Assembly: GCA_964510655.1 (NCBI GenBank)
Contig: CAZEAY010000001.1
Coordinates: 33,421 to 97,420 of the forward strand
Direction of reading: 5' to 3'
DNA: 64,000 nt
Source: an uncultured Candidatus Saccharibacteria bacterium
GTDB taxonomy: Bacteria; Patescibacteriota; Minisyncoccia; Phycocordibacterales; XYD1-FULL-46-19
Below the pieces are notes generated by a model. It did no database searches. It was not told the origin of the DNA and worked only from the letters and a program-made list of their open reading frames with translations. Below are positions 1-64,000 of the stretch, in pieces. Every line of letters starts with the position of its first letter. Position 1 is the stretch's first letter. A program made the translations under genes and the position numbers.

Positions 1-594
1 GCTTAGGAATGATCCCTAAGGTGGTGTTTTCGATAAAGGCTGGATAAGGTTTTTTAAGGATAAAATGAATTTCTCGGTCACTTACTTTATTAACATTGAC
101 TCCGTCCCAAGAAGCTCGTTTTGGACTTTTTAGATTAGGGTCTTGGATTTTTTGAATTGTGAAAACAACATCATCTGCAGTTATATTTGCTCCATCATGC
201 CAGGTGAGATCCTTTTTTAAAATAAAAGTGTAAATTAACCCATCAGGAGAAATGGAGTAGCTTTCGGCAAGGTCGGGAATAATTTCACCAGCGCTGTTTA
301 TTTTTGTTAGACCAGAATAAACAAGAGCAGTTAAGTCTCGATCAGAGTCGGTAATAGCTAAGAGAGGATTGATATGATTTGGAAAACCAACAATTCCCTC
401 TGTTAGAGATCCACCAGAAACAGCGGCATTGACTAGAAAGTTGTTGTTGATCGTCCAAACTATTCCTATTAAACTACTCACAAAAACCGTTGCTAAAATA
501 AATAGATAAGTTTTTTGACGTAAAGAAAATGAAGACACCGCTTGATAAAGCTCTTGACGCAAAGGGATTTTACCCTGATTAGACGATGGGGGCA
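1..594 (-). CDS. ABC transporter substrate-binding protein, family 5 (OppA/DppA/NikA-like); N-terminal part only, the gene continues beyond the window start
   Basis: My own minus-strand translation from ATG (complement of 592-594): MPPSSNQGKIPLRQ..., then a TM/signal-like segment and the conserved SBP_bac_5 core (…YSGLTKINSAGEIIPDLAESYSISPDGLIYTFILKKDLTWHDGANITADDVVFT…). Not in the ORF track because it is truncated. Confidence 0.7.
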
Positions 595-738
595 TGGAGA
601 TGAATTAGAAATTTAAAATTAGAATAGGGGAAAATTGGACAGAATTTAAAGAAGAAAGAATATAGAATTATAAAGGATTGGAAACCGTATTCTTATCCAT
701 TCTTTAATTCTTTTTTCTTAGTTCTCCAACATACTTGG

Positions 739-972
739 CTAGTGAATTTGAAGATATGAACTCAAAAGAGTGGCTGCCAAAAATAGAGCAGCTAAGATGA
801 TTGTTCCTACAAACATGGTTTTTTCGGCTCCCCTTTTTGTGCGAAAAGGGTTGGAACCAGAGGCTCCACCAAAAGCACCACCAAGACCAGCATCGCTTTG
901 TTGTAATAAAATAGCGCCTACCAGTAAGACGGAGAGGATAATTTGGATTATCGGCAAAACAGAGGCTAACAT
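739..972 (-). CDS. secG: preprotein translocase subunit SecG
   Basis: 77 aa, two TM segments, the typical SecG LLQxxxDAGLGGAFGG(A)SG glycine-rich motif. Overlapping ORFs 704..1012(-) and 770..1006(+) are treated as spurious. Confidence 0.8.
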   Translation of the reverse strand: MLASVLPIIQIILSVLLVGAILLQQSDAGLGGAFGGASGSNPFRTKRGAEKTMFVGTIILAALFLAATLLSSYLQIH

Positions 973-1117
973 AATTACCAGTCATGATAACAGAAAAGGT
1001 CATTAAAGGCAATAGTTTAAAATTTGAGGTATGTAAAAAACTTAAATACTTGATAATTATTTGCTATAATATAGGAGTAGAATTTAATCAGGTTTTTTAA
1101 CTACTTAAATAAAAATT

Positions 1118-1660
1118 ATGACTATATTTTTGATTGTTTTGGCTGTTGTCGTGGTCTGGCTAATCATGTCTTACAACGGTTTTGTAGTTTTGGTCAATCG
1201 GACTAAAGAGGCTTGGGCTGATATCGATGTCCAGCTAAAGAGACGTCATGATCTGATTCCTAATCTGATTGCAACCGTCAAGGGTTATGCTGCTCACGAG
1301 GAAGGTGTCTTTACTAAAGTGGCTGAGGCTAGGGCCAAGGCTTTATCGGCTGGTACAGTGGCGGAAAAAAGTCAGGCTGAGAATATGCTTACCGATGCTC
1401 TAAAAAGTGTCTTTGCCGTGGCGGAAGCTTATCCTCAATTGCGAGCGGTGGAATCTTTTACTAGTTTACAGACTGAGTTAGCTGACACGGAAAATAAAAT
1501 CCAAGCGGCCCGCCGTTTCTATAATGGTAATGTTCGCGATTTGAACACAAAAATCGAATCTTTCCCTGGTAATATCATTGCTAGCAGTTTCAAGTTTTCC
1601 AAACAAGAATTCTTTGAGATTGAAAATGATGAAAAGGCTCCAGTTGAAGTTAAGTTTTAG
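1118..1660 (+). CDS. lemA: LemA family protein
   Basis: N-terminal TM followed by the conserved LemA core (YNGFVVLVNRTKEAWADIDVQLKRRHDLIPNL…). Confidence 0.85.
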   Translation: MTIFLIVLAVVVVWLIMSYNGFVVLVNRTKEAWADIDVQLKRRHDLIPNLIATVKGYAAHEEGVFTKVAEARAKALSAGTVAEKSQAENMLTDALKSVFAVAEAYPQLRAVESFTSLQTELADTENKIQAARRFYNGNVRDLNTKIESFPGNIIASSFKFSKQEFFEIENDEKAPVEVKF

Positions 1661-1665
1661 TTTTT

Positions 1666-2550
1666 ATGGCCACACTTTATACACAGCAAGATAACAATGT
1701 CCGTAAAACTTGGTTTTTATTGACCGTATTCTTGGTTGTGGTGATTGGAGTAGGTTGGGTTTTTGGTCAAGCTTATAATAATCCAGCGATACTATATATA
1801 GCAATTATTTTTAGTTTAGTGATGAATGTGGCTAGTTATTGGTGGTCAGATAAGATTGTTTTGTCGATGTCTGGAGCAAAGCCGGCTGAACACGATACCC
1901 ATCAAGAACTTTTCCATATTGTTGAGAATCTCTCGATTACCGCGGGTTTGCCCATGCCGAAGGTTTATATCATAAATGATTCGGCCCCTAATGCTTTTGC
2001 CACCGGGCGAAATAAAGAACATGCCGTGGTTGCTGTAACCACCGGTTTACTAGGGATACTTAATAAAAATGAACTAGAGGGGGTGATTGCTCATGAACTG
2101 TCGCATATTGGTAATCGTGATATTTTACTGTCTACCGTTGTGGTCGTTTTAGTTGGTTTTGTTGCGATGGCTTCAGATATTTTTATGCGTTCAATGATGT
2201 TTGGAAGTCGGGATAACGATAATAAATCTGGTGGAATTTGGATTATTATTGGTGTGGTGGCAGCCATTTTAGCACCAATCTCCGCTACCCTTATCCAGTT
2301 GGCTATTTCCCGGAAACGTGAATTTTTAGCTGATGCTTCGGGGGCATTACTTACTCGTTATCCTGAAGGTTTGGCTAGTGCCTTGCAAAAAATTTCCCAA
2401 AACGGGCAACCGCTGAAAAAAGCTAGCACGGCTACCGCTCATTTGTTTATTGCTAATCCTTTCGGTAGTAAATCTATGCGTGGTATGGCAAAACTTTTTA
2501 TGACGCATCCACCGGTGGAGGAAAGAGTACAGGCCTTGCTGAATAAATAG
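1666..2550 (+). CDS. htpX: zinc metalloprotease HtpX (M48 family)
   Basis: HELSH(IGNRD) HExxH motif, four TM segments, C-terminal HPP(V)EER motif. Six-bp gap after lemA suggests an operon. Confidence 0.85.
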   Translation: MATLYTQQDNNVRKTWFLLTVFLVVVIGVGWVFGQAYNNPAILYIAIIFSLVMNVASYWWSDKIVLSMSGAKPAEHDTHQELFHIVENLSITAGLPMPKVYIINDSAPNAFATGRNKEHAVVAVTTGLLGILNKNELEGVIAHELSHIGNRDILLSTVVVVLVGFVAMASDIFMRSMMFGSRDNDNKSGGIWIIIGVVAAILAPISATLIQLAISRKREFLADASGALLTRYPEGLASALQKISQNGQPLKKASTATAHLFIANPFGSKSMRGMAKLFMTHPPVEERVQALLNK

Positions 2551-2593
2551 GTCATTATCTAATTAAAAAAATTACTAAAAATATTTATCGTCT

Positions 2594-3529
2594 ATGAAAG
2601 ATTATTTGCAAAAAATAAAAAATAATATTTGGAATCATTCTTATTATGAAGAGGTTATAACTAAGCCCTTGTCTTCCTCTTTTAAATATTATGCCAAAAT
2701 GACTCTGTGGTTGGCTCTGATCTATACCGCTTTTGTTTCGATTGTTTTTTTGCCGGGGTTTATTGATCTCTCTCGTGACGTTATTTCTGGGGTAGTTGGA
2801 TCTTATCCGGCGGAACTCCAAGTTCATTTTCGTGACGGTAAAGCTTCCGTAAATATGCCTGAGCCGATTATTGTTTCTTTGTCTGATAAAGAAAGGACTA
2901 TTTTTAAAAATGCTCAAGTAAAATGGGGGGTTCCAGAAAATTTGTTTGTGATCGATACTCGCACCAATTTTAATTTAACTGAATTTTCCAACTATCGATC
3001 GTTGATGGTTTTGAAAAAAGATGCTTTTGCTGGCGTTGGTAGTAATGGTGAAGTTCGTGTTTCTAATGTTCCATCTGGTAATGTGATCATCTCAGGAGCC
3101 GATATTAAAAGAGTTGCCAATAAACTGCAGACGGCTATTTTAGTTCTGGCTCCTTTGGGAGTATTAATGGTTTATTTGCTAGGAGTGTTGTTCTTTATTT
3201 TGACTATTGGTTATTTGATTCTAATCGCCCTGTTTGCTTGGTTACTTTTGTATATCGCTAAGCGCAATATTACCTTCAAACAATCTTTAGCGGTTACTCT
3301 TCATGCAAGTACCTTTGCCTTATTGATTAACTTTTTAATTTTTGTTTTATACCCTAGCTTATCTTTGAATTTTCCTTTCTTAGTAACCTTTACTCTCTTG
3401 ATTACTTATCTTAACCTGGTTCGTAAACCTAAGGTGACAGTGACTATTCCGGCCAATGTGGCAGTTGATACGGTGGCAAAAGCGGAAGAAAAGGAGAAGG
3501 AAGAAGAGGTAAAGGAGAAAAAAGATTAA
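2594..3529 (+). CDS. hypothetical polytopic membrane protein with a KE-rich C-terminal tail
   Basis: ORF with several predicted TM helices; no motif recognised. Confidence 0.4.
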   Translation: MKDYLQKIKNNIWNHSYYEEVITKPLSSSFKYYAKMTLWLALIYTAFVSIVFLPGFIDLSRDVISGVVGSYPAELQVHFRDGKASVNMPEPIIVSLSDKERTIFKNAQVKWGVPENLFVIDTRTNFNLTEFSNYRSLMVLKKDAFAGVGSNGEVRVSNVPSGNVIISGADIKRVANKLQTAILVLAPLGVLMVYLLGVLFFILTIGYLILIALFAWLLLYIAKRNITFKQSLAVTLHASTFALLINFLIFVLYPSLSLNFPFLVTFTLLITYLNLVRKPKVTVTIPANVAVDTVAKAEEKEKEEEVKEKKD

Positions 3530-3550
3530 TCTAACACTCTCTTCTTAATA

Positions 3551-3583
3551 AAAAAAAGAACGACCCGCGTCGTTCTTTTTTGG
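3551..3583. terminator. bidirectional intrinsic terminator between convergent genes
   Basis: A-run, then hairpin gaacgacccgcgtcgttc, then T-run. Confidence 0.7.
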
Positions 3584-3584
3584 T

Positions 3585-4271
3585 TTATTTTAGAAGAAAT
3601 CTTAAAGTAGAGACAAGACGAATCTTTTTATATTCTGGTGAACCTGGATCTTTGTTCTCTATCTCAAAGACTCCCTGATTTCCGCGCGCTACACTGCCGA
3701 CAATCGAATTAGAGTTTTTAGCAAATTGTGAAGCTGTAACTTTGGCATTTTTTATCGCCTCAGCCAACATTTCTGGCTTGATGCTGTTTAGGTCTGAAAA
3801 TTCGAAGGAAATATTATTTTGACTCAAAACTACTCCATTTTTTACTAACAATAAAGTTTCGTTTGAGACGGATTTAGCCAAATCCACTTTTTTCGTATAG
3901 ACCGAAACTTGGTTATTGGAATTATATCTAAAAGCGGAATCGCGAAAAGTGTCTTGATAAATATTAACTGGGGCGATATTTATTTCGCTGTCTTCAAAGC
4001 CTCGTTGCTTTAGGAAGGCTCGAATGGTAGTAATATTTTTTTCAATCCCAGAGTAGAGTTCATCGACATTGTTTGATTTTACTTCGAAACTCATGGCCCA
4101 AATAGCAGTGTCGGCTTTAACTATTTTTTCTGATAGCCCTTTGACTTCAACATAAGAGGCCTGCTCGGAAAAATGTTGGGCCGAAATAAAGACTACCCCC
4201 GCTAATAAAAGAGTAATAATGATACTGGTGCTAATAAAAGCTAATTTATTATTTTTTATATTTTCCATCAT
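3585..4271 (-). CDS. SIMPL domain protein (DUF541, YggE-like)
   Basis: N-terminal signal/TM followed by a sequence pattern typical of SIMPL/DUF541 periplasmic proteins. Confidence 0.6.
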   Translation of the reverse strand: MMENIKNNKLAFISTSIIITLLLAGVVFISAQHFSEQASYVEVKGLSEKIVKADTAIWAMSFEVKSNNVDELYSGIEKNITTIRAFLKQRGFEDSEINIAPVNIYQDTFRDSAFRYNSNNQVSVYTKKVDLAKSVSNETLLLVKNGVVLSQNNISFEFSDLNSIKPEMLAEAIKNAKVTASQFAKNSNSIVGSVARGNQGVFEIENKDPGSPEYKKIRLVSTLRFLLK

Positions 4272-4379
4272 TTTGTGATTATAACATAAAATATAAATAG
4301 TTCAGACTACTGTACTGTTTTGTGTTATTGCCAAAGAGCTCTTTTTTGGTTATGATTGGCGAGTAAAAGTTTTAATTAT

Positions 4380-4504
4380 GGCTAAACCATTTTGATCACA
4401 AAATGGTCGCCCGAACAAATTTTTACTAAAATCTGTTTTAAGGCTAAACCAGTTTTTACGAGAAACTGGTCGCCCGAACATTTTTCTACTGAAAAATGTT
4501 TTAG
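4380..4504. repeat. two tandem copies (about 62 bp each) of a doubly palindromic repeat built around 'tCGCCCGAACA'
   Basis: Unit A (4380-4441) and unit B (4442-4504) each read GGCTAAAcc-[palindrome 1]-tCGCCCGAACA-[palindrome 2]-TTTTA(A)GG. Palindrome 1 is ccattttgatcacaaaatgg in unit A and ccagtttttacgagaaactgg in unit B. A third copy lies at 38989-39053. Confidence 0.8.
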
Positions 4505-4593
4505 GGAGGGGTCGCATAGTGGTCTAGTGCGCGCGCTTGGAAAGCGCGTAAGGTGTCAAAGCCTTCGAGGGTTCGAATCCCTCCCTCTCCGCC
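4505..4593 (+). tRNA. tRNA-Ser (anticodon GGA), class II with long variable arm, CCA not encoded
   Basis: Acceptor GGAGGGG/CCTCTCC. Anticodon stem CGCGC/GCGCG with loop TTGGAAA. Long variable arm. T-arm GAGGG-TTCGAAT-CCCTC. Confidence 0.85.
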
Positions 4594-4781
4594 TTCGCCT
4601 CGCAGTGGCTTGGCTTCGGCGTGACACAGTCCGTGGGAGTACTATTATTTACTATGTTTATTCTTTGAGGTATTGAAGTGAAAAAGAAAAATTAGTAACT
4701 CGTGACCGAATTTCTCTCCGCCTAAAAAATAACCCGCACTTGTTAGGTGCGGGTCTTTCGTTGTCAACATGATAAAGTCGA

Positions 4782-5219
4782 CTAAGTGAGGGAAGTCTTT
4801 GGATAAGGGACAGCTTCCTCCGGAATCGTTGAGATATTCACCAAGGCTAGGTAAAACGGACTCTCCTTGATTCCAAGTTGGGTCGAACAGATGAAGTGAC
4901 CCTTTTTGTGAGAAGGTTCGTTTATCAGGGTCGGGTAGGAAATCCGACCAGTTACCCGTGTTCCGCTTTCTCCAATACTCAAGTTGAGTCCACGGAAAAG
5001 GGTGGCGCCGTCGATAAACCTACCGTAGGCATTGATCTTGCCGTGTCCATCGTAGACGACCAGAGTTTCTACCGCCCCACTGGTTAATCCCAGAGTTAGG
5101 CGTTGTCGATTAAGGTAGGTAAAAACCTTCTCGTATTTCTCTTTGTCTGACCGATGCTTTCTGGTCGTTTTCTTGACTAGCGCTCGAAGTTCTTCTAGCC
5201 TACCTACACTATTTGTCAT
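4782..5219 (-). CDS. hypothetical protein; the ORF is GC-richer than its surroundings
   Basis: 145-aa ORF directly downstream of tRNA-Ser, about 50% GC by eye against an AT-rich background. A terminator-like hairpin (acccgcac…gtgcgggt) lies at about 4730-4755. No recognisable motif. Confidence 0.35.
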   Translation of the reverse strand: MTNSVGRLEELRALVKKTTRKHRSDKEKYEKVFTYLNRQRLTLGLTSGAVETLVVYDGHGKINAYGRFIDGATLFRGLNLSIGESGTRVTGRISYPTLINEPSHKKGHFICSTQLGIKESPFYLALVNISTIPEEAVPYPKTSLT

Positions 5220-5417
5220 GAGACCTTCCTCTTTCTTTTTTCTGTTTAAACCATACTACAAAAATAAATTTTTGACCATAGTATTTTTTCTTAGCAATTA
5301 TTTTATTAAGGTGTATTCTGTGGTAAGCTTGGACAGTGGGTAGTCAGCTAGACATAATGGTGGTACAATAAGGGGGTTCTATTTATCAGTAGAAGATTAA
5401 TAAATAATTAGAAATTT

Positions 5418-5672
5418 ATGGCGACAGCAAATTCAGCTTTTATGAAGCCAATGACCATCAGTGCAGAACTGGCGGAAGTTGTAGGAAAGGGTCCAATGCC
5501 TCGTTCGGAGGTGGTTAAGGCTCTTTGGGTTTATATTAAGAAGAATGATCTTCAAGACCCTAAAAACAAGCGTAATATCGTTGCCGATGCCAATTTGAAA
5601 AAAGTTTTTGGCGGTAAGGACGTTGTTAGTATGTTCGAAATGACTAAGCTTGTTTCCAAGCATTTGTCTTAA
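5418..5672 (+). CDS. SWIB/MDM2 domain protein
   Basis: 84 aa with the SWIB pattern (…RSEVVKALWVYIKKNDLQDP…IVADANLKKVFG…). Confidence 0.8.
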   Translation: MATANSAFMKPMTISAELAEVVGKGPMPRSEVVKALWVYIKKNDLQDPKNKRNIVADANLKKVFGGKDVVSMFEMTKLVSKHLS

Positions 5673-5691
5673 TTTTTTAGAGGAAATTCTT

Positions 5692-5740
5692 ATCACCCGC
5701 CAAACAAATAATTTAATTTGTTTGGCGGGTGATTTGGTTG
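5692..5740 (+). terminator. intrinsic terminator after the SWIB gene
   Basis: Hairpin atcacccgccaaacaaat…atttgtttggcgggtgat followed by a T-rich run. Confidence 0.7.
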
Positions 5741-5766
5741 TTTATATAAAGTAACTTAAAAATTAA

Positions 5767-6399
5767 ATGTCTAAGATAAATTTAATTCTTGTTCGCCATG
5801 GTAAATCGGAATGGAATGCTTTGGGTTTATGGACAGGCTTGACTGATGTTGAATTAACTGAAGAGGGACGAGAAGAGGCCCGTCGAACAGCTAGAACTTT
5901 GGAGGGCTTGGGAATTAATCAAGCTCATGTCTCTGATTTAAAAAGAGCTAAGGAAACTTTGGCTGAAATACAGAAAAGTTTGGATACTCAAGCTTGGCCA
6001 GTTAAGGTTAGTTCTAATCTGAATGAACGTGACTATGGTGTTTATACTGGTAAGAATAAATGGGAAATTCAAAAAGAAGTGGGCGAAGCTAAGTTTTTAG
6101 ATATCAGACGAGGTTGGGATTGTTCTATTCCAGAAGGTGAGACACTTAAAGATGTTTATAATCGAACCGTTCCTTATTATGAAAAAGAAATTCTTCCAGA
6201 TTTGCAGGCCGGAAAGGTTGTTTTAGTTGTAGCTCATGGAAATTCTTTGCGGGCGCTGGCTAAACACTTAGAAGGTATTTCCGACGAAGATGTTGGAAAT
6301 CTAGAAATTACGACGGGGGAAGCTTGGTGTTATTGTATCGATAGTGATGGTAAAATGTTGAGTAAGGAGGTCCGATCTGCTAACTCTAATAAAGTCTAA
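5767..6399 (+). CDS. gpmA: histidine phosphatase family, 2,3-bisphosphoglycerate-dependent phosphoglycerate mutase-like
   Basis: N-terminal LVRHGKSEWN catalytic RHG motif with the GpmA-like pattern (…TGLTDVELTEEG…). Confidence 0.7.
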   Translation: MSKINLILVRHGKSEWNALGLWTGLTDVELTEEGREEARRTARTLEGLGINQAHVSDLKRAKETLAEIQKSLDTQAWPVKVSSNLNERDYGVYTGKNKWEIQKEVGEAKFLDIRRGWDCSIPEGETLKDVYNRTVPYYEKEILPDLQAGKVVLVVAHGNSLRALAKHLEGISDEDVGNLEITTGEAWCYCIDSDGKMLSKEVRSANSNKV

Positions 6400-6400
6400 C

Positions 6401-6440
6401 CTAAACAAAAAAACCGATAACCATCGGTTTTTTTGTTTAG
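6401..6440 (+). terminator. intrinsic terminator
   Basis: aaaaaaaccgat-aacc-atcggttttttt. Confidence 0.7.
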
Positions 6441-6480
6441 GTTTTTATCCTTTTTGGTAATAGGTTATACTAGAGGTCTT

Positions 6481-8184
6481 ATGACGCAAAAAGAAGCCTT
6501 GGATATTTTAAAGATGGGTCACCATGTTTTTTTAACTGGTCCAGCTGGAAGTGGTAAGACTTATGTTTTAAATGAGTATATTAAATATCTCAAGGATCAT
6601 GAGGTAGAAGTTGGTGTCACTGCTTCAACCGGAATTGCCGCTTCTCATATGGGCGGGATGACTATTCATTCTTGGACTGGAATGGGGATTAAAGACGTCT
6701 TAAGTCCTTATGATTTAGAAGATTTAGAGGAAAAACCTTATCTGCGGAAGCGATTGGAAAAAACTAAAGTTTTGATTATTGATGAAATTTCTATGCTCCA
6801 TCATTTCCGTTTGGATATGGTGGAACAAATCATCAGGCAATTGAGAAGAAACAACGAACCTTTTGGTGGTTTGCAGGTAGTTTTTTGTGGAGATTTTTTT
6901 CAGCTCCCTCCGGTTATGAAAGGAGAGGGTCGTTTTGATGAGAACCTCTTTTATGATACTCCATGCACAAATTTTGTTTATCATTCACCTGTTTGGAAAA
7001 ATCTTGATCTGCGAATTTGCTATTTAGAAGAACAACATCGTCAAAATGATCAGTCTTATCTAGAGATTTTAAATGCGATTAGGAGCGATAAGGTTTCACC
7101 GGAAATTAGAGAAAGATTAAATTCTCGCAATAATCAAGCGATAGATCTGGATCTTGAGCCGACTAAATTATATTCCCATAATGTAAATGTTGATTTAGAA
7201 AACGATCGGGAGTTAGAAAAAATTCCGGGACAAATTTTTGAATACGGAATGATTAGTCGGGGACGAGCTCCTCTGGTGGAAACAATAAAAAAGAGTTGTC
7301 TGTCGCCAGAAATTTTACGTTTGAAAAAAGGAGCCCGGGTAATGTTTGTAAAAAATAATTTTGAATTAGGTTTTGTAAATGGCACCCTTGGAGTTGTGAC
7401 TCATTGTGATGAGAATAGTGTTACTGTGAGAACGGTGGCGGGTAAGACAATTAATGTTCCGTTGGCTTCTTGGGTAATCGAAGAAGATGGAAAAATAAAA
7501 GCGGAAATTACCCAATATCCTCTGCGTTTGGCTTGGGCGATTACGGTGCATAAAAGTCAGGGAATGAGTTTAGACGCGGCGTTGGTTGATCTGTCTCGTT
7601 CGTTTGAATCTGGTATGGGTTATGTGGCCTTATCACGAGTGCGCTCTTTAGATGGGTTATCGCTCTTGGGTTTAAATGAAAAAGCCTTAGAGGTGAATGA
7701 GGAAGTCTTGGAATATGACCAGCATTTTGCCGAGGTTAGTGAAGCGCAAGCCGAAGAGTTGAGGCATCTGCATCCGGCGACCGTGAAAGAGCGACAGAGT
7801 GCCTGGATTGAAAAAATTGCGCCGGCTGTTACCGATCGCCTAGGACGGAAGGTAAAATCTAAATCGCAAAAACTAAGCACAGTTGAAGAGACGAAAAAAA
7901 TGATTGAAGAAGGCAAGTCTTTGAAAGAGATAATTAAAGAGCGTAAATTAACTGCTGGCACAATTATTACTCACTGTGAAGAGATTAAAGAGAAGTATCG
8001 GAATTTTGATTTTCGGCCTTTCTTGAAAGCTTCTGGTTTGTCGCAGGCTCGTCAACTTAAAATCAGATTGGCTCTACTTAGAGGAGGAATGGTGGCTGGT
8101 CAATATCCTCTGACACCGGCGAAAGAAATTTTGGGTAATGGTTTTAGTTTTGATGAAATAAAGATGGTTAGATTATCTCTCTAA
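6481..8184 (+). CDS. PIF1/RecD-like ATP-dependent DNA helicase (AAA_30) with a C-terminal HTH domain
   Basis: Walker A GPAGSGKT, helicase motifs (IIDEISM, VVFCGDFFQLPPV, TVHKSQG) and a C-terminal helix-turn-helix region. Start moved to ATG 6481 because the track start at 6433 overlaps the upstream terminator. Confidence 0.7.
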   Translation: MTQKEALDILKMGHHVFLTGPAGSGKTYVLNEYIKYLKDHEVEVGVTASTGIAASHMGGMTIHSWTGMGIKDVLSPYDLEDLEEKPYLRKRLEKTKVLIIDEISMLHHFRLDMVEQIIRQLRRNNEPFGGLQVVFCGDFFQLPPVMKGEGRFDENLFYDTPCTNFVYHSPVWKNLDLRICYLEEQHRQNDQSYLEILNAIRSDKVSPEIRERLNSRNNQAIDLDLEPTKLYSHNVNVDLENDRELEKIPGQIFEYGMISRGRAPLVETIKKSCLSPEILRLKKGARVMFVKNNFELGFVNGTLGVVTHCDENSVTVRTVAGKTINVPLASWVIEEDGKIKAEITQYPLRLAWAITVHKSQGMSLDAALVDLSRSFESGMGYVALSRVRSLDGLSLLGLNEKALEVNEEVLEYDQHFAEVSEAQAEELRHLHPATVKERQSAWIEKIAPAVTDRLGRKVKSKSQKLSTVEETKKMIEEGKSLKEIIKERKLTAGTIITHCEEIKEKYRNFDFRPFLKASGLSQARQLKIRLALLRGGMVAGQYPLTPAKEILGNGFSFDEIKMVRLSL

Positions 8185-8185
8185 A

Positions 8186-8236
8186 ATCAACTAATAAAAA
8201 ATCCCCCAATTGGGGGATTTTTTATTAGTTGATTGG
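8186..8236. terminator. bidirectional terminator
   Basis: aaaaaatcccccaattgggggatttttt. Confidence 0.75.
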
Positions 8237-8239
8237 TAA

Positions 8240-8491
8240 TTATTTTTTCTTCTTGCCTACCAAGTAGATATAGACAATATCCAAAATACCGATGGAATTA
8301 ACCAACAGTAAAAGGATGAACCATGGTTTGCTGCCACGATGAGCGGCTTTCCAAAGAGCCATACCTTTCCAAGCTACAGACCAAATAATTAAAAAGACGA
8401 CTAATGTCGTAACACCGACAGTAGCCAAGATAGCATCTGCGCCAAATACTTGTTTTGGCAAAGTGCTCAAAGTGTTTAATAAGTTATTCAT
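8240..8491 (-). CDS. small two-TM membrane protein (DUF5652-like)
   Basis: 83 aa with two hydrophobic helices and the central motif WKGMALWKAAHRG…WFILLLLVNSIGILDIVY. Confidence 0.45.
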   Translation of the reverse strand: MNNLLNTLSTLPKQVFGADAILATVGVTTLVVFLIIWSVAWKGMALWKAAHRGSKPWFILLLLVNSIGILDIVYIYLVGKKKK

Positions 8492-8608
8492 AATAAATAA
8501 ATTATAACAAACATTATTTTTAATTTGTATAAAAAATGTGGATATCTTTCGCTCGCCTCTTATTTTTGTGGGTTAGAAATTAACTTATATATTTGTTATA
8601 TTTAAAAT

Positions 8609-9262
8609 ATGAAGATAAGAAAAATTGGACACTGTTGTTTGGTCATAGAAACTAAAGGATGGAAGATCATGACTGATCCGGGATTATATAGCATAGCTCA
8701 AGACGAAGAAAAAGATATCGATGTTGTCGTCATTACTCATGAGCATTCAGATCACTTGCATATAGAATCCTTGAAAAAGGTCATTTTAAATAATCCAAAG
8801 GTTAAAATATTCTGCAATAGTAGTGTGGGTAAGCTTTTGAAGGCAGAGGGCTTAAAATATTCATTAGCTGAAGATGGACACTGGGCCTCGATGAATCGGG
8901 GGACTGTTGATACACAGATTCAACTTCATTTTTATGGGGATAAACACGCTACAATTTATAAAGAATTATCTGTTGCTCAAAATACAGGGGTTTTGATTGA
9001 TGAAAAATTTTTTTACCCCGGAGATTGTTTTTATAAAATTGATAGACCTGTAGATATTTTGGCGCTTCCTGTGGCTGGTCCTTGGCTTAAAATATCTGAA
9101 TCAATTGATTATGCTCTTGATGTTAAACCAAGAGTCTGTTTTCCTGTTCATGATGGGATGTTAAAAATAAAAGGGATTGCCCACAAGATGCCTGATAATG
9201 TCTTAAATGCTAATAGAATAAAATTTGTCGTAATAGAAGACGGAAAAGAGGCTGATTTATAG
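8609..9262 (+). CDS. MBL-fold metallo-hydrolase
   Basis: HxHxDH motif (ITHEHSDHLH). Confidence 0.7.
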   Translation: MKIRKIGHCCLVIETKGWKIMTDPGLYSIAQDEEKDIDVVVITHEHSDHLHIESLKKVILNNPKVKIFCNSSVGKLLKAEGLKYSLAEDGHWASMNRGTVDTQIQLHFYGDKHATIYKELSVAQNTGVLIDEKFFYPGDCFYKIDRPVDILALPVAGPWLKISESIDYALDVKPRVCFPVHDGMLKIKGIAHKMPDNVLNANRIKFVVIEDGKEADL

Positions 9263-9305
9263 TTTCTGATCTCGGTACTCTTTATCTTTGTGTTAAAATA
9301 TTTTA

Positions 9306-9869
9306 ATGAATGGGTCGGATAATATTTCATATACAATTAAAAAAAGTACGCGAGCTCGGCGATTAAGGATTGCTGTTTCTTGTGAGGGGAAAGTAATGGT
9401 AACTGTTCCTGCTAGTCCTTATTGGGGAAGTAGATTTTCTAAGAATTTTGTGGAAAGTTTTCTTAGAGAAAAAGAAGATTGGATTAGAAAGAATCTAGAA
9501 CATTTTTCTCGTCTTCCTGTTTGGCAAAAGAAAAGATGCACTCGAAAAGATTATTTAGAAAATAAAGAAAGCGTTCGACTGTTGGTCTATGACAGGCTTA
9601 GTTATTTTAATCAATTTTATGGTTTTAAATGGAAAAAGATTACTATCCGTGATCAAAAATCACGATGGGGAAGTTGTTCTAAAGATGGTAATTTAAATTT
9701 TAATTACAAAATTTTATTTTTACCAACGGAATTACAGGATTATGTTATTGTTCACGAATTGTGCCATTTGGGCGAACTAAATCACTCTCAAAATTTTTGG
9801 CGGTTAGTAGGAAAAACTTTACCAGATTATAATAATCTTAGGAAAAAGTTACGTGGTGGTCTATCTTAA
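9306..9869 (+). CDS. YgjP-like metal-dependent hydrolase (DUF45/M48-like, WLM/SprT-like)
   Basis: HELCHLxExNHS zinc-binding motif plus FW, typical of the DUF45 family. Confidence 0.7.
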   Translation: MNGSDNISYTIKKSTRARRLRIAVSCEGKVMVTVPASPYWGSRFSKNFVESFLREKEDWIRKNLEHFSRLPVWQKKRCTRKDYLENKESVRLLVYDRLSYFNQFYGFKWKKITIRDQKSRWGSCSKDGNLNFNYKILFLPTELQDYVIVHELCHLGELNHSQNFWRLVGKTLPDYNNLRKKLRGGLS

Positions 9870-9881
9870 AAGTTTAAAAAA

Positions 9882-10538
9882 ATGTCAAAATCTGTTGTTA
9901 AAATTATTTTTTTCTTAACTCTCTTAGTGGCTTGGCCTGTTTCGGCTCATCAACCAAACTATAGTCATGATGCCACTTGGGTTAGAGTTAGCCAGCCGGA
10001 AATTTCTCGGGCTTTTTATGGTTCTTTACCTGGTAGTCCTGTCCGTTATGTTATTTCTAGTCCTTCTTCTTTTCCTCTCTATCTTGGCTTGTTGGTCCCA
10101 AATCTTCCAGATATAAATAAAAATCTTTCAGTTTCGGTAATTAATCAGAATGGTCAAGTCTTAACGACTCTTAATGGAGAGAAAAGTAACTGGTCAAAAT
10201 GGGATGAAGAATTTGCCGGTGATGTTTATTGGAAAGGTCCAGAATTTAAACAAACTGTTCCGGCCGGTACTTACACGATAGTTGTCTATAGTAAAGACAA
10301 CGATTGGGATAAATATGTTTTAGCGATTGGGGAAAAAGAATCTTTTCCTTTTTGGGAATATCCGAGAACAGAAAAACAGTTGTATCAGATTAAAACCGAA
10401 TTTTTTGGGAAATCCTGGTATTCGATTTTTGAGGGTAAGATTGGTCGCTATCAATTAGGCGGACTTCTCTTTTTGATATTTTTAATTCTGTTTATAGATA
10501 GGCTAGCGAAAATATTCCGTCGAAAAAATCTCTTTTAG
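9882..10538 (+). CDS. hypothetical secreted protein with a C-terminal TM anchor
   Basis: Signal peptide (…AWPVSAHQ) and a C-terminal hydrophobic helix. Confidence 0.4.
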   Translation: MSKSVVKIIFFLTLLVAWPVSAHQPNYSHDATWVRVSQPEISRAFYGSLPGSPVRYVISSPSSFPLYLGLLVPNLPDINKNLSVSVINQNGQVLTTLNGEKSNWSKWDEEFAGDVYWKGPEFKQTVPAGTYTIVVYSKDNDWDKYVLAIGEKESFPFWEYPRTEKQLYQIKTEFFGKSWYSIFEGKIGRYQLGGLLFLIFLILFIDRLAKIFRRKNLF

Positions 10539-10551
10539 CTGTTTTAAATTT

Positions 10552-11265
10552 TTATTTTTCTTTGGAACTGTCTATCTCATAGATGACATCTTTTCTTTCG
10601 ACAAATATCTTCCAACCATTTAGTTTAGCGTAGCGATATAGTTTTTGGTTGGGATTAAAACAAATAGGATTTTCTACTAATTCAAGCATTGGAATATCGT
10701 CGTCGGTGTCTCCGACCGCGATCGAATTTTTTAGGGTTAGGTTTTCTTTCTCAATGGCTCGTTTTACAATATTGGCCTTGTTGGCAATTAAATGAACGTC
10801 AGTAATCTTGCCAGTAAAACAATCTTGTGGACCTAGCTCATATATTCGGCCATAAGTTTTATCGAAACCAAGTTCTTTACAAAAAGGATCTAAAATACCC
10901 TTGGGTGACTGGGAAATTGCTAAAAGAAAATAACCCCGTTTTTTAAGATCCTTGATTAAGTCACGAGTGTAGCGGTAAACCATATTCTTTTTTCCCGCCA
11001 ACATTTTTTTACCAGTGGTTAAAAAGTCTTTATAGGCCAAGCCTTTGATGTTTTTCATAAAGACGGCTACGACCGCCATAATATATTTATCGTAAGTATC
11101 GTTGCGGTCCAACCATTTTTTATATTCTCGTTCATAGCTTTTCTTTGCACTGGCGGGGAAGTGTCCATCGGCGATTAGAGCTTCGACAAGTTCAATTAGT
11201 AAGCTCGAACGAAAAATTGTTCCGTCGATATCGAAAATCGCTACTTTTTTCTGGTTATTTCTCAT
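10552..11265 (-). CDS. HAD-IB family hydrolase (phosphoserine phosphatase-like)
   Basis: DxDGT motif I (FDIDGTI) and a C-terminal GDTDDD motif. Confidence 0.7.
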   Translation of the reverse strand: MRNNQKKVAIFDIDGTIFRSSLLIELVEALIADGHFPASAKKSYEREYKKWLDRNDTYDKYIMAVVAVFMKNIKGLAYKDFLTTGKKMLAGKKNMVYRYTRDLIKDLKKRGYFLLAISQSPKGILDPFCKELGFDKTYGRIYELGPQDCFTGKITDVHLIANKANIVKRAIEKENLTLKNSIAVGDTDDDIPMLELVENPICFNPNQKLYRYAKLNGWKIFVERKDVIYEIDSSKEK

Positions 11266-11344
11266 ATAAATTAATTATATCATAAGGAAAAACCTGTCAG
11301 CGCTCCCCTTTGGGAAATACTATTTTTGTGTTACAATACAATGA

Positions 11345-12433
11345 ATGAATTCATCCTCTTTTAATTTTATCAAGTTTTTTATTTTGGTGCTTTTGGTGAG
11401 CCCTTTAATCTCTTTGGCTGCGACCACCAAACTGTCTTATAGCGCCTGGATTCCTTATTGGAAGAAAACTGGTGGGGTCGCTGAAACAATCACTAATTTA
11501 AATAAACTAAACGAAATTAGCCCTTTTTCTTACACCGTATCAGCTAAGGGTGAGTTGGTTGATACTTTAAAAATTGGCAGTGAACCTTGGCCTAACTTAT
11601 TTAAACTGGCGCGTGCTCAAAAAGTAAAAATTCTCCCCGCTATTCTTTGGACTGATAGCTTGGCTATTGATCAAGTTTTACGTGACCCTGTAAAAAGACA
11701 GGCTCATGTTAAAAATATTTTAGCGGAGGTTGATAAAAACAATTTTGATGGAATCGATATTGATTATGAAAATAAATTTGCTTCAACTAGTCCTAATTTC
11801 TCTGTTTTCTTGCGTGACTTAGGTACCAAGCTTCATGCCAAAGGCAAGGTTTTGTCTTGTACAATTGAAGGGCGCACACCGCCCGAGTCCCGTTATTTGA
11901 CGGTTCCCAAGGTAGTGGAGTATGCCAATGATTACCCTTCTATCAATAAGTATTGTGATCAGGTTCGGCTGATGATTTATGATCAAGGAACGGTTGATAT
12001 CAAATTAAACATGGCTCGTCGGTTGGGTGGAGTTTATTATCCGATTGCTGATCCGACTTGGGTGCGTAAAGTTTTAGAACTTGCTCTAAAGGATATTAGT
12101 GCTAAAAAAATTGTTTTAGGGGTAGCAACCTATGGTTATGAATTGGAAATTACTGATAAGGGTAAATATTTTGATTATAAAAAGATACGTAGTTTGAGTT
12201 ATAAAGACTTTACTCAACTAGCTAAAGACCTAAAAATGTTGCCACGGCGTAATAATGCCGGAGAATTGTCTCTAATTTATCGCACGAAAGAGGGTAAGGT
12301 AAATTTTGTTTCTTTTAGTGATGCTCAGGCGGTGGCTGATAAAATTTTTATTGCCAAATTGTATAATTTGCGTGGGGTAGCGATTTTTAAGATAGACGGT
12401 GAAAGCGACAACTATTGGGTGAGCCTTAAGTAA
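11345..12433 (+). CDS. secreted glycoside hydrolase family 18 protein (chitinase/peptidoglycan hydrolase-like)
   Basis: Signal peptide plus the GH18 catalytic motif DGIDIDYE (DxxDxDxE). Confidence 0.6.
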   Translation: MNSSSFNFIKFFILVLLVSPLISLAATTKLSYSAWIPYWKKTGGVAETITNLNKLNEISPFSYTVSAKGELVDTLKIGSEPWPNLFKLARAQKVKILPAILWTDSLAIDQVLRDPVKRQAHVKNILAEVDKNNFDGIDIDYENKFASTSPNFSVFLRDLGTKLHAKGKVLSCTIEGRTPPESRYLTVPKVVEYANDYPSINKYCDQVRLMIYDQGTVDIKLNMARRLGGVYYPIADPTWVRKVLELALKDISAKKIVLGVATYGYELEITDKGKYFDYKKIRSLSYKDFTQLAKDLKMLPRRNNAGELSLIYRTKEGKVNFVSFSDAQAVADKIFIAKLYNLRGVAIFKIDGESDNYWVSLK

Positions 12434-12449
12434 TTTATAACTTTCTTCT

Positions 12450-13004
12450 ATGAAAAATAAGAAAAAAATTATTTTCTTTGTTGTTATTTTACTGGCGGTT
12501 ATTTTGGGATTTATTTTCACAGATAAAAAACCAGATGCTGTTTTATCAGTAAAAGATAGTATTACTTTAACTAGTCCCGCTTTTGATGATCGTGGAACTA
12601 TACCGGCTCTTTACACTTGTCGGGGTGGGGGAAATAATCCCCCCTTGGAGATTTCTAATATTCCACCTCAAACAGTTAGTTTAGTTTTAACTCTTTCTGA
12701 CGCCGATTCTGCCCCGAAAAATTTTATTCATTGGATTGTTTGGAATATTACTCCCAATACTTTTAACCTCACAGATTCTTTACCCGGTGGGTCGGTAGAA
12801 GGAGAAAATTCTGTTGGTAAAATAGGATTTTTGGCTCCCTGCCCGCCAACCGGGGTTCATCATTATCACTTCAAACTCTATGCCCTTGATACAAAGTTGG
12901 ACTTAGTCGAAGGAACCCGCTTTGAAGAATTAAATACCGCAATGAAAAATCATATTTTACAGCAAACAGAGCTGATTGGACTTGTTGAGGCAACTAAAGA
13001 GTAG
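12450..13004 (+). CDS. YbhB/YbcL family PEBP-like protein
   Basis: N-terminal TM and the PEBP bacterial motif (…HWIVWNI…GVHHYHFKLYALD…). Confidence 0.8.
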   Translation: MKNKKKIIFFVVILLAVILGFIFTDKKPDAVLSVKDSITLTSPAFDDRGTIPALYTCRGGGNNPPLEISNIPPQTVSLVLTLSDADSAPKNFIHWIVWNITPNTFNLTDSLPGGSVEGENSVGKIGFLAPCPPTGVHHYHFKLYALDTKLDLVEGTRFEELNTAMKNHILQQTELIGLVEATKE

Positions 13005-13095
13005 AGAATCCTTTTTAGTTGTCCACATTATATTATTTTTTTGTCATGTTAAAATATTAATGGTGTTATTTTATTAGCTTACAAATTTTATTTTT

Positions 13096-13554
13096 ATGAA
13101 TAAAAAAACTTTAATTGTATTTTTGGTTATGGCTGGAGTTTTGGTTGCCGGGCAGGCAACGGCAGCAAATATTTTCCAAAAAATGTTTAGGCGTAATTCG
13201 ACTTCAACCCCAGTTGTCTCTGGTAAGGTTTGGAATTCCGATTGTATTGTAAAAGCGATTGATAAGAGAGAGGCGGCGATTGGCGTTGCTTATGGTGACA
13301 TGACTAGTAAAATTTCTACCGCCCTGTCTGTTCGGGCCAAAGCCTTATCTGCCTCTTGGGCCCAAACTGATCGAAATACTCGTCTTTCTACCCGTAATGC
13401 TGCCTGGAAGTCTTTTAATGATAGTGTCAAACAAGCTCGAGAGACTCACCGTACCTCAGTTCATACCGCTTGGGCAGGATACAAAACAGACGCCGCTAAT
13501 TGTAAGGTGGATGTCGGGGGAGTTGAGCCGGAAAATCGCGAAGCTGAGCTATAA
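13096..13554 (+). CDS. hypothetical secreted protein
   Basis: Signal peptide (…AGQATAANIF); no motif recognised. Confidence 0.4.
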   Translation: MNKKTLIVFLVMAGVLVAGQATAANIFQKMFRRNSTSTPVVSGKVWNSDCIVKAIDKREAAIGVAYGDMTSKISTALSVRAKALSASWAQTDRNTRLSTRNAAWKSFNDSVKQARETHRTSVHTAWAGYKTDAANCKVDVGGVEPENREAEL

Positions 13555-13565
13555 TTTTAATTAAT

Positions 13566-13599
13566 AAAAAACCGGAAGGCCGTCCTTCCGGTTTTTTTG
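13566..13599 (+). terminator. intrinsic terminator
   Basis: accggaaggccgtccttccggt followed by T7. Confidence 0.8.
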
Positions 13600-13642
13600 T
13601 TTAGTAGCTGTGCTGTAATAATTTTGTTATAATCAAGTTCTT

Positions 13643-14446
13643 ATGATTGTCAGTCGGAAATCTATTTTTGTCATAATTTTTCTATTGATTCTAGTTGCCT
13701 TATCGGTTGGAATTATTAAATATGGTCTATTTTTACCAGAAGGTGGTTTGTCGGCCTTGTTGGCTTCTGGTCAAAGTGGGGGGTTGGTGCCCTACTTAGT
13801 GGTAATTTCTGCCTTAGTCGACAGTGTTAACCCTTGTGCTTTTTCTGTTCTACTATTAACCATCGCCTTTTTCTTTTCTGTCGGAAAATCACGCCGTAAA
13901 ATTTTAGAAGCTGGCGGCCTGTATATCTTTGGTATTTTCCTGACTTATCTTTTAATTGGTTTAGGTATCACTCAGGTCTTGTCTTTGTTTGGAGTGCCGC
14001 ATTTAATGACCAAAGTCGGAGCGACAATTGTTATTGTGTGGGCCGCCCTTGATCTTATTGGTGAATATTTCCCCCGTTTCCCTATTCAGCTAAAAATTCC
14101 TCAGGCCGCCCATCGTCGGATGGCAGTTTTGATTGAGAAGGGAACTATTCCGACGGCCCTAGCTCTCGGTGTTTTGGTGGGGCTGACAGAGTTTCCTTGC
14201 ACCGGTGGTCCTTATTTATTTATTTTAGGTTTACTTCATGACCATACAACTTTTTATTCTGGCTTATGGTATCTTGTCCTCTATAATATAATTTTCGTCG
14301 CTCCTTTAGTGGTTGTTTTGGTTTTGGGTAGTGACCGAGCCTTACTTGCTAAAGTCCAAAATTGGAAGAAAGCCAATACTCATGCTTTTCGGGTGTGGAT
14401 GGGGGTAATTATGCTTCTTTTGGGTATTCTCATTTTCCAGTTTTAG
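13643..14446 (+). CDS. ccdA: cytochrome c-type biogenesis / thiol-disulfide electron transporter CcdA (DsbD-like TM domain)
   Basis: Polytopic membrane protein with a conserved Cys in TM1 (VNPCA) and a second one in EFPCTGGP. Confidence 0.65.
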   Translation: MIVSRKSIFVIIFLLILVALSVGIIKYGLFLPEGGLSALLASGQSGGLVPYLVVISALVDSVNPCAFSVLLLTIAFFFSVGKSRRKILEAGGLYIFGIFLTYLLIGLGITQVLSLFGVPHLMTKVGATIVIVWAALDLIGEYFPRFPIQLKIPQAAHRRMAVLIEKGTIPTALALGVLVGLTEFPCTGGPYLFILGLLHDHTTFYSGLWYLVLYNIIFVAPLVVVLVLGSDRALLAKVQNWKKANTHAFRVWMGVIMLLLGILIFQF

Positions 14447-14546
14447 AATACCTAAATTTATGCTAGGCTTTTAATACTAGAGGTAACAACCTCTTTTTAG
14501 TCTAAATTAATGAAAATTAGGTTTGCTTTAATTTTAAAATAAACAT

Positions 14547-15071
14547 ATGGACGATACAAAAATAAAGGAATTGCAGGCTAAAATTGCCAATTTCCAAAAA
14601 GATAATGCTGTAGATTTATCGTCAGAAGAAGATTTGTCGGTAGCAATTATGAATTTGATTAGCTTGGAGGAGCACTTCTTTTTTAGTGGAGCTAAAACCG
14701 GTAAAAATGAATATTTTGATCTATTAAACGAGACAAGGGAAATCCGTAAGTCTCTTTTGGCTAAATTGATGGATGAAAATGAGGCGGAGAGTTGGTGTAT
14801 CTCCAAACACTTGCTGGCAACAACCATGCGGTTAATGGAGGTGGGTACTAAGTATCAAAAAGATGGGAAAAAAGATGAGGCCGAGGATTTGTTTAAAAAA
14901 GCTTTCCATGTTTATGGAATGTTTTGGGCTTTGCGATTGAAACTTGTTGATTTAGGGGGAGTAAAAAAAGTGGCTGACAATCAGTTGAATATACATGATC
15001 AGGCTCCAGCGGAACAGCCTTGGTCGGTTGAAGATATTGTCACTAAGTTGGTAGATTGTTGTAAAGAATAG
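14547..15071 (+). CDS. hypothetical cytoplasmic protein
   Basis: 174-aa ORF between ccdA and the thioredoxin-like gene; no motif recognised. Confidence 0.4.
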   Translation: MDDTKIKELQAKIANFQKDNAVDLSSEEDLSVAIMNLISLEEHFFFSGAKTGKNEYFDLLNETREIRKSLLAKLMDENEAESWCISKHLLATTMRLMEVGTKYQKDGKKDEAEDLFKKAFHVYGMFWALRLKLVDLGGVKKVADNQLNIHDQAPAEQPWSVEDIVTKLVDCCKE

Positions 15072-15111
15072 TGAACGCACATATTTAATAATTCTGTAAA
15101 AAAATAAGGCT

Positions 15112-15606
15112 ATGGGTAAATATAAAATTAACGGTGAACATTCTCACGATAAGTATATTATTGGGGGAGTGGTGATGGTCTTAGTAATCGTGGGTCTAGT
15201 TGTTGTGTGGATATCAACCGCTGTCCCTAAGACTCCAGCGGGTAATTTGGTTACTAGTGTCGATGGTAATGTGGCCAGCAGTACTCTGGCGACAGCAACA
15301 ACCACTTCACTTAATCTTAACCCGGTACCCGGAGATTCAAAGGAGGTTACTTTGGCTAAATGTTTAGCTAAACAAAAAATTACCATGTATGGAGCCGCTT
15401 GGTGTACTCACTGTCAGGATCAAAAAAAGGCTTTTGGCCAGGAAGCGTTTCAGTACATCCCTTATATTGAATGCCCAGCTAATGTGCAATTGTGTATTAG
15501 TAAACAAGTTTCCGGCTACCCTACTTGGTTAAAAACCGATGGCAGTAAAATGGAAGGTTTTACTGAGTTAAGTAAGCTGGCTACTTGGTCTGGGTGTTCA
15601 TTCTAG
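15112..15606 (+). CDS. membrane-anchored thioredoxin-like protein (CxxC)
   Basis: N-terminal TM, Thr-rich linker, WCTHC active-site motif. Confidence 0.6.
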   Translation: MGKYKINGEHSHDKYIIGGVVMVLVIVGLVVVWISTAVPKTPAGNLVTSVDGNVASSTLATATTTSLNLNPVPGDSKEVTLAKCLAKQKITMYGAAWCTHCQDQKKAFGQEAFQYIPYIECPANVQLCISKQVSGYPTWLKTDGSKMEGFTELSKLATWSGCSF

Positions 15607-15893
15607 ATTTTCCTATAAAAATTAAAATAAAAAAGACCAATAAGCTGGTCTTTTTTATTTTAATTTTTAGAATTTTTTTCAAAATATTTTCGCGACATTA
15701 AATGAGGGTTATTTGATAAGTGTTGTTGCGTGACCCACTTGAAGCCAGAGTTTTTTTGTTTTTTAGTCTGTTATCAACAACTGAAAAGATGGATATTTTT
15801 ATATAATAATGGGTACAAATTCAACAAAAATTTTGAATTGTGATTATTTCGACTCAAATATTATTAAAAACCATTAAAAAATTACCAAATAAT

Positions 15894-18245
15894 ATGGCAA
15901 AAGCAAAAAAAGTGGTAAAAACAGTAAAAAAGGCAAAAAGTCGAGTGGAATTGATTAAGAAACGTGATGGCAGTACCGTCGCCTTCGATACAGAAAAAAT
16001 TGCCAAGGCTGTTTGGAAGGCGATGAAGGTTTCTGGTGAGGGTTCGGAAAAAGATGCCTTGATGGTGGCCAAAGCTGTTCATTTAGAGTTGGATAAGAAT
16101 TGCGCTGATGATCAGGCTGACTGCGTTCCTTCAGTTGAAGAAATTCAAGATTTGGTGGAAAAACAATTGATCATCCAGCAGTTTGCCGTTACCGCTAAGT
16201 CCTACATTTTGTATCGGGAAAAACGAACCGAATTACGCTTTGTTCGTGGAGAAGTGCCGGCTAAGGTTAAAGAATTGGCTAATGAAAGTAAAAAATATTT
16301 TCAAAACGAATTGTCAGAATTTGTCTATTATCGTTCCTATTCTCGCTGGATAGACGAAGAAAATCGACGTGAGACTTGGGTGGAGTCGGTAGATCGCTAT
16401 TTGGCTTTTATGAAAGAAAATTTGGACGGCAAACTTAAGGAGGCTGAGTATAAGGAATTGCGTGAGGCGATGCTGGCTCAGAAAGTTATGCCATCCATGC
16501 GTTTAATGTGGGGAGCTGGAAAGGCTGCTCGTCGAACTAATGCGGTTGGGTACAACTGTTCTTTTATTGCTCCAACCAGTGTTCAAGATTTGGCCGAGAT
16601 TATGTATTTATCCATGTGTGGCTGTGGGGTGGGTTTCAGTGTGGAGAGTTTGACCGCCCAACAGTTTCCAATTGTTAGGAAGCAATCCGGTAAGACCAAT
16701 AAAACAATCGTGGTGGATGACAGTAAAGAAGGTTGGTGTGACGCTTTTGTTTCAGCGATGAAGACCTGGTTAGCTGGAGAAGACGTGGAAATCGATTACT
16801 CACAATTGCGACCAGCCGGAGCTCGTTTGTCGGTTATGGGTGGACGTTCTTCGGGACCCGATCCATTGAGAGAATTAATGATCTTTACCCGTGGTAAAGT
16901 TTTGTCTCGTCAAAACAAGAGATTACGAAATATTGATTTGCACGATATCATCTGTAAGATTGGCGAAGTCGTGGTTTCTGGTGGTGTGCGTCGGACGGCG
17001 ATGATTTCTTTGTCTGACCTTGATGATCAAGAAATTCGTCATGCCAAGGAAGGTCAATTTTATGTGACGGAACCACAACGGATGTTGTCTAACAATTCGG
17101 CCGTTTATAACGAAAAACCAACTAGTACAGAATTTTTGACCGAATGGACCGCCTTGATTAAAAGTGGAGCTGGTGAACGCGGAATTTTTAATCGTGGGTC
17201 TCTACAGAATCAATTACCTAAACGGCGCTGGGAAAAATTTGAAAAAGATGCGGCGACTTGCGGTATGAATCCTTGCGGAGAAATTGTCTTGAAGTCTAAG
17301 CAGTTTTGTAATTTGACTGAGGTGGTAGCCCGTTCCGGTGATACTGAAGCCGATTTACTTAATAAAGCTCGCTTAGCCGCTATTTTAGGAACGTATCAGG
17401 CTAGTCTAACTTATTTCCCTTATTTGTCTGAAGAATGGAAGGAGAATTGTGAAGAAGAAGCCCTGTTAGGTGTGTCTATTACTGGACAATGGGATTGTAA
17501 AACTGTTCGCGATCCTAAATTGTTGGCTCGAATGAGAGAAGAAGTGGTTAAGGTAAATAAAGAATATGCCAAGCGTTTTGGTATTAATCGTTCGGCAGCG
17601 GTGACTTGTGTAAAACCATCTGGCACTGTTTCTCAGCTCGTCAACTCTTCGTCTGGAATGCATCCTCGTCATGCCAAATATTATATTCGCCGTATTAGAA
17701 TTTCTGCCACCGATGCCTTGTTTAAGATGATGAAGGATCAGGGTTGTAAATATTATCCGGAAGTTGGGCAAAGTATGGATTCGGCTAACACCTATGTTTT
17801 TGAATTTCCGGTTAAAGCACCAGAAAATTCTATTTATAAAGATGAACAAACCGCCATCGAACAACTGGATTATTGGAAGATGGTTAAAGAAAATTACACC
17901 GAACATAATCCATCAGTAACAATTTCCATTGGCGATAATGAATGGATTGAATCAGCTAACTGGCTGTATAACAATTGGGATATACTAGGCGGTTTATCCT
18001 TCTTACCTCGCTCTAATCATGTTTACAAACTGGCCCCTTACGAAGAGATTAGTAAAGAACGATATGAGTCCATGGTAAAAGAATTTCCTAAACTTGATTT
18101 CTCTAAGATTGTTCTCTATGAACATGAGGATGAGACACAAGGAGCCAAAGAATTAGCTTGTGCCAGTGGTGTTTGTGAAGTTGATTTTGGCACTGTTGGG
18201 ACCGTTTCTTTGTCAGGAGATACCAAGAAGGGAAGTAAAAAATAA
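15894..18245 (+). CDS. nrdJ: adenosylcobalamin-dependent (class II) ribonucleotide reductase with N-terminal ATP-cone
   Basis: ATP-cone-like N-terminus (IKKRDGSTVAFDTEKIAKAV), the class II NPCGE(I) motif and a C-terminal Cys pair (CASGVC). Start set at ATG 15894 (MAKAKK). Confidence 0.7.
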   Translation: MAKAKKVVKTVKKAKSRVELIKKRDGSTVAFDTEKIAKAVWKAMKVSGEGSEKDALMVAKAVHLELDKNCADDQADCVPSVEEIQDLVEKQLIIQQFAVTAKSYILYREKRTELRFVRGEVPAKVKELANESKKYFQNELSEFVYYRSYSRWIDEENRRETWVESVDRYLAFMKENLDGKLKEAEYKELREAMLAQKVMPSMRLMWGAGKAARRTNAVGYNCSFIAPTSVQDLAEIMYLSMCGCGVGFSVESLTAQQFPIVRKQSGKTNKTIVVDDSKEGWCDAFVSAMKTWLAGEDVEIDYSQLRPAGARLSVMGGRSSGPDPLRELMIFTRGKVLSRQNKRLRNIDLHDIICKIGEVVVSGGVRRTAMISLSDLDDQEIRHAKEGQFYVTEPQRMLSNNSAVYNEKPTSTEFLTEWTALIKSGAGERGIFNRGSLQNQLPKRRWEKFEKDAATCGMNPCGEIVLKSKQFCNLTEVVARSGDTEADLLNKARLAAILGTYQASLTYFPYLSEEWKENCEEEALLGVSITGQWDCKTVRDPKLLARMREEVVKVNKEYAKRFGINRSAAVTCVKPSGTVSQLVNSSSGMHPRHAKYYIRRIRISATDALFKMMKDQGCKYYPEVGQSMDSANTYVFEFPVKAPENSIYKDEQTAIEQLDYWKMVKENYTEHNPSVTISIGDNEWIESANWLYNNWDILGGLSFLPRSNHVYKLAPYEEISKERYESMVKEFPKLDFSKIVLYEHEDETQGAKELACASGVCEVDFGTVGTVSLSGDTKKGSKK

Positions 18246-18265
18246 TTAAAAATTTTAAACAAGAG

Positions 18266-18292
18266 AAAAGCCCCGCTTGCGCGGGGTTTTTC
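18266..18292. terminator. terminator hairpin shared by nrdJ (+) and the RNase P RNA 3' end (-)
   Basis: aaaagccccgcttgcgcggggttttt. Confidence 0.7.
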
Positions 18293-18300
18293 ATATTGCT

Positions 18301-18648
18301 TCCTATCTATAAGCCGAATTCTGTATCCGACCAAGGTCGGACGGCAGTTATTTATCTGGGCTGATTGTTGCCAATCAGCTCTAGCGACACGAATCGAAGG
18401 AAACCTTCGAAACACGGTCTTGCACTTAAGTAAGGGTTTAGCCGTTTCACTTCGAATGTTTCCATTCGAACTTACCCCGAAGGGTATTTTAAATCTTTCG
18501 ATTTAAAACGTCTCTGCTCGCACCTCGCGGATTGCTCCGGACGGGAATTACCCGCTACCTGGCTCCAAACTTGCGTTTGGAAGTGTTCGGACTTTCCTCT
18601 CTGACTTTCATCAGAGTAGCTGCCCAATAGGGAACTCCTTAATTATAA
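18301..18648 (-). ncRNA. rnpB: RNase P RNA (bacterial)
   Basis: The minus-strand reading contains the P4 core GAGGAAAGUCCGaac… and the 3' ACAGAAuuCGGCUUAuag element, with GC-rich stems in a region that lacks a credible ORF. Ends are approximate. Confidence 0.7.
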
Positions 18649-18812
18649 CACATGTAACGATTTTTTACAAATCAAGGGGCTGTTCACTTTTATTAATTAG
18701 TTCGATTTATACATTGCTAGGCTCTTGGTTATCTAATATAATTGAGATTAAATATTCCCCTCTAGCGGTAGTCGTGAGATTTTTAGTCGCGTTTTAATTA
18801 TTAATAAAAATT

Positions 18813-28383: not shown

Positions 28384-30654
28384 CTACGCGGTTATTTTCC
28401 GTTCTCCTTCTTTGGGGGTTGGCCAACTAGAGATGATTAGCGGATTTTCGTTTTCATCTTTAATCATACCCCAGATTTCTTCAGTGATGAAGGGGGTAAA
28501 AGGATGGAGAAGTTTGAGTATCGTTCTTAGAATGTAGATTAGGGTATATTGAGCTGATCTTTTATCGTTCTCATTTTCTCCTCTTAAACGATCCTTAGCT
28601 TCTTCAATGAAAGAGTTGGCAAAATTTTCCCAGACATAATGGTAGAGTTTTTCGGCCGCTAAATAATAACGGAAATTATCCATATCTTTGGTGATATCGA
28701 TAATCAAGTTGTCTAACTCGTCTAATCTTGTGCGGTCCTCTAAGCCAATTTCTTCCTCGTAAGTTCTATAATCAAAATTTTCAGTGTTAGTTAAAACAAA
28801 CCGAGCAATATTCCATAGTTTATTGGAAAAATGTTTATACCCGCGAATTTTATCTTCGGAAAGTTTAGCATCGTTGCCAGGACCAGTCCCAATAATTAAA
28901 GAAATGCGTACCGCATCGGTTCCGTACTTGGCGGTCATATCTAATGGATCGATAACATTGCCTAGCGATTTGCTCATTTTTCGTCCCTGCCCGTCACGAA
29001 CCAAACCATGGAGATAAACTGTTTTGAAAGGAATTTCTCCCAATAAATAATTGGTCATTAAAATCATTCGAGCGACCCAGAAAAACAAAATATCATAACC
29101 GGTTTCCATGACCGATAATGGGTGATAAGTCTGTAGATCCTCAGTTTTATTTGGCCAGCCTAGGGTGGAAAAAGACCATAGCCCGGAAGAAAACCAAGTG
29201 TCTAGGGTGTCGGAGTCTTGTTCCCATTTACCCGTTCCGACCTTGTCGGAATTAGGGACCATTTCTTCAGGAGCTTCTAGTCCGCAATAAATTTCTTCGC
29301 CTTTATACCAAACCGGAATGCGGTGTCCAAACCAAATCTGGCGAGAAATGCACCAATCGCGCAAGTTTTCTATCCAATGGTAATAAATCTTTTCAAAACG
29401 ATCGGGAATAATATTAATTTGGCGATTTTCTACTGATGCCAACATTAGTTTTTTGAGAGTTGTTTCTTCGCCTGATTTGATCCCAGTAATGTTTGAGTAT
29501 TCTAACTTAAATGGTTTGTTAACGGCAATAAACCATTGTAATTTTGGTAGCGGTTCTATTGTTCCACCTGTTCTCTCAGCGGTTGAAAGATTGATGGTTA
29601 TATCCTCCTCTTTTTCTAAAAGGTTTTGTTCTTTTAGCCAATTAACGATTATTTCTCTTGCTTCGGTAGTTTTTTTACCATTTAGATTAAGACTGTCTCC
29701 TTGAAAAAAGTCTTCATCTTTTATCGCCATTTTGGCGTACTCGTTTATTACGGGAATGATTGGTAAGTCGTGTCTTTGAGACATCTCCCAATCGATCTGA
29801 CTGTGAGCTGGTGTGACCCCTACGGCTCCAGTTCCAAAATTTTCGTCGACTGAATTATCGCCAATTATTTTGATGTGTAATTTTACGCCAGCAAAAACTA
29901 AGTCATATTCTTGACCGATATATTGTTTATATTTCCCCTCTGGGTGAACAGCGACGGCCGTGTCACCCAACTTAGTTTCTGGTCTGGTGGTGGCAATGGA
30001 AATAGGGAAGTCTGGACTATATTTGAAAGTATAAAATTTACCTTTGGTTTCTTCGTGGAGGACTTCGTCATCGGAAACAGTAGTTTGTCCTTTTGGGTCC
30101 CAGTTGATCACTCGATAACCACGATAGATCAGACCATCGTCGTACATTTTTTTGAAAGCAGTGCGGACAGCCAGATTCCTTTTATCATCCAGAGTGTAAG
30201 CTTCACGGGTCCAGTCAATTGAGGCCCCCATCTTTTTTACTTGATTGACTATCGTGTCGTGGCTATTTTGAGCGTATTCATTTACCCGACGAAGAAGTTC
30301 CTCTCGTCCCAAGTCATGTCTCCTCAATCCTTCTTCTTTATAGATAATTCCCTCCACCTTCGATTGGGTGGCAATGGCAGCATGATCTGTCCCCGGAACC
30401 CAGACTGTTTCTGCCCCAAGCATTCGGTTGTATCGCACCATAATATCTTCAATAGTGACAGTGGATGCATGGCCAATATGGAGAGTTCCCGTCACGTTTG
30501 GTGGCGGTAAAACCATAGAAAAGACCTGACCCTTTTTTTGGATTTCTTTGTTGCTTTTAGGTGAAAAATAATTTCCTTCTTGCCAAATATTGTAAATCCT
30601 CGCCTCTGTTTCTTCGGGTTCGTAAGGTTTGGTAAGTTTTTCCGGTAGTTTCAT
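28384..30654 (-). CDS. valS: valine--tRNA ligase (short form, lacking the C-terminal coiled coil)
   Basis: PPPNVTGTLHIGHA (HIGH) and KMSKS motifs. At 756 aa it is shorter than typical ValRS. Confidence 0.8.
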   Translation of the reverse strand: MKLPEKLTKPYEPEETEARIYNIWQEGNYFSPKSNKEIQKKGQVFSMVLPPPNVTGTLHIGHASTVTIEDIMVRYNRMLGAETVWVPGTDHAAIATQSKVEGIIYKEEGLRRHDLGREELLRRVNEYAQNSHDTIVNQVKKMGASIDWTREAYTLDDKRNLAVRTAFKKMYDDGLIYRGYRVINWDPKGQTTVSDDEVLHEETKGKFYTFKYSPDFPISIATTRPETKLGDTAVAVHPEGKYKQYIGQEYDLVFAGVKLHIKIIGDNSVDENFGTGAVGVTPAHSQIDWEMSQRHDLPIIPVINEYAKMAIKDEDFFQGDSLNLNGKKTTEAREIIVNWLKEQNLLEKEEDITINLSTAERTGGTIEPLPKLQWFIAVNKPFKLEYSNITGIKSGEETTLKKLMLASVENRQINIIPDRFEKIYYHWIENLRDWCISRQIWFGHRIPVWYKGEEIYCGLEAPEEMVPNSDKVGTGKWEQDSDTLDTWFSSGLWSFSTLGWPNKTEDLQTYHPLSVMETGYDILFFWVARMILMTNYLLGEIPFKTVYLHGLVRDGQGRKMSKSLGNVIDPLDMTAKYGTDAVRISLIIGTGPGNDAKLSEDKIRGYKHFSNKLWNIARFVLTNTENFDYRTYEEEIGLEDRTRLDELDNLIIDITKDMDNFRYYLAAEKLYHYVWENFANSFIEEAKDRLRGENENDKRSAQYTLIYILRTILKLLHPFTPFITEEIWGMIKDENENPLIISSWPTPKEGERKITA

Positions 30655-30706
30655 TGCTTCTTATCTTATCAAAAAGCCTTAACTTTTACCATATTTTTAC
30701 CTTTAT

Positions 30707-31909
30707 TTAGAGACTTAGATTGCCCTCCGCTTTTATCTTGGGGTTCACTTTAAAAGTTTTTATTAGTGAGTGAAAGTAGGCAGCCATGGCAATCATGGTG
30801 GCGTTGTCAGTCGAGAGTTTTATGTCTGGGAGGAGTAGGGCTGTTTCTGGATATTTTTCTTCTAGCTCATTTTCTAACCTTTTCTTAAGTTCGCTATTCG
30901 CAATTACTCCACCGCCAACAATTAGGGTTTTCGCTTTGTATTTTTTTACCGCGGCTAAAGTCTTTTGAATTAAAACATCAACGGCTGCGGTTTGAAACTC
31001 ATGAGCAATGGCTTGTTTGTCTTCAGTCGATAGTGGGGCTATTTTTTTTATTAAATAGAGAACAGCGGTCTTCAGTCCGGAAAAAGAAAAATCTAAGTCA
31101 CCACTGTTGTGCATTGGTCGTGGTAGAGTGTATTTAATTTTTTGGGTCCCAAGTAAATATTCGTTCGCTAGTTTACTTATTTCTGGTCCACCAGGATAAG
31201 GGAGTTCTAATAAGCGGGCTACTTTATCAAATGCTTCGCCTACGGCATCATCACGGGTCTTTCCTATTACTTTGTATTTTAGCCAGTTTTTTATTAAAAC
31301 AATTTCCGTGTGACCGCCTGAGACCAAAAGAGCAATGGCCGGGAATTGTATTTTACTTTTTATTTTTGAATTTAATTTATCATTTGTAATTTGAAATTTC
31401 TTTTCATCGCCTGCGAGTGATGAAAAGATGTGTCCTTCCATATGATTGGTTGGAATAAGTGGTTTATCCCACCACAATGATAAAGCTCGGGCAAAATTGA
31501 TCCCCACCCATAACGCTGGTTCTAATCCCGGGCCGTAAGTAACGGCAATGGCATCAATTTTTGGGATGGCTATTTTCGGCAGTGATTCTAAAAAGGCTAT
31601 CGATAAGTCTGGCTCTCTTTCTAGGGTGACAGCGATCTTTTTTATTAGTTTTTGATTAGAGACAGGTTTTTTGTTTTCCTTAAAAAATCCGGCTTGTTTT
31701 AAGGCTGTTTCTAATAGGGGAACAATGGCTTTACCGTGCTCTCTTTTCGCGATCATGGGCACTACTCCACCCCATTGTTTATGAATAGCTATTTGGGAAG
31801 CAATGGTATGGCTTAGGATTTTAAAAACAGGCTTGGTAAAACCGCCTTTAGCGTCTATAATACTAATAGCGGTTTCATCACAACTGGTTTCAATGGATAG
31901 TACCTTCAT
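30707..31909 (-). CDS. tsaD: tRNA N6-adenosine threonylcarbamoyltransferase TsaD (Kae1/Gcp family), carrying an insertion of about 35-40 aa
   Basis: N-terminal LSIETSCDETAISI, HGGVVP and VSGGH motifs. Confidence 0.8.
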   Translation of the reverse strand: MKVLSIETSCDETAISIIDAKGGFTKPVFKILSHTIASQIAIHKQWGGVVPMIAKREHGKAIVPLLETALKQAGFFKENKKPVSNQKLIKKIAVTLEREPDLSIAFLESLPKIAIPKIDAIAVTYGPGLEPALWVGINFARALSLWWDKPLIPTNHMEGHIFSSLAGDEKKFQITNDKLNSKIKSKIQFPAIALLVSGGHTEIVLIKNWLKYKVIGKTRDDAVGEAFDKVARLLELPYPGGPEISKLANEYLLGTQKIKYTLPRPMHNSGDLDFSFSGLKTAVLYLIKKIAPLSTEDKQAIAHEFQTAAVDVLIQKTLAAVKKYKAKTLIVGGGVIANSELKKRLENELEEKYPETALLLPDIKLSTDNATMIAMAAYFHSLIKTFKVNPKIKAEGNLSL

Positions 31910-32012
31910 GCGAATTTAATTTAAATTATGTTTTATATAGATAGGAAGTTAGAGAGATTGATTCTATCTATCGGAATGACTATATCAGAAGTGACAGTCT
32001 TTTTCCATCTTT

Positions 32013-32324
32013 TTGTTAAAAATGAAAAGAATATTAAAATATGATTTTCTCTTTTGGATATTATCATCCGCCTATTTGTTTTTGTTCGTTTTACCTTTTT
32101 CTCTTGGTGTTTTAGTTAAAATTATTATTGGTTATCTTTTCTATTTCCTTGTCAAGGAAATTTTTTATCAATATGGTGAAAGTATTTTTAATATCAGACA
32201 TCGTATCTCTGTTTTAACTCATCGAATATCCAATTCCCCACACAAGAAGACATTTTTTATTCATAATGGCACTACCCATCCAGAAAAGAAAAAGGATTAT
32301 GAAGATGTCAGTAAGTTTTTGTAG
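32013..32324 (+). CDS. hypothetical small membrane protein
   Basis: ORF with two hydrophobic helices; weak. Confidence 0.25.
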   Translation: MLKMKRILKYDFLFWILSSAYLFLFVLPFSLGVLVKIIIGYLFYFLVKEIFYQYGESIFNIRHRISVLTHRISNSPHKKTFFIHNGTTHPEKKKDYEDVSKFL

Positions 32325-32359
32325 AAAATAATTATTTTTACACAAGACCACTTTTTTAT

Positions 32360-32406
32360 TATTTATATAAAAACCGCCGACCCCTTTTTGTATGGGAATC
32401 GGCGGT
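32360..32406 (-). terminator. intrinsic terminator downstream of the beta-helix gene
   Basis: Hairpin ccgccga…tcggcgg, then a T-rich run on the minus strand. Confidence 0.65.
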
Positions 32407-32425
32407 GAAAGCCATTAGTGGTTTT

Positions 32426-34009
32426 TTATTCCACCAAAAACTCAGATATGGTGACAGGAACGGTCATCGTAAGAGATACCGACTGACCATCAATGCTTCC
32501 GCCAATAGAGGCTGTTCCAACGTTTCCGTCGGCGGAATAAAGAGCTGATGCACTCCCACCACTCATTGTGGTTGGTGTGGACCCGAAGCTTCCGATATCG
32601 GCTGTATAGGTCAACACGGAACCAGATGGAATTGTTCCGGCGATGCTGGTGTCAGTACCGCTTGAGTTCTCCTGTAAATGGAGACTAATGGTACTGGTCT
32701 CGTTTGGCTGAATGTCTGTTGGATTAGCAGTAATCGTCGCGACAATCCAAGGGTTGGTGTTGAAGCTGACTTCAGAAACACCACAGCCACCATTGCCCGG
32801 TCCAGCATTGCAACCCCACCAGTTGTTAGTGAGATCAACATTGTAGGTCCCAGCGGTCGGGTTACCGTCAAAACTTATAGCTGATTTTTCCGTGTGAGTA
32901 GTGTTACCCACGATTCGGTTGAAATTCGCTTGCAAGTTCAAGACTTGACCCGTTTCGCTCTCAATTTCCAAAGCTACACCACAATTAAGTAGCGAGTTGT
33001 TGTTGAAGACGACAGAGGAGCGGGAACTGAAGTACCCGTATACATCAGTACTTTGGTATAGACCAATGCTCCCACTGCGATTATTGAGATCCACCACATT
33101 ACCTGTGAGGGTAATGGTAGTGGGTGCTCCCTCTCCGGCCACCCAGAAGGCGACATCCTGTTGAGTAACAGAGTTTGTCGTGACTTGAACTGGTAAGTAT
33201 GGGGCATAGACCCAGATACCATAAGCTCCAGCCGTCCCGCTAGTAACTGTGTTTTCAGTCAATAAGTCAGCTGAACCGCCGCTACTGCCGTTGTTGTCGG
33301 TATGTATTCCGCTTCCGGAAAACCCGACTACGTTGTACTTGACCACTGTTCCTTTTGAGTGATTTGAGGCGATGCTGTCATTGCATCTGGTAACCGTATT
33401 GCTGGTCACCTGTCCGCTCCCGGTGAAATTGAAAATTCCGATGGAATTTCCGTCTCCGGAAACATTGTCGACAGTATTGTTTTGGAAGTTGAAACTTCCG
33501 CCAGTTGAGGCATAAATACCACGTAGGTAGATATTCCTCACTGTGCAATTCTGGACGGTCAGATTTTGGAAGACGCCCGTCGTGTGATCAGTGATGATCC
33601 CATTACGGGCGGCCAAATCAGCTCCATTGCGGACAATTCCACTTGGAGTAAGTGCTCCTGTTGTCTGACCATCCAGACAAACACCATCAATAGTGATGTC
33701 ATTAGCCTGGATCAGAAAAATGTTGCTGGCGGCCGGACACAATGAGCTTCCACTACAGGGGTTTGGACCTGAGATCGCGGGGTAGATCATTGTTGCCCCT
33801 GACCCGTCACCCAAAAAGGTGACTCCGGGGTTGCGGGCGATCACGTTTTCTTGCCAGTTACCAGCGGGGATATGCACCGTGTCTCCTGAGCCTGAAGCGT
33901 CAGAGCATTGTTGGATGGTTCCGTCTATTCCCGCTGTGCGGGTGGTTGCGTGAACCACCTCTCCACTCATCAGCACAATGCTGAGTATCAGTAACCAGAA
34001 TGCCCTCAT
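32426..34009 (-). CDS. secreted right-handed parallel beta-helix repeat protein (pectate-lyase/NosD-like fold); GC-rich
   Basis: Signal peptide MRAFWLLILSIVLMSGEVVHA. Many PbH1-like repeats (NCTVRNIYLRGIYAS, NTVDNVSGDGNSIGIF, NTVTRCNDSIASNHS…). Strong SD (GGAGGAATGTCATG). Composition clearly GC-richer than neighbours. Confidence 0.6.
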   Translation of the reverse strand: MRAFWLLILSIVLMSGEVVHATTRTAGIDGTIQQCSDASGSGDTVHIPAGNWQENVIARNPGVTFLGDGSGATMIYPAISGPNPCSGSSLCPAASNIFLIQANDITIDGVCLDGQTTGALTPSGIVRNGADLAARNGIITDHTTGVFQNLTVQNCTVRNIYLRGIYASTGGSFNFQNNTVDNVSGDGNSIGIFNFTGSGQVTSNTVTRCNDSIASNHSKGTVVKYNVVGFSGSGIHTDNNGSSGGSADLLTENTVTSGTAGAYGIWVYAPYLPVQVTTNSVTQQDVAFWVAGEGAPTTITLTGNVVDLNNRSGSIGLYQSTDVYGYFSSRSSVVFNNNSLLNCGVALEIESETGQVLNLQANFNRIVGNTTHTEKSAISFDGNPTAGTYNVDLTNNWWGCNAGPGNGGCGVSEVSFNTNPWIVATITANPTDIQPNETSTISLHLQENSSGTDTSIAGTIPSGSVLTYTADIGSFGSTPTTMSGGSASALYSADGNVGTASIGGSIDGQSVSLTMTVPVTISEFLVE

Positions 34010-34132
34010 GACATTCCTCCTCAGTAAATTTATACGTCACTCTGTGTATTAAAGAGCGATGCCTTTGGGAGAGTAACATTTTTTTATCAGTCTGTCAAAA
34101 AACAGCCTAAGTAATGGCTGTAATTTTTTATG

Positions 34133-34206
34133 TGGGCGATACAGGACTTGAACCTGTGACCTTGTCTACGTCAAAGACACGCTCTAGCCAACTGAGCTAA
34201 TCGCCC
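34133..34206 (-). tRNA. tRNA-Val (anticodon GAC), CCA not encoded
   Basis: The reverse complement reads GGGCGATTAGCTCAGTTGGCTAGAGCGTGTCTTTGACGTAGACAAGGTCACAGGTTCAAGTCCTGTATCGCCCA. Confidence 0.9.
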
Positions 34207-34433
34207 AATGTTTTAAATATTAGCAAAAAGTGAAGATTAGTAAAGTTTGATTTTTTTGATACAGCCTTGGATTTCGTCAAAAATAAATTTTCCAGTCCTG
34301 GACTCAGCGTGACCCCACCAAGAGTCTTTCCTTACAGGAACAGTACAGCTTTCCCATTTGTTCGTTTAGCTACTCACAAATACGGGAGAAGCTTTTCGAC
34401 TCCCGGACGCGAGCAAAGCAGTTTGCTCGCTTT

Positions 34434-34493
34434 GGGTCACAAATACAAAAATAGCCGGCCTTCCAGCCGGACTCATTTTTGTATTTGTGACCC
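34434..34493. repeat. long hairpin that includes the 3' acceptor end of tRNA-Glu
   Basis: gggtcacaaatacaaaaat-[agccggccttccagccggact]-catttttgtatttgtgaccc, with an inner GC hairpin. Two more hairpins follow at 34409-34430 and 34383-34405. Confidence 0.7.
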
Positions 34494-34559
34494 TACCGGG
34501 AGTCGAACCCGGGTTACCGGCTTGAAAAGCCGATGTCCTAACCATTAGACGATAGGGCC
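34488..34559 (-). tRNA. tRNA-Glu (anticodon TTC), CCA not encoded
   Basis: The reverse complement reads GGCCCTATCGTCTAATGGTTAGGACATCGGCTTTTCAAGCCGGTAACCCGGGTTCGACTCCCGGTAGGGTCA, close to E. coli tRNA-Glu. Confidence 0.85.
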
Positions 34560-34627
34560 TAATAAACAGCAATAATATAACATTTTTTTGAGAAAAAGCA
34601 AAAGTATGTTAGATTTAACCTGTTTAG

Positions 34628-34714
34628 GGAGGCGTGGCTGAGTGGTTGAAGGCACCGCATTCGAAACGCGGCAGGGGTTCATAGCCCCTCAGGGGTTCAA
34701 ATCCTCTCGCCTCC
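34628..34714 (+). tRNA. tRNA-Ser (anticodon CGA), class II, CCA not encoded
   Basis: Acceptor GGAGGCG/CGCCTCC. Anticodon loop TTCGAAA (the stem has one mismatch). Long variable arm AGGGGTTCATAGCCCCT. T-arm AGGGG-TTCAAAT-CCTCT. Confidence 0.75.
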
Positions 34715-34751
34715 GCAGGAGAAAATCGACAAAGTTGATTTTGAAATTTTT

Positions 34752-35348
34752 ATGGATCAAAAAACTATTGATACTTATAATCAACTAGCGAAAGAATACG
34801 ACGAAGAAACTGTCGATTTCTGGGAACGTTTTCCTCGGACTTTTTTTGATAAATTTGTTTCCTTGGCAAAAGGGAAGGTTTTGGATGTTGGTAGTGGTCC
34901 TGGTCGTGATGGTTTGATTTTAAAAGAAAGCGGACTTGACGTTGTTTGCCTAGATGCTTCTTCCGAGATGGTCAAACTGTCTTCGGCCAGAGGGTTGAAT
35001 TCTGTTTTGGGTGATTTTATGAAGTTGCCTTTTTCCGAAAATAGTTTTGATGCAATATGGGCATATACTTCTCTTTTACATATCTCTAAGTCTGAAGTAG
35101 ATAAAGCGTTAATAGAAATTTATCGAGTGTTAAAAACTAATGGTATTTTTGGCTTGGGTTTGATTGAAGGAGAAGGGGAGGAATATCGTGAAAGTTCTGG
35201 GGTGAATCAACCACGTTTGTTTAGTTTTTATACTAAAGAAGAGATCGAGAAATTATTAACTAAACATGGATTTACTATTTTATATTTCGAGGCTTTTAAA
35301 CCCAAAAGTCGCAATTATCTGAATTTCATTGTTCAGAAGATGGTTTGA
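34752..35348 (+). CDS. class I SAM-dependent methyltransferase
   Basis: Motif I VLDVGSGPGRDG, plus post I and motif II patterns. Confidence 0.75.
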   Translation: MDQKTIDTYNQLAKEYDEETVDFWERFPRTFFDKFVSLAKGKVLDVGSGPGRDGLILKESGLDVVCLDASSEMVKLSSARGLNSVLGDFMKLPFSENSFDAIWAYTSLLHISKSEVDKALIEIYRVLKTNGIFGLGLIEGEGEEYRESSGVNQPRLFSFYTKEEIEKLLTKHGFTILYFEAFKPKSRNYLNFIVQKMV

Positions 35349-35412
35349 CCTGTTTGATTGGTAATATTACACTAAGGATGGAATGGTACTTATTTAAACT
35401 AAGGAGGGTTTA

Positions 35413-35604
35413 GTGATGGATAGTCGAAAAATACAGCTCAGGCTTTCAAATGGCGCTGAAATAGTGTCATTTATGTCTCCAGAACAATACGAGCAATTTT
35501 CTGAAGAATTTCTCCTGGAGACTAGGTTGGAGCATGAAAGGCTACGCGTCGCGCGGTTACGTAGTGAAGAAGCTGCTCGGCGTCATCTAATTTCTTATGT
35601 TTGA
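35413..35604 (+). CDS. hypothetical 63-aa protein
   Basis: Strong SD (AAGGAGGG 7 nt upstream). The C-terminal Arg-rich stretch hints at a helical protein. Confidence 0.35.
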   Translation: MMDSRKIQLRLSNGAEIVSFMSPEQYEQFSEEFLLETRLEHERLRVARLRSEEAARRHLISYV

Positions 35605-35716
35605 AATTCATTAACCTATTTTAAATCATGACTGTGAGGAATATTATTTTCTCATGGTCTTTTTTTAATTATAGAGATTATAGTCATGGGTCATAATTTA
35701 TGTTATAGTCTGTATT

Positions 35717-36478
35717 ATGTCTATTGAGTATTTATATGCTTTAGCTGGGGTGGTGATTGTTAGTTTACTCTCTTTGGTGGGAGTTTTTATGCTTTTGGTT
35801 AAGGAAGAAAGATTGCGACAAGTTCTCTTTGTAATGGTCGCCCTATCGGTTGGAGCTCTTTTTGGTGATGCTATGATTCACCTTTTGCCGGAATCTTTTA
35901 AGGATAGTGCCAATCCTACCGTCACATCTCTTTACATTTTGTTGGGTGTGATGATCTTTTTTGTTTTGGAAAAATTTTTACACTGGAAACATCATCACCA
36001 TGTAGAGGATGAAGAGGGTTGTGACGTCGCGATTGAGCCAGTGGGTTATCTTAGTCTTATCTCTGATGGGTTACATAACTTTATTGATGGGGTGGTGATC
36101 GGAGTCAGTTTTATTGTCAGTATCCCAATTGGTATTGCCTCTACCTTAGCGATTATTTTACACGAAATTCCTCACGAGGTAGGTAATATAAGCCTTTTAC
36201 TCCATGCCGGTTTTAGTCGAGGGAAAGCTTTGTTTTATAATTTTATTTCTGCTTTATTTGCGGTTTTGGGAACTCTCGTAGCTTTGTCTTTAGGTCAGGG
36301 TTCGGTTGGTTTAACCCAGATTGCATTACCACTCGCTGCTGGAGGATTTATCTATATTGCTGGTTCCGACTTGGTTCCAGAACTACATAAAATTACTGAT
36401 CCTAAAAAATCTGCTGTCCAATTTTTGGCCATTGTGGTCGGCATTGCTCTGATGATGCTTCTGTTGTTGATCGATTAA
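35717..36478 (+). CDS. ZIP family metal transporter (ZupT-like)
   Basis: His-rich loop (HWKHHHHVEDEE) and the conserved HNFxDG and HEIPHEVG motifs. Confidence 0.8.
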   Translation: MSIEYLYALAGVVIVSLLSLVGVFMLLVKEERLRQVLFVMVALSVGALFGDAMIHLLPESFKDSANPTVTSLYILLGVMIFFVLEKFLHWKHHHHVEDEEGCDVAIEPVGYLSLISDGLHNFIDGVVIGVSFIVSIPIGIASTLAIILHEIPHEVGNISLLLHAGFSRGKALFYNFISALFAVLGTLVALSLGQGSVGLTQIALPLAAGGFIYIAGSDLVPELHKITDPKKSAVQFLAIVVGIALMMLLLLID

Positions 36479-36486
36479 AATTTAAC

Positions 36487-36524
36487 AAAAAATACTGGAG
36501 GGATATTCCCTCCGGTATTTTTTG
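36487..36524. terminator. bidirectional terminator
   Basis: aaaaaatactggagggatattccctccggtattttttg. Confidence 0.75.
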
Positions 36525-36531
36525 TTAAATT

Positions 36532-37458
36532 TTAATTTTTTAATAGATAACTATATATATCTTCAAGGGCGACCGTGCCATCGCCAGCCGCAATATTGTT
36601 TTGATGGTAGAGGCGGTCCGTACAATCTCCCGCCGCCCAGATACCTTCCATACTGGTTTTTTGAGTGCGTGGATCTATGATGATTGCTCCAAATTCATTT
36701 GTTTGGACTAAATCTTTAACAAAGTCAGTGGCTGGCATATGTCCGATTTCAGCAAAAATTCCTTGCACTGAGAGGGTGTGTTTTTCGCCAGATACCTTGT
36801 CCTCGTAAGTTAACCCAGTGACAAATTTATCACCTGTGACTTCGGTAATAATGGCATTAGGAATAGCTTTCATTTTTGGATTTTCCAATACTTTATTAAC
36901 GGTAATTTTGTCGGCCTTAAATTCGGCATTTTTATGTAGCAAGGTGACTGAAGTGGCGTAGGAGAGCAATTGTCCGGCCGTTTCAAAACCAGCGTTACCA
37001 CCACCAATGACGGCCACATCCATACCTTCAAACAGGGGAGCATCGCAAGTGGCACAATAGGTAATGCCCTTGTGTTCGTATTCTTGGGCGCCAGGCACAG
37101 TGAGTTTTCGCCGACTAGAGCCGGTGGTGATTAGGATTGTTCGCCCTTCGTAAGTTTTTTCTTTACTATCGGTCACTGTAAAATGTTCTCCAGTTTTTTC
37201 TATTTTGGTGACCCAGATTTTTTCGATAATTTCCAAATTTTCACCTCGGTAATTTTCCAAGTGTTCGCGAAGTTGTTTGGCTAAATTTTCTCCAGAAATA
37301 GAAATGGTTCCGATCCAATTTTCAATACTTGGTGAGACAGCCGATTGACCACCAAATTCATTGGTTAAAAAGAGAGTTTTTAGTCGTTTGCGAGCGGCAT
37401 AAACACCGGCGGCTACTCCGGCTGGTCCTCCGCCAACAATAATTAGATCATGAATCAT
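36532..37458 (-). CDS. trxB: thioredoxin-disulfide reductase
   Basis: FAD motif GGGPAG, redox-active CATCD, NAD(P) motif GGGNAG. Confidence 0.85.
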   Translation of the reverse strand: MIHDLIIVGGGPAGVAAGVYAARKRLKTLFLTNEFGGQSAVSPSIENWIGTISISGENLAKQLREHLENYRGENLEIIEKIWVTKIEKTGEHFTVTDSKEKTYEGRTILITTGSSRRKLTVPGAQEYEHKGITYCATCDAPLFEGMDVAVIGGGNAGFETAGQLLSYATSVTLLHKNAEFKADKITVNKVLENPKMKAIPNAIITEVTGDKFVTGLTYEDKVSGEKHTLSVQGIFAEIGHMPATDFVKDLVQTNEFGAIIIDPRTQKTSMEGIWAAGDCTDRLYHQNNIAAGDGTVALEDIYSYLLKN

Positions 37459-37482
37459 AATTTTAGGTTAACATACTAATCA

Positions 37483-37570
37483 ACGAATCATGCGAATAAT
37501 ACGAATAGTTACGAATGTGATATGAATGTATTTGTAATCATTCGTAGATTGGTATAATTCGTATATTCGT
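37483..37570. promoter_or_regulatory. array of phased hexamer repeats: five direct (A/G)CGAAT sites about 9-11 bp apart, then three inverted ATTCGT sites
   Basis: Sites at 37483, 37492, 37501, 37511 and 37522 (direct), and 37540, 37557 and 37565 (inverted), in the intergenic region upstream of trxB and downstream of ftsZ. Confidence 0.5.
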
Positions 37571-37581
37571 ATGTTTATCTT

Positions 37582-38832
37582 TTATTTACCCTTTGATCGT
37601 CGGAGAAAGGCAGGAATAGAAGACCAGTCATCATCTTCCACATCTTCAGTAGGTTCTTCGATTGGCTTAGTTGTTGCTTGGTTTGGGGCGGGGGTGACAC
37701 GAGAAAATAGTGGTCGGTTGTAGTCTCTTTCAACCTCCTTTTCTTTTTCTTTTACAACTGGAGGGATATCAGCTGCGGCTACGGTGGGAGTTGGAGTATT
37801 GTTTATTTCTATCTTGTTGGCTGGTTTACTTTCAAAACCACTAAAAATACCACCACTGGTCGCTTTCTTTTTCCCTAGTTCAGGGAATCCGGTAGCAATA
37901 ACGGTAATTTTGATTTCGTTTTTCTTTAGTTTGTCATCGTAGATAGCACCAAAAATAACTTTAGCCTCGCTATCAATTGCTTCGGTAATGAGCTTAGCCG
38001 CATCCTGAATTTCAAACATGGTCATATCGGAACCGCCAGCAATAGTAAACAATACTCCACGAGCTCCATCGATTGAAATATCGAGTAGAGGAGAATTGAT
38101 GGCTGCTTTGGCCGCTTCAATGGCCCGATTTTCACCAGAAGCACTACCAATTCCCATCAGAGCGGAACCAGCGTTTTGCATAATGGTACGAATGTCGGCA
38201 AAATCCACGTTGATAATACCTGGCATCGTCACGGTGTTAGACAAACCCTCCACGGCTTGGCGCAGGATTTCGTCACACATCGCGAAAGCGGATGAACAGG
38301 TAGTGTCCTTGGTTATAACATTCATTAATCGGTCGTTAGGAATAGCAATAACCGCATCTACTTCTTTGCGTAATTCTTCGATTCCTCTTTCGGCAATCGC
38401 TCCGCGTTGTTTTCCTTCAAAGAAAAATGGTTTAGTAACAATTGCCACTGTCAATGCTCCTTGGTCTTTGGCAATTTTTGCAATTACCGGAGCGGCTCCG
38501 GTTCCTGTTCCACCACCCATTCCGGCCGTGACGAAAACCATATCAGCTCCTTTGATCACATTTTGAATATCTTCCAGACTTTCTTCAGCCGCCCGACGAC
38601 CAATATCGGGGTCCATACCTGTACCTAGACCACGGGTTAAGTTTTTTCCAATGTGAATTTTTTTATCAGCGGGAGAGCGGTGCAAATGTTGAGCATCGGT
38701 GTTCATGGCGATGAATTCCACTCCTTTTACTTTAGATTCAATCATGTGATTGATGGCGTTTGATCCGGAACCCCCAACACCAACAACTTTTATTCTTGCA
38801 AAGGCTTCAATTTCGGGGTTAATTTTGGGCAT
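37582..38832 (-). CDS. ftsZ: cell division protein FtsZ
   Basis: Tubulin signature GGGTGTG and N-terminal IKVVGVGGSGSNAINHM. Confidence 0.9.
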   Translation of the reverse strand: MPKINPEIEAFARIKVVGVGGSGSNAINHMIESKVKGVEFIAMNTDAQHLHRSPADKKIHIGKNLTRGLGTGMDPDIGRRAAEESLEDIQNVIKGADMVFVTAGMGGGTGTGAAPVIAKIAKDQGALTVAIVTKPFFFEGKQRGAIAERGIEELRKEVDAVIAIPNDRLMNVITKDTTCSSAFAMCDEILRQAVEGLSNTVTMPGIINVDFADIRTIMQNAGSALMGIGSASGENRAIEAAKAAINSPLLDISIDGARGVLFTIAGGSDMTMFEIQDAAKLITEAIDSEAKVIFGAIYDDKLKKNEIKITVIATGFPELGKKKATSGGIFSGFESKPANKIEINNTPTPTVAAADIPPVVKEKEKEVERDYNRPLFSRVTPAPNQATTKPIEEPTEDVEDDDWSSIPAFLRRSKGK

Positions 38833-38931
38833 ATTTTTAGTTAAAATGTAAAACTGTTCCTCTTATGTTAACAGATGGTCGTGAAGTACGCAAACTTTGT
38901 TTTTTTAACTATTTTGGAGTTTTTTTAGTAG

Positions 38932-38962
38932 AAAAAAACCGCTTTGTGTAGCGGTTTTTTGG
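38932..38962. terminator. hairpin with flanking A and T runs between ftsA and ftsZ
   Basis: aaaaaaaccgctttgtgtagcggtttttt. Confidence 0.6.
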
Positions 38963-38988
38963 CGATTTTAAATCATGTTTTAAGACTA

Positions 38989-39053
38989 GGGCTAAAACAT
39001 TTTTTACTCAAAATGTTCGCCCGAACAAATTTTAGTAAAAATTTGTTTTAGGG
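38989..39053. repeat. third copy of the 'tCGCCCGAACA' doubly palindromic repeat
   Basis: gggctaaaac-[attttttactcaaaat]-gttCGCCCGAACA-[aattttagtaaaaatt]-tgttttaggg, in the same architecture as 4380-4504. Confidence 0.8.
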
Positions 39054-40244
39054 CATAAACTCTTTTATCCATTTGAAGACCGTTTTCTTTAGGCCGTATC
39101 CTTCACTAGAAGATTTTTTACCTTCCAGTTCGTATTCATAGTCGTAAGAACAGAGACCATAAGCGACCGACCAGGAGGGATCAATTGTTTGATTATTATT
39201 TCCTTGGATTTTAGCTGGAGCGGCAACTTTGGCGGGGAGGCGGAAATAATCTTTAGCCATTTCTTCGATGTTTAATATCGTACTGCCACCTCCAGTAATA
39301 ATAATACCGGCTGGTAATAAACCACTGCGTCCTAATTTTTTTAGGTGGACTTCAATATATTCAAAAACATCAGACATCCGAGCTTCAATAATTTCATCTA
39401 ATTTTTTCCGTGAACCATCTGGTTCCAATTCTCGTTTTTTAATTCTATCGGCTTCTTCTAGAGGAATTTTGAAACCAAGGGCAATGTCGTTAGTAATGTC
39501 GGTGGAACCAATGGGGAAAATATGAACCGAGAGGGGAATGTTTTCTTCAAAAACAGCGATAGAGGTAGTTTGTGACCCAATGTTGGTTAAGACGCAACCA
39601 GAAGCTTTTTGCATTTTTGATAAAATCACCGTACTAGAAGCCAGCGGTGAGGCAATAATGTCTTCAACGATCAAGTTTGCTTCTTCGGCGGCGGTGACAA
39701 AATCTTTAAGATGCTGTTTGGAGTAAGTGACAAACATTGTTCGGACTTCCAGTTTGGAGCCCCTCATTCCTTCTGGTGTTCCTAACACTCGTCGGCCGTC
39801 TAGTTTGAAAGCGATTGGTACGCGATGCATTACTTGGCGGTTGGCCATATCTGTTAAGTTACTTTCGCTATCTTCTACTGCGCGTCTGATGTCGTTTTGG
39901 TTAATCTCTAAATCCGCTCTAGAAACCAAGGTGCTACCGTCGGCCATGCGTGATTCTAGGGTGGCTCCGCCAATCCCAAGATAAATTCGTCTGATTTTAA
40001 TTTTTGAGGCTTTTTCGGCTTCGGCTACGGTTTCTTGCAAACAATCTATGACCTCTTCAATATTGATGATATAACCACGTCTTAAACCACGTGAACTCTT
40101 TTTCACTAACGCTAAAATATGCGGATTACTCGATCCGCTTTTCCATTCGCAAACCGCAATGCGGATCCACGACGTTCCAATATCTAAACCTGTGACTATA
40201 TTTCGGGAGCTCATTTTTTGAGGTAATGCGAACGAGACTCCCAA
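39048..40244 (-). CDS. ftsA: cell division protein FtsA
   Basis: Actin-like ATPase motifs (GLDIGTSWIRIAV, IITGGGS). Confidence 0.85.
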   Translation of the reverse strand: MGVSFALPQKMSSRNIVTGLDIGTSWIRIAVCEWKSGSSNPHILALVKKSSRGLRRGYIINIEEVIDCLQETVAEAEKASKIKIRRIYLGIGGATLESRMADGSTLVSRADLEINQNDIRRAVEDSESNLTDMANRQVMHRVPIAFKLDGRRVLGTPEGMRGSKLEVRTMFVTYSKQHLKDFVTAAEEANLIVEDIIASPLASSTVILSKMQKASGCVLTNIGSQTTSIAVFEENIPLSVHIFPIGSTDITNDIALGFKIPLEEADRIKKRELEPDGSRKKLDEIIEARMSDVFEYIEVHLKKLGRSGLLPAGIIITGGGSTILNIEEMAKDYFRLPAKVAAPAKIQGNNNQTIDPSWSVAYGLCSYDYEYELEGKKSSSEGYGLKKTVFKWIKEFMP

Positions 40245-40250
40245 TGATTT

Positions 40251-40649
40251 TTAATCTGATTTTTTAATCAAATAAAAACGTTTGAGAATTCTTTGTTCTT
40301 CGCTCTCCATTTTAGCACTATGATCCATTCCCTTCAAATGCAGTAAACCGTGGATAAGTAAAAAGGTTAAGTGTTCGAGGTAAGTGTGGTCAAAATCTTT
40401 TGCTTCTTTTTTTGTTTGACCTAAATGGATAAAAATTTCTCCCGATTTTTTGTCATAAGGGAAACTAAGAACATTGGCCACCCCATCTTTTCCTTGATAT
40501 TTTTTATGTAATTTTTTTGATAGAGTGTCGCCCACAAAAACCAGACTGAGCTCGTACTTAGTCCCTAGCACATAATTTTTTATGTCAGAAAAAGGTACCT
40601 GTGGTACCTTTTTCTTGGTTAAGTTTGTGATGTTACTTTCGGACGACAT
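40251..40649 (-). CDS. ybeY: rRNA maturation RNase YbeY
   Basis: HGxLHLxGxDH motif (IHGLLHLKGMDH). Confidence 0.8.
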   Translation of the reverse strand: MSSESNITNLTKKKVPQVPFSDIKNYVLGTKYELSLVFVGDTLSKKLHKKYQGKDGVANVLSFPYDKKSGEIFIHLGQTKKEAKDFDHTYLEHLTFLLIHGLLHLKGMDHSAKMESEEQRILKRFYLIKKSD

Positions 40650-40869
40650 CTTTTATTTTTCCGAGCTTGCGTAAACGTTCGGTTACGGTGCGCTTGGTAA
40701 TTCTCTTAAGAGCCTCTTGTTTATTTTTTAGTTCAGATTTGTTCCTTTTACTGAACTGTAGAGCGCGGGCGCGACGTAAGTTGCCAGAGGTTTGTACGCG
40801 CTTGGTAAAGCGACGCAATAAATTGGCGTTTGATTCACTACCGACTCTTGTTACTTCAATTGCTGACAT
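40633..40869 (-). CDS. rpsU: 30S ribosomal protein S21
   Basis: S21-like basic pattern (…ALLRRFTKRVQTSG…RRARALQFSKRNKSE…KRITKR…). It overlaps the ybeY start by 17 nt. Confidence 0.6.
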   Translation of the reverse strand: MSAIEVTRVGSESNANLLRRFTKRVQTSGNLRRARALQFSKRNKSELKNKQEALKRITKRTVTERLRKLGKIKDVVRK

Positions 40870-40918
40870 AGCAGTAGATTAGCATAAAGTGTTAAAACTG
40901 TCCAATCTTTTAAATGAA

Positions 40919-40956
40919 AAAAAGGGGGGTATCCGGCCACGGATACCCCCCTTAGA
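40919..40956. terminator. strong GC hairpin terminator
   Basis: aaaaaaa-ggggggtatccggccacggatacccccc. On the minus strand this hairpin is followed by T8, so it terminates the small ORF at 40967..41200. Confidence 0.75.
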
Positions 40957-40966
40957 GAGCATTGCT

Positions 40967-41200
40967 TCATTCTGAATCTGTCTTGGGTGGAAGGGGTTTG
41001 GCTTCGTACCCCTCACAGCGGCCTTCTCCGTCTAGACCAAATGTTTTTTGGGCGGCACAATGGCCGATTTGGTCATTGAACCTGCATCCTACCCTTTTAC
41101 AGGCTTGGGGTTCCCAACCGCGGGAAACAGGATGGCGAGATTCTCCAGGGCGACCGATCAACCCCATTGGCCCCTCAGACATTCCTCGTGTTTCTTCCAT
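40967..41200 (-). CDS. hypothetical 77-aa Cys/His-containing protein; GC-rich
   Basis: SD GAGGTG 5 nt before the ATG and a downstream terminator. Residues CKRVGC…HC…C could form a metal-binding site. GC clearly above the local background. Confidence 0.35.
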   Translation of the reverse strand: MEETRGMSEGPMGLIGRPGESRHPVSRGWEPQACKRVGCRFNDQIGHCAAQKTFGLDGEGRCEGYEAKPLPPKTDSE

Positions 41201-41297
41201 GATTCACCTCTTTTCTATTATTCAGATTAACAAAAAGAATTTAAATTAACAAACAAAATAAATTAAAAATCCCCCAAGAAATTGGGGGATTTTTAAT

Positions 41298-42626
41298 TTA
41301 TTTAATCTTCTTTAAGTACTCCGCGAGCATACTTATTTTAATAGTGTCTTGGGAACGGTTATCCATATTGCGGACAATCACAGTGCCATCGAGAGCTTCT
41401 TTTTGTCCCAGGATTAGGGTATAAGGTACCTCCATTCGCTCGGCGATTCCTAGCTGAGCCGATAAGGAATCTTTGGACATTGAGTGCACCATTGGTACCT
41501 TGGCTTTGCGCAGGGTTTCGATAATTTCAAAACATTTTAGTTTGGCGTCGAAGGAAAGTTGAATAAAGAAGACTTTTGGTTTTTTAATCAGACGAGGGGA
41601 ATGTTTGGCATAACCAGGCATTTCAATAATTCTGTCTACCCCCAAACCACCACCAACGGCCGGAATATCTTTTTTACCACCCAAAGCTTTAGATAGATAG
41701 TCATAGCGCCCGCCACCACCAAGGGCTAAATTGGAAATCGTTTTGGTGCCATCTGGATTTTCTACCTCCATATCACTAACAATTTCAAAGACAGTTCGTG
41801 AATAGTAATCCAAACCGCGGACTAGATTACTATTTATTTCATAATCAATGCCAAATTTATCTAAATATTCCAAGACTTCTTTGAAGTGGAGTTTACAAGC
41901 GGGACACAAATAACTAACCGACTCTGGGGCGCCAGCTTTCACCGCTTCGCATTGGGGGTTTTTACAATCTAATACCCGCAGAGGATTAGTTTTTAATCTT
42001 TCACGACAATCGGCGCAAATATTCTTAGCATTCTTTTTGTAGTAATTTACTAAGTCACGACGAAAAGCACCACGACATTCGGAATCACCAATACTATTTA
42101 TTTTTACCCGCAAATTTTTTAGTCCCGCTTCTTTTAAAATAATATTGAAAATATGAATAATCGTCGCATCATTAATACTTTTCGGTGATCCCAAGATCTC
42201 TAAGCCAAATTGATAGAATTGGCGATAGCGGCCTTTTTGAGGATTGTCGTGACGGAAAAATGGACCATAGTAATAGAGCATTACTGGTTGGGGAAGAGCT
42301 TGCATGCCGTTTTCTAAATAAGCGCGCATGACTGAGGCTGTTCCTTCTGGACGCATGGTCAAATGATCACCCCCTTTTGTTTTTAGAGAGTACATTTCTT
42401 TATCCACAATATCGGTCCCGGCGCCAACCCCACGGTTAAAGAGTTCTTCTTTTTCTAAGATCGGCGTTTCAATCGGTTTAAAACCATAATATATGGCCAC
42501 CTCAGCGGCTTTTTCAAAAAAACCTTGGAATAAATAAAATGAATCATCAATTAAATCTCGCATCCCTTTGGGTGATTGCAAGTCCTCTTTTTTTGCGGTC
42601 TTTTTTGTTTCTTTATTGTTTGTCAT
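41298..42626 (-). CDS. hisS: histidine--tRNA ligase
   Basis: Class II motifs and the HisRS signature (LTMRPEGTA, GGGRYD). Confidence 0.85.
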   Translation of the reverse strand: MTNNKETKKTAKKEDLQSPKGMRDLIDDSFYLFQGFFEKAAEVAIYYGFKPIETPILEKEELFNRGVGAGTDIVDKEMYSLKTKGGDHLTMRPEGTASVMRAYLENGMQALPQPVMLYYYGPFFRHDNPQKGRYRQFYQFGLEILGSPKSINDATIIHIFNIILKEAGLKNLRVKINSIGDSECRGAFRRDLVNYYKKNAKNICADCRERLKTNPLRVLDCKNPQCEAVKAGAPESVSYLCPACKLHFKEVLEYLDKFGIDYEINSNLVRGLDYYSRTVFEIVSDMEVENPDGTKTISNLALGGGGRYDYLSKALGGKKDIPAVGGGLGVDRIIEMPGYAKHSPRLIKKPKVFFIQLSFDAKLKCFEIIETLRKAKVPMVHSMSKDSLSAQLGIAERMEVPYTLILGQKEALDGTVIVRNMDNRSQDTIKISMLAEYLKKIK

Positions 42627-42643
42627 AAAATCTAGCGAGAATT

Positions 42644-43249
42644 TTATTTAATCAATTGATAATCACTGAAACTGCCGGGTAGGTAAGAAATCTTATTGGG
42701 TGGAAAGAGACGGACCAAGGCTTTACCACGAATAAACTTAATATTCACTGGCCCCCAGTAGCGAGAGTCAAAACTTACCGCTCGGTTGTCACCCATAACA
42801 AAATATTGATCTTCGTCTAGTTTTGTTACGGTGTTTTTAAATGTTTGCTGTTTTAAATAAGGCTCATTGATCTCGGTTTGTTTGCCGTCTTTGGTAATAT
42901 AGACTTTTCCCGCACTGACCGTGACTGTTTCGCCCGGTAAGCCAAGCACTCTTTTAATAAAAAACTTTGAAGGATCATTGGGATAACGGAAAATTACCAC
43001 GTCACCGCGGGCGGGGTCATGAAAATGATAAGAAAATTCATCAACAATCAAATACTCATTATTATGAAAGGTGGGGAACATCGATTCTCCACTAACGATA
43101 AATGGTTGGGCGACATACATCCGGATGGGGATGATGATCGCCAGAGTAATTAGTGCAAATCTGATAATGTCCCACCACGACTCCTCCTTCTTCACTTTTT
43201 TGTCGGAAACTGGCTGTTTGTCAGCACTAGGCGAGATTTGTGTGTCCAT
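42644..43249 (-). CDS. lepB: signal peptidase I
   Basis: S26 motifs (SGESMFPTF, GDNRAVSFDSRYWG). Start taken as the internal Met (MDTQ…, codon complement of 43247-43249); the longer track ORF begins at 43318. Confidence 0.75.
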   Translation of the reverse strand: MDTQISPSADKQPVSDKKVKKEESWWDIIRFALITLAIIIPIRMYVAQPFIVSGESMFPTFHNNEYLIVDEFSYHFHDPARGDVVIFRYPNDPSKFFIKRVLGLPGETVTVSAGKVYITKDGKQTEINEPYLKQQTFKNTVTKLDEDQYFVMGDNRAVSFDSRYWGPVNIKFIRGKALVRLFPPNKISYLPGSFSDYQLIK

Positions 43250-43323
43250 GAGGTTAAAATTTTTGGAAAAATAGCGAAATAATAGGCATATCATACAACA
43301 TAAGAGACTTTGACACAAGTGAG

Positions 43324-43353
43324 AAATATGTTTTATAATTATAAAACATATTT
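43324..43353. promoter_or_regulatory. 30-bp perfect palindrome in the divergent lepB/pth promoter region
   Basis: aaatatgttttataa|ttataaaacatattt, exact. Confidence 0.6.
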
Positions 43354-43508
43354 AAACTCTAAATAAAATCCCAAGATTTTTAGAATTTGGTTTAATTTGC
43401 TCCGATGGTATACTAAATTCAAGCATTTTTCTGTGTTTTTCCCGTCTTTTATATTTTTTTGTATTAAACTTTTAATTTTTAATTTCTAATTTTTAATTAA
43501 TTTCTGCT

Positions 43509-44111
43509 ATGTCATACATTTTTGTTGGTTTGGGAAATCCAGGCCCCGAATATCAAAACACTCGTCATAATACTGGACGTTTGGTGTTGGAATCTTTTTA
43601 TAAAAAAGCAGTTAAAGACAGTGACTTGTCGGACTGGAAGAGTGATAAAAAATTACTGGCTTTGAAAAGTTCTGGTAAAGTCGGAAAAGAAAGTGTTGTT
43701 TTGCTTGAGCCAGAAACGATGATGAATAATTCTGGTAAGAGCCTGAAAGATTTAGTAAATACACCTAAAAAAGCGGAAAAATTGGTGGTGATTTATGATG
43801 ACCTCGATTTACCACTAGGCACTTATAAAATTAGTTTTAATCGTGGTTCTGGCGGACATCGGGGATTGGAATCAATTATAAAAAATATTAAAACCAAAGC
43901 CTTCATTCGTATTAGAGTAGGGGTTTCTCCAGCCACTCCGTCGGGCAAACTTCGCAAGCCACAAGGAGAAGAAAAAGTGATTGATTTTATTTTGGGTAAA
44001 TTTAAATCAGCTGAAGAAGAAGAATTAAAAAAAGTCAGCAAAAAAATTACTGACGCTTTGTTTTGCCTCTTGGAAGAGGGGAAGGATATCACAATGAACC
44101 GATTCAACTAG
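43509..44111 (+). CDS. pth: peptidyl-tRNA hydrolase
   Basis: N-terminal FVGLGNPGPEYQNTRHNTG. Confidence 0.85.
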   Translation: MSYIFVGLGNPGPEYQNTRHNTGRLVLESFYKKAVKDSDLSDWKSDKKLLALKSSGKVGKESVVLLEPETMMNNSGKSLKDLVNTPKKAEKLVVIYDDLDLPLGTYKISFNRGSGGHRGLESIIKNIKTKAFIRIRVGVSPATPSGKLRKPQGEEKVIDFILGKFKSAEEEELKKVSKKITDALFCLLEEGKDITMNRFN

Positions 44112-44511
44112 AGTCTTCTAAAAAAATAAAAATAAAAAACTCCGGAGGTGGAAAGCAGGCTGGGTGCTTTCTCTCCGGAGTTTGTGGCTGTTAAGCCGGA
44201 TCGCGACAGTGTCGCATACTGTCTCCTTTCAGAGACTTGGGCTTGTCTGGACCATGGGGTTGGTTACCCAGATCTCTTTGGTCTCAGCCTCGCCGGCGTT
44301 GGGCGATCAGGCCCCGGGCGACGCCGAGCGGCCGTCGTTCGCGCTGCGGATCGTGGAAATGATGTAAATGTTGGAAAAGTGATCGGTCGTCGAACCGCGG
44401 TTGTGATTGGTAAGCATGGCTTACCCCCTTCGATTGAATGTACAAGTACCTAAAGGTACTTCTCATAGTGTAGCATACTATAGATTTTTGTCAACTACTG
44501 GATATTAAATC

Positions 44512-44553
44512 TTTCTAAAGAAAAAAGAGAACCCGGAACGATGGTCGTTCCGG
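44512..44553 (-). terminator. intrinsic terminator of the GC-rich minus-strand ORF
   Basis: Hairpin cccggaacga-tggt-cgttccggg, followed on the minus strand by a T-rich run. Confidence 0.7.
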
Positions 44554-44579
44554 GCTAGCATGGTAGATGCTGGGGGGGT

Positions 44580-45056
44580 CTATTCCCCAACATCTACGTA
44601 GGGGATTTTCTTCTTGGTGGCCGACATCAGGAAGGTTATCACGTATTTCTCAAATTGTCTGTCTACCCGCCTGGCCAAAAATAGCAGGTGTAGATGTCTG
44701 TCGGCATCGGTCCAAGTACGTGGGTGGTCCAGGAAGTAACCCTGGTGACTGGTAAGCAGGCGATCTTTGGTCATTTCGTTGGCCGTGTCACCGCCTGACC
44801 TTACTTCGCTGAGTCGTTCCAACATGTCGATCAGCATATTCAGTAGGTCCATTTGATCATGAGACCCTGTCAGCACATTCTCGTGCTTCATTGACAGCTC
44901 CAAGTAGTCAGCGGTCAGGTGTGCCAGAGAGAGATCATCATGCGAAACTTTGGTCTCTTCTTCGCCTGTAAACATCCGTAGTCGGTCTACCAGTTGTTGG
45001 GTGGTTACTGACAACATTTGCGAACCCATACCAGCTAGCACCTTCTTCATGACCAT
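44580..45056 (-). CDS. hypothetical protein, GC-rich
   Basis: 158-aa ORF with its own terminator, about 46-50% GC by eye; no motif recognised. Confidence 0.4.
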   Translation of the reverse strand: MVMKKVLAGMGSQMLSVTTQQLVDRLRMFTGEEETKVSHDDLSLAHLTADYLELSMKHENVLTGSHDQMDLLNMLIDMLERLSEVRSGGDTANEMTKDRLLTSHQGYFLDHPRTWTDADRHLHLLFLARRVDRQFEKYVITFLMSATKKKIPYVDVGE

Positions 45057-45162
45057 TTCTCCTTGTTTGCAGTGATAGTTGATCTATCCCGCTGTTAGTC
45101 TTTTTTCATAATAACAGATAAATTGATTGGTGTCAATTTGATGGAAAATTATCTGACAAATA

Positions 45163-45192
45163 GAAAAACCGCCCAAAAGGGCGGTTTTTCTA
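45163..45192. terminator. terminator downstream of rpsA
   Basis: aaaaaccgcccaaaagggcggttttt. Confidence 0.75.
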
Positions 45193-45223
45193 TTATTCTA
45201 CATTCTCTATATTCTTTAATCTT

Positions 45224-46393
45224 TTATTCTGCCTTCACTTCCTCTTTCTTGTTTGGATCTTGGAAGTTCAACGTCATGCGTTGTTCCTTGGCCTCAAAAA
45301 GATTGATGGTAAAGGAATAGGTTTTGCCGAGTTCCAATTTTCCGCGCAAATCTTCTTCCGATTTGAATTCCGAAATGTGGACTAAACCAGCTACACCTTC
45401 TTCAATGGAAACCAAAGCGCCATGCTTGTTGTACTTAATGATTACACCCTTTACCGTGTCACCCTTCTTGTACTTCTTAGCCGCTTCGTTCCATGGGTTT
45501 TCTTTCAAAGCTTTGAGAGACAAAGAGATTTTTCCATCCTTGATTTCAATCACTTTAGCTTTTACCTTGTCGCCAACCTTGAAGAGCTCTTTAGGGTTTT
45601 CTACTAAGGCCCAGTCAATTTCGGAAATGTGTACCAATCCTTCCAAACCTTCTTCTACTTTAATAAAGATACCAAAGTCTACGGCGCCAGTGACTTCACC
45701 TTCTACCACGTCACCAACGACATATTTCTCTACAATTTCCTTTTTAGATTTATTGTCGGAATTCTTTTCGGAGAAAATCAGTTTACCTTCTTTAGGATCA
45801 GCCCCAATGATCGACATGGCCATGCGGGTGCCCACAAACTTGCGAAGTTCTTCCATAATGCGATCTTTGTCACCGTCCAAAACTCTTGGATAGTGCTCAG
45901 GCTTAAGCTGAGATGATGGTAAGAAACCATCGATACCTTGCCATTCGACAATCAAACCACCTTTGTTGGCATCTTTGACCAACAATTCCATCACCGTTTT
46001 TTGTTTAATGGCTTTTTCGGCTTCGCTCCAGATGATAGCGGTCTTGGCTTCCTTTAGGGAAAGTTCAATATAGCCATTTTCCCCTTCCGACTCTACGACT
46101 TTGGCGGTCACACTGTCGCCAATGTTCACTTTTTTAATAATATCCTTAGCATTCAAAAATTCTCGGCCAAAGATAATACCAGTACCAAAAGGCACGATGT
46201 CTATATATAGAGCCATCTTGTCTTTGCCAATTACAGCTCCTTCTACCAAAGCCCCTGGCTCTGGACGACTGGCGGTAGCCTTTAAGATATCTTCCATCGC
46301 CCCCTTAGCTTCTTCGGCTTTGGTTGTATCTTTAGTTTCTTCCTCCATATCTTCTGCTACGATTTTTTTTACTTTTTTAGTTGTTTCTGTCAT
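45224..46393 (-). CDS. rpsA: 30S ribosomal protein S1 (short, about four S1 domains)
   Basis: Repeated S1-domain pattern (G.xVxGxVxxIxxFGxFVxl…GLxHISE). Confidence 0.8.
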   Translation of the reverse strand: MTETTKKVKKIVAEDMEEETKDTTKAEEAKGAMEDILKATASRPEPGALVEGAVIGKDKMALYIDIVPFGTGIIFGREFLNAKDIIKKVNIGDSVTAKVVESEGENGYIELSLKEAKTAIIWSEAEKAIKQKTVMELLVKDANKGGLIVEWQGIDGFLPSSQLKPEHYPRVLDGDKDRIMEELRKFVGTRMAMSIIGADPKEGKLIFSEKNSDNKSKKEIVEKYVVGDVVEGEVTGAVDFGIFIKVEEGLEGLVHISEIDWALVENPKELFKVGDKVKAKVIEIKDGKISLSLKALKENPWNEAAKKYKKGDTVKGVIIKYNKHGALVSIEEGVAGLVHISEFKSEEDLRGKLELGKTYSFTINLFEAKEQRMTLNFQDPNKKEEVKAE

Positions 46394-46673
46394 AAAAAAA
46401 ACGCCTTAACCCACAAATTGTGAGCCCTGCCACCTAGTTGCGTCCCTAGAGCTAAATGCTTTAGCAAATCTTGTATAGACAACGTCAGTTAAGCAAGTGA
46501 TTAATAATAGATATATAGTATCAAAAATACTCTAAAAATACAAGGATTTCTCAAAGACCTCCTCTTTTTTTAAGAAATTTTATGAGCTTGACTTTTGAAT
46601 CCTCCTTAACTATACTATATATATAGTTAAATTTTATTAATTAATTTTAACTATAATAATTCATAATTAAAGT

Positions 46674-47837
46674 ATGAAATACACAGTTGGAAAGAAAATA
46701 AAAGCGACTAGTCCTCAAGGAGAGGCGTATTTGGCGTTTTTACCCGAACTAATAAATAAGGATTTTACTTGGGAGGATAAAAAAATAGATATACTGCTAG
46801 AGTCCGCTCGTGGCTGGCTTGGTGAACTAAATGCTTACTCGAAATTAATTCCTAACGTCGATTTTTTTATAGAGTCACATATCGCAAAAGAAGCAGAACA
46901 GTCTAGTCGAATTGAGGGGACAAAAACCACACTAGAAGAACTCTATCTTGATAAGGGTGATTTTGATGATCAGGAAAAAATAAATGATCAGGAAGAAGTG
47001 AAGAACTATATTAATGCATTAAATTATTCTATAAAAAATATTACAACTCCTGGCGAGATTCCACTTTCTACAAGACTTGTTTGTGGTGCTCATAAAATTT
47101 TACTTGATAATGTTCGAGGATATAAACGTCACCCTGGTGAGATAAGAAAAATACAAAATAAAATTGGAGGAAGCCAGGGTTCTCTTAAAGATGCTATCTT
47201 TATTCCTCCAACCCCAGAAATGGTTTCTGATCTTTTGAATGATTTGGAAAAATTTTGGCACAATAAAAATCTTGAAATTCCAGATCTGATAAAAGTCGCA
47301 TTGTCACATTATCAATTCGAAACAATACACCCATTTGAAGACGGAAATGGGAGAATCGGTCGTTTGATAATTATATTGCAACTCGTAACGTATGGGATGC
47401 TACAGAAACCAACATTGTACCTCTCTGATTATTTTGAGAAAAATAGATCGGCTTATTATGATGCTCTTTCTCGCGTACGAGAATCTGGGGACATGGAACA
47501 TTGGATAAAATTTTTCCTTGTTGGTGTCACTGAAACGGCCAAAAAAGGAAAAGAAACGTTAGAAAGTATCATTGATTTAAAAAAGAAATACGAAGATCTA
47601 ATCGATGGATATATGGGAGTTAAACAACAAAAACTTGGTAAGAAGTTGTTAAAATTCCTGTTTGCTAAGCCATTAGTAACAGCAAAAGATGTTGAGCAAA
47701 TGCTTGGAGTTACGAAACCAACAGCCACTGCTCTTGTAAACAAGCTGGCAGAAGCAAATATTTTAAAGGAGAGAACTGGATATAAAAGAAATCGAGTTTA
47801 TGCGCTCGATGAGTATTTAGCATTATTCAATAGTTAA
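46674..47837 (+). CDS. fic: Fic family protein (AMPylase-type), with an N-terminal domain and a C-terminal wHTH
   Basis: Canonical Fic motif HPFEDGNGRIGR and a candidate inhibitory SxxxEG motif (SSRIEG) in the N-terminal region. Confidence 0.85.
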   Translation: MKYTVGKKIKATSPQGEAYLAFLPELINKDFTWEDKKIDILLESARGWLGELNAYSKLIPNVDFFIESHIAKEAEQSSRIEGTKTTLEELYLDKGDFDDQEKINDQEEVKNYINALNYSIKNITTPGEIPLSTRLVCGAHKILLDNVRGYKRHPGEIRKIQNKIGGSQGSLKDAIFIPPTPEMVSDLLNDLEKFWHNKNLEIPDLIKVALSHYQFETIHPFEDGNGRIGRLIIILQLVTYGMLQKPTLYLSDYFEKNRSAYYDALSRVRESGDMEHWIKFFLVGVTETAKKGKETLESIIDLKKKYEDLIDGYMGVKQQKLGKKLLKFLFAKPLVTAKDVEQMLGVTKPTATALVNKLAEANILKERTGYKRNRVYALDEYLALFNS

Positions 47838-47845
47838 AATTATGT

Positions 47846-49603
47846 ATGGAAAATTTTAGTCATATAACATCAATGATCTGGAGTATAGCCGACATCTTGC
47901 GTGGCGGCTGGAAACAGCATGAATACCAGGACGTAATATTACCCTTGGTAGTTTTGAAACGTCTTGATTCTATCCTTGCAGACACTAAAGCTTCGGTCCT
48001 CGAGAAATACAACGAGTACAAAGGCAAAGTGAATGACCTTGACCCTATCTTGAAGAAGACCTCAGGCACAGCCTTCTACAATATCTCTGATTACGATTTC
48101 AAAACCATTCTTGGAGAACCAAAGCATCTCGCAAAGAACTTCAAGCAGTACATCAACGGGTACAGCAAGAATATCCAGGATATCTTTGAGAAGTTTGATT
48201 TCAGCAAACAGCTCGAGCGTCTCGAAGGTGGTGATCTCTTGTTTTACGTGATTCAGGAATTGAATAAAGTGGATTTGCACCCTTCAAAGGTAGATAACTA
48301 TCAAATGGGACACATCTTTGAAGAGCTTCTCCGAAAGTTTTCTGAAATGTCCAACGAAACCGCTGGAGAGCACTACACGCCAAGAGATGTGATCGGACTT
48401 ATGACCGAGATGCTCTTCTCGCCTGATAAGAAGGATCTCAAGAAACCTCATGTTATCAAAAAGATTTACGACCCTGCCTGTGGTACCGGCGGTATGCTTT
48501 CTGTTGCCAAGGATTACATTCTAGAAAACATAAACAAAGAAGCTGACATTTTCCTCTACGGACAGGAACTCAACTCGGTGACTTACGCTATGGCCAAGTC
48601 AGACATGCTTATCAAGGGCGATAACCCAGACCTTATTCGAGGCGGAGAAAAGGACCACTCAAAAGCAAGCACACTCGCTAACGATCAATTTTTTGCAGAA
48701 GTGTTTGATTATGGTCTATCAAATCCGCCCTACGGAGTTGATTGGAAGAAAGATAAAGATGCTGTTGAGCGTGAAGCCTCACGTGGATACGCTGGGCGAT
48801 TTGGTGCAGGCACTCCTCGCATCTCTGATGGACAGCTTTTATTCTTGCAGCACTTGATCTCAAAGATGAAGCCTGAGAAAGACGGTGGCTCACGTATAGC
48901 AATCGTCCACAACGGGTCCCCACTATTTACTGGTGATGTCGGTAGTGGAGAAAGCGAAATCCGAAGATGGATTCTTGAAAAGGATTTGCTCGAAGCAATC
49001 GTTGCATTGCCTGATCAGCTTTTCTATAACACAGGTATCAATACATATCTCTGGTTTGTCACCAACAGAAAATCAAAAGAACGAAAAGGTAAGGTCCAGC
49101 TCATTGATGCCCGTACCTTCTTTAAGAAGACTCGCAAAAGTCTTGGTAGCAAGCGACATGAGATTGATTCAGATCATAAAAAACAAATCTTGGATTTGTA
49201 TGAGAAGTTTGAGGAAAATGAATACTCAAAGATTTTCAAGACAACAGATTTTGCATACAGACAGATTCAAATTGAGCGTCCACTCAAGGATGAGAAGGGG
49301 AATTTTGTAAAAAACAAGAAAGGAGAAGTGGAGACGGATAAGTCACTTCGTGATCATGAAAATGTTCCATATGATATGGACATAAAAGAATACTTCAACA
49401 AAGAGGTAAAGCCATATGTGCCCGATGCATGGATCAATGAATCAGTCCGAGATCACAAAGACGGAAAGGTTGGCATTGTGGGCTATGAAATCCCATTCAC
49501 TCGCTACTTTTACAAATATGAGGCACCACGAAGCCTTGAAGAAATCGAGACTGATATAGAAAAGGTCGAGAACGAATTGCTCATTCTCCTAAAGCAACTT
49601 TAA
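47846..49603 (+). CDS. hsdM: type I restriction-modification system methyltransferase subunit HsdM
   Basis: N-terminal HsdM_N pattern and N6-MTase motifs (DPACGTGGML motif I, NPPYG motif IV). Confidence 0.9.
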   Translation: MENFSHITSMIWSIADILRGGWKQHEYQDVILPLVVLKRLDSILADTKASVLEKYNEYKGKVNDLDPILKKTSGTAFYNISDYDFKTILGEPKHLAKNFKQYINGYSKNIQDIFEKFDFSKQLERLEGGDLLFYVIQELNKVDLHPSKVDNYQMGHIFEELLRKFSEMSNETAGEHYTPRDVIGLMTEMLFSPDKKDLKKPHVIKKIYDPACGTGGMLSVAKDYILENINKEADIFLYGQELNSVTYAMAKSDMLIKGDNPDLIRGGEKDHSKASTLANDQFFAEVFDYGLSNPPYGVDWKKDKDAVEREASRGYAGRFGAGTPRISDGQLLFLQHLISKMKPEKDGGSRIAIVHNGSPLFTGDVGSGESEIRRWILEKDLLEAIVALPDQLFYNTGINTYLWFVTNRKSKERKGKVQLIDARTFFKKTRKSLGSKRHEIDSDHKKQILDLYEKFEENEYSKIFKTTDFAYRQIQIERPLKDEKGNFVKNKKGEVETDKSLRDHENVPYDMDIKEYFNKEVKPYVPDAWINESVRDHKDGKVGIVGYEIPFTRYFYKYEAPRSLEEIETDIEKVENELLILLKQL

Positions 49604-49608
49604 ATTAT

Positions 49609-50904
49609 ATGCAAACACTCAAGCTTACAAAAAAATATGAGAAATATCCTGAATATAAAGATTCGGGTGTTGAGTGGTTGGGTAATATTCCTGAAAATTG
49701 GAGTGTTTATAAAATGAAGACTTTAGGAAGTTTTTCAGCGAGCGGAATTGACAAAAAAATTAATGATAAAGAAATTCCAGTAAAGCTTCTTAATTACACT
49801 AATGTCTATGGAAATAAGGCGTTAACTATAGACGGTAAAACGGCTTTTGGAGAAACAACAACGACAAAGGACAAGATTACTGATTATTCAATAAAAAAAG
49901 GTGATATATATTTTACACCAAGCTCAGAGACAGAAAAGGATATTGGTGTATCTAGTGTTGCACTTGAGGATATCCCGGATGCGGTTTTTAGTTACCACCT
50001 AATAAGATTTAGGCCAAAAGCTGCAATTGATATTTCATTTAGTAAATATTTCACAAATAATTCGTGGGTTTTATCTCAGTTTTCATCGCTTTGCAATGGA
50101 ACAACAAGAATGGTGGTAAATAGAGATGATTTTAAAAATATAAACGTTGTTTTACCAACTAAAAAAGATCAAGAAAAAATTGCTGATTATCTTAATGAAA
50201 AAACTTCTGTTATTGATGAGATAATAGAAAAAAAAGAAAAGTTGATTGAGCTTTCGAAAGAAAAAAGAACCTCTGTAATCAATACCGTAATTTCTGAAGT
50301 AGTTGGAGAAAAAGGAAAACTAAAAAACTACATACAACTAAATCCTTCAAAAAAAGGAATTTCTGCAATTGGTCCTGAGGACGCGGTTTCCTTTGTTCCT
50401 ATGGAAGCAATCTCAGAACTTGGAGAACTACAAATACAAGAAAGAAAATACAAAGATGTAAGTAGTGGCTTCACCTACTTTAAAGATGGAGATGTTGTGC
50501 TTGCAAAAATAACTCCTTGCTATGAAAACGGTAAGGCGGGAGTAATTAGAGGACTGAAAAATGGATTTGGGTTTGGGACGACTGAATTCATGGTGCTTCG
50601 ACCAAGCAACAAGATTCTTGCTGATTACCTTTATTACGTAGTCTTTTCAGATAAATTCAGAAAGATGGGTGAAGTTGAGATGAGAGGAACAGCAGGGCAA
50701 AAACGAGTAACCTCATCATTTGCAATGAACTACGGACTATTTATTCCAGATATTAAAACTCAAGAAAAGATTGTGGTCGAGTTAAATAAAAAAATGAAGA
50801 TGTTTGATGTCGCTATAGCAAAAGTTGAAACTTCAATTTCATACCTCAAAGAATTTAAGACTTCCCTCATATCAAATGTTGTAACGGGAAAAATTAAAGT
50901 ATAA
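49609..50904 (+). CDS. hsdS: type I restriction-modification specificity subunit HsdS (two TRDs)
   Basis: Position in the operon, two repeated half-structures with conserved central and C-terminal coiled regions (…LIELSKEKRTSVI…, …KTSLISNVVTGKIKV), and very AT-rich composition. Confidence 0.8.
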   Translation: MQTLKLTKKYEKYPEYKDSGVEWLGNIPENWSVYKMKTLGSFSASGIDKKINDKEIPVKLLNYTNVYGNKALTIDGKTAFGETTTTKDKITDYSIKKGDIYFTPSSETEKDIGVSSVALEDIPDAVFSYHLIRFRPKAAIDISFSKYFTNNSWVLSQFSSLCNGTTRMVVNRDDFKNINVVLPTKKDQEKIADYLNEKTSVIDEIIEKKEKLIELSKEKRTSVINTVISEVVGEKGKLKNYIQLNPSKKGISAIGPEDAVSFVPMEAISELGELQIQERKYKDVSSGFTYFKDGDVVLAKITPCYENGKAGVIRGLKNGFGFGTTEFMVLRPSNKILADYLYYVVFSDKFRKMGEVEMRGTAGQKRVTSSFAMNYGLFIPDIKTQEKIVVELNKKMKMFDVAIAKVETSISYLKEFKTSLISNVVTGKIKV

Positions 50905-50908
50905 ATAT

Positions 50909-53050
50909 ATGATTAATAAAGTCTTAAAAATAAAGAATATAGGGAAATTCAAAAACCTTTGTTCAGTCAATGACGACCTGGCTTTTAAGACGTACACCCT
51001 GGTTTTTGGACCTAATAAACATGGAAAAACTACTTTTACATCAATACTCAAGTCTTTGAAGACGTCAGAGATTGATCACCTAATAGGACGAAAAACATTT
51101 GGATCAACAGCAAATGATAGCCAAGAGTATGAAATATTAATGAGTGATGGTTCTAAATATACATACAATTCTGGACTGAAAAATAAAGATATCGAAATAT
51201 TTGATAATGATTTCATAAATAGAAATGTTTTTTCTGGTGACAGTATTGATAAAAGCAATAGATCTAGTCTTTATAGCATCCTACTCGACAGTGCAAATGT
51301 AAAACTAAAGGAAGAGATAGACGAACTTGAGAGAAAACAAACAACTATCTCCACTGAAAAAACTGGAGCAAAAAATGCTATTGATAATTTTGATGACTTT
51401 ATAAAGTTAAATGCAACTGATGAAATAGCTGATATCGCAACAAAAATTGAAGAGAATAATAACAAGATTAAGCAATATAATAACCAAGCTCAATTAGACA
51501 TATTACGTAAGAAATCAAAGTTTCATTTTGATTTTGTGGCCTTTGAGGAGAAATTGAAACAAACCATTGATACCAAGCTTGAAAGTAAAATAAATGAACA
51601 CATAAAGAATAATCATAAAAACAATACAAAGAGTAAAGATTTTCTAAAAATTGGTACAGATTTGCTTGCCGATAGTAATGATTGTCCATTTTGTGGCCAA
51701 TCCTTAGACAACGTGACTGATCACATTACTGTCCTGAAGACTTTTTTCAGTGATACCTACAAAGAAATTCAAGAAAGTATTAATGAATCAATAAATCTTT
51801 TTAGTGAAATTGATATTGAAAAAGAGATCAATGCTTTCAAGGTTTGTGGATTAGAGTTTCCTAAATTAGATATTGTTAATTTGGGAGCTAACTTTTCAAC
51901 AGCGAAAGATAAAATAAAAGAGAAACAGACAGACTTATCAAAAGATATAAAAATCGGAGAAGATCAGGGTTATATCTCGTTTAAGAAAGAAATAATTAGC
52001 CTTAAGAAAGAAATTGATGATCTTACAACAAAAAGCCTAGATATAGTTGCTCTAGACAAAGAGACTTCGAGATTAAACCTCAACAAAGACAGATTTTCTG
52101 CTATTGGCATTGCAAAATTTAATACCTACAAAGAAAAAGAGAATGCATTTGAGGAAAACAAAAGAGTAATCAGTGAAAAAACCGATAAGTTAAAACTGGA
52201 CCTTAATACTCTTTTTAAAAAGCATCTTGAAAAGATAAATGATGTTCTTCGTATTTCAGGTGCAAATTTCAAACTAAAAAAACTCGATGCTAACACGAAC
52301 AGAAGCTTGAGAGATCATATGTGCGAATATAGTTTTGTTTTTGATAACACGCATGATGTAAGTGTAGAGGGTCAAGATAATACTCCCAATTTTAAAAATA
52401 CCTTAAGCGACTCTGATAAAAGAGTTCTCGCTTTCGCCTTTTTCGTAGCAAAAATAAAATCTGAAAACGATATCACTAATAAAATTATTGTATTAGATGA
52501 TCCTTTTACAAGTCTTGATGAAGACCGAAAAGACAGCATGATTAACCTTATTAAAGACCTTGGTTTTAAGCAGGTAATAATCTTGTCACATAGTAAAAGG
52601 TTTGTGGGTAGATGCTTTGAGTTGTTTCCAAGAGATGTAATGAAAACTCTAAAATTGCACTGCTCTGCAGCAAGCGGATCGCTTTTTGAGGTTATGGATG
52701 TCAAAAAAGAAATACTAGATACTGACATTGAAAAAGATCTTGCTTATATAAGAAATTCTATACACAAAAACATTAACCTAAAAGAAGCATGTCAAAAAGT
52801 TAGACTCTGCATTGAACAAATATTGAAAGAAAAATATTCAGATTTTATAAAGCCAGAAAATCTTGCAGGTAATGCATCAATTGGTACCTTTTTATTTGAT
52901 ATCGGAGCTAGGTGTCCAGCAAAAAAAGATATAGAAGGTGGGTATTGGCATGATGATCATCACGCACAAAATCCAACCAATACAGCTGATGACACGGAAA
53001 GGTTGAATAAACTTAAATACTTTATAGAAACCATTTTACCCACAATATAA
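50909..53050 (+). CDS. RloC/PrrC-like ABC-type ATPase with a coiled coil and CxxC zinc hook (AAA_13-like), embedded in the type I R-M operon; putative anticodon nuclease
   Basis: Walker A VFGPNKHGKTT. Long coiled-coil middle region carrying CPFCGQ. ABC signature-like LSDSDKR, Walker B IIVLDDPFTSLD and H-loop ILSHS. About 150-aa C-terminal domain with Rx3E (RLCIEQ) and HDDHH. Sits between hsdS and hsdR, as prrC and rloC do. Confidence 0.5.
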   Translation: MINKVLKIKNIGKFKNLCSVNDDLAFKTYTLVFGPNKHGKTTFTSILKSLKTSEIDHLIGRKTFGSTANDSQEYEILMSDGSKYTYNSGLKNKDIEIFDNDFINRNVFSGDSIDKSNRSSLYSILLDSANVKLKEEIDELERKQTTISTEKTGAKNAIDNFDDFIKLNATDEIADIATKIEENNNKIKQYNNQAQLDILRKKSKFHFDFVAFEEKLKQTIDTKLESKINEHIKNNHKNNTKSKDFLKIGTDLLADSNDCPFCGQSLDNVTDHITVLKTFFSDTYKEIQESINESINLFSEIDIEKEINAFKVCGLEFPKLDIVNLGANFSTAKDKIKEKQTDLSKDIKIGEDQGYISFKKEIISLKKEIDDLTTKSLDIVALDKETSRLNLNKDRFSAIGIAKFNTYKEKENAFEENKRVISEKTDKLKLDLNTLFKKHLEKINDVLRISGANFKLKKLDANTNRSLRDHMCEYSFVFDNTHDVSVEGQDNTPNFKNTLSDSDKRVLAFAFFVAKIKSENDITNKIIVLDDPFTSLDEDRKDSMINLIKDLGFKQVIILSHSKRFVGRCFELFPRDVMKTLKLHCSAASGSLFEVMDVKKEILDTDIEKDLAYIRNSIHKNINLKEACQKVRLCIEQILKEKYSDFIKPENLAGNASIGTFLFDIGARCPAKKDIEGGYWHDDHHAQNPTNTADDTERLNKLKYFIETILPTI

Positions 53051-53054
53051 ACAT

Positions 53055-56021
53055 ATGACAACAAAAACAAACACAAAAGAATCAGGATTTGAAGAATTTA
53101 TTGAGCAAGAGCTCAAGAGTCTTCATTCATACCGGACTCGATCAACCTCTTCATACAACAAAGAGCTTTGCATGGATACCGAGTTGGTCCTCGAGTTTAT
53201 TCATACAACACAGAAAGATAGTTGGGATAAGTTGGTTGAACAATATGGTGGCGATGTTGCCAATCGATTTTTGGCTAGACTAGATGAAGAGCTTCTTTCT
53301 CGTGGACTTCTCAGTGTCCTGCGAGAAGGTGTGAAGGATAGAGGTGTAACTATTCAACTTGCGTATCTCAAACCAGAAAATGATAAAAACCCCGAGACAC
53401 TTGCCGACTACGCAGGGAATATCTTGAGCGTAATGCGACAGGTCAAATATAGTGTCAAGAACGAGAACTCTATCGACATGGTTATATTTGTAAACGGTCT
53501 TCCTCTCTTTACCTCTGAACTTAAGAATCAATTCACCAGACAGAATGTTATCAATGCAATTTCACAATACAGAACTGATCGTGATCAGAAAGAAAAGTTG
53601 CTTGGATTTAAGAGATGCCTCACACACTTTGCGGTGGATACCGAACAGGTATACATGACCACTAAACTCTCGGGACTTACCACCTACTTCTTGCCATTCA
53701 ACAAAGGCAATAACGGATCATCTGGTAACCCTGAAGCACCGAAAGGAAAATACAAAACTTATTATCTCTGGGAAGAAATCTGGTCCAAGGATAGTATCTT
53801 TGACCTGATTGGTAATTTCATACAAGATATAACAGAAGAAAAAGAAGACAAGAATGGAAGGCGACATAGGGATGAAAAAATCATCTTCCCTCGATATCAT
53901 CAATTGGAAACAGTTAAGAGAATTGTTGAAGATGCCAAAGCTTATGGTGCGGGTAAGAATCATCTCATTCAGCACAGTGCTGGGTCTGGGAAGAGTAATA
54001 CTATTGCTTGGACCGCTCATCGATTAGCGGGACTTCATAATATTGGAGGTAAAAACGTCTTTGACGGGGTAATTGTTGTAACCGATCGACGAGTACTTGA
54101 TAGACAATTATCTGAGGCGGTGGACAGTTTTAGTGCGACCGTTGGCCTCGTTAAACACGCAGATAACTCAGCACAACTTGCTGATTATTTAAGAAATGGC
54201 ATCAAAATTATCACAACAACGCTCCAAAAGTTTCCTGTTATTGTCGATACAGTAGAAGCTCTTGAAGGTAGAAAGTTTGCAGTGATTATCGATGAGGCTC
54301 ATTCATCACAATCAGGTGAATCGGCAGCCGACCTGCGCCAGGTCCTCACACTTGATGAAGCTGAAAAAGAAAGTCAGGAAGAAGAGAAAGCATTTAAGAC
54401 GATTGAAGATCAGATCGTCGAACGTATGAAGGCTCGAAAAGTAGCATCTCCAAACCTGTCATTCTTTGCCTTTACTGCAACACCAAAACAAAAGACTCTT
54501 GAGCTTTTCGGTACCGAAGATGCGGTAACAGGTAAATTCGGTCCCTTCTCCCTCTATTCAATGAAGCAAGCCATCGAAGAGAAGTTTATTCTCGATGTGC
54601 TTAAGAATTACACAACTTACGAAACTTACTTCGGACTTTTGAAGAAGGTTGAGGATGACCCAGAATTCGACAAGAAAAAGGCTCAGCGACTTATGGTTGG
54701 ATATGTTGAGCGACATGAGCATGCTATCGATAAGAAGGTGGCCATTATGGTTGAACACTTCGAGGAAAAGATCGCCTCACTTATTAACGGCAAGGCAAAA
54801 GCTATGGTGGTGACCAAGTCTCGACTTCATGCGGTCCGTTATAAGATTGCATTTGATAAGTATCTAAAAGAAAAAGGATATGCACACAAAGCCCTCGTAG
54901 CGTTCTCTGGAACGGTTAAGGATGTTGATACCAAGCTTGAATACACCGAGGGCCAGATGAACAAGGTGCCTGAGAGTCAGACCGCTGAAGAGTTCAAAAA
55001 TGATAACTATAAGTTCCTAATCGTTGCCGAGAAGTTCCAGACTGGATTCGACCAGCCACTTCTCTCGGTAATGTATGTAGATAAGAAACTTGGTGGTGTT
55101 GGTGCGGTCCAGACTTTGTCTCGACTTAATCGAACCACATATAACAAAGAAGAAACCTTCGTTCTTGATTTCGTAAACCAGACTGATGATATCAAGGAAG
55201 CCTTCCAACCTTACTACACAACTACTGTTCTCTCAGAAGCGACAGATCCAAACATCCTGCATGATCTTGAGCGAGATGTGCGTGGTTTCAAGTTCTTCAC
55301 TGATTTTGAGGTTAATGGCTTTATAGACGAGCTTTATTCAAGAGCAACTCCTGACAAGCTCAATTATATTATCGATGGTGTAGTCTCTCGCATCAATGAA
55401 GAGAACCTCACTGAAGAAGAAATGGAGAGTTTCAAGTCTACGGTATTTGATTATCTCAAAAAATACGCATTCATCTCACAGATTGTAACCTTCGAAGATC
55501 CTCAGCTGGAAAAGTTGTTCATATTCTTAAAGTATCTGATTAGAAAGCTTCCTAAGCGTGAAAACCCACTACCATATGAGGTCCTTCAGGCAATAGATAT
55601 GGAAACATACCGAGTGGAAAAGAAAGGTGAAATGCATCTTCAGCTCGAAAATGCTGAAGGTCTTATTGAGCCTATGGGCGGTGGTGATGCCAAAAGTTCA
55701 TCTGAAGATGAAAGAGATGCTCTGTCTCGCATCATCAAAGAAGTAAATGAAAGATACGGTACCAACTTCAATGACGGTGACCGAGTGATCCTTAATGACT
55801 TGAGTAAGCGACTACTTGAAAGCGAGATCCTTCAGGGTTCAGTAATGAACAACAGCAAAGATGCCGCTAAGTTAAAATTCGATCAGCTCTTCCAGGACGA
55901 GCTCGTGAGCGTGCTTGATAAGCATTTTAGCTTGTATCAAAAGTTGGACCAGAGTCCAGAGCTCAAGAAGTTTGTGCAAGAGCGTGTGTTCGAATTTGTG
56001 GTTAAGAAAATGAAAAAATAA
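53055..56021 (+). CDS. hsdR: type I restriction enzyme R subunit HsdR
   Basis: N-terminal PD-(D/E)xK nuclease motif (DMVIFVNGLPLFTSELK). SF2 helicase motifs (SAGSGKS, DEAH in VIIDEAHSSQ). Confidence 0.9.
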   Translation: MTTKTNTKESGFEEFIEQELKSLHSYRTRSTSSYNKELCMDTELVLEFIHTTQKDSWDKLVEQYGGDVANRFLARLDEELLSRGLLSVLREGVKDRGVTIQLAYLKPENDKNPETLADYAGNILSVMRQVKYSVKNENSIDMVIFVNGLPLFTSELKNQFTRQNVINAISQYRTDRDQKEKLLGFKRCLTHFAVDTEQVYMTTKLSGLTTYFLPFNKGNNGSSGNPEAPKGKYKTYYLWEEIWSKDSIFDLIGNFIQDITEEKEDKNGRRHRDEKIIFPRYHQLETVKRIVEDAKAYGAGKNHLIQHSAGSGKSNTIAWTAHRLAGLHNIGGKNVFDGVIVVTDRRVLDRQLSEAVDSFSATVGLVKHADNSAQLADYLRNGIKIITTTLQKFPVIVDTVEALEGRKFAVIIDEAHSSQSGESAADLRQVLTLDEAEKESQEEEKAFKTIEDQIVERMKARKVASPNLSFFAFTATPKQKTLELFGTEDAVTGKFGPFSLYSMKQAIEEKFILDVLKNYTTYETYFGLLKKVEDDPEFDKKKAQRLMVGYVERHEHAIDKKVAIMVEHFEEKIASLINGKAKAMVVTKSRLHAVRYKIAFDKYLKEKGYAHKALVAFSGTVKDVDTKLEYTEGQMNKVPESQTAEEFKNDNYKFLIVAEKFQTGFDQPLLSVMYVDKKLGGVGAVQTLSRLNRTTYNKEETFVLDFVNQTDDIKEAFQPYYTTTVLSEATDPNILHDLERDVRGFKFFTDFEVNGFIDELYSRATPDKLNYIIDGVVSRINEENLTEEEMESFKSTVFDYLKKYAFISQIVTFEDPQLEKLFIFLKYLIRKLPKRENPLPYEVLQAIDMETYRVEKKGEMHLQLENAEGLIEPMGGGDAKSSSEDERDALSRIIKEVNERYGTNFNDGDRVILNDLSKRLLESEILQGSVMNNSKDAAKLKFDQLFQDELVSVLDKHFSLYQKLDQSPELKKFVQERVFEFVVKKMKK

Positions 56022-56024
56022 GTG

Positions 56025-56459
56025 ATGGAAAATCTTTCTGAAAAAGTTGTTGAAAAAGCTATTTTGAAACACCTTGCCTTAAAAGGATGGGATTATAATA
56101 TTAAAACTAAGGGACTTCATGAGCATGGTTGTGATATTGTTGTAACTAGCTCGAAAAATAAAAATAAAGCGACAAGATTTTTGATAGAATGTAAGGGTAG
56201 GTCATATGCAAAATCTGCAAAGTCTATTGCTGAAACTAATTTTTTGTTTGCTCTTGGTCAGTTGATTACTAGAATGAGTGTAATTGCAAGACATGCTTAT
56301 AAATATGGTCTTGGATTGCCAGAAGAAAGTGCAAAAAAGGCGTTACACAGGATTCCATGGCAGGTTGCAAGACAGTTATGTCTGTATATTTTTTCTGTAG
56401 ATGATATGGGTAGAGTGACAGAGTATTCCCCTAGGGATTTTAAGAAAACTAATAAATAA
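56025..56459 (+). CDS. small PD-(D/E)xK nuclease-fold protein (Mrr-cat/YraN-like core) abutting the hsdR stop
   Basis: Candidate catalytic D (HGCDIVV) about 17 residues before an ExK (IECKG). Its ATG lies 3 nt after the hsdR TAA. Confidence 0.4.
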   Translation: MENLSEKVVEKAILKHLALKGWDYNIKTKGLHEHGCDIVVTSSKNKNKATRFLIECKGRSYAKSAKSIAETNFLFALGQLITRMSVIARHAYKYGLGLPEESAKKALHRIPWQVARQLCLYIFSVDDMGRVTEYSPRDFKKTNK

Positions 56460-56518
56460 GACCGTTTTTCTTTTTATTTGATATACTAAATGCAGTAGAA
56501 TTATTTAAAAAATAGCTT

Positions 56519-57376
56519 ATGTGGAATTTTTCTAAAATATTAAAAATTTCTTTTGGGGTTGTGGCGGTTGTCTGTGTTATTTCTTTCTGGACAGTCGTTT
56601 CGTATTATGCGGGAAAAGAAATTGTGTCTGATAACTCGGGGATGGAGTCGGAGTCTTTATTTAGTGATGAGAGTTGTAATGTGGCGGGGATAAATTTGCA
56701 TGGCGATATTGTGACTTACCATACTAATGATGCTTATGATGATCAGGGAAATCTGATGTATGATCAGACGTCGTCTGATGAGGTGGCGTGGTTTATTGAA
56801 GAGGCACTGGCCAATGATAATATAAAAGCGATTGTGGTGGATGTGGATTCCTATGGTGGATCGCCAGTGGCAGCGGAAGAAATTGCTAATGATATTAAAA
56901 ATAGTAAAAAACCAGTCTTCGCCTATATTCGCGATGTAGGACTTTCCGCAGCTTATTGGGCGGTGAGTGGTGCTGATAAAATATTTGCTTCAAAAAATTC
57001 TGATGTTGGCTCGATTGGGATAACTAGTTCGTATGTAAGTAATGCCGAAAAGAATAAAAAAGATGGTCTTACTTTTGTCGATCTGAGTTCTGCTAAATAT
57101 AAAGATTCGGGTACGCCCGATAAGGTTTTGACGGCCGAGGAACGGGCTTTGTTTTTGCGGGACATAAATATTATGCATGAAAATTTTATTGAAGCCGTGG
57201 CAAGTAATCGCAAACTAGCAACCTCTACTGTTAAAAGTATCGCCGATGGATCAAGTGTTTTGGGAATGAAGGCCAAAGAGCTCGGCCTGATTGATGAGAT
57301 TGGTGGCCCGGCCGAAGTGGAAAAATATTTACAGACAAAAATAGGTGTAAAACCCGAAATTTGTTGGGGGAATTAA
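56519..57376 (+). CDS. sppA: signal peptide peptidase SppA (S49, 36K type)
   Basis: N-terminal TM and the S49 pattern (…VVDVDSYGGSPVAAEEI…AAYWAVSGADKIFASKNSDVGSIGI…). Confidence 0.8.
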   Translation: MWNFSKILKISFGVVAVVCVISFWTVVSYYAGKEIVSDNSGMESESLFSDESCNVAGINLHGDIVTYHTNDAYDDQGNLMYDQTSSDEVAWFIEEALANDNIKAIVVDVDSYGGSPVAAEEIANDIKNSKKPVFAYIRDVGLSAAYWAVSGADKIFASKNSDVGSIGITSSYVSNAEKNKKDGLTFVDLSSAKYKDSGTPDKVLTAEERALFLRDINIMHENFIEAVASNRKLATSTVKSIADGSSVLGMKAKELGLIDEIGGPAEVEKYLQTKIGVKPEICWGN

Positions 57377-57393
57377 GTTTAAAAATAAATATC

Positions 57394-57744
57394 ATGTCTA
57401 ATAATAACGAGTTGGAAAATATTAAAGAACAGATCCAAGAGTTGTCGGACCGATTGGATCTGTTTGCAGAACGGCAGAATGCTCAATTTACTGAGATGAT
57501 GTTTTTATTAAATGATATCAGTGCCAATGTTTTAGAGAAGAGGAACGAAAGCCAGATGTCAGATGACGAACTGTATGAAGAAGCAGAAATAGCTGTAATT
57601 CAAGCTAAAAAGGCTTCAGCTTCTTTTTTGCAAAGAAAGTTTAAAATTGGTTACGCTCGAGCTGCTAATTTGATGGATTTACTTGAAAAAAATGGAGTCA
57701 TTGGTACCGCTGAAGGGTCTTATCCTCGTAAAGTTTTAGGGTAA
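57394..57744 (+). CDS. small protein with a C-terminal FtsK-gamma-like winged-helix domain
   Basis: …EAEIAVIQAKKASASFLQRKFKIGYARAANLMDLLEKNGVIG… matches the FtsK gamma (KOPS-binding) domain pattern. Start set at the internal ATG (MSNNNE). Confidence 0.5.
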   Translation: MSNNNELENIKEQIQELSDRLDLFAERQNAQFTEMMFLLNDISANVLEKRNESQMSDDELYEEAEIAVIQAKKASASFLQRKFKIGYARAANLMDLLEKNGVIGTAEGSYPRKVLG

Positions 57745-57868
57745 AAGATTGTGGGGTAAATATTTTTAAATTAATTTGGTAATTAAAAAGAGCGTCAATC
57801 GTATTTCAGATTGGCGCTCTTTGGGTGTATGCTCTTCGTCTTCACGAGAGTCTCTACTCTTTCTGGAT

Positions 57869-58063
57869 TTACAAACTAATGTCTTCATCCGGAATGTTGC
57901 AACGGCTTCCGCAGGCAGTGCAGTAGTTGTTGCGTTTGTAGATTCTATTGCTACAGGGGCAGAAGAATTTCTTTATTTCCTCCAATTCTTTCCCGCACAC
58001 CGAGCAAAACTTCTCATCATCAAAGAACAATTCAGTCCTATGATCTGGACACATTTTCGCCAT
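57869..58063 (-). CDS. hypothetical zinc-ribbon protein (four CxxC pairs)
   Basis: CPDH…CSVC…CPC…CTAC in 64 aa. A downstream hairpin lies at about 57790-57830. Confidence 0.45.
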   Translation of the reverse strand: MAKMCPDHRTELFFDDEKFCSVCGKELEEIKKFFCPCSNRIYKRNNYCTACGSRCNIPDEDISL

Positions 58064-58411
58064 AGATCTGAGAGTGTGGATTTGCCAACTCCCTATTCAC
58101 CTCCTAGAACCAGATAAATTATTTCTCGAAAGGAATGTCTGGTTATCTGAAAAATATCCTAACAGAAAGACAGTAGATGTCAATATGAAAAAACACACCG
58201 TCCGAGGAGGGTGTGTGGGTGAAAGGGAGAGAAGAGAAAAGGTGGGTTTGGTTGGCTAGGTAGCGAAGGGGTGGGGGAAGGGTGATGAAGTATTCATCGG
58301 GTGGGGGGGTGGCTACTGAGCGAACCAAACTTTTTTGTCTACTCTCGGAAAGATCAACTAACTACAGTATATACCTGTCAAATATCTTGTCAACAAAACT
58401 GTGGATAACTT

Positions 58412-58438
58412 CGGAAGGTTTCGCCTTCCGTTTTTTTA
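58412..58438 (+). terminator. intrinsic terminator ending an unannotated plus-strand transcript
   Basis: cggaaggtttcgccttccg followed by T7. Confidence 0.7.
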
Positions 58439-58582
58439 ATTTTTTTAGTGTAATTTTTCGATGAAGAAGACGGAGCTGTGTATAACTTCTTGGAGTTTTG
58501 ATTTTAATTGAGATAAAATTAATGTAGGTCGATTAATTTCGAATTCTCTATTGTTAAAAATTATTAGTTAAATCAAAGATAG

Positions 58583-58774
58583 ATGAAATTTTTAAATTGG
58601 CTAACTGTCATTTTAGTCATCGTCGGTGGTCTTAACTGGGGGCTTGTCGGCTTGGCTCAATATGACTTGGTACAAGCTCTCTTTGGTAGTATTGCTGGTG
58701 CTGCCAACCTTGTTTATATCTTGGTCGGGCTTTCAGCGGTCTATCTTCTTTTCCGAATCAAGAGTTTGGTCTAA
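58583..58774 (+). CDS. DUF378 family small membrane protein
   Basis: Two TM helices with the family pattern (…VIVGGLNWGLVGL…). Confidence 0.65.
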   Translation: MKFLNWLTVILVIVGGLNWGLVGLAQYDLVQALFGSIAGAANLVYILVGLSAVYLLFRIKSLV

Positions 58775-58853
58775 GACCATATTGATTCAGATAAAAAAGA
58801 TTCAGATAAAAAACATCCTGCTTTGGTGGGGTGTTTTTTTATCCACTACCTGA

Positions 58854-59303
58854 TTGGTGATTTTGCAGTATTATATAATCATGCCTAGTTGGATAATTTT
58901 TGCTTTATTGTCGGCGGTTTGTGCGGCTGCCGTAGCAATTTTTGGTAAAATAGGAATTTCTAAGGTGGACAGTACTTTGGCTACCACCTTGCGCGCCATC
59001 GTGATGGCCGGTTTCCTGGTGATCACTTCGCTTTTTTTGAAAAAATTTGATAATTGGCAAAATTTTGATTCTCGTGCCCTCACTTTTATTTTATTGTCAG
59101 GCATCGCCGGAGCGATGTCTTGGCTTTTTTATTTTTTTGCTTTAAAAAAGGGACCAACATCTGGTGTAGCCGCCCTCGATCGAACCAGTGTGGTGTTTGT
59201 GATTATTTTTTCTGTTTTGTTTTTGTCAGAAAAACTAACGTGGAAGATGGCGATTGGTGCCGGTCTAATCGCATTTGGAGCCATTTTTATGGTTTTGCCT
59301 TAA
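58854..59303 (+). CDS. EamA/DMT superfamily small transporter (4 TM)
   Basis: 149 aa, four TM helices, EamA-like half-transporter pattern. Confidence 0.55.
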   Translation: MVILQYYIIMPSWIIFALLSAVCAAAVAIFGKIGISKVDSTLATTLRAIVMAGFLVITSLFLKKFDNWQNFDSRALTFILLSGIAGAMSWLFYFFALKKGPTSGVAALDRTSVVFVIIFSVLFLSEKLTWKMAIGAGLIAFGAIFMVLP

Positions 59304-59324
59304 CAGACTACTAATTTTGTTTTT

Positions 59325-59723
59325 ATGAATAATGCTTATAGTTGGTATGGACGCTTGATTAAACCGTCTTGGGCACCGCCATCGTGGGTCTTTGGTCCAA
59401 TTTGGACTTTTCTCTACATTATTATTGCTGGAACTTTTGGGACGGTTTTTTATAAGGTTCTAACCAAACAGTGGCCGGCGATGGTGGCCCTGCCTTTTGT
59501 TTTAAATTTAATTTTCAACTTAATTTTTACGCCGATTCAGTTTGGTTTACAAAACAACTATTTGGCGGCGGTAGATATTTTGTTGGTTTTAGGGACTTTG
59601 GTCTGGGCGCTTATTGTGGTTTATAAATATGCACCGTGGATTACTTGGGCTAATCAACCCTATTTATTGTGGGTGGTGATTGCTACCACCTTACAAATTA
59701 CTGTGACTTTTTTAAACCGTTAG
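59325..59723 (+). CDS. tspO: TspO/MBR family tryptophan-rich sensory protein
   Basis: W…LIKPSWAPPSWVFGPIWTFLY… signature. Confidence 0.75.
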   Translation: MNNAYSWYGRLIKPSWAPPSWVFGPIWTFLYIIIAGTFGTVFYKVLTKQWPAMVALPFVLNLIFNLIFTPIQFGLQNNYLAAVDILLVLGTLVWALIVVYKYAPWITWANQPYLLWVVIATTLQITVTFLNR

Positions 59724-59724
59724 T

Positions 59725-60231
59725 ATGACAAAAACTATCAGGGTCAACGACAAAATGCAAAAGGGATATGAATATTCTCTTAGTGAACCCGTGGGAAAAA
59801 ATTTCGCTAAAGATTTTAAACCCGACTTAACACCGAAACAAATGTTGGCACTGGGAGTTTTTGGTGGAAAATATATGACTGATTGTGTGAAAGAATTTCC
59901 GGCTGATTGGTATGCGAAGGCCAAACTTTGTCCGAGTAAACATGACCCAAAACTCAATCTTTTTGGTGTGAATGCGAGTCAACCTTTGTCGGTGTGGCAG
60001 AAAAAGGGTTGGATTCATCCGGCTGATCCGCGAGGCTGGTTTCAGTGGTATTGTCGGTATTATTTGGGCCGGAGATTGCCTGGAGAAGACGAGAAACAGA
60101 TTAAACGGTGGAAGGCGATTGGGCGACATATTGCCCAAGTGAAAAAGAATTGTCGGGTGGGGGATATTTCTTGCCGACCAAAACAACGACAAGCCATCTT
60201 GCACTGGGCTTATGATAGTCGAAAGATGTAA
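59725..60231 (+). CDS. conserved hypothetical protein (Trp/Gly-rich; WFQWY motif)
   Basis: 168-aa ORF whose start overlaps the tspO stop; no family recognised. Confidence 0.4.
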   Translation: MTKTIRVNDKMQKGYEYSLSEPVGKNFAKDFKPDLTPKQMLALGVFGGKYMTDCVKEFPADWYAKAKLCPSKHDPKLNLFGVNASQPLSVWQKKGWIHPADPRGWFQWYCRYYLGRRLPGEDEKQIKRWKAIGRHIAQVKKNCRVGDISCRPKQRQAILHWAYDSRKM

Positions 60232-60747
60232 AAACCTTAATAACTATGTTATTGCATTATTTTCTAGATATGATATAATACGATTAATTAAATAGAAGAC
60301 GGGAAGGTAAGTTCGTTGAAAAATAAATTCACAGAACCTCCTCTCATCTTTGTCTGCCTGGCGATCGGTAACTCCGGTCTTTTTTTGTGCCACGGTGGCT
60401 AAAGATGAGAGGGGCGTGTGGATAATTACCATCCACTGATTGTTTTAGTCGAAACAATCAGCTCCTCATAATTTAAAAAGTTATGAGAATATTTCGAGCC
60501 ATCGGATTAGGTTTGGTAATTATTTTTCTTCAGTTTTTGGTACCGAGCATTTGGTCCGGACTGGAACACACGACTCTCCAGTTCTTTCAGACTTTGGATT
60601 CGCTCATGGCTTCCTCACAATTGGCCATTGAGAGTGGGTCCCTCATTCCTAATGCGGATAAACTTATTCCGCATTAACAAAATTAGGCTGTCCTTTTGGG
60701 CAGCTTTTTGTTTTGCGATTTTAGCTCTAATTTGCTATAATTACCCT

Positions 60748-61362
60748 ATGATTATTACACGCTATGGCGCTGCTTTTGTTAAGGTGCAGCAGGGAGATAC
60801 GATTTTTGCCTTTAATCCGATTAGTCGGGAATTTGATTCAAAAGCCACGAAATTTGGAGCTGATGCGGCCTTGATTAGTTTGCATGATCCGATGTTTGCT
60901 GGCGGAGACAACGTTTCTTTTGGTTCAAAAGAAGCCATGATTATTGATGGTCCGGGAGAGTATGAAACGGGTGGAATTTTTGTTCGTGGTTTCCCTTCAG
61001 ATGGTCCTGACGGCAAAATTAATACTATATATACAACTATTATTGATGGAATTCGTTTGTGCCATTTAGGCGGGTTAGCCAAGTCTACTTTGCCTATGGA
61101 TACTGTGGAGGAAATTGGCATCATTGATGTTTTGTTTTTGCCTATTGGAGGTGGGCAATTTTTAAGTCCAAAAGAGGCGATAAAACTAGCAACTTCACTA
61201 GAAGCGAAAATTATTGTTCCTGTTCTTTATAACGGCGATGCAGAATTGAAAGCTTTTCTTAAAGAGGCCGGAGAAGAAAAAGTAGAATCTATTGATAAAT
61301 TAGCTATCAAGAAGAAAGATATTGAAGGTAAAGAAGGAGAAATTATTATTATTAATTCTTAA
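60748..61362 (+). CDS. MBL-fold metal-dependent hydrolase (UPF0173-like)
   Basis: N-terminal MIITRYGAAF… resembles the UPF0173 beta-lactamase-fold hydrolases. A TATAAT box sits at 60735-60740. The longer track ORF from 60628 is probably an N-terminal over-extension. Confidence 0.55.
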   Translation: MIITRYGAAFVKVQQGDTIFAFNPISREFDSKATKFGADAALISLHDPMFAGGDNVSFGSKEAMIIDGPGEYETGGIFVRGFPSDGPDGKINTIYTTIIDGIRLCHLGGLAKSTLPMDTVEEIGIIDVLFLPIGGGQFLSPKEAIKLATSLEAKIIVPVLYNGDAELKAFLKEAGEEKVESIDKLAIKKKDIEGKEGEIIIINS

Positions 61363-61368
61363 AAAATT

Positions 61369-61680
61369 ATGCCCATCAATGAAAAATTGGAAAAGTGGCG
61401 AGATAAGTCAGACAAGGAAAAACACACTTTGGCGATTGTTGGAGCAACTGTTCTAACGTCTTTGGTGGCTATTTTATGGGGATATACTTTTTTTAGTGGT
61501 TTAGCTGGAAGTCCAGCGGAAATTGCTAAAACAGAAGCTTACAGTGAACAATTTTCTCCGCTGGCTCCGTTGAAAAATTTACTTAGTAAAAATGTGGAAA
61601 AAATAAAGGCGGGTGGAGAAAGTGCAAAAAATAGTGCCTCAGCAATATTTTTAGGTAGTACTACTACAGAGAATAATTAA
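61369..61680 (+). CDS. hypothetical membrane-anchored protein
   Basis: 103-aa ORF with one TM helix. Confidence 0.35.
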
Positions 61681-61685
61681 TACAT

Positions 61686-64000
61686 ATGGCGAAAGACAAA
61701 AAAGACAATAAAGTACCGGAAGGAATAGAGGTAGAACATCAAAACGTTTTGCCTGTTAACATTGTGAAAGAGATGGAGGTGTCTTATTTGGACTATGCCA
61801 TGTCGGTTATTGTGGCGCGGGCTTTACCTGATGTCCGTGATGGTTTAAAACCAGTTCATCGTCGGATTCTTTTTTCGATGCACAAAAGTGGTCTAAGTTT
61901 TTCGGCGAAGTATAAAAAATCGGCGACGGTGGTGGGAGATGTGCTTGGTTCTTATCACCCACACGGCGACTCTTCAGTTTACGATGCGATGGTTCGCATG
62001 GCTCAGGATTTTTCTATGCGCTACCCGACTATTTCTGGCCAAGGAAACTTTGGTTCGATCGATGGCGATGGGGCAGCGGCTTATCGCTATACCGAGGCCA
62101 AAATGGCTCGCATTTCCGAAGAACTACTTCGTGACATTGAAAAAGATACTGTCGACTTTGTCTCAAACTACGACGGCCGTTTGAAAGAGCCCACAGTTTT
62201 GCCGGCAGTTATTCCTAATCTTCTATTAAATGGCACCATGGGGATTGCTGTTGGTATGGCGACCAAAATTCCTCCACACAACTTGGGCGAAGTAATGGAT
62301 GCTCTGATTCATATGACCGATAATCCAGAATCGACCACTGATGATCTAATGCAGTTTATCAAGGGTCCAGATTTTCCAACGGCGGGAATTATTTTTAATG
62401 AAAAAGATATCAAGCATGCTTACGCTTCAGGCCGAGGGGGAGTTATGTTGCGCGGAGAGGCGGAAATTGTTGAAAACAAAGCCGGCACTTTTCAGATTAT
62501 TATTTCTTCCATCCCTTATCAAATAAATAAATCCGATTTAATTGTAAAAATTGCCGATTTGGTGCGCGAGAAAAAAGTAGAGGGAATTAGAGATATCCGC
62601 GATGAATCTACTCGTGATATTCGAATTGTGATTGACCTCAAAACGGGTGTTTTGCCACAGCAAATTTTGAATACACTCTATAAAAATACGGAGTTGGAAA
62701 CCATGTTCCACTACAACATGTTGGCCTTGGTGGATGGGGTGCCAAAACTTTTGTCTTTGGAGTCCATCTTGGATGAGTTTATTAAGCACCGCAATGTGGT
62801 GGTGGTTCGTCGGACTAAATATGATTTAGAGGTTGCCTTAGCTCGCGAACATATTCTATTGGGTTTGAAAATTGCCCTTGATCATATTGATGAGGTAATT
62901 AAAACTATCCGTGCTTCTAAAGACACTGAGACTGCTCATGGGGCTTTGATGAAGAAATTTAAGTTGTCCGATTTGCAGGCAACAGCGATTTTGGAAATGC
63001 GCCTACAAAAGTTGGCGGGCTTGGAACGTCAGAAGGTAGAGGATGAACTCAAAGAAAAACAAGCTTTAATTAAAGAATTGCGTGCTATTTTGGCCGATCC
63101 GAAAAAAGTTTTGAAAATTATAAAAGATGAATTTACTGTCATTCGCGATAAATATGGTGATGATCGTAAAACTAAGGTGGTAAAACACGGTGCCAAAGAA
63201 ATAAACGTCGAAGATTTGGTGGCGGAGAAAGAAAATGTTTTGGTAGTAACCTCTGGGGGTTATGTAAAACGTACCGATCCTTCAGAGTATCGTGCACAAA
63301 AGCGTGGTGGAGTGGGAGTGATTGATCTAAACATGAAAGAGGAGGATTTTGTGACTATTTTCTTAACGGCTAATACTCACGATGATTTGTTGTTCTTTAC
63401 TGATAAAGGTAAGGCTTATCAGATTAAGATGTATGATATCCCAGAGGGTAAACGGGCCACTCGTGGAAAATCGGCGACCAACTTCCTTTCCATTTCTTCC
63501 GATGAAAGAATTACTTCAGTCCTTGCCGTTCCAAAAACCGAAAAAGGACAGACTGGCAAATCTTTGATGATGGTCACCAAATTAGGTGTGGCGAAAAAAG
63601 TTTCGGCGGGTAGTTTCTCCGATGTTCGTCGTAGTGGAATTATTGCGATTAAATTGCAAGATGGCGACGAGCTTTTGTCAGTTTTGGCGGTTGCAAAAGG
63701 CGACGATGTGATTATGGCGACTAAATTTGGTCAGTCGATTAGATTTAAGGAGAGTGATATTCGTGAAATGGGCCGTGCCGCAGCCGGGGTGACTGGTATG
63801 AAACTGAAAAAAGGCGATGTTATTTTGGGCGCCAATGGTATCAATGATGTAAATAAAGATGGGGAGTATTTGGTGATGACCTCCAATGGTTACGGTAAGA
63901 AAACTAAACTAAAAGAATATAAAGTACAAAAGCGCGGTGGTTCGGGTATTAAAACAGCCGAGGTTACTAAAAAAACCGGAGAACTGATGGCTAGTCAGGT
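61686..64000 (+). CDS. gyrA: DNA gyrase subunit A (N-terminal about 770 aa; continues beyond the window)
   Basis: My own translation from ATG 61686: [10 protein letters not shown]…[34 protein letters not shown]…[24 protein letters not shown]…, the canonical GyrA N-terminus with the active-site region and QRDR (HPHGDSS). Absent from the ORF track because it has no stop inside the window. Confidence 0.9.

Follow-up and report, generated by a model that had tools for sequence, protein, structure and literature searches.

A small predicted PD-(D/E)xK nuclease at the tail end of restriction-modification operons in Patescibacteria

The window operon and its last gene

The window, by which we mean the whole stretch of 64,000 nucleotides that was analysed, contains a block of six co-directional genes separated by gaps of only 3-8 nt. 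The block starts with a gene for a SoFic-type Fic protein, continues with hsdM, hsdS, a gene for an AAA_13 ATPase and hsdR, and ends with a small gene that is the subject of this study. The features of the block are listed below.

46588..46616, forward strand: promoter-like site before the SoFic gene, TTGACT-17-TATACT, a consensus match only (10 of 12 positions)
46674..47837, forward strand: SoFic-type Fic gene, first of the block (Pfam Fic_N and Fic; PADLOC SoFic, E 1e-116)
47846..49603, forward strand: hsdM, N6-adenine methyltransferase subunit (Pfam HsdM_N and N6_Mtase; PADLOC MTase_I, E 3.6e-250)
49609..50904, forward strand: hsdS, specificity subunit (Pfam Methylase_S; PADLOC Specificity_I)
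50909..53050, forward strand: gene for an ABC-type ATPase (AAA_13), flanked by hsdS and hsdR
53055..56021, forward strand: hsdR, type I restriction subunit (Pfam HSDR_N, SWI2_SNF2, ResIII and T1R_D3-like; TIGR00348)
56022, forward strand: GTG, alternative in-frame start of the small predicted nuclease gene, directly abutting the hsdR stop
56025..56459, forward strand: small predicted nuclease gene, ATG start, 144 aa, TAA stop at 56457-56459

The AAA_13 gene is assigned by Pfam (AAA_13, E 7.5e-25) and by a PADLOC candidate family (PDC-S06, E 4.8e-51). Its product has a Walker A motif as well as a CPFC motif lying inside a long, charged, Lys/Glu-rich stretch that we judged by eye to be a coiled coil, and it shares its Pfam family with the anticodon nucleases PrrC and RloC.

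An earlier note on this DNA had reported a small ORF just 3' of hsdR, and the gene is real. The ORF spans 56022-56459 on the forward strand. The N-termini of homologues align with the ATG at 56025, 3 nt past the hsdR stop codon (TAA, 56019-56021). Since the homologues begin at this position, 56025 is the likely start. The resulting protein of 144 residues has a mass of about 16 kDa and is basic (computed pI 9.7).

Neither the promoter nor the terminator scan revealed anything specific at the small gene, and no promoter-like site lies in front of it. The site at 46588-46616 is the best forward-strand match in the 280-nt AT-rich gap before the SoFic gene, which is itself separated from hsdM by 8 nt; the number of promoter-like sites in the region does not exceed the shuffled expectation. 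A Shine-Dalgarno sequence is absent before all six genes. We infer that the small gene is co-transcribed with the restriction subunit. The 3-nt gap, together with the lack of both a Shine-Dalgarno sequence and a promoter-like site, suggests that it is probably also translationally coupled to hsdR. On its 3' side, a 59-nt spacer is followed by an unrelated SppA peptidase gene. A gene for an FtsK_gamma protein is also found downstream of the small gene in the window.

The base composition of the operon is a mosaic. The GC content of the small gene (0.333; GC3 0.228) is close to that of hsdS (0.33), the AAA_13 gene (0.31) and the SoFic gene (0.35), and unlike that of hsdM (0.422) and hsdR (0.415). 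These values agree with the earlier remark that the small gene resembles hsdS and the ATPase gene, rather than hsdM and hsdR, in its AT-rich composition.

A distinct family with a restriction-endonuclease fold

A search of a collection of 5.8 billion proteins returned 399 homologues of the small protein with E-values down to 1e-77, well outside what chance would produce. The best 120 of these 399 are 64-87% identical to it, and nearly all of them are about 140-160 aa long. All homologues are unnamed or annotated as 'hypothetical', and most come from metagenome bins of Patescibacteria. An exhaustive profile search against 1.84 billion representative sequences produced 229 clusters at E <= 1e-3, almost all of them stand-alone proteins of 130-160 aa. 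Long fused forms are absent among the 229 clusters, the longest listed sequence having 289 aa. With only 229 clusters of such uniform length, the family can be considered small, rare and tightly conserved. Narrow peptide patterns, which provide a lower bound, detected at least 22 family loci among 185,579 species genomes.

Conserved positions were located by aligning 83 diverse sequences of the family, whose identity to the window protein is 24-70%. The motif quoted in the earlier note is present in the translation (HEHGCD37IVVTS, 17 residues, RFLIE55CK57GRSY), and its D...ExK residues are retained among homologues: E55 is invariant (83/83), D37 is found in 81 and K57 in 80 of the 83 sequences. 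G35 is as frequent as D37 (81/83). Two further positions, E6 and R83, are each conserved in 79 members, whereas Q79 is conserved in 74, with E taking its place in 7 more. The predicted catalytic residues are thus the most conserved positions of the family. Strong conservation also extends into the C-terminal half (RIPWQ...YSPKDFK). The codons for the predicted active site are located as follows.

56040..56042, forward strand: E6 of the PD-(D/E)xK site, an acidic residue of the N-terminal helix
56133..56135, forward strand: D37 (G-C-D, predicted strand 2), predicted metal ligand
56187..56195, forward strand: E55-C56-K57, ExK motif on predicted strand 3
56259..56261, forward strand: Q79 (ALGQ in helix 2), with R83 following

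The AlphaFold2 model of the small protein (pLDDT 85.5, pTM 0.84) has an alpha-beta-beta-beta-alpha-beta core followed by a C-terminal helix-helix-hairpin-helix extension. In this model the core corresponds to that of PD-(D/E)xK proteins, with an acidic residue in helix 1, another in strand 2 and the ExK motif in strand 3. The predicted fold matches proteins of the restriction-endonuclease fold, the closest solved structure being XisH (PDB 2okf and 2inb, at ranks one and four of the Foldseek list). HamA of the Hachiman system is also among the best fold matches; weaker matches include subunits of tRNA-splicing endonucleases and CdiA-CT tRNase toxins. Taken together, the model and the alignment show a predicted restriction-endonuclease fold with a conserved E-D-ExK-Q site.

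Profile searches lead in the same direction. The only Pfam families matched by the window protein are those of the PD-(D/E)xK superfamily, all with sub-threshold scores and within residues 2-79: MTES_1575 (E 1.8e-3), Mrr_cat (PF04471; E 2.5e-3, 18.4 bits, below the gathering cut-off of 21), PDDEXK_9 and NOV_C. Among the 83 members, nine match Mrr_cat at E <= 0.01 (best E 1e-5) and seven match NOV_C. The nuclease-like assignment of the earlier note, for which it had proposed a profile search, is therefore upheld at the superfamily level, in agreement with the predicted fold. Its suggested likeness to YraN was not borne out, as YraN (UPF0102) gave no Pfam or NCBIfam match at E <= 0.1. The Holliday-junction resolvase Hjc (PF01870) is neither a profile match nor a close structural match. 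NCBIfam, PADLOC and PHROGs yielded no meaningful match and no model reaching its threshold, none of the anti-phage families of PADLOC-DB 2.0 matched, and PDB sequence searches with either the single sequence or the profile returned only noise. Profiles of HsdR, HsdM and HsdS did not match either, except for one weak HSDR_N match in 1 of the 83 members; the small protein is none of the canonical type I subunits, nor a domain of one. We also considered a phage or plasmid gene and rejected it, as there was no match in phage and plasmid collections or PHROGs, and only two distant matches in IMG/VR. The family is undescribed in the literature searched and in Pfam, NCBIfam, PADLOC and PHROGs. We place it in the PD-(D/E)xK superfamily as a new family; its closest neighbour is Mrr_cat by sequence and XisH by structure, but we assign it to neither.

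The domains Mrr_cat, NOV_C and MTES_1575 are the nearest sequence families, and both Mrr and the small-protein family are linked to restriction loci. However, Mrr-type type IV enzymes carry an N-terminal winged-helix DNA-binding domain, whereas within the 144 residues of the small protein there is neither such a domain nor any other recognisable DNA-recognition module. In addition, the small protein has ExK in place of the QxK of the Mrr catalytic domain (PMC11037411), and its conserved C-terminal half is absent from Mrr_cat. The small endonucleases of the Vsr/DUF559 type resemble it in having a restriction fold and in being encoded directly after a DNA-modification gene. Their profiles do not match the small protein, and the MTES_1575 match is weak; the MTES_1575 profile also matches, secondarily (E 5.6e-6), the DUF559 insertion in the HsdR of locus L016. 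The methyltransferases that accompany the small gene are N6-adenine and N4 enzymes, for which no deamination-repair logic is known to apply.

Distant relatives of about 230 aa suggest what the substrate might be. Six of them are fused to HARE-HTH, at either the N- or the C-terminus, and one to RAMA; the HARE-HTH relatives repeat the Mrr plan of a winged-helix reader joined to a nuclease. In prokaryotes, HARE-HTH and RAMA are fused to restriction endonuclease domains of N6-adenine R-M systems and have been proposed to be readers of modified bases (PMC4738411, PMC11037411). Since these are DNA-reader domains, DNA rather than RNA would be the substrate, and the evidence points to the family acting on DNA in a restriction-type role. 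Against this argument, the fusions occur only in distant relatives that are alone on short contigs, although one of them follows an HSDR_N_2 protein.

The PD-(D/E)xK fold also includes RNases, and this counts against reading the protein as a DNA endonuclease. Accordingly, the small protein might be a ribonuclease with, for example, mRNA or tRNA as its target, or it might regulate the operon by binding nucleic acid without catalysis. The CdiA-CT and tRNA-splicing endonuclease fold matches would fit the former, and the strongly basic character of the protein either of the two. We regard this possibility as very unlikely: the DNA-reader fusions and the best fold and profile matches, which are DNA nucleases, argue against an RNase, and a protein without catalysis would not be expected to conserve the complete metal-binding E-D-ExK set.

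Genomic neighbourhoods and restriction partners

For the analysis of genomic context we compiled 22 loci from species-representative genomes, 80 from metagenomes and several more by exact-protein look-up, giving 87 non-redundant loci. The family occurs mostly in Patescibacteria (ultra-small CPR bacteria), at the tail end of R-M operons. An upstream ORF is present in 77 of the 87 loci and lies on the same strand as the small gene in 75 of these 77. Among the 75 same-strand loci, the gap to the upstream gene is at most 25 nt in 39, and in 11 the two genes overlap.

Scanning the 77 upstream neighbours with Pfam revealed domains of restriction and modification proteins: ResIII (18), SWI2_SNF2 (14), T1R_D3-like (14), HSDR_N (12), T1RH-like_C (6), Methylase_S (5), EcoR124_C (4), N6_N4_Mtase (3), N6_Mtase (2) and RE_endonuc (2). 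Single upstream neighbours include an MrcB_N-HNH protein, an AIPR protein and a D12 methylase. To count R-M linkage, we used 19 Pfam-verified R-M proteins as search seeds and considered loci with at least 3 kb of flanking sequence. Of 46 such loci, 34 have an R-M subunit gene upstream, almost without exception in the orientation of the small gene; on the downstream side, only 4 of 40 loci have one. Pfam added a few R-M genes missed by the seeds on both sides. The partners belong chiefly to the ATP-dependent systems, with HsdR for type I and Res for type III. Examples of each kind are given below.

Type I HsdR, three C-terminal families: loci L008-L010, L016, L023, L026, L029 and L079
Type III Res with an RE_endonuc domain: loci L007, L018 and L067
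Fused methylase-specificity protein: locus L004
McrB-N/HNH protein: locus L021, a Micrarchaeia bin

Precomputed annotations of L023-L029 give the same picture. Thus, the small gene is embedded in, and co-oriented with, restriction and other defence operons, predominantly as the last gene, and is tied neither to hsdR alone nor to AAA_13. The earlier note had raised the question of whether homologues are consistently linked to hsdR or RloC; a consistent link to R-M operons does exist, but it is specific neither to hsdR nor to the AAA_13 gene.

The association is not universal. About a quarter of the loci with enough flank have no upstream R-M gene according to the seed search, and in a few loci (L011, L087 and L110) R-M genes are found downstream of the small gene; both observations count against assigning it to R-M systems. 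Most loci without an R-M gene harbour other defence genes (DarT/NADAR, Shedu, AIPR or NYN), and the remaining ones have RadC or genes of unknown function. RadC is encoded upstream on the same strand in seven loci, and its gene directly abuts the small gene in L011, L071 and L087. PDDEXK_1 genes are never found upstream; 13 of 72 loci have one downstream in the same orientation, and one further locus has it downstream on the opposite strand. An FtsK_gamma gene is found downstream in L005, L014 and L072. Two loci, L023 and P0021, have serine recombinase genes at a distance of a few kb on the downstream side. No recurrent antitoxin-like partner was found beside the small gene.

The recurrence of RadC, the small gene, the Cas4-like PDDEXK_1 nuclease and the FtsK-gamma protein raises the possibility that the small gene belongs to a DNA-processing neighbourhood bordering a hotspot of defence-gene insertion, so that its link to R-M would reflect location and not function. 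This would also be consistent with the finding, described below, that two loci with nearly the same hsdR differ in the allele of the small gene. However, the family is rare and patchy, and therefore not a core gene; the gaps to the preceding R-M gene are very short, with 11 overlaps; and RadC and PDDEXK_1 genes are absent from the window. Moreover, homology between the window and L010 or L008 stops at about the stop codon of the small gene, which places the gene on the R-M side of the boundary and not in the downstream flank. In view of these observations we consider an explanation by location alone to be improbable.

We then asked how the small protein relates to the restriction subunit that precedes it. 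The nuclease site of the window HsdR is intact, with D141, E155-x-K157 and Q..Y172 conserved in the alignment, and the D..ExK..QxxxY motif is intact in all 10 HsdR partners examined, that of the window included. Since the partners retain their nuclease sites, and the type III partners keep their RE_endonuc domain, the small protein is not a substitute for a dead HsdR nuclease. Nor is it a split-off C-terminal domain of HsdR, as it follows many unrelated proteins and long fusions are lacking among the 229 clusters. A type II enzyme with a cognate methylase is unlikely, given that the identity of the small protein is 65-85% across loci with unrelated methyltransferases and specificity subunits.

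If the small protein were a fitted subunit of one restriction enzyme, the two would be expected to co-vary. A comparison of 703 pairs drawn from 38 loci does not support this: where the small proteins are at least 80% identical, the upstream partners are homologous in only 17% of pairs, and the similarity of small proteins is only weakly related to that of their partners (Spearman 0.16). The converse is seen in the comparison of the window with L010 (a Paceibacterota bin), in which HsdM is 98% and HsdR 94% identical, but the small protein only 69%. At the DNA level, identity along hsdR is mostly 0.85-0.97 but drops to 0.55-0.81 around 53.8-54.2 kb. Across the junction of hsdR and the small gene it is 0.90, and from the next comparison interval on it falls to 0.61-0.70. 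With both L010 and L008, homology to the window ends at about the stop codon of the small gene. One of these comparisons, the drop in identity between the window and L010, fits the earlier suggestion that the small gene moves together with the variable part of the locus. In sequence comparison, the small gene thus has the character of an interchangeable module that forms the 3' end of the R-M unit. Because near-identical copies follow unrelated restriction proteins, and near-identical HsdRs carry different alleles, the small protein is best viewed as an autonomous add-on.

A gene that marks the exact 3' edge of a shared block could alternatively be a mobility factor and not a defence effector, either an XisH-like co-factor of excision or recombination, or a homing-type nuclease; in either case it would move itself and the adjacent R-M cassette between genomes. 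If true, this would explain how one near-identical gene came to cap unrelated type I, type III and other systems. The identity of 65-85% across different candidate phyla, and therefore frequent transfer, would be in line with such a role, and so would the serine recombinase genes of L023 and the P0021 locus. XisH (PF08814) is an excision controlling factor of the fdxN element in Anabaena/Nostoc. It resembles the small protein in structure, yet the two have no sequence relationship: hhalign gives a probability of 4.8% against the 2okf sequence, and the XisH Pfam profile matches neither the window protein at E <= 0.1 nor any of the 83 members. XisH works with XisI and the recombinase XisF, neither of which is among the annotated neighbours of the small-gene loci examined, and recombinase genes are not regularly adjacent. 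Furthermore, XisH is found mostly in cyanobacteria, in contrast to the Patescibacteria and the R-M operon context of the small-protein family. A role in mobility therefore seems quite remote to us.

Possible role in restriction-modification defence

Combining these observations, we lean, if not strongly, towards a portable accessory nuclease of R-M operons: the small protein would be a metal-dependent endonuclease that cuts DNA autonomously. As a second nuclease of the defence operon, it would be interchangeable and not a fitted subunit. Most plausibly, its target would be DNA that the ATP-dependent restriction enzyme has engaged or broken, which it would finish or degrade; alternatively, it might attack invading DNA that has escaped methylation-based defence. 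In more general terms, the small protein is probably an extra DNA-cutting accessory of R-M defence systems. The weak point of this reading is control. The protein has no recognition domain to account for its specificity or for the sparing of the host chromosome, and a constitutive non-specific nuclease should be toxic.

Alternatively, the small protein could be a guardian of the R-M system, an abortive-infection toxin kept silent as long as the system works and set free to attack the nucleic acid of the host once a phage inhibits restriction. PrrC and RloC provide a precedent, since in their case, too, an extra nuclease gene is found inside a type I hsd operon (PMC12707154). The window operon stacks two candidate abortive modules, SoFic and the AAA_13 ATPase, and the neighbours at loci without R-M genes are toxin-type defence genes (DarT, AIPR, Shedu and NYN). 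HamA being among the best fold matches might be taken as another argument. However, PrrC and RloC are large ABC-ATPase anticodon RNases, whereas the small protein has a different fold and no ATPase, probably acts on DNA and accompanies type III and other systems as well. The likeness to Hachiman has its own limits: there is no HamB-type partner and no PADLOC match, and the helicase in the window differs from those of Hachiman-type pairs in being an entire restriction subunit that already includes a nuclease. Silencing by association with a complex predicts co-variation with the partner, yet there is none across type I, type III and other systems. Finally, the 144 residues include no sensor or regulatory domain, and the loci have no recurrent antitoxin-like partner. 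For these reasons the guardian role appears unlikely, and we continue with the accessory DNA endonuclease as the preferred reading.

A small nuclease with a restriction fold in a defence operon is a familiar kind of finding, but the family itself is new. What lifts it above the routine is its high conservation across candidate phyla, its consistent capping of several types of R-M operons and its independence of the partner. Current annotation of defence genes misses the family, since none of Pfam, NCBIfam, PADLOC and PHROGs includes it.

Among the recognised defences of the ultra-small CPR/Patescibacteria, R-M systems are the main one. That a conserved nuclease caps many of the R-M operons in these bacteria suggests an extra component of such systems, one that the textbook description lacks. 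Should the small nuclease degrade restricted DNA, the products could feed nucleotide salvage in organisms that a preprint reports to be unable to synthesise nucleotides (bioRxiv 10.64898/2026.07.13.738296). If it raises the efficiency of restriction, degrades restricted DNA or acts as a fail-safe toxin, it would add a modular part to R-M biology. If it does none of these, the small gene would be an ordinary passenger of defence islands.

Genes downstream of the small nuclease

Among 72 non-redundant loci that carry homologues of the small nuclease gene (56025-56459, forward strand, directly after hsdR in the window), 14 have a Cas4/RecB-like PDDEXK_1 gene of ~250-280 aa downstream of it, and none has such a gene upstream. 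The two genes lie on the same strand in 13 loci (L006, L013, L015, L018, L026, L031, L074, L076, L080, L081, L082, L093 and L097) and on opposite strands in one (L038); they are often separated by 0-50 nt. A small FtsK gamma protein (KOPS-binding winged-helix domain) also recurs shortly downstream of the small gene, as listed below. In the window, the TTG at which its gene starts overlaps the end of SppA.

Window, 57361-57744, FtsK gamma protein
L005, 8609-8926, FtsK gamma protein
L014, about 11860-12130, FtsK gamma protein
L072, 7441-7761, FtsK gamma protein

RadC, restriction-modification and viral contexts

Same-strand RadC (JAB domain) genes are found upstream of the small gene in seven loci: L011 (1536-6139), L071, L087 (641-3438), L002, L009, L026 and L110. 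In the first three of these RadC directly abuts the small gene. Where the downstream sequence is sufficient (L011 and L087), the restriction-modification (R-M) genes are located downstream of the small gene, not upstream; the sequence of L071 is too short to place them. The R-M side consists of an N6_N4 methylase and an OLD-like AAA_15/TOPRIM protein in L011, and of an HsdR-like protein in L087.

Fic-family genes are recurrent within or beside type I operons (window 46674-47837, L010 614-1723, L026 1-715 and L029 370-1512), and in L029 the Fic gene is flanked by hsdM and hsdS. In the HsdR of L016 (6431-9889), residues 316-419 form a DUF559 (Vsr-like endonuclease) domain that separates the HSDR_N nuclease domain from the helicase and looks like an endonuclease domain inserted into the restriction subunit.

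The sole viral-contig occurrences found for relatives of the small nuclease are two IMG/VR contigs, L112 (6992-7492) and L113 (1876-2376). Both encode a 166-aa relative (44% identity) whose neighbouring genes are small and phage-like, and an N6_N4 methyltransferase gene follows ~1.5 kb downstream.

The six-gene defence block of the window

46674-56459, SoFic, hsdM, hsdS, AAA_13, hsdR and small nuclease genes
50909-53050, AAA_13 ATPase gene, between hsdS and hsdR

The intergenic gaps in this block are 3-8 nt, and none of its six defence-type genes has a Shine-Dalgarno sequence. In the AAA_13 ATPase, whose top PADLOC match is the candidate system PDC-S06, a Walker A motif is accompanied by a CPFC (CxxC) motif that lies within a long charged (Lys/Glu-rich) stretch. 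Judged by eye, this stretch reads as a coiled coil, and CPFC in such a setting is reminiscent of a zinc hook.

The GC content is ~0.42 in hsdM and hsdR, whereas it is 0.31-0.35 in SoFic, hsdS, AAA_13 and the small nuclease gene. This mosaic suggests that the window operon was put together from parts of differing origin.
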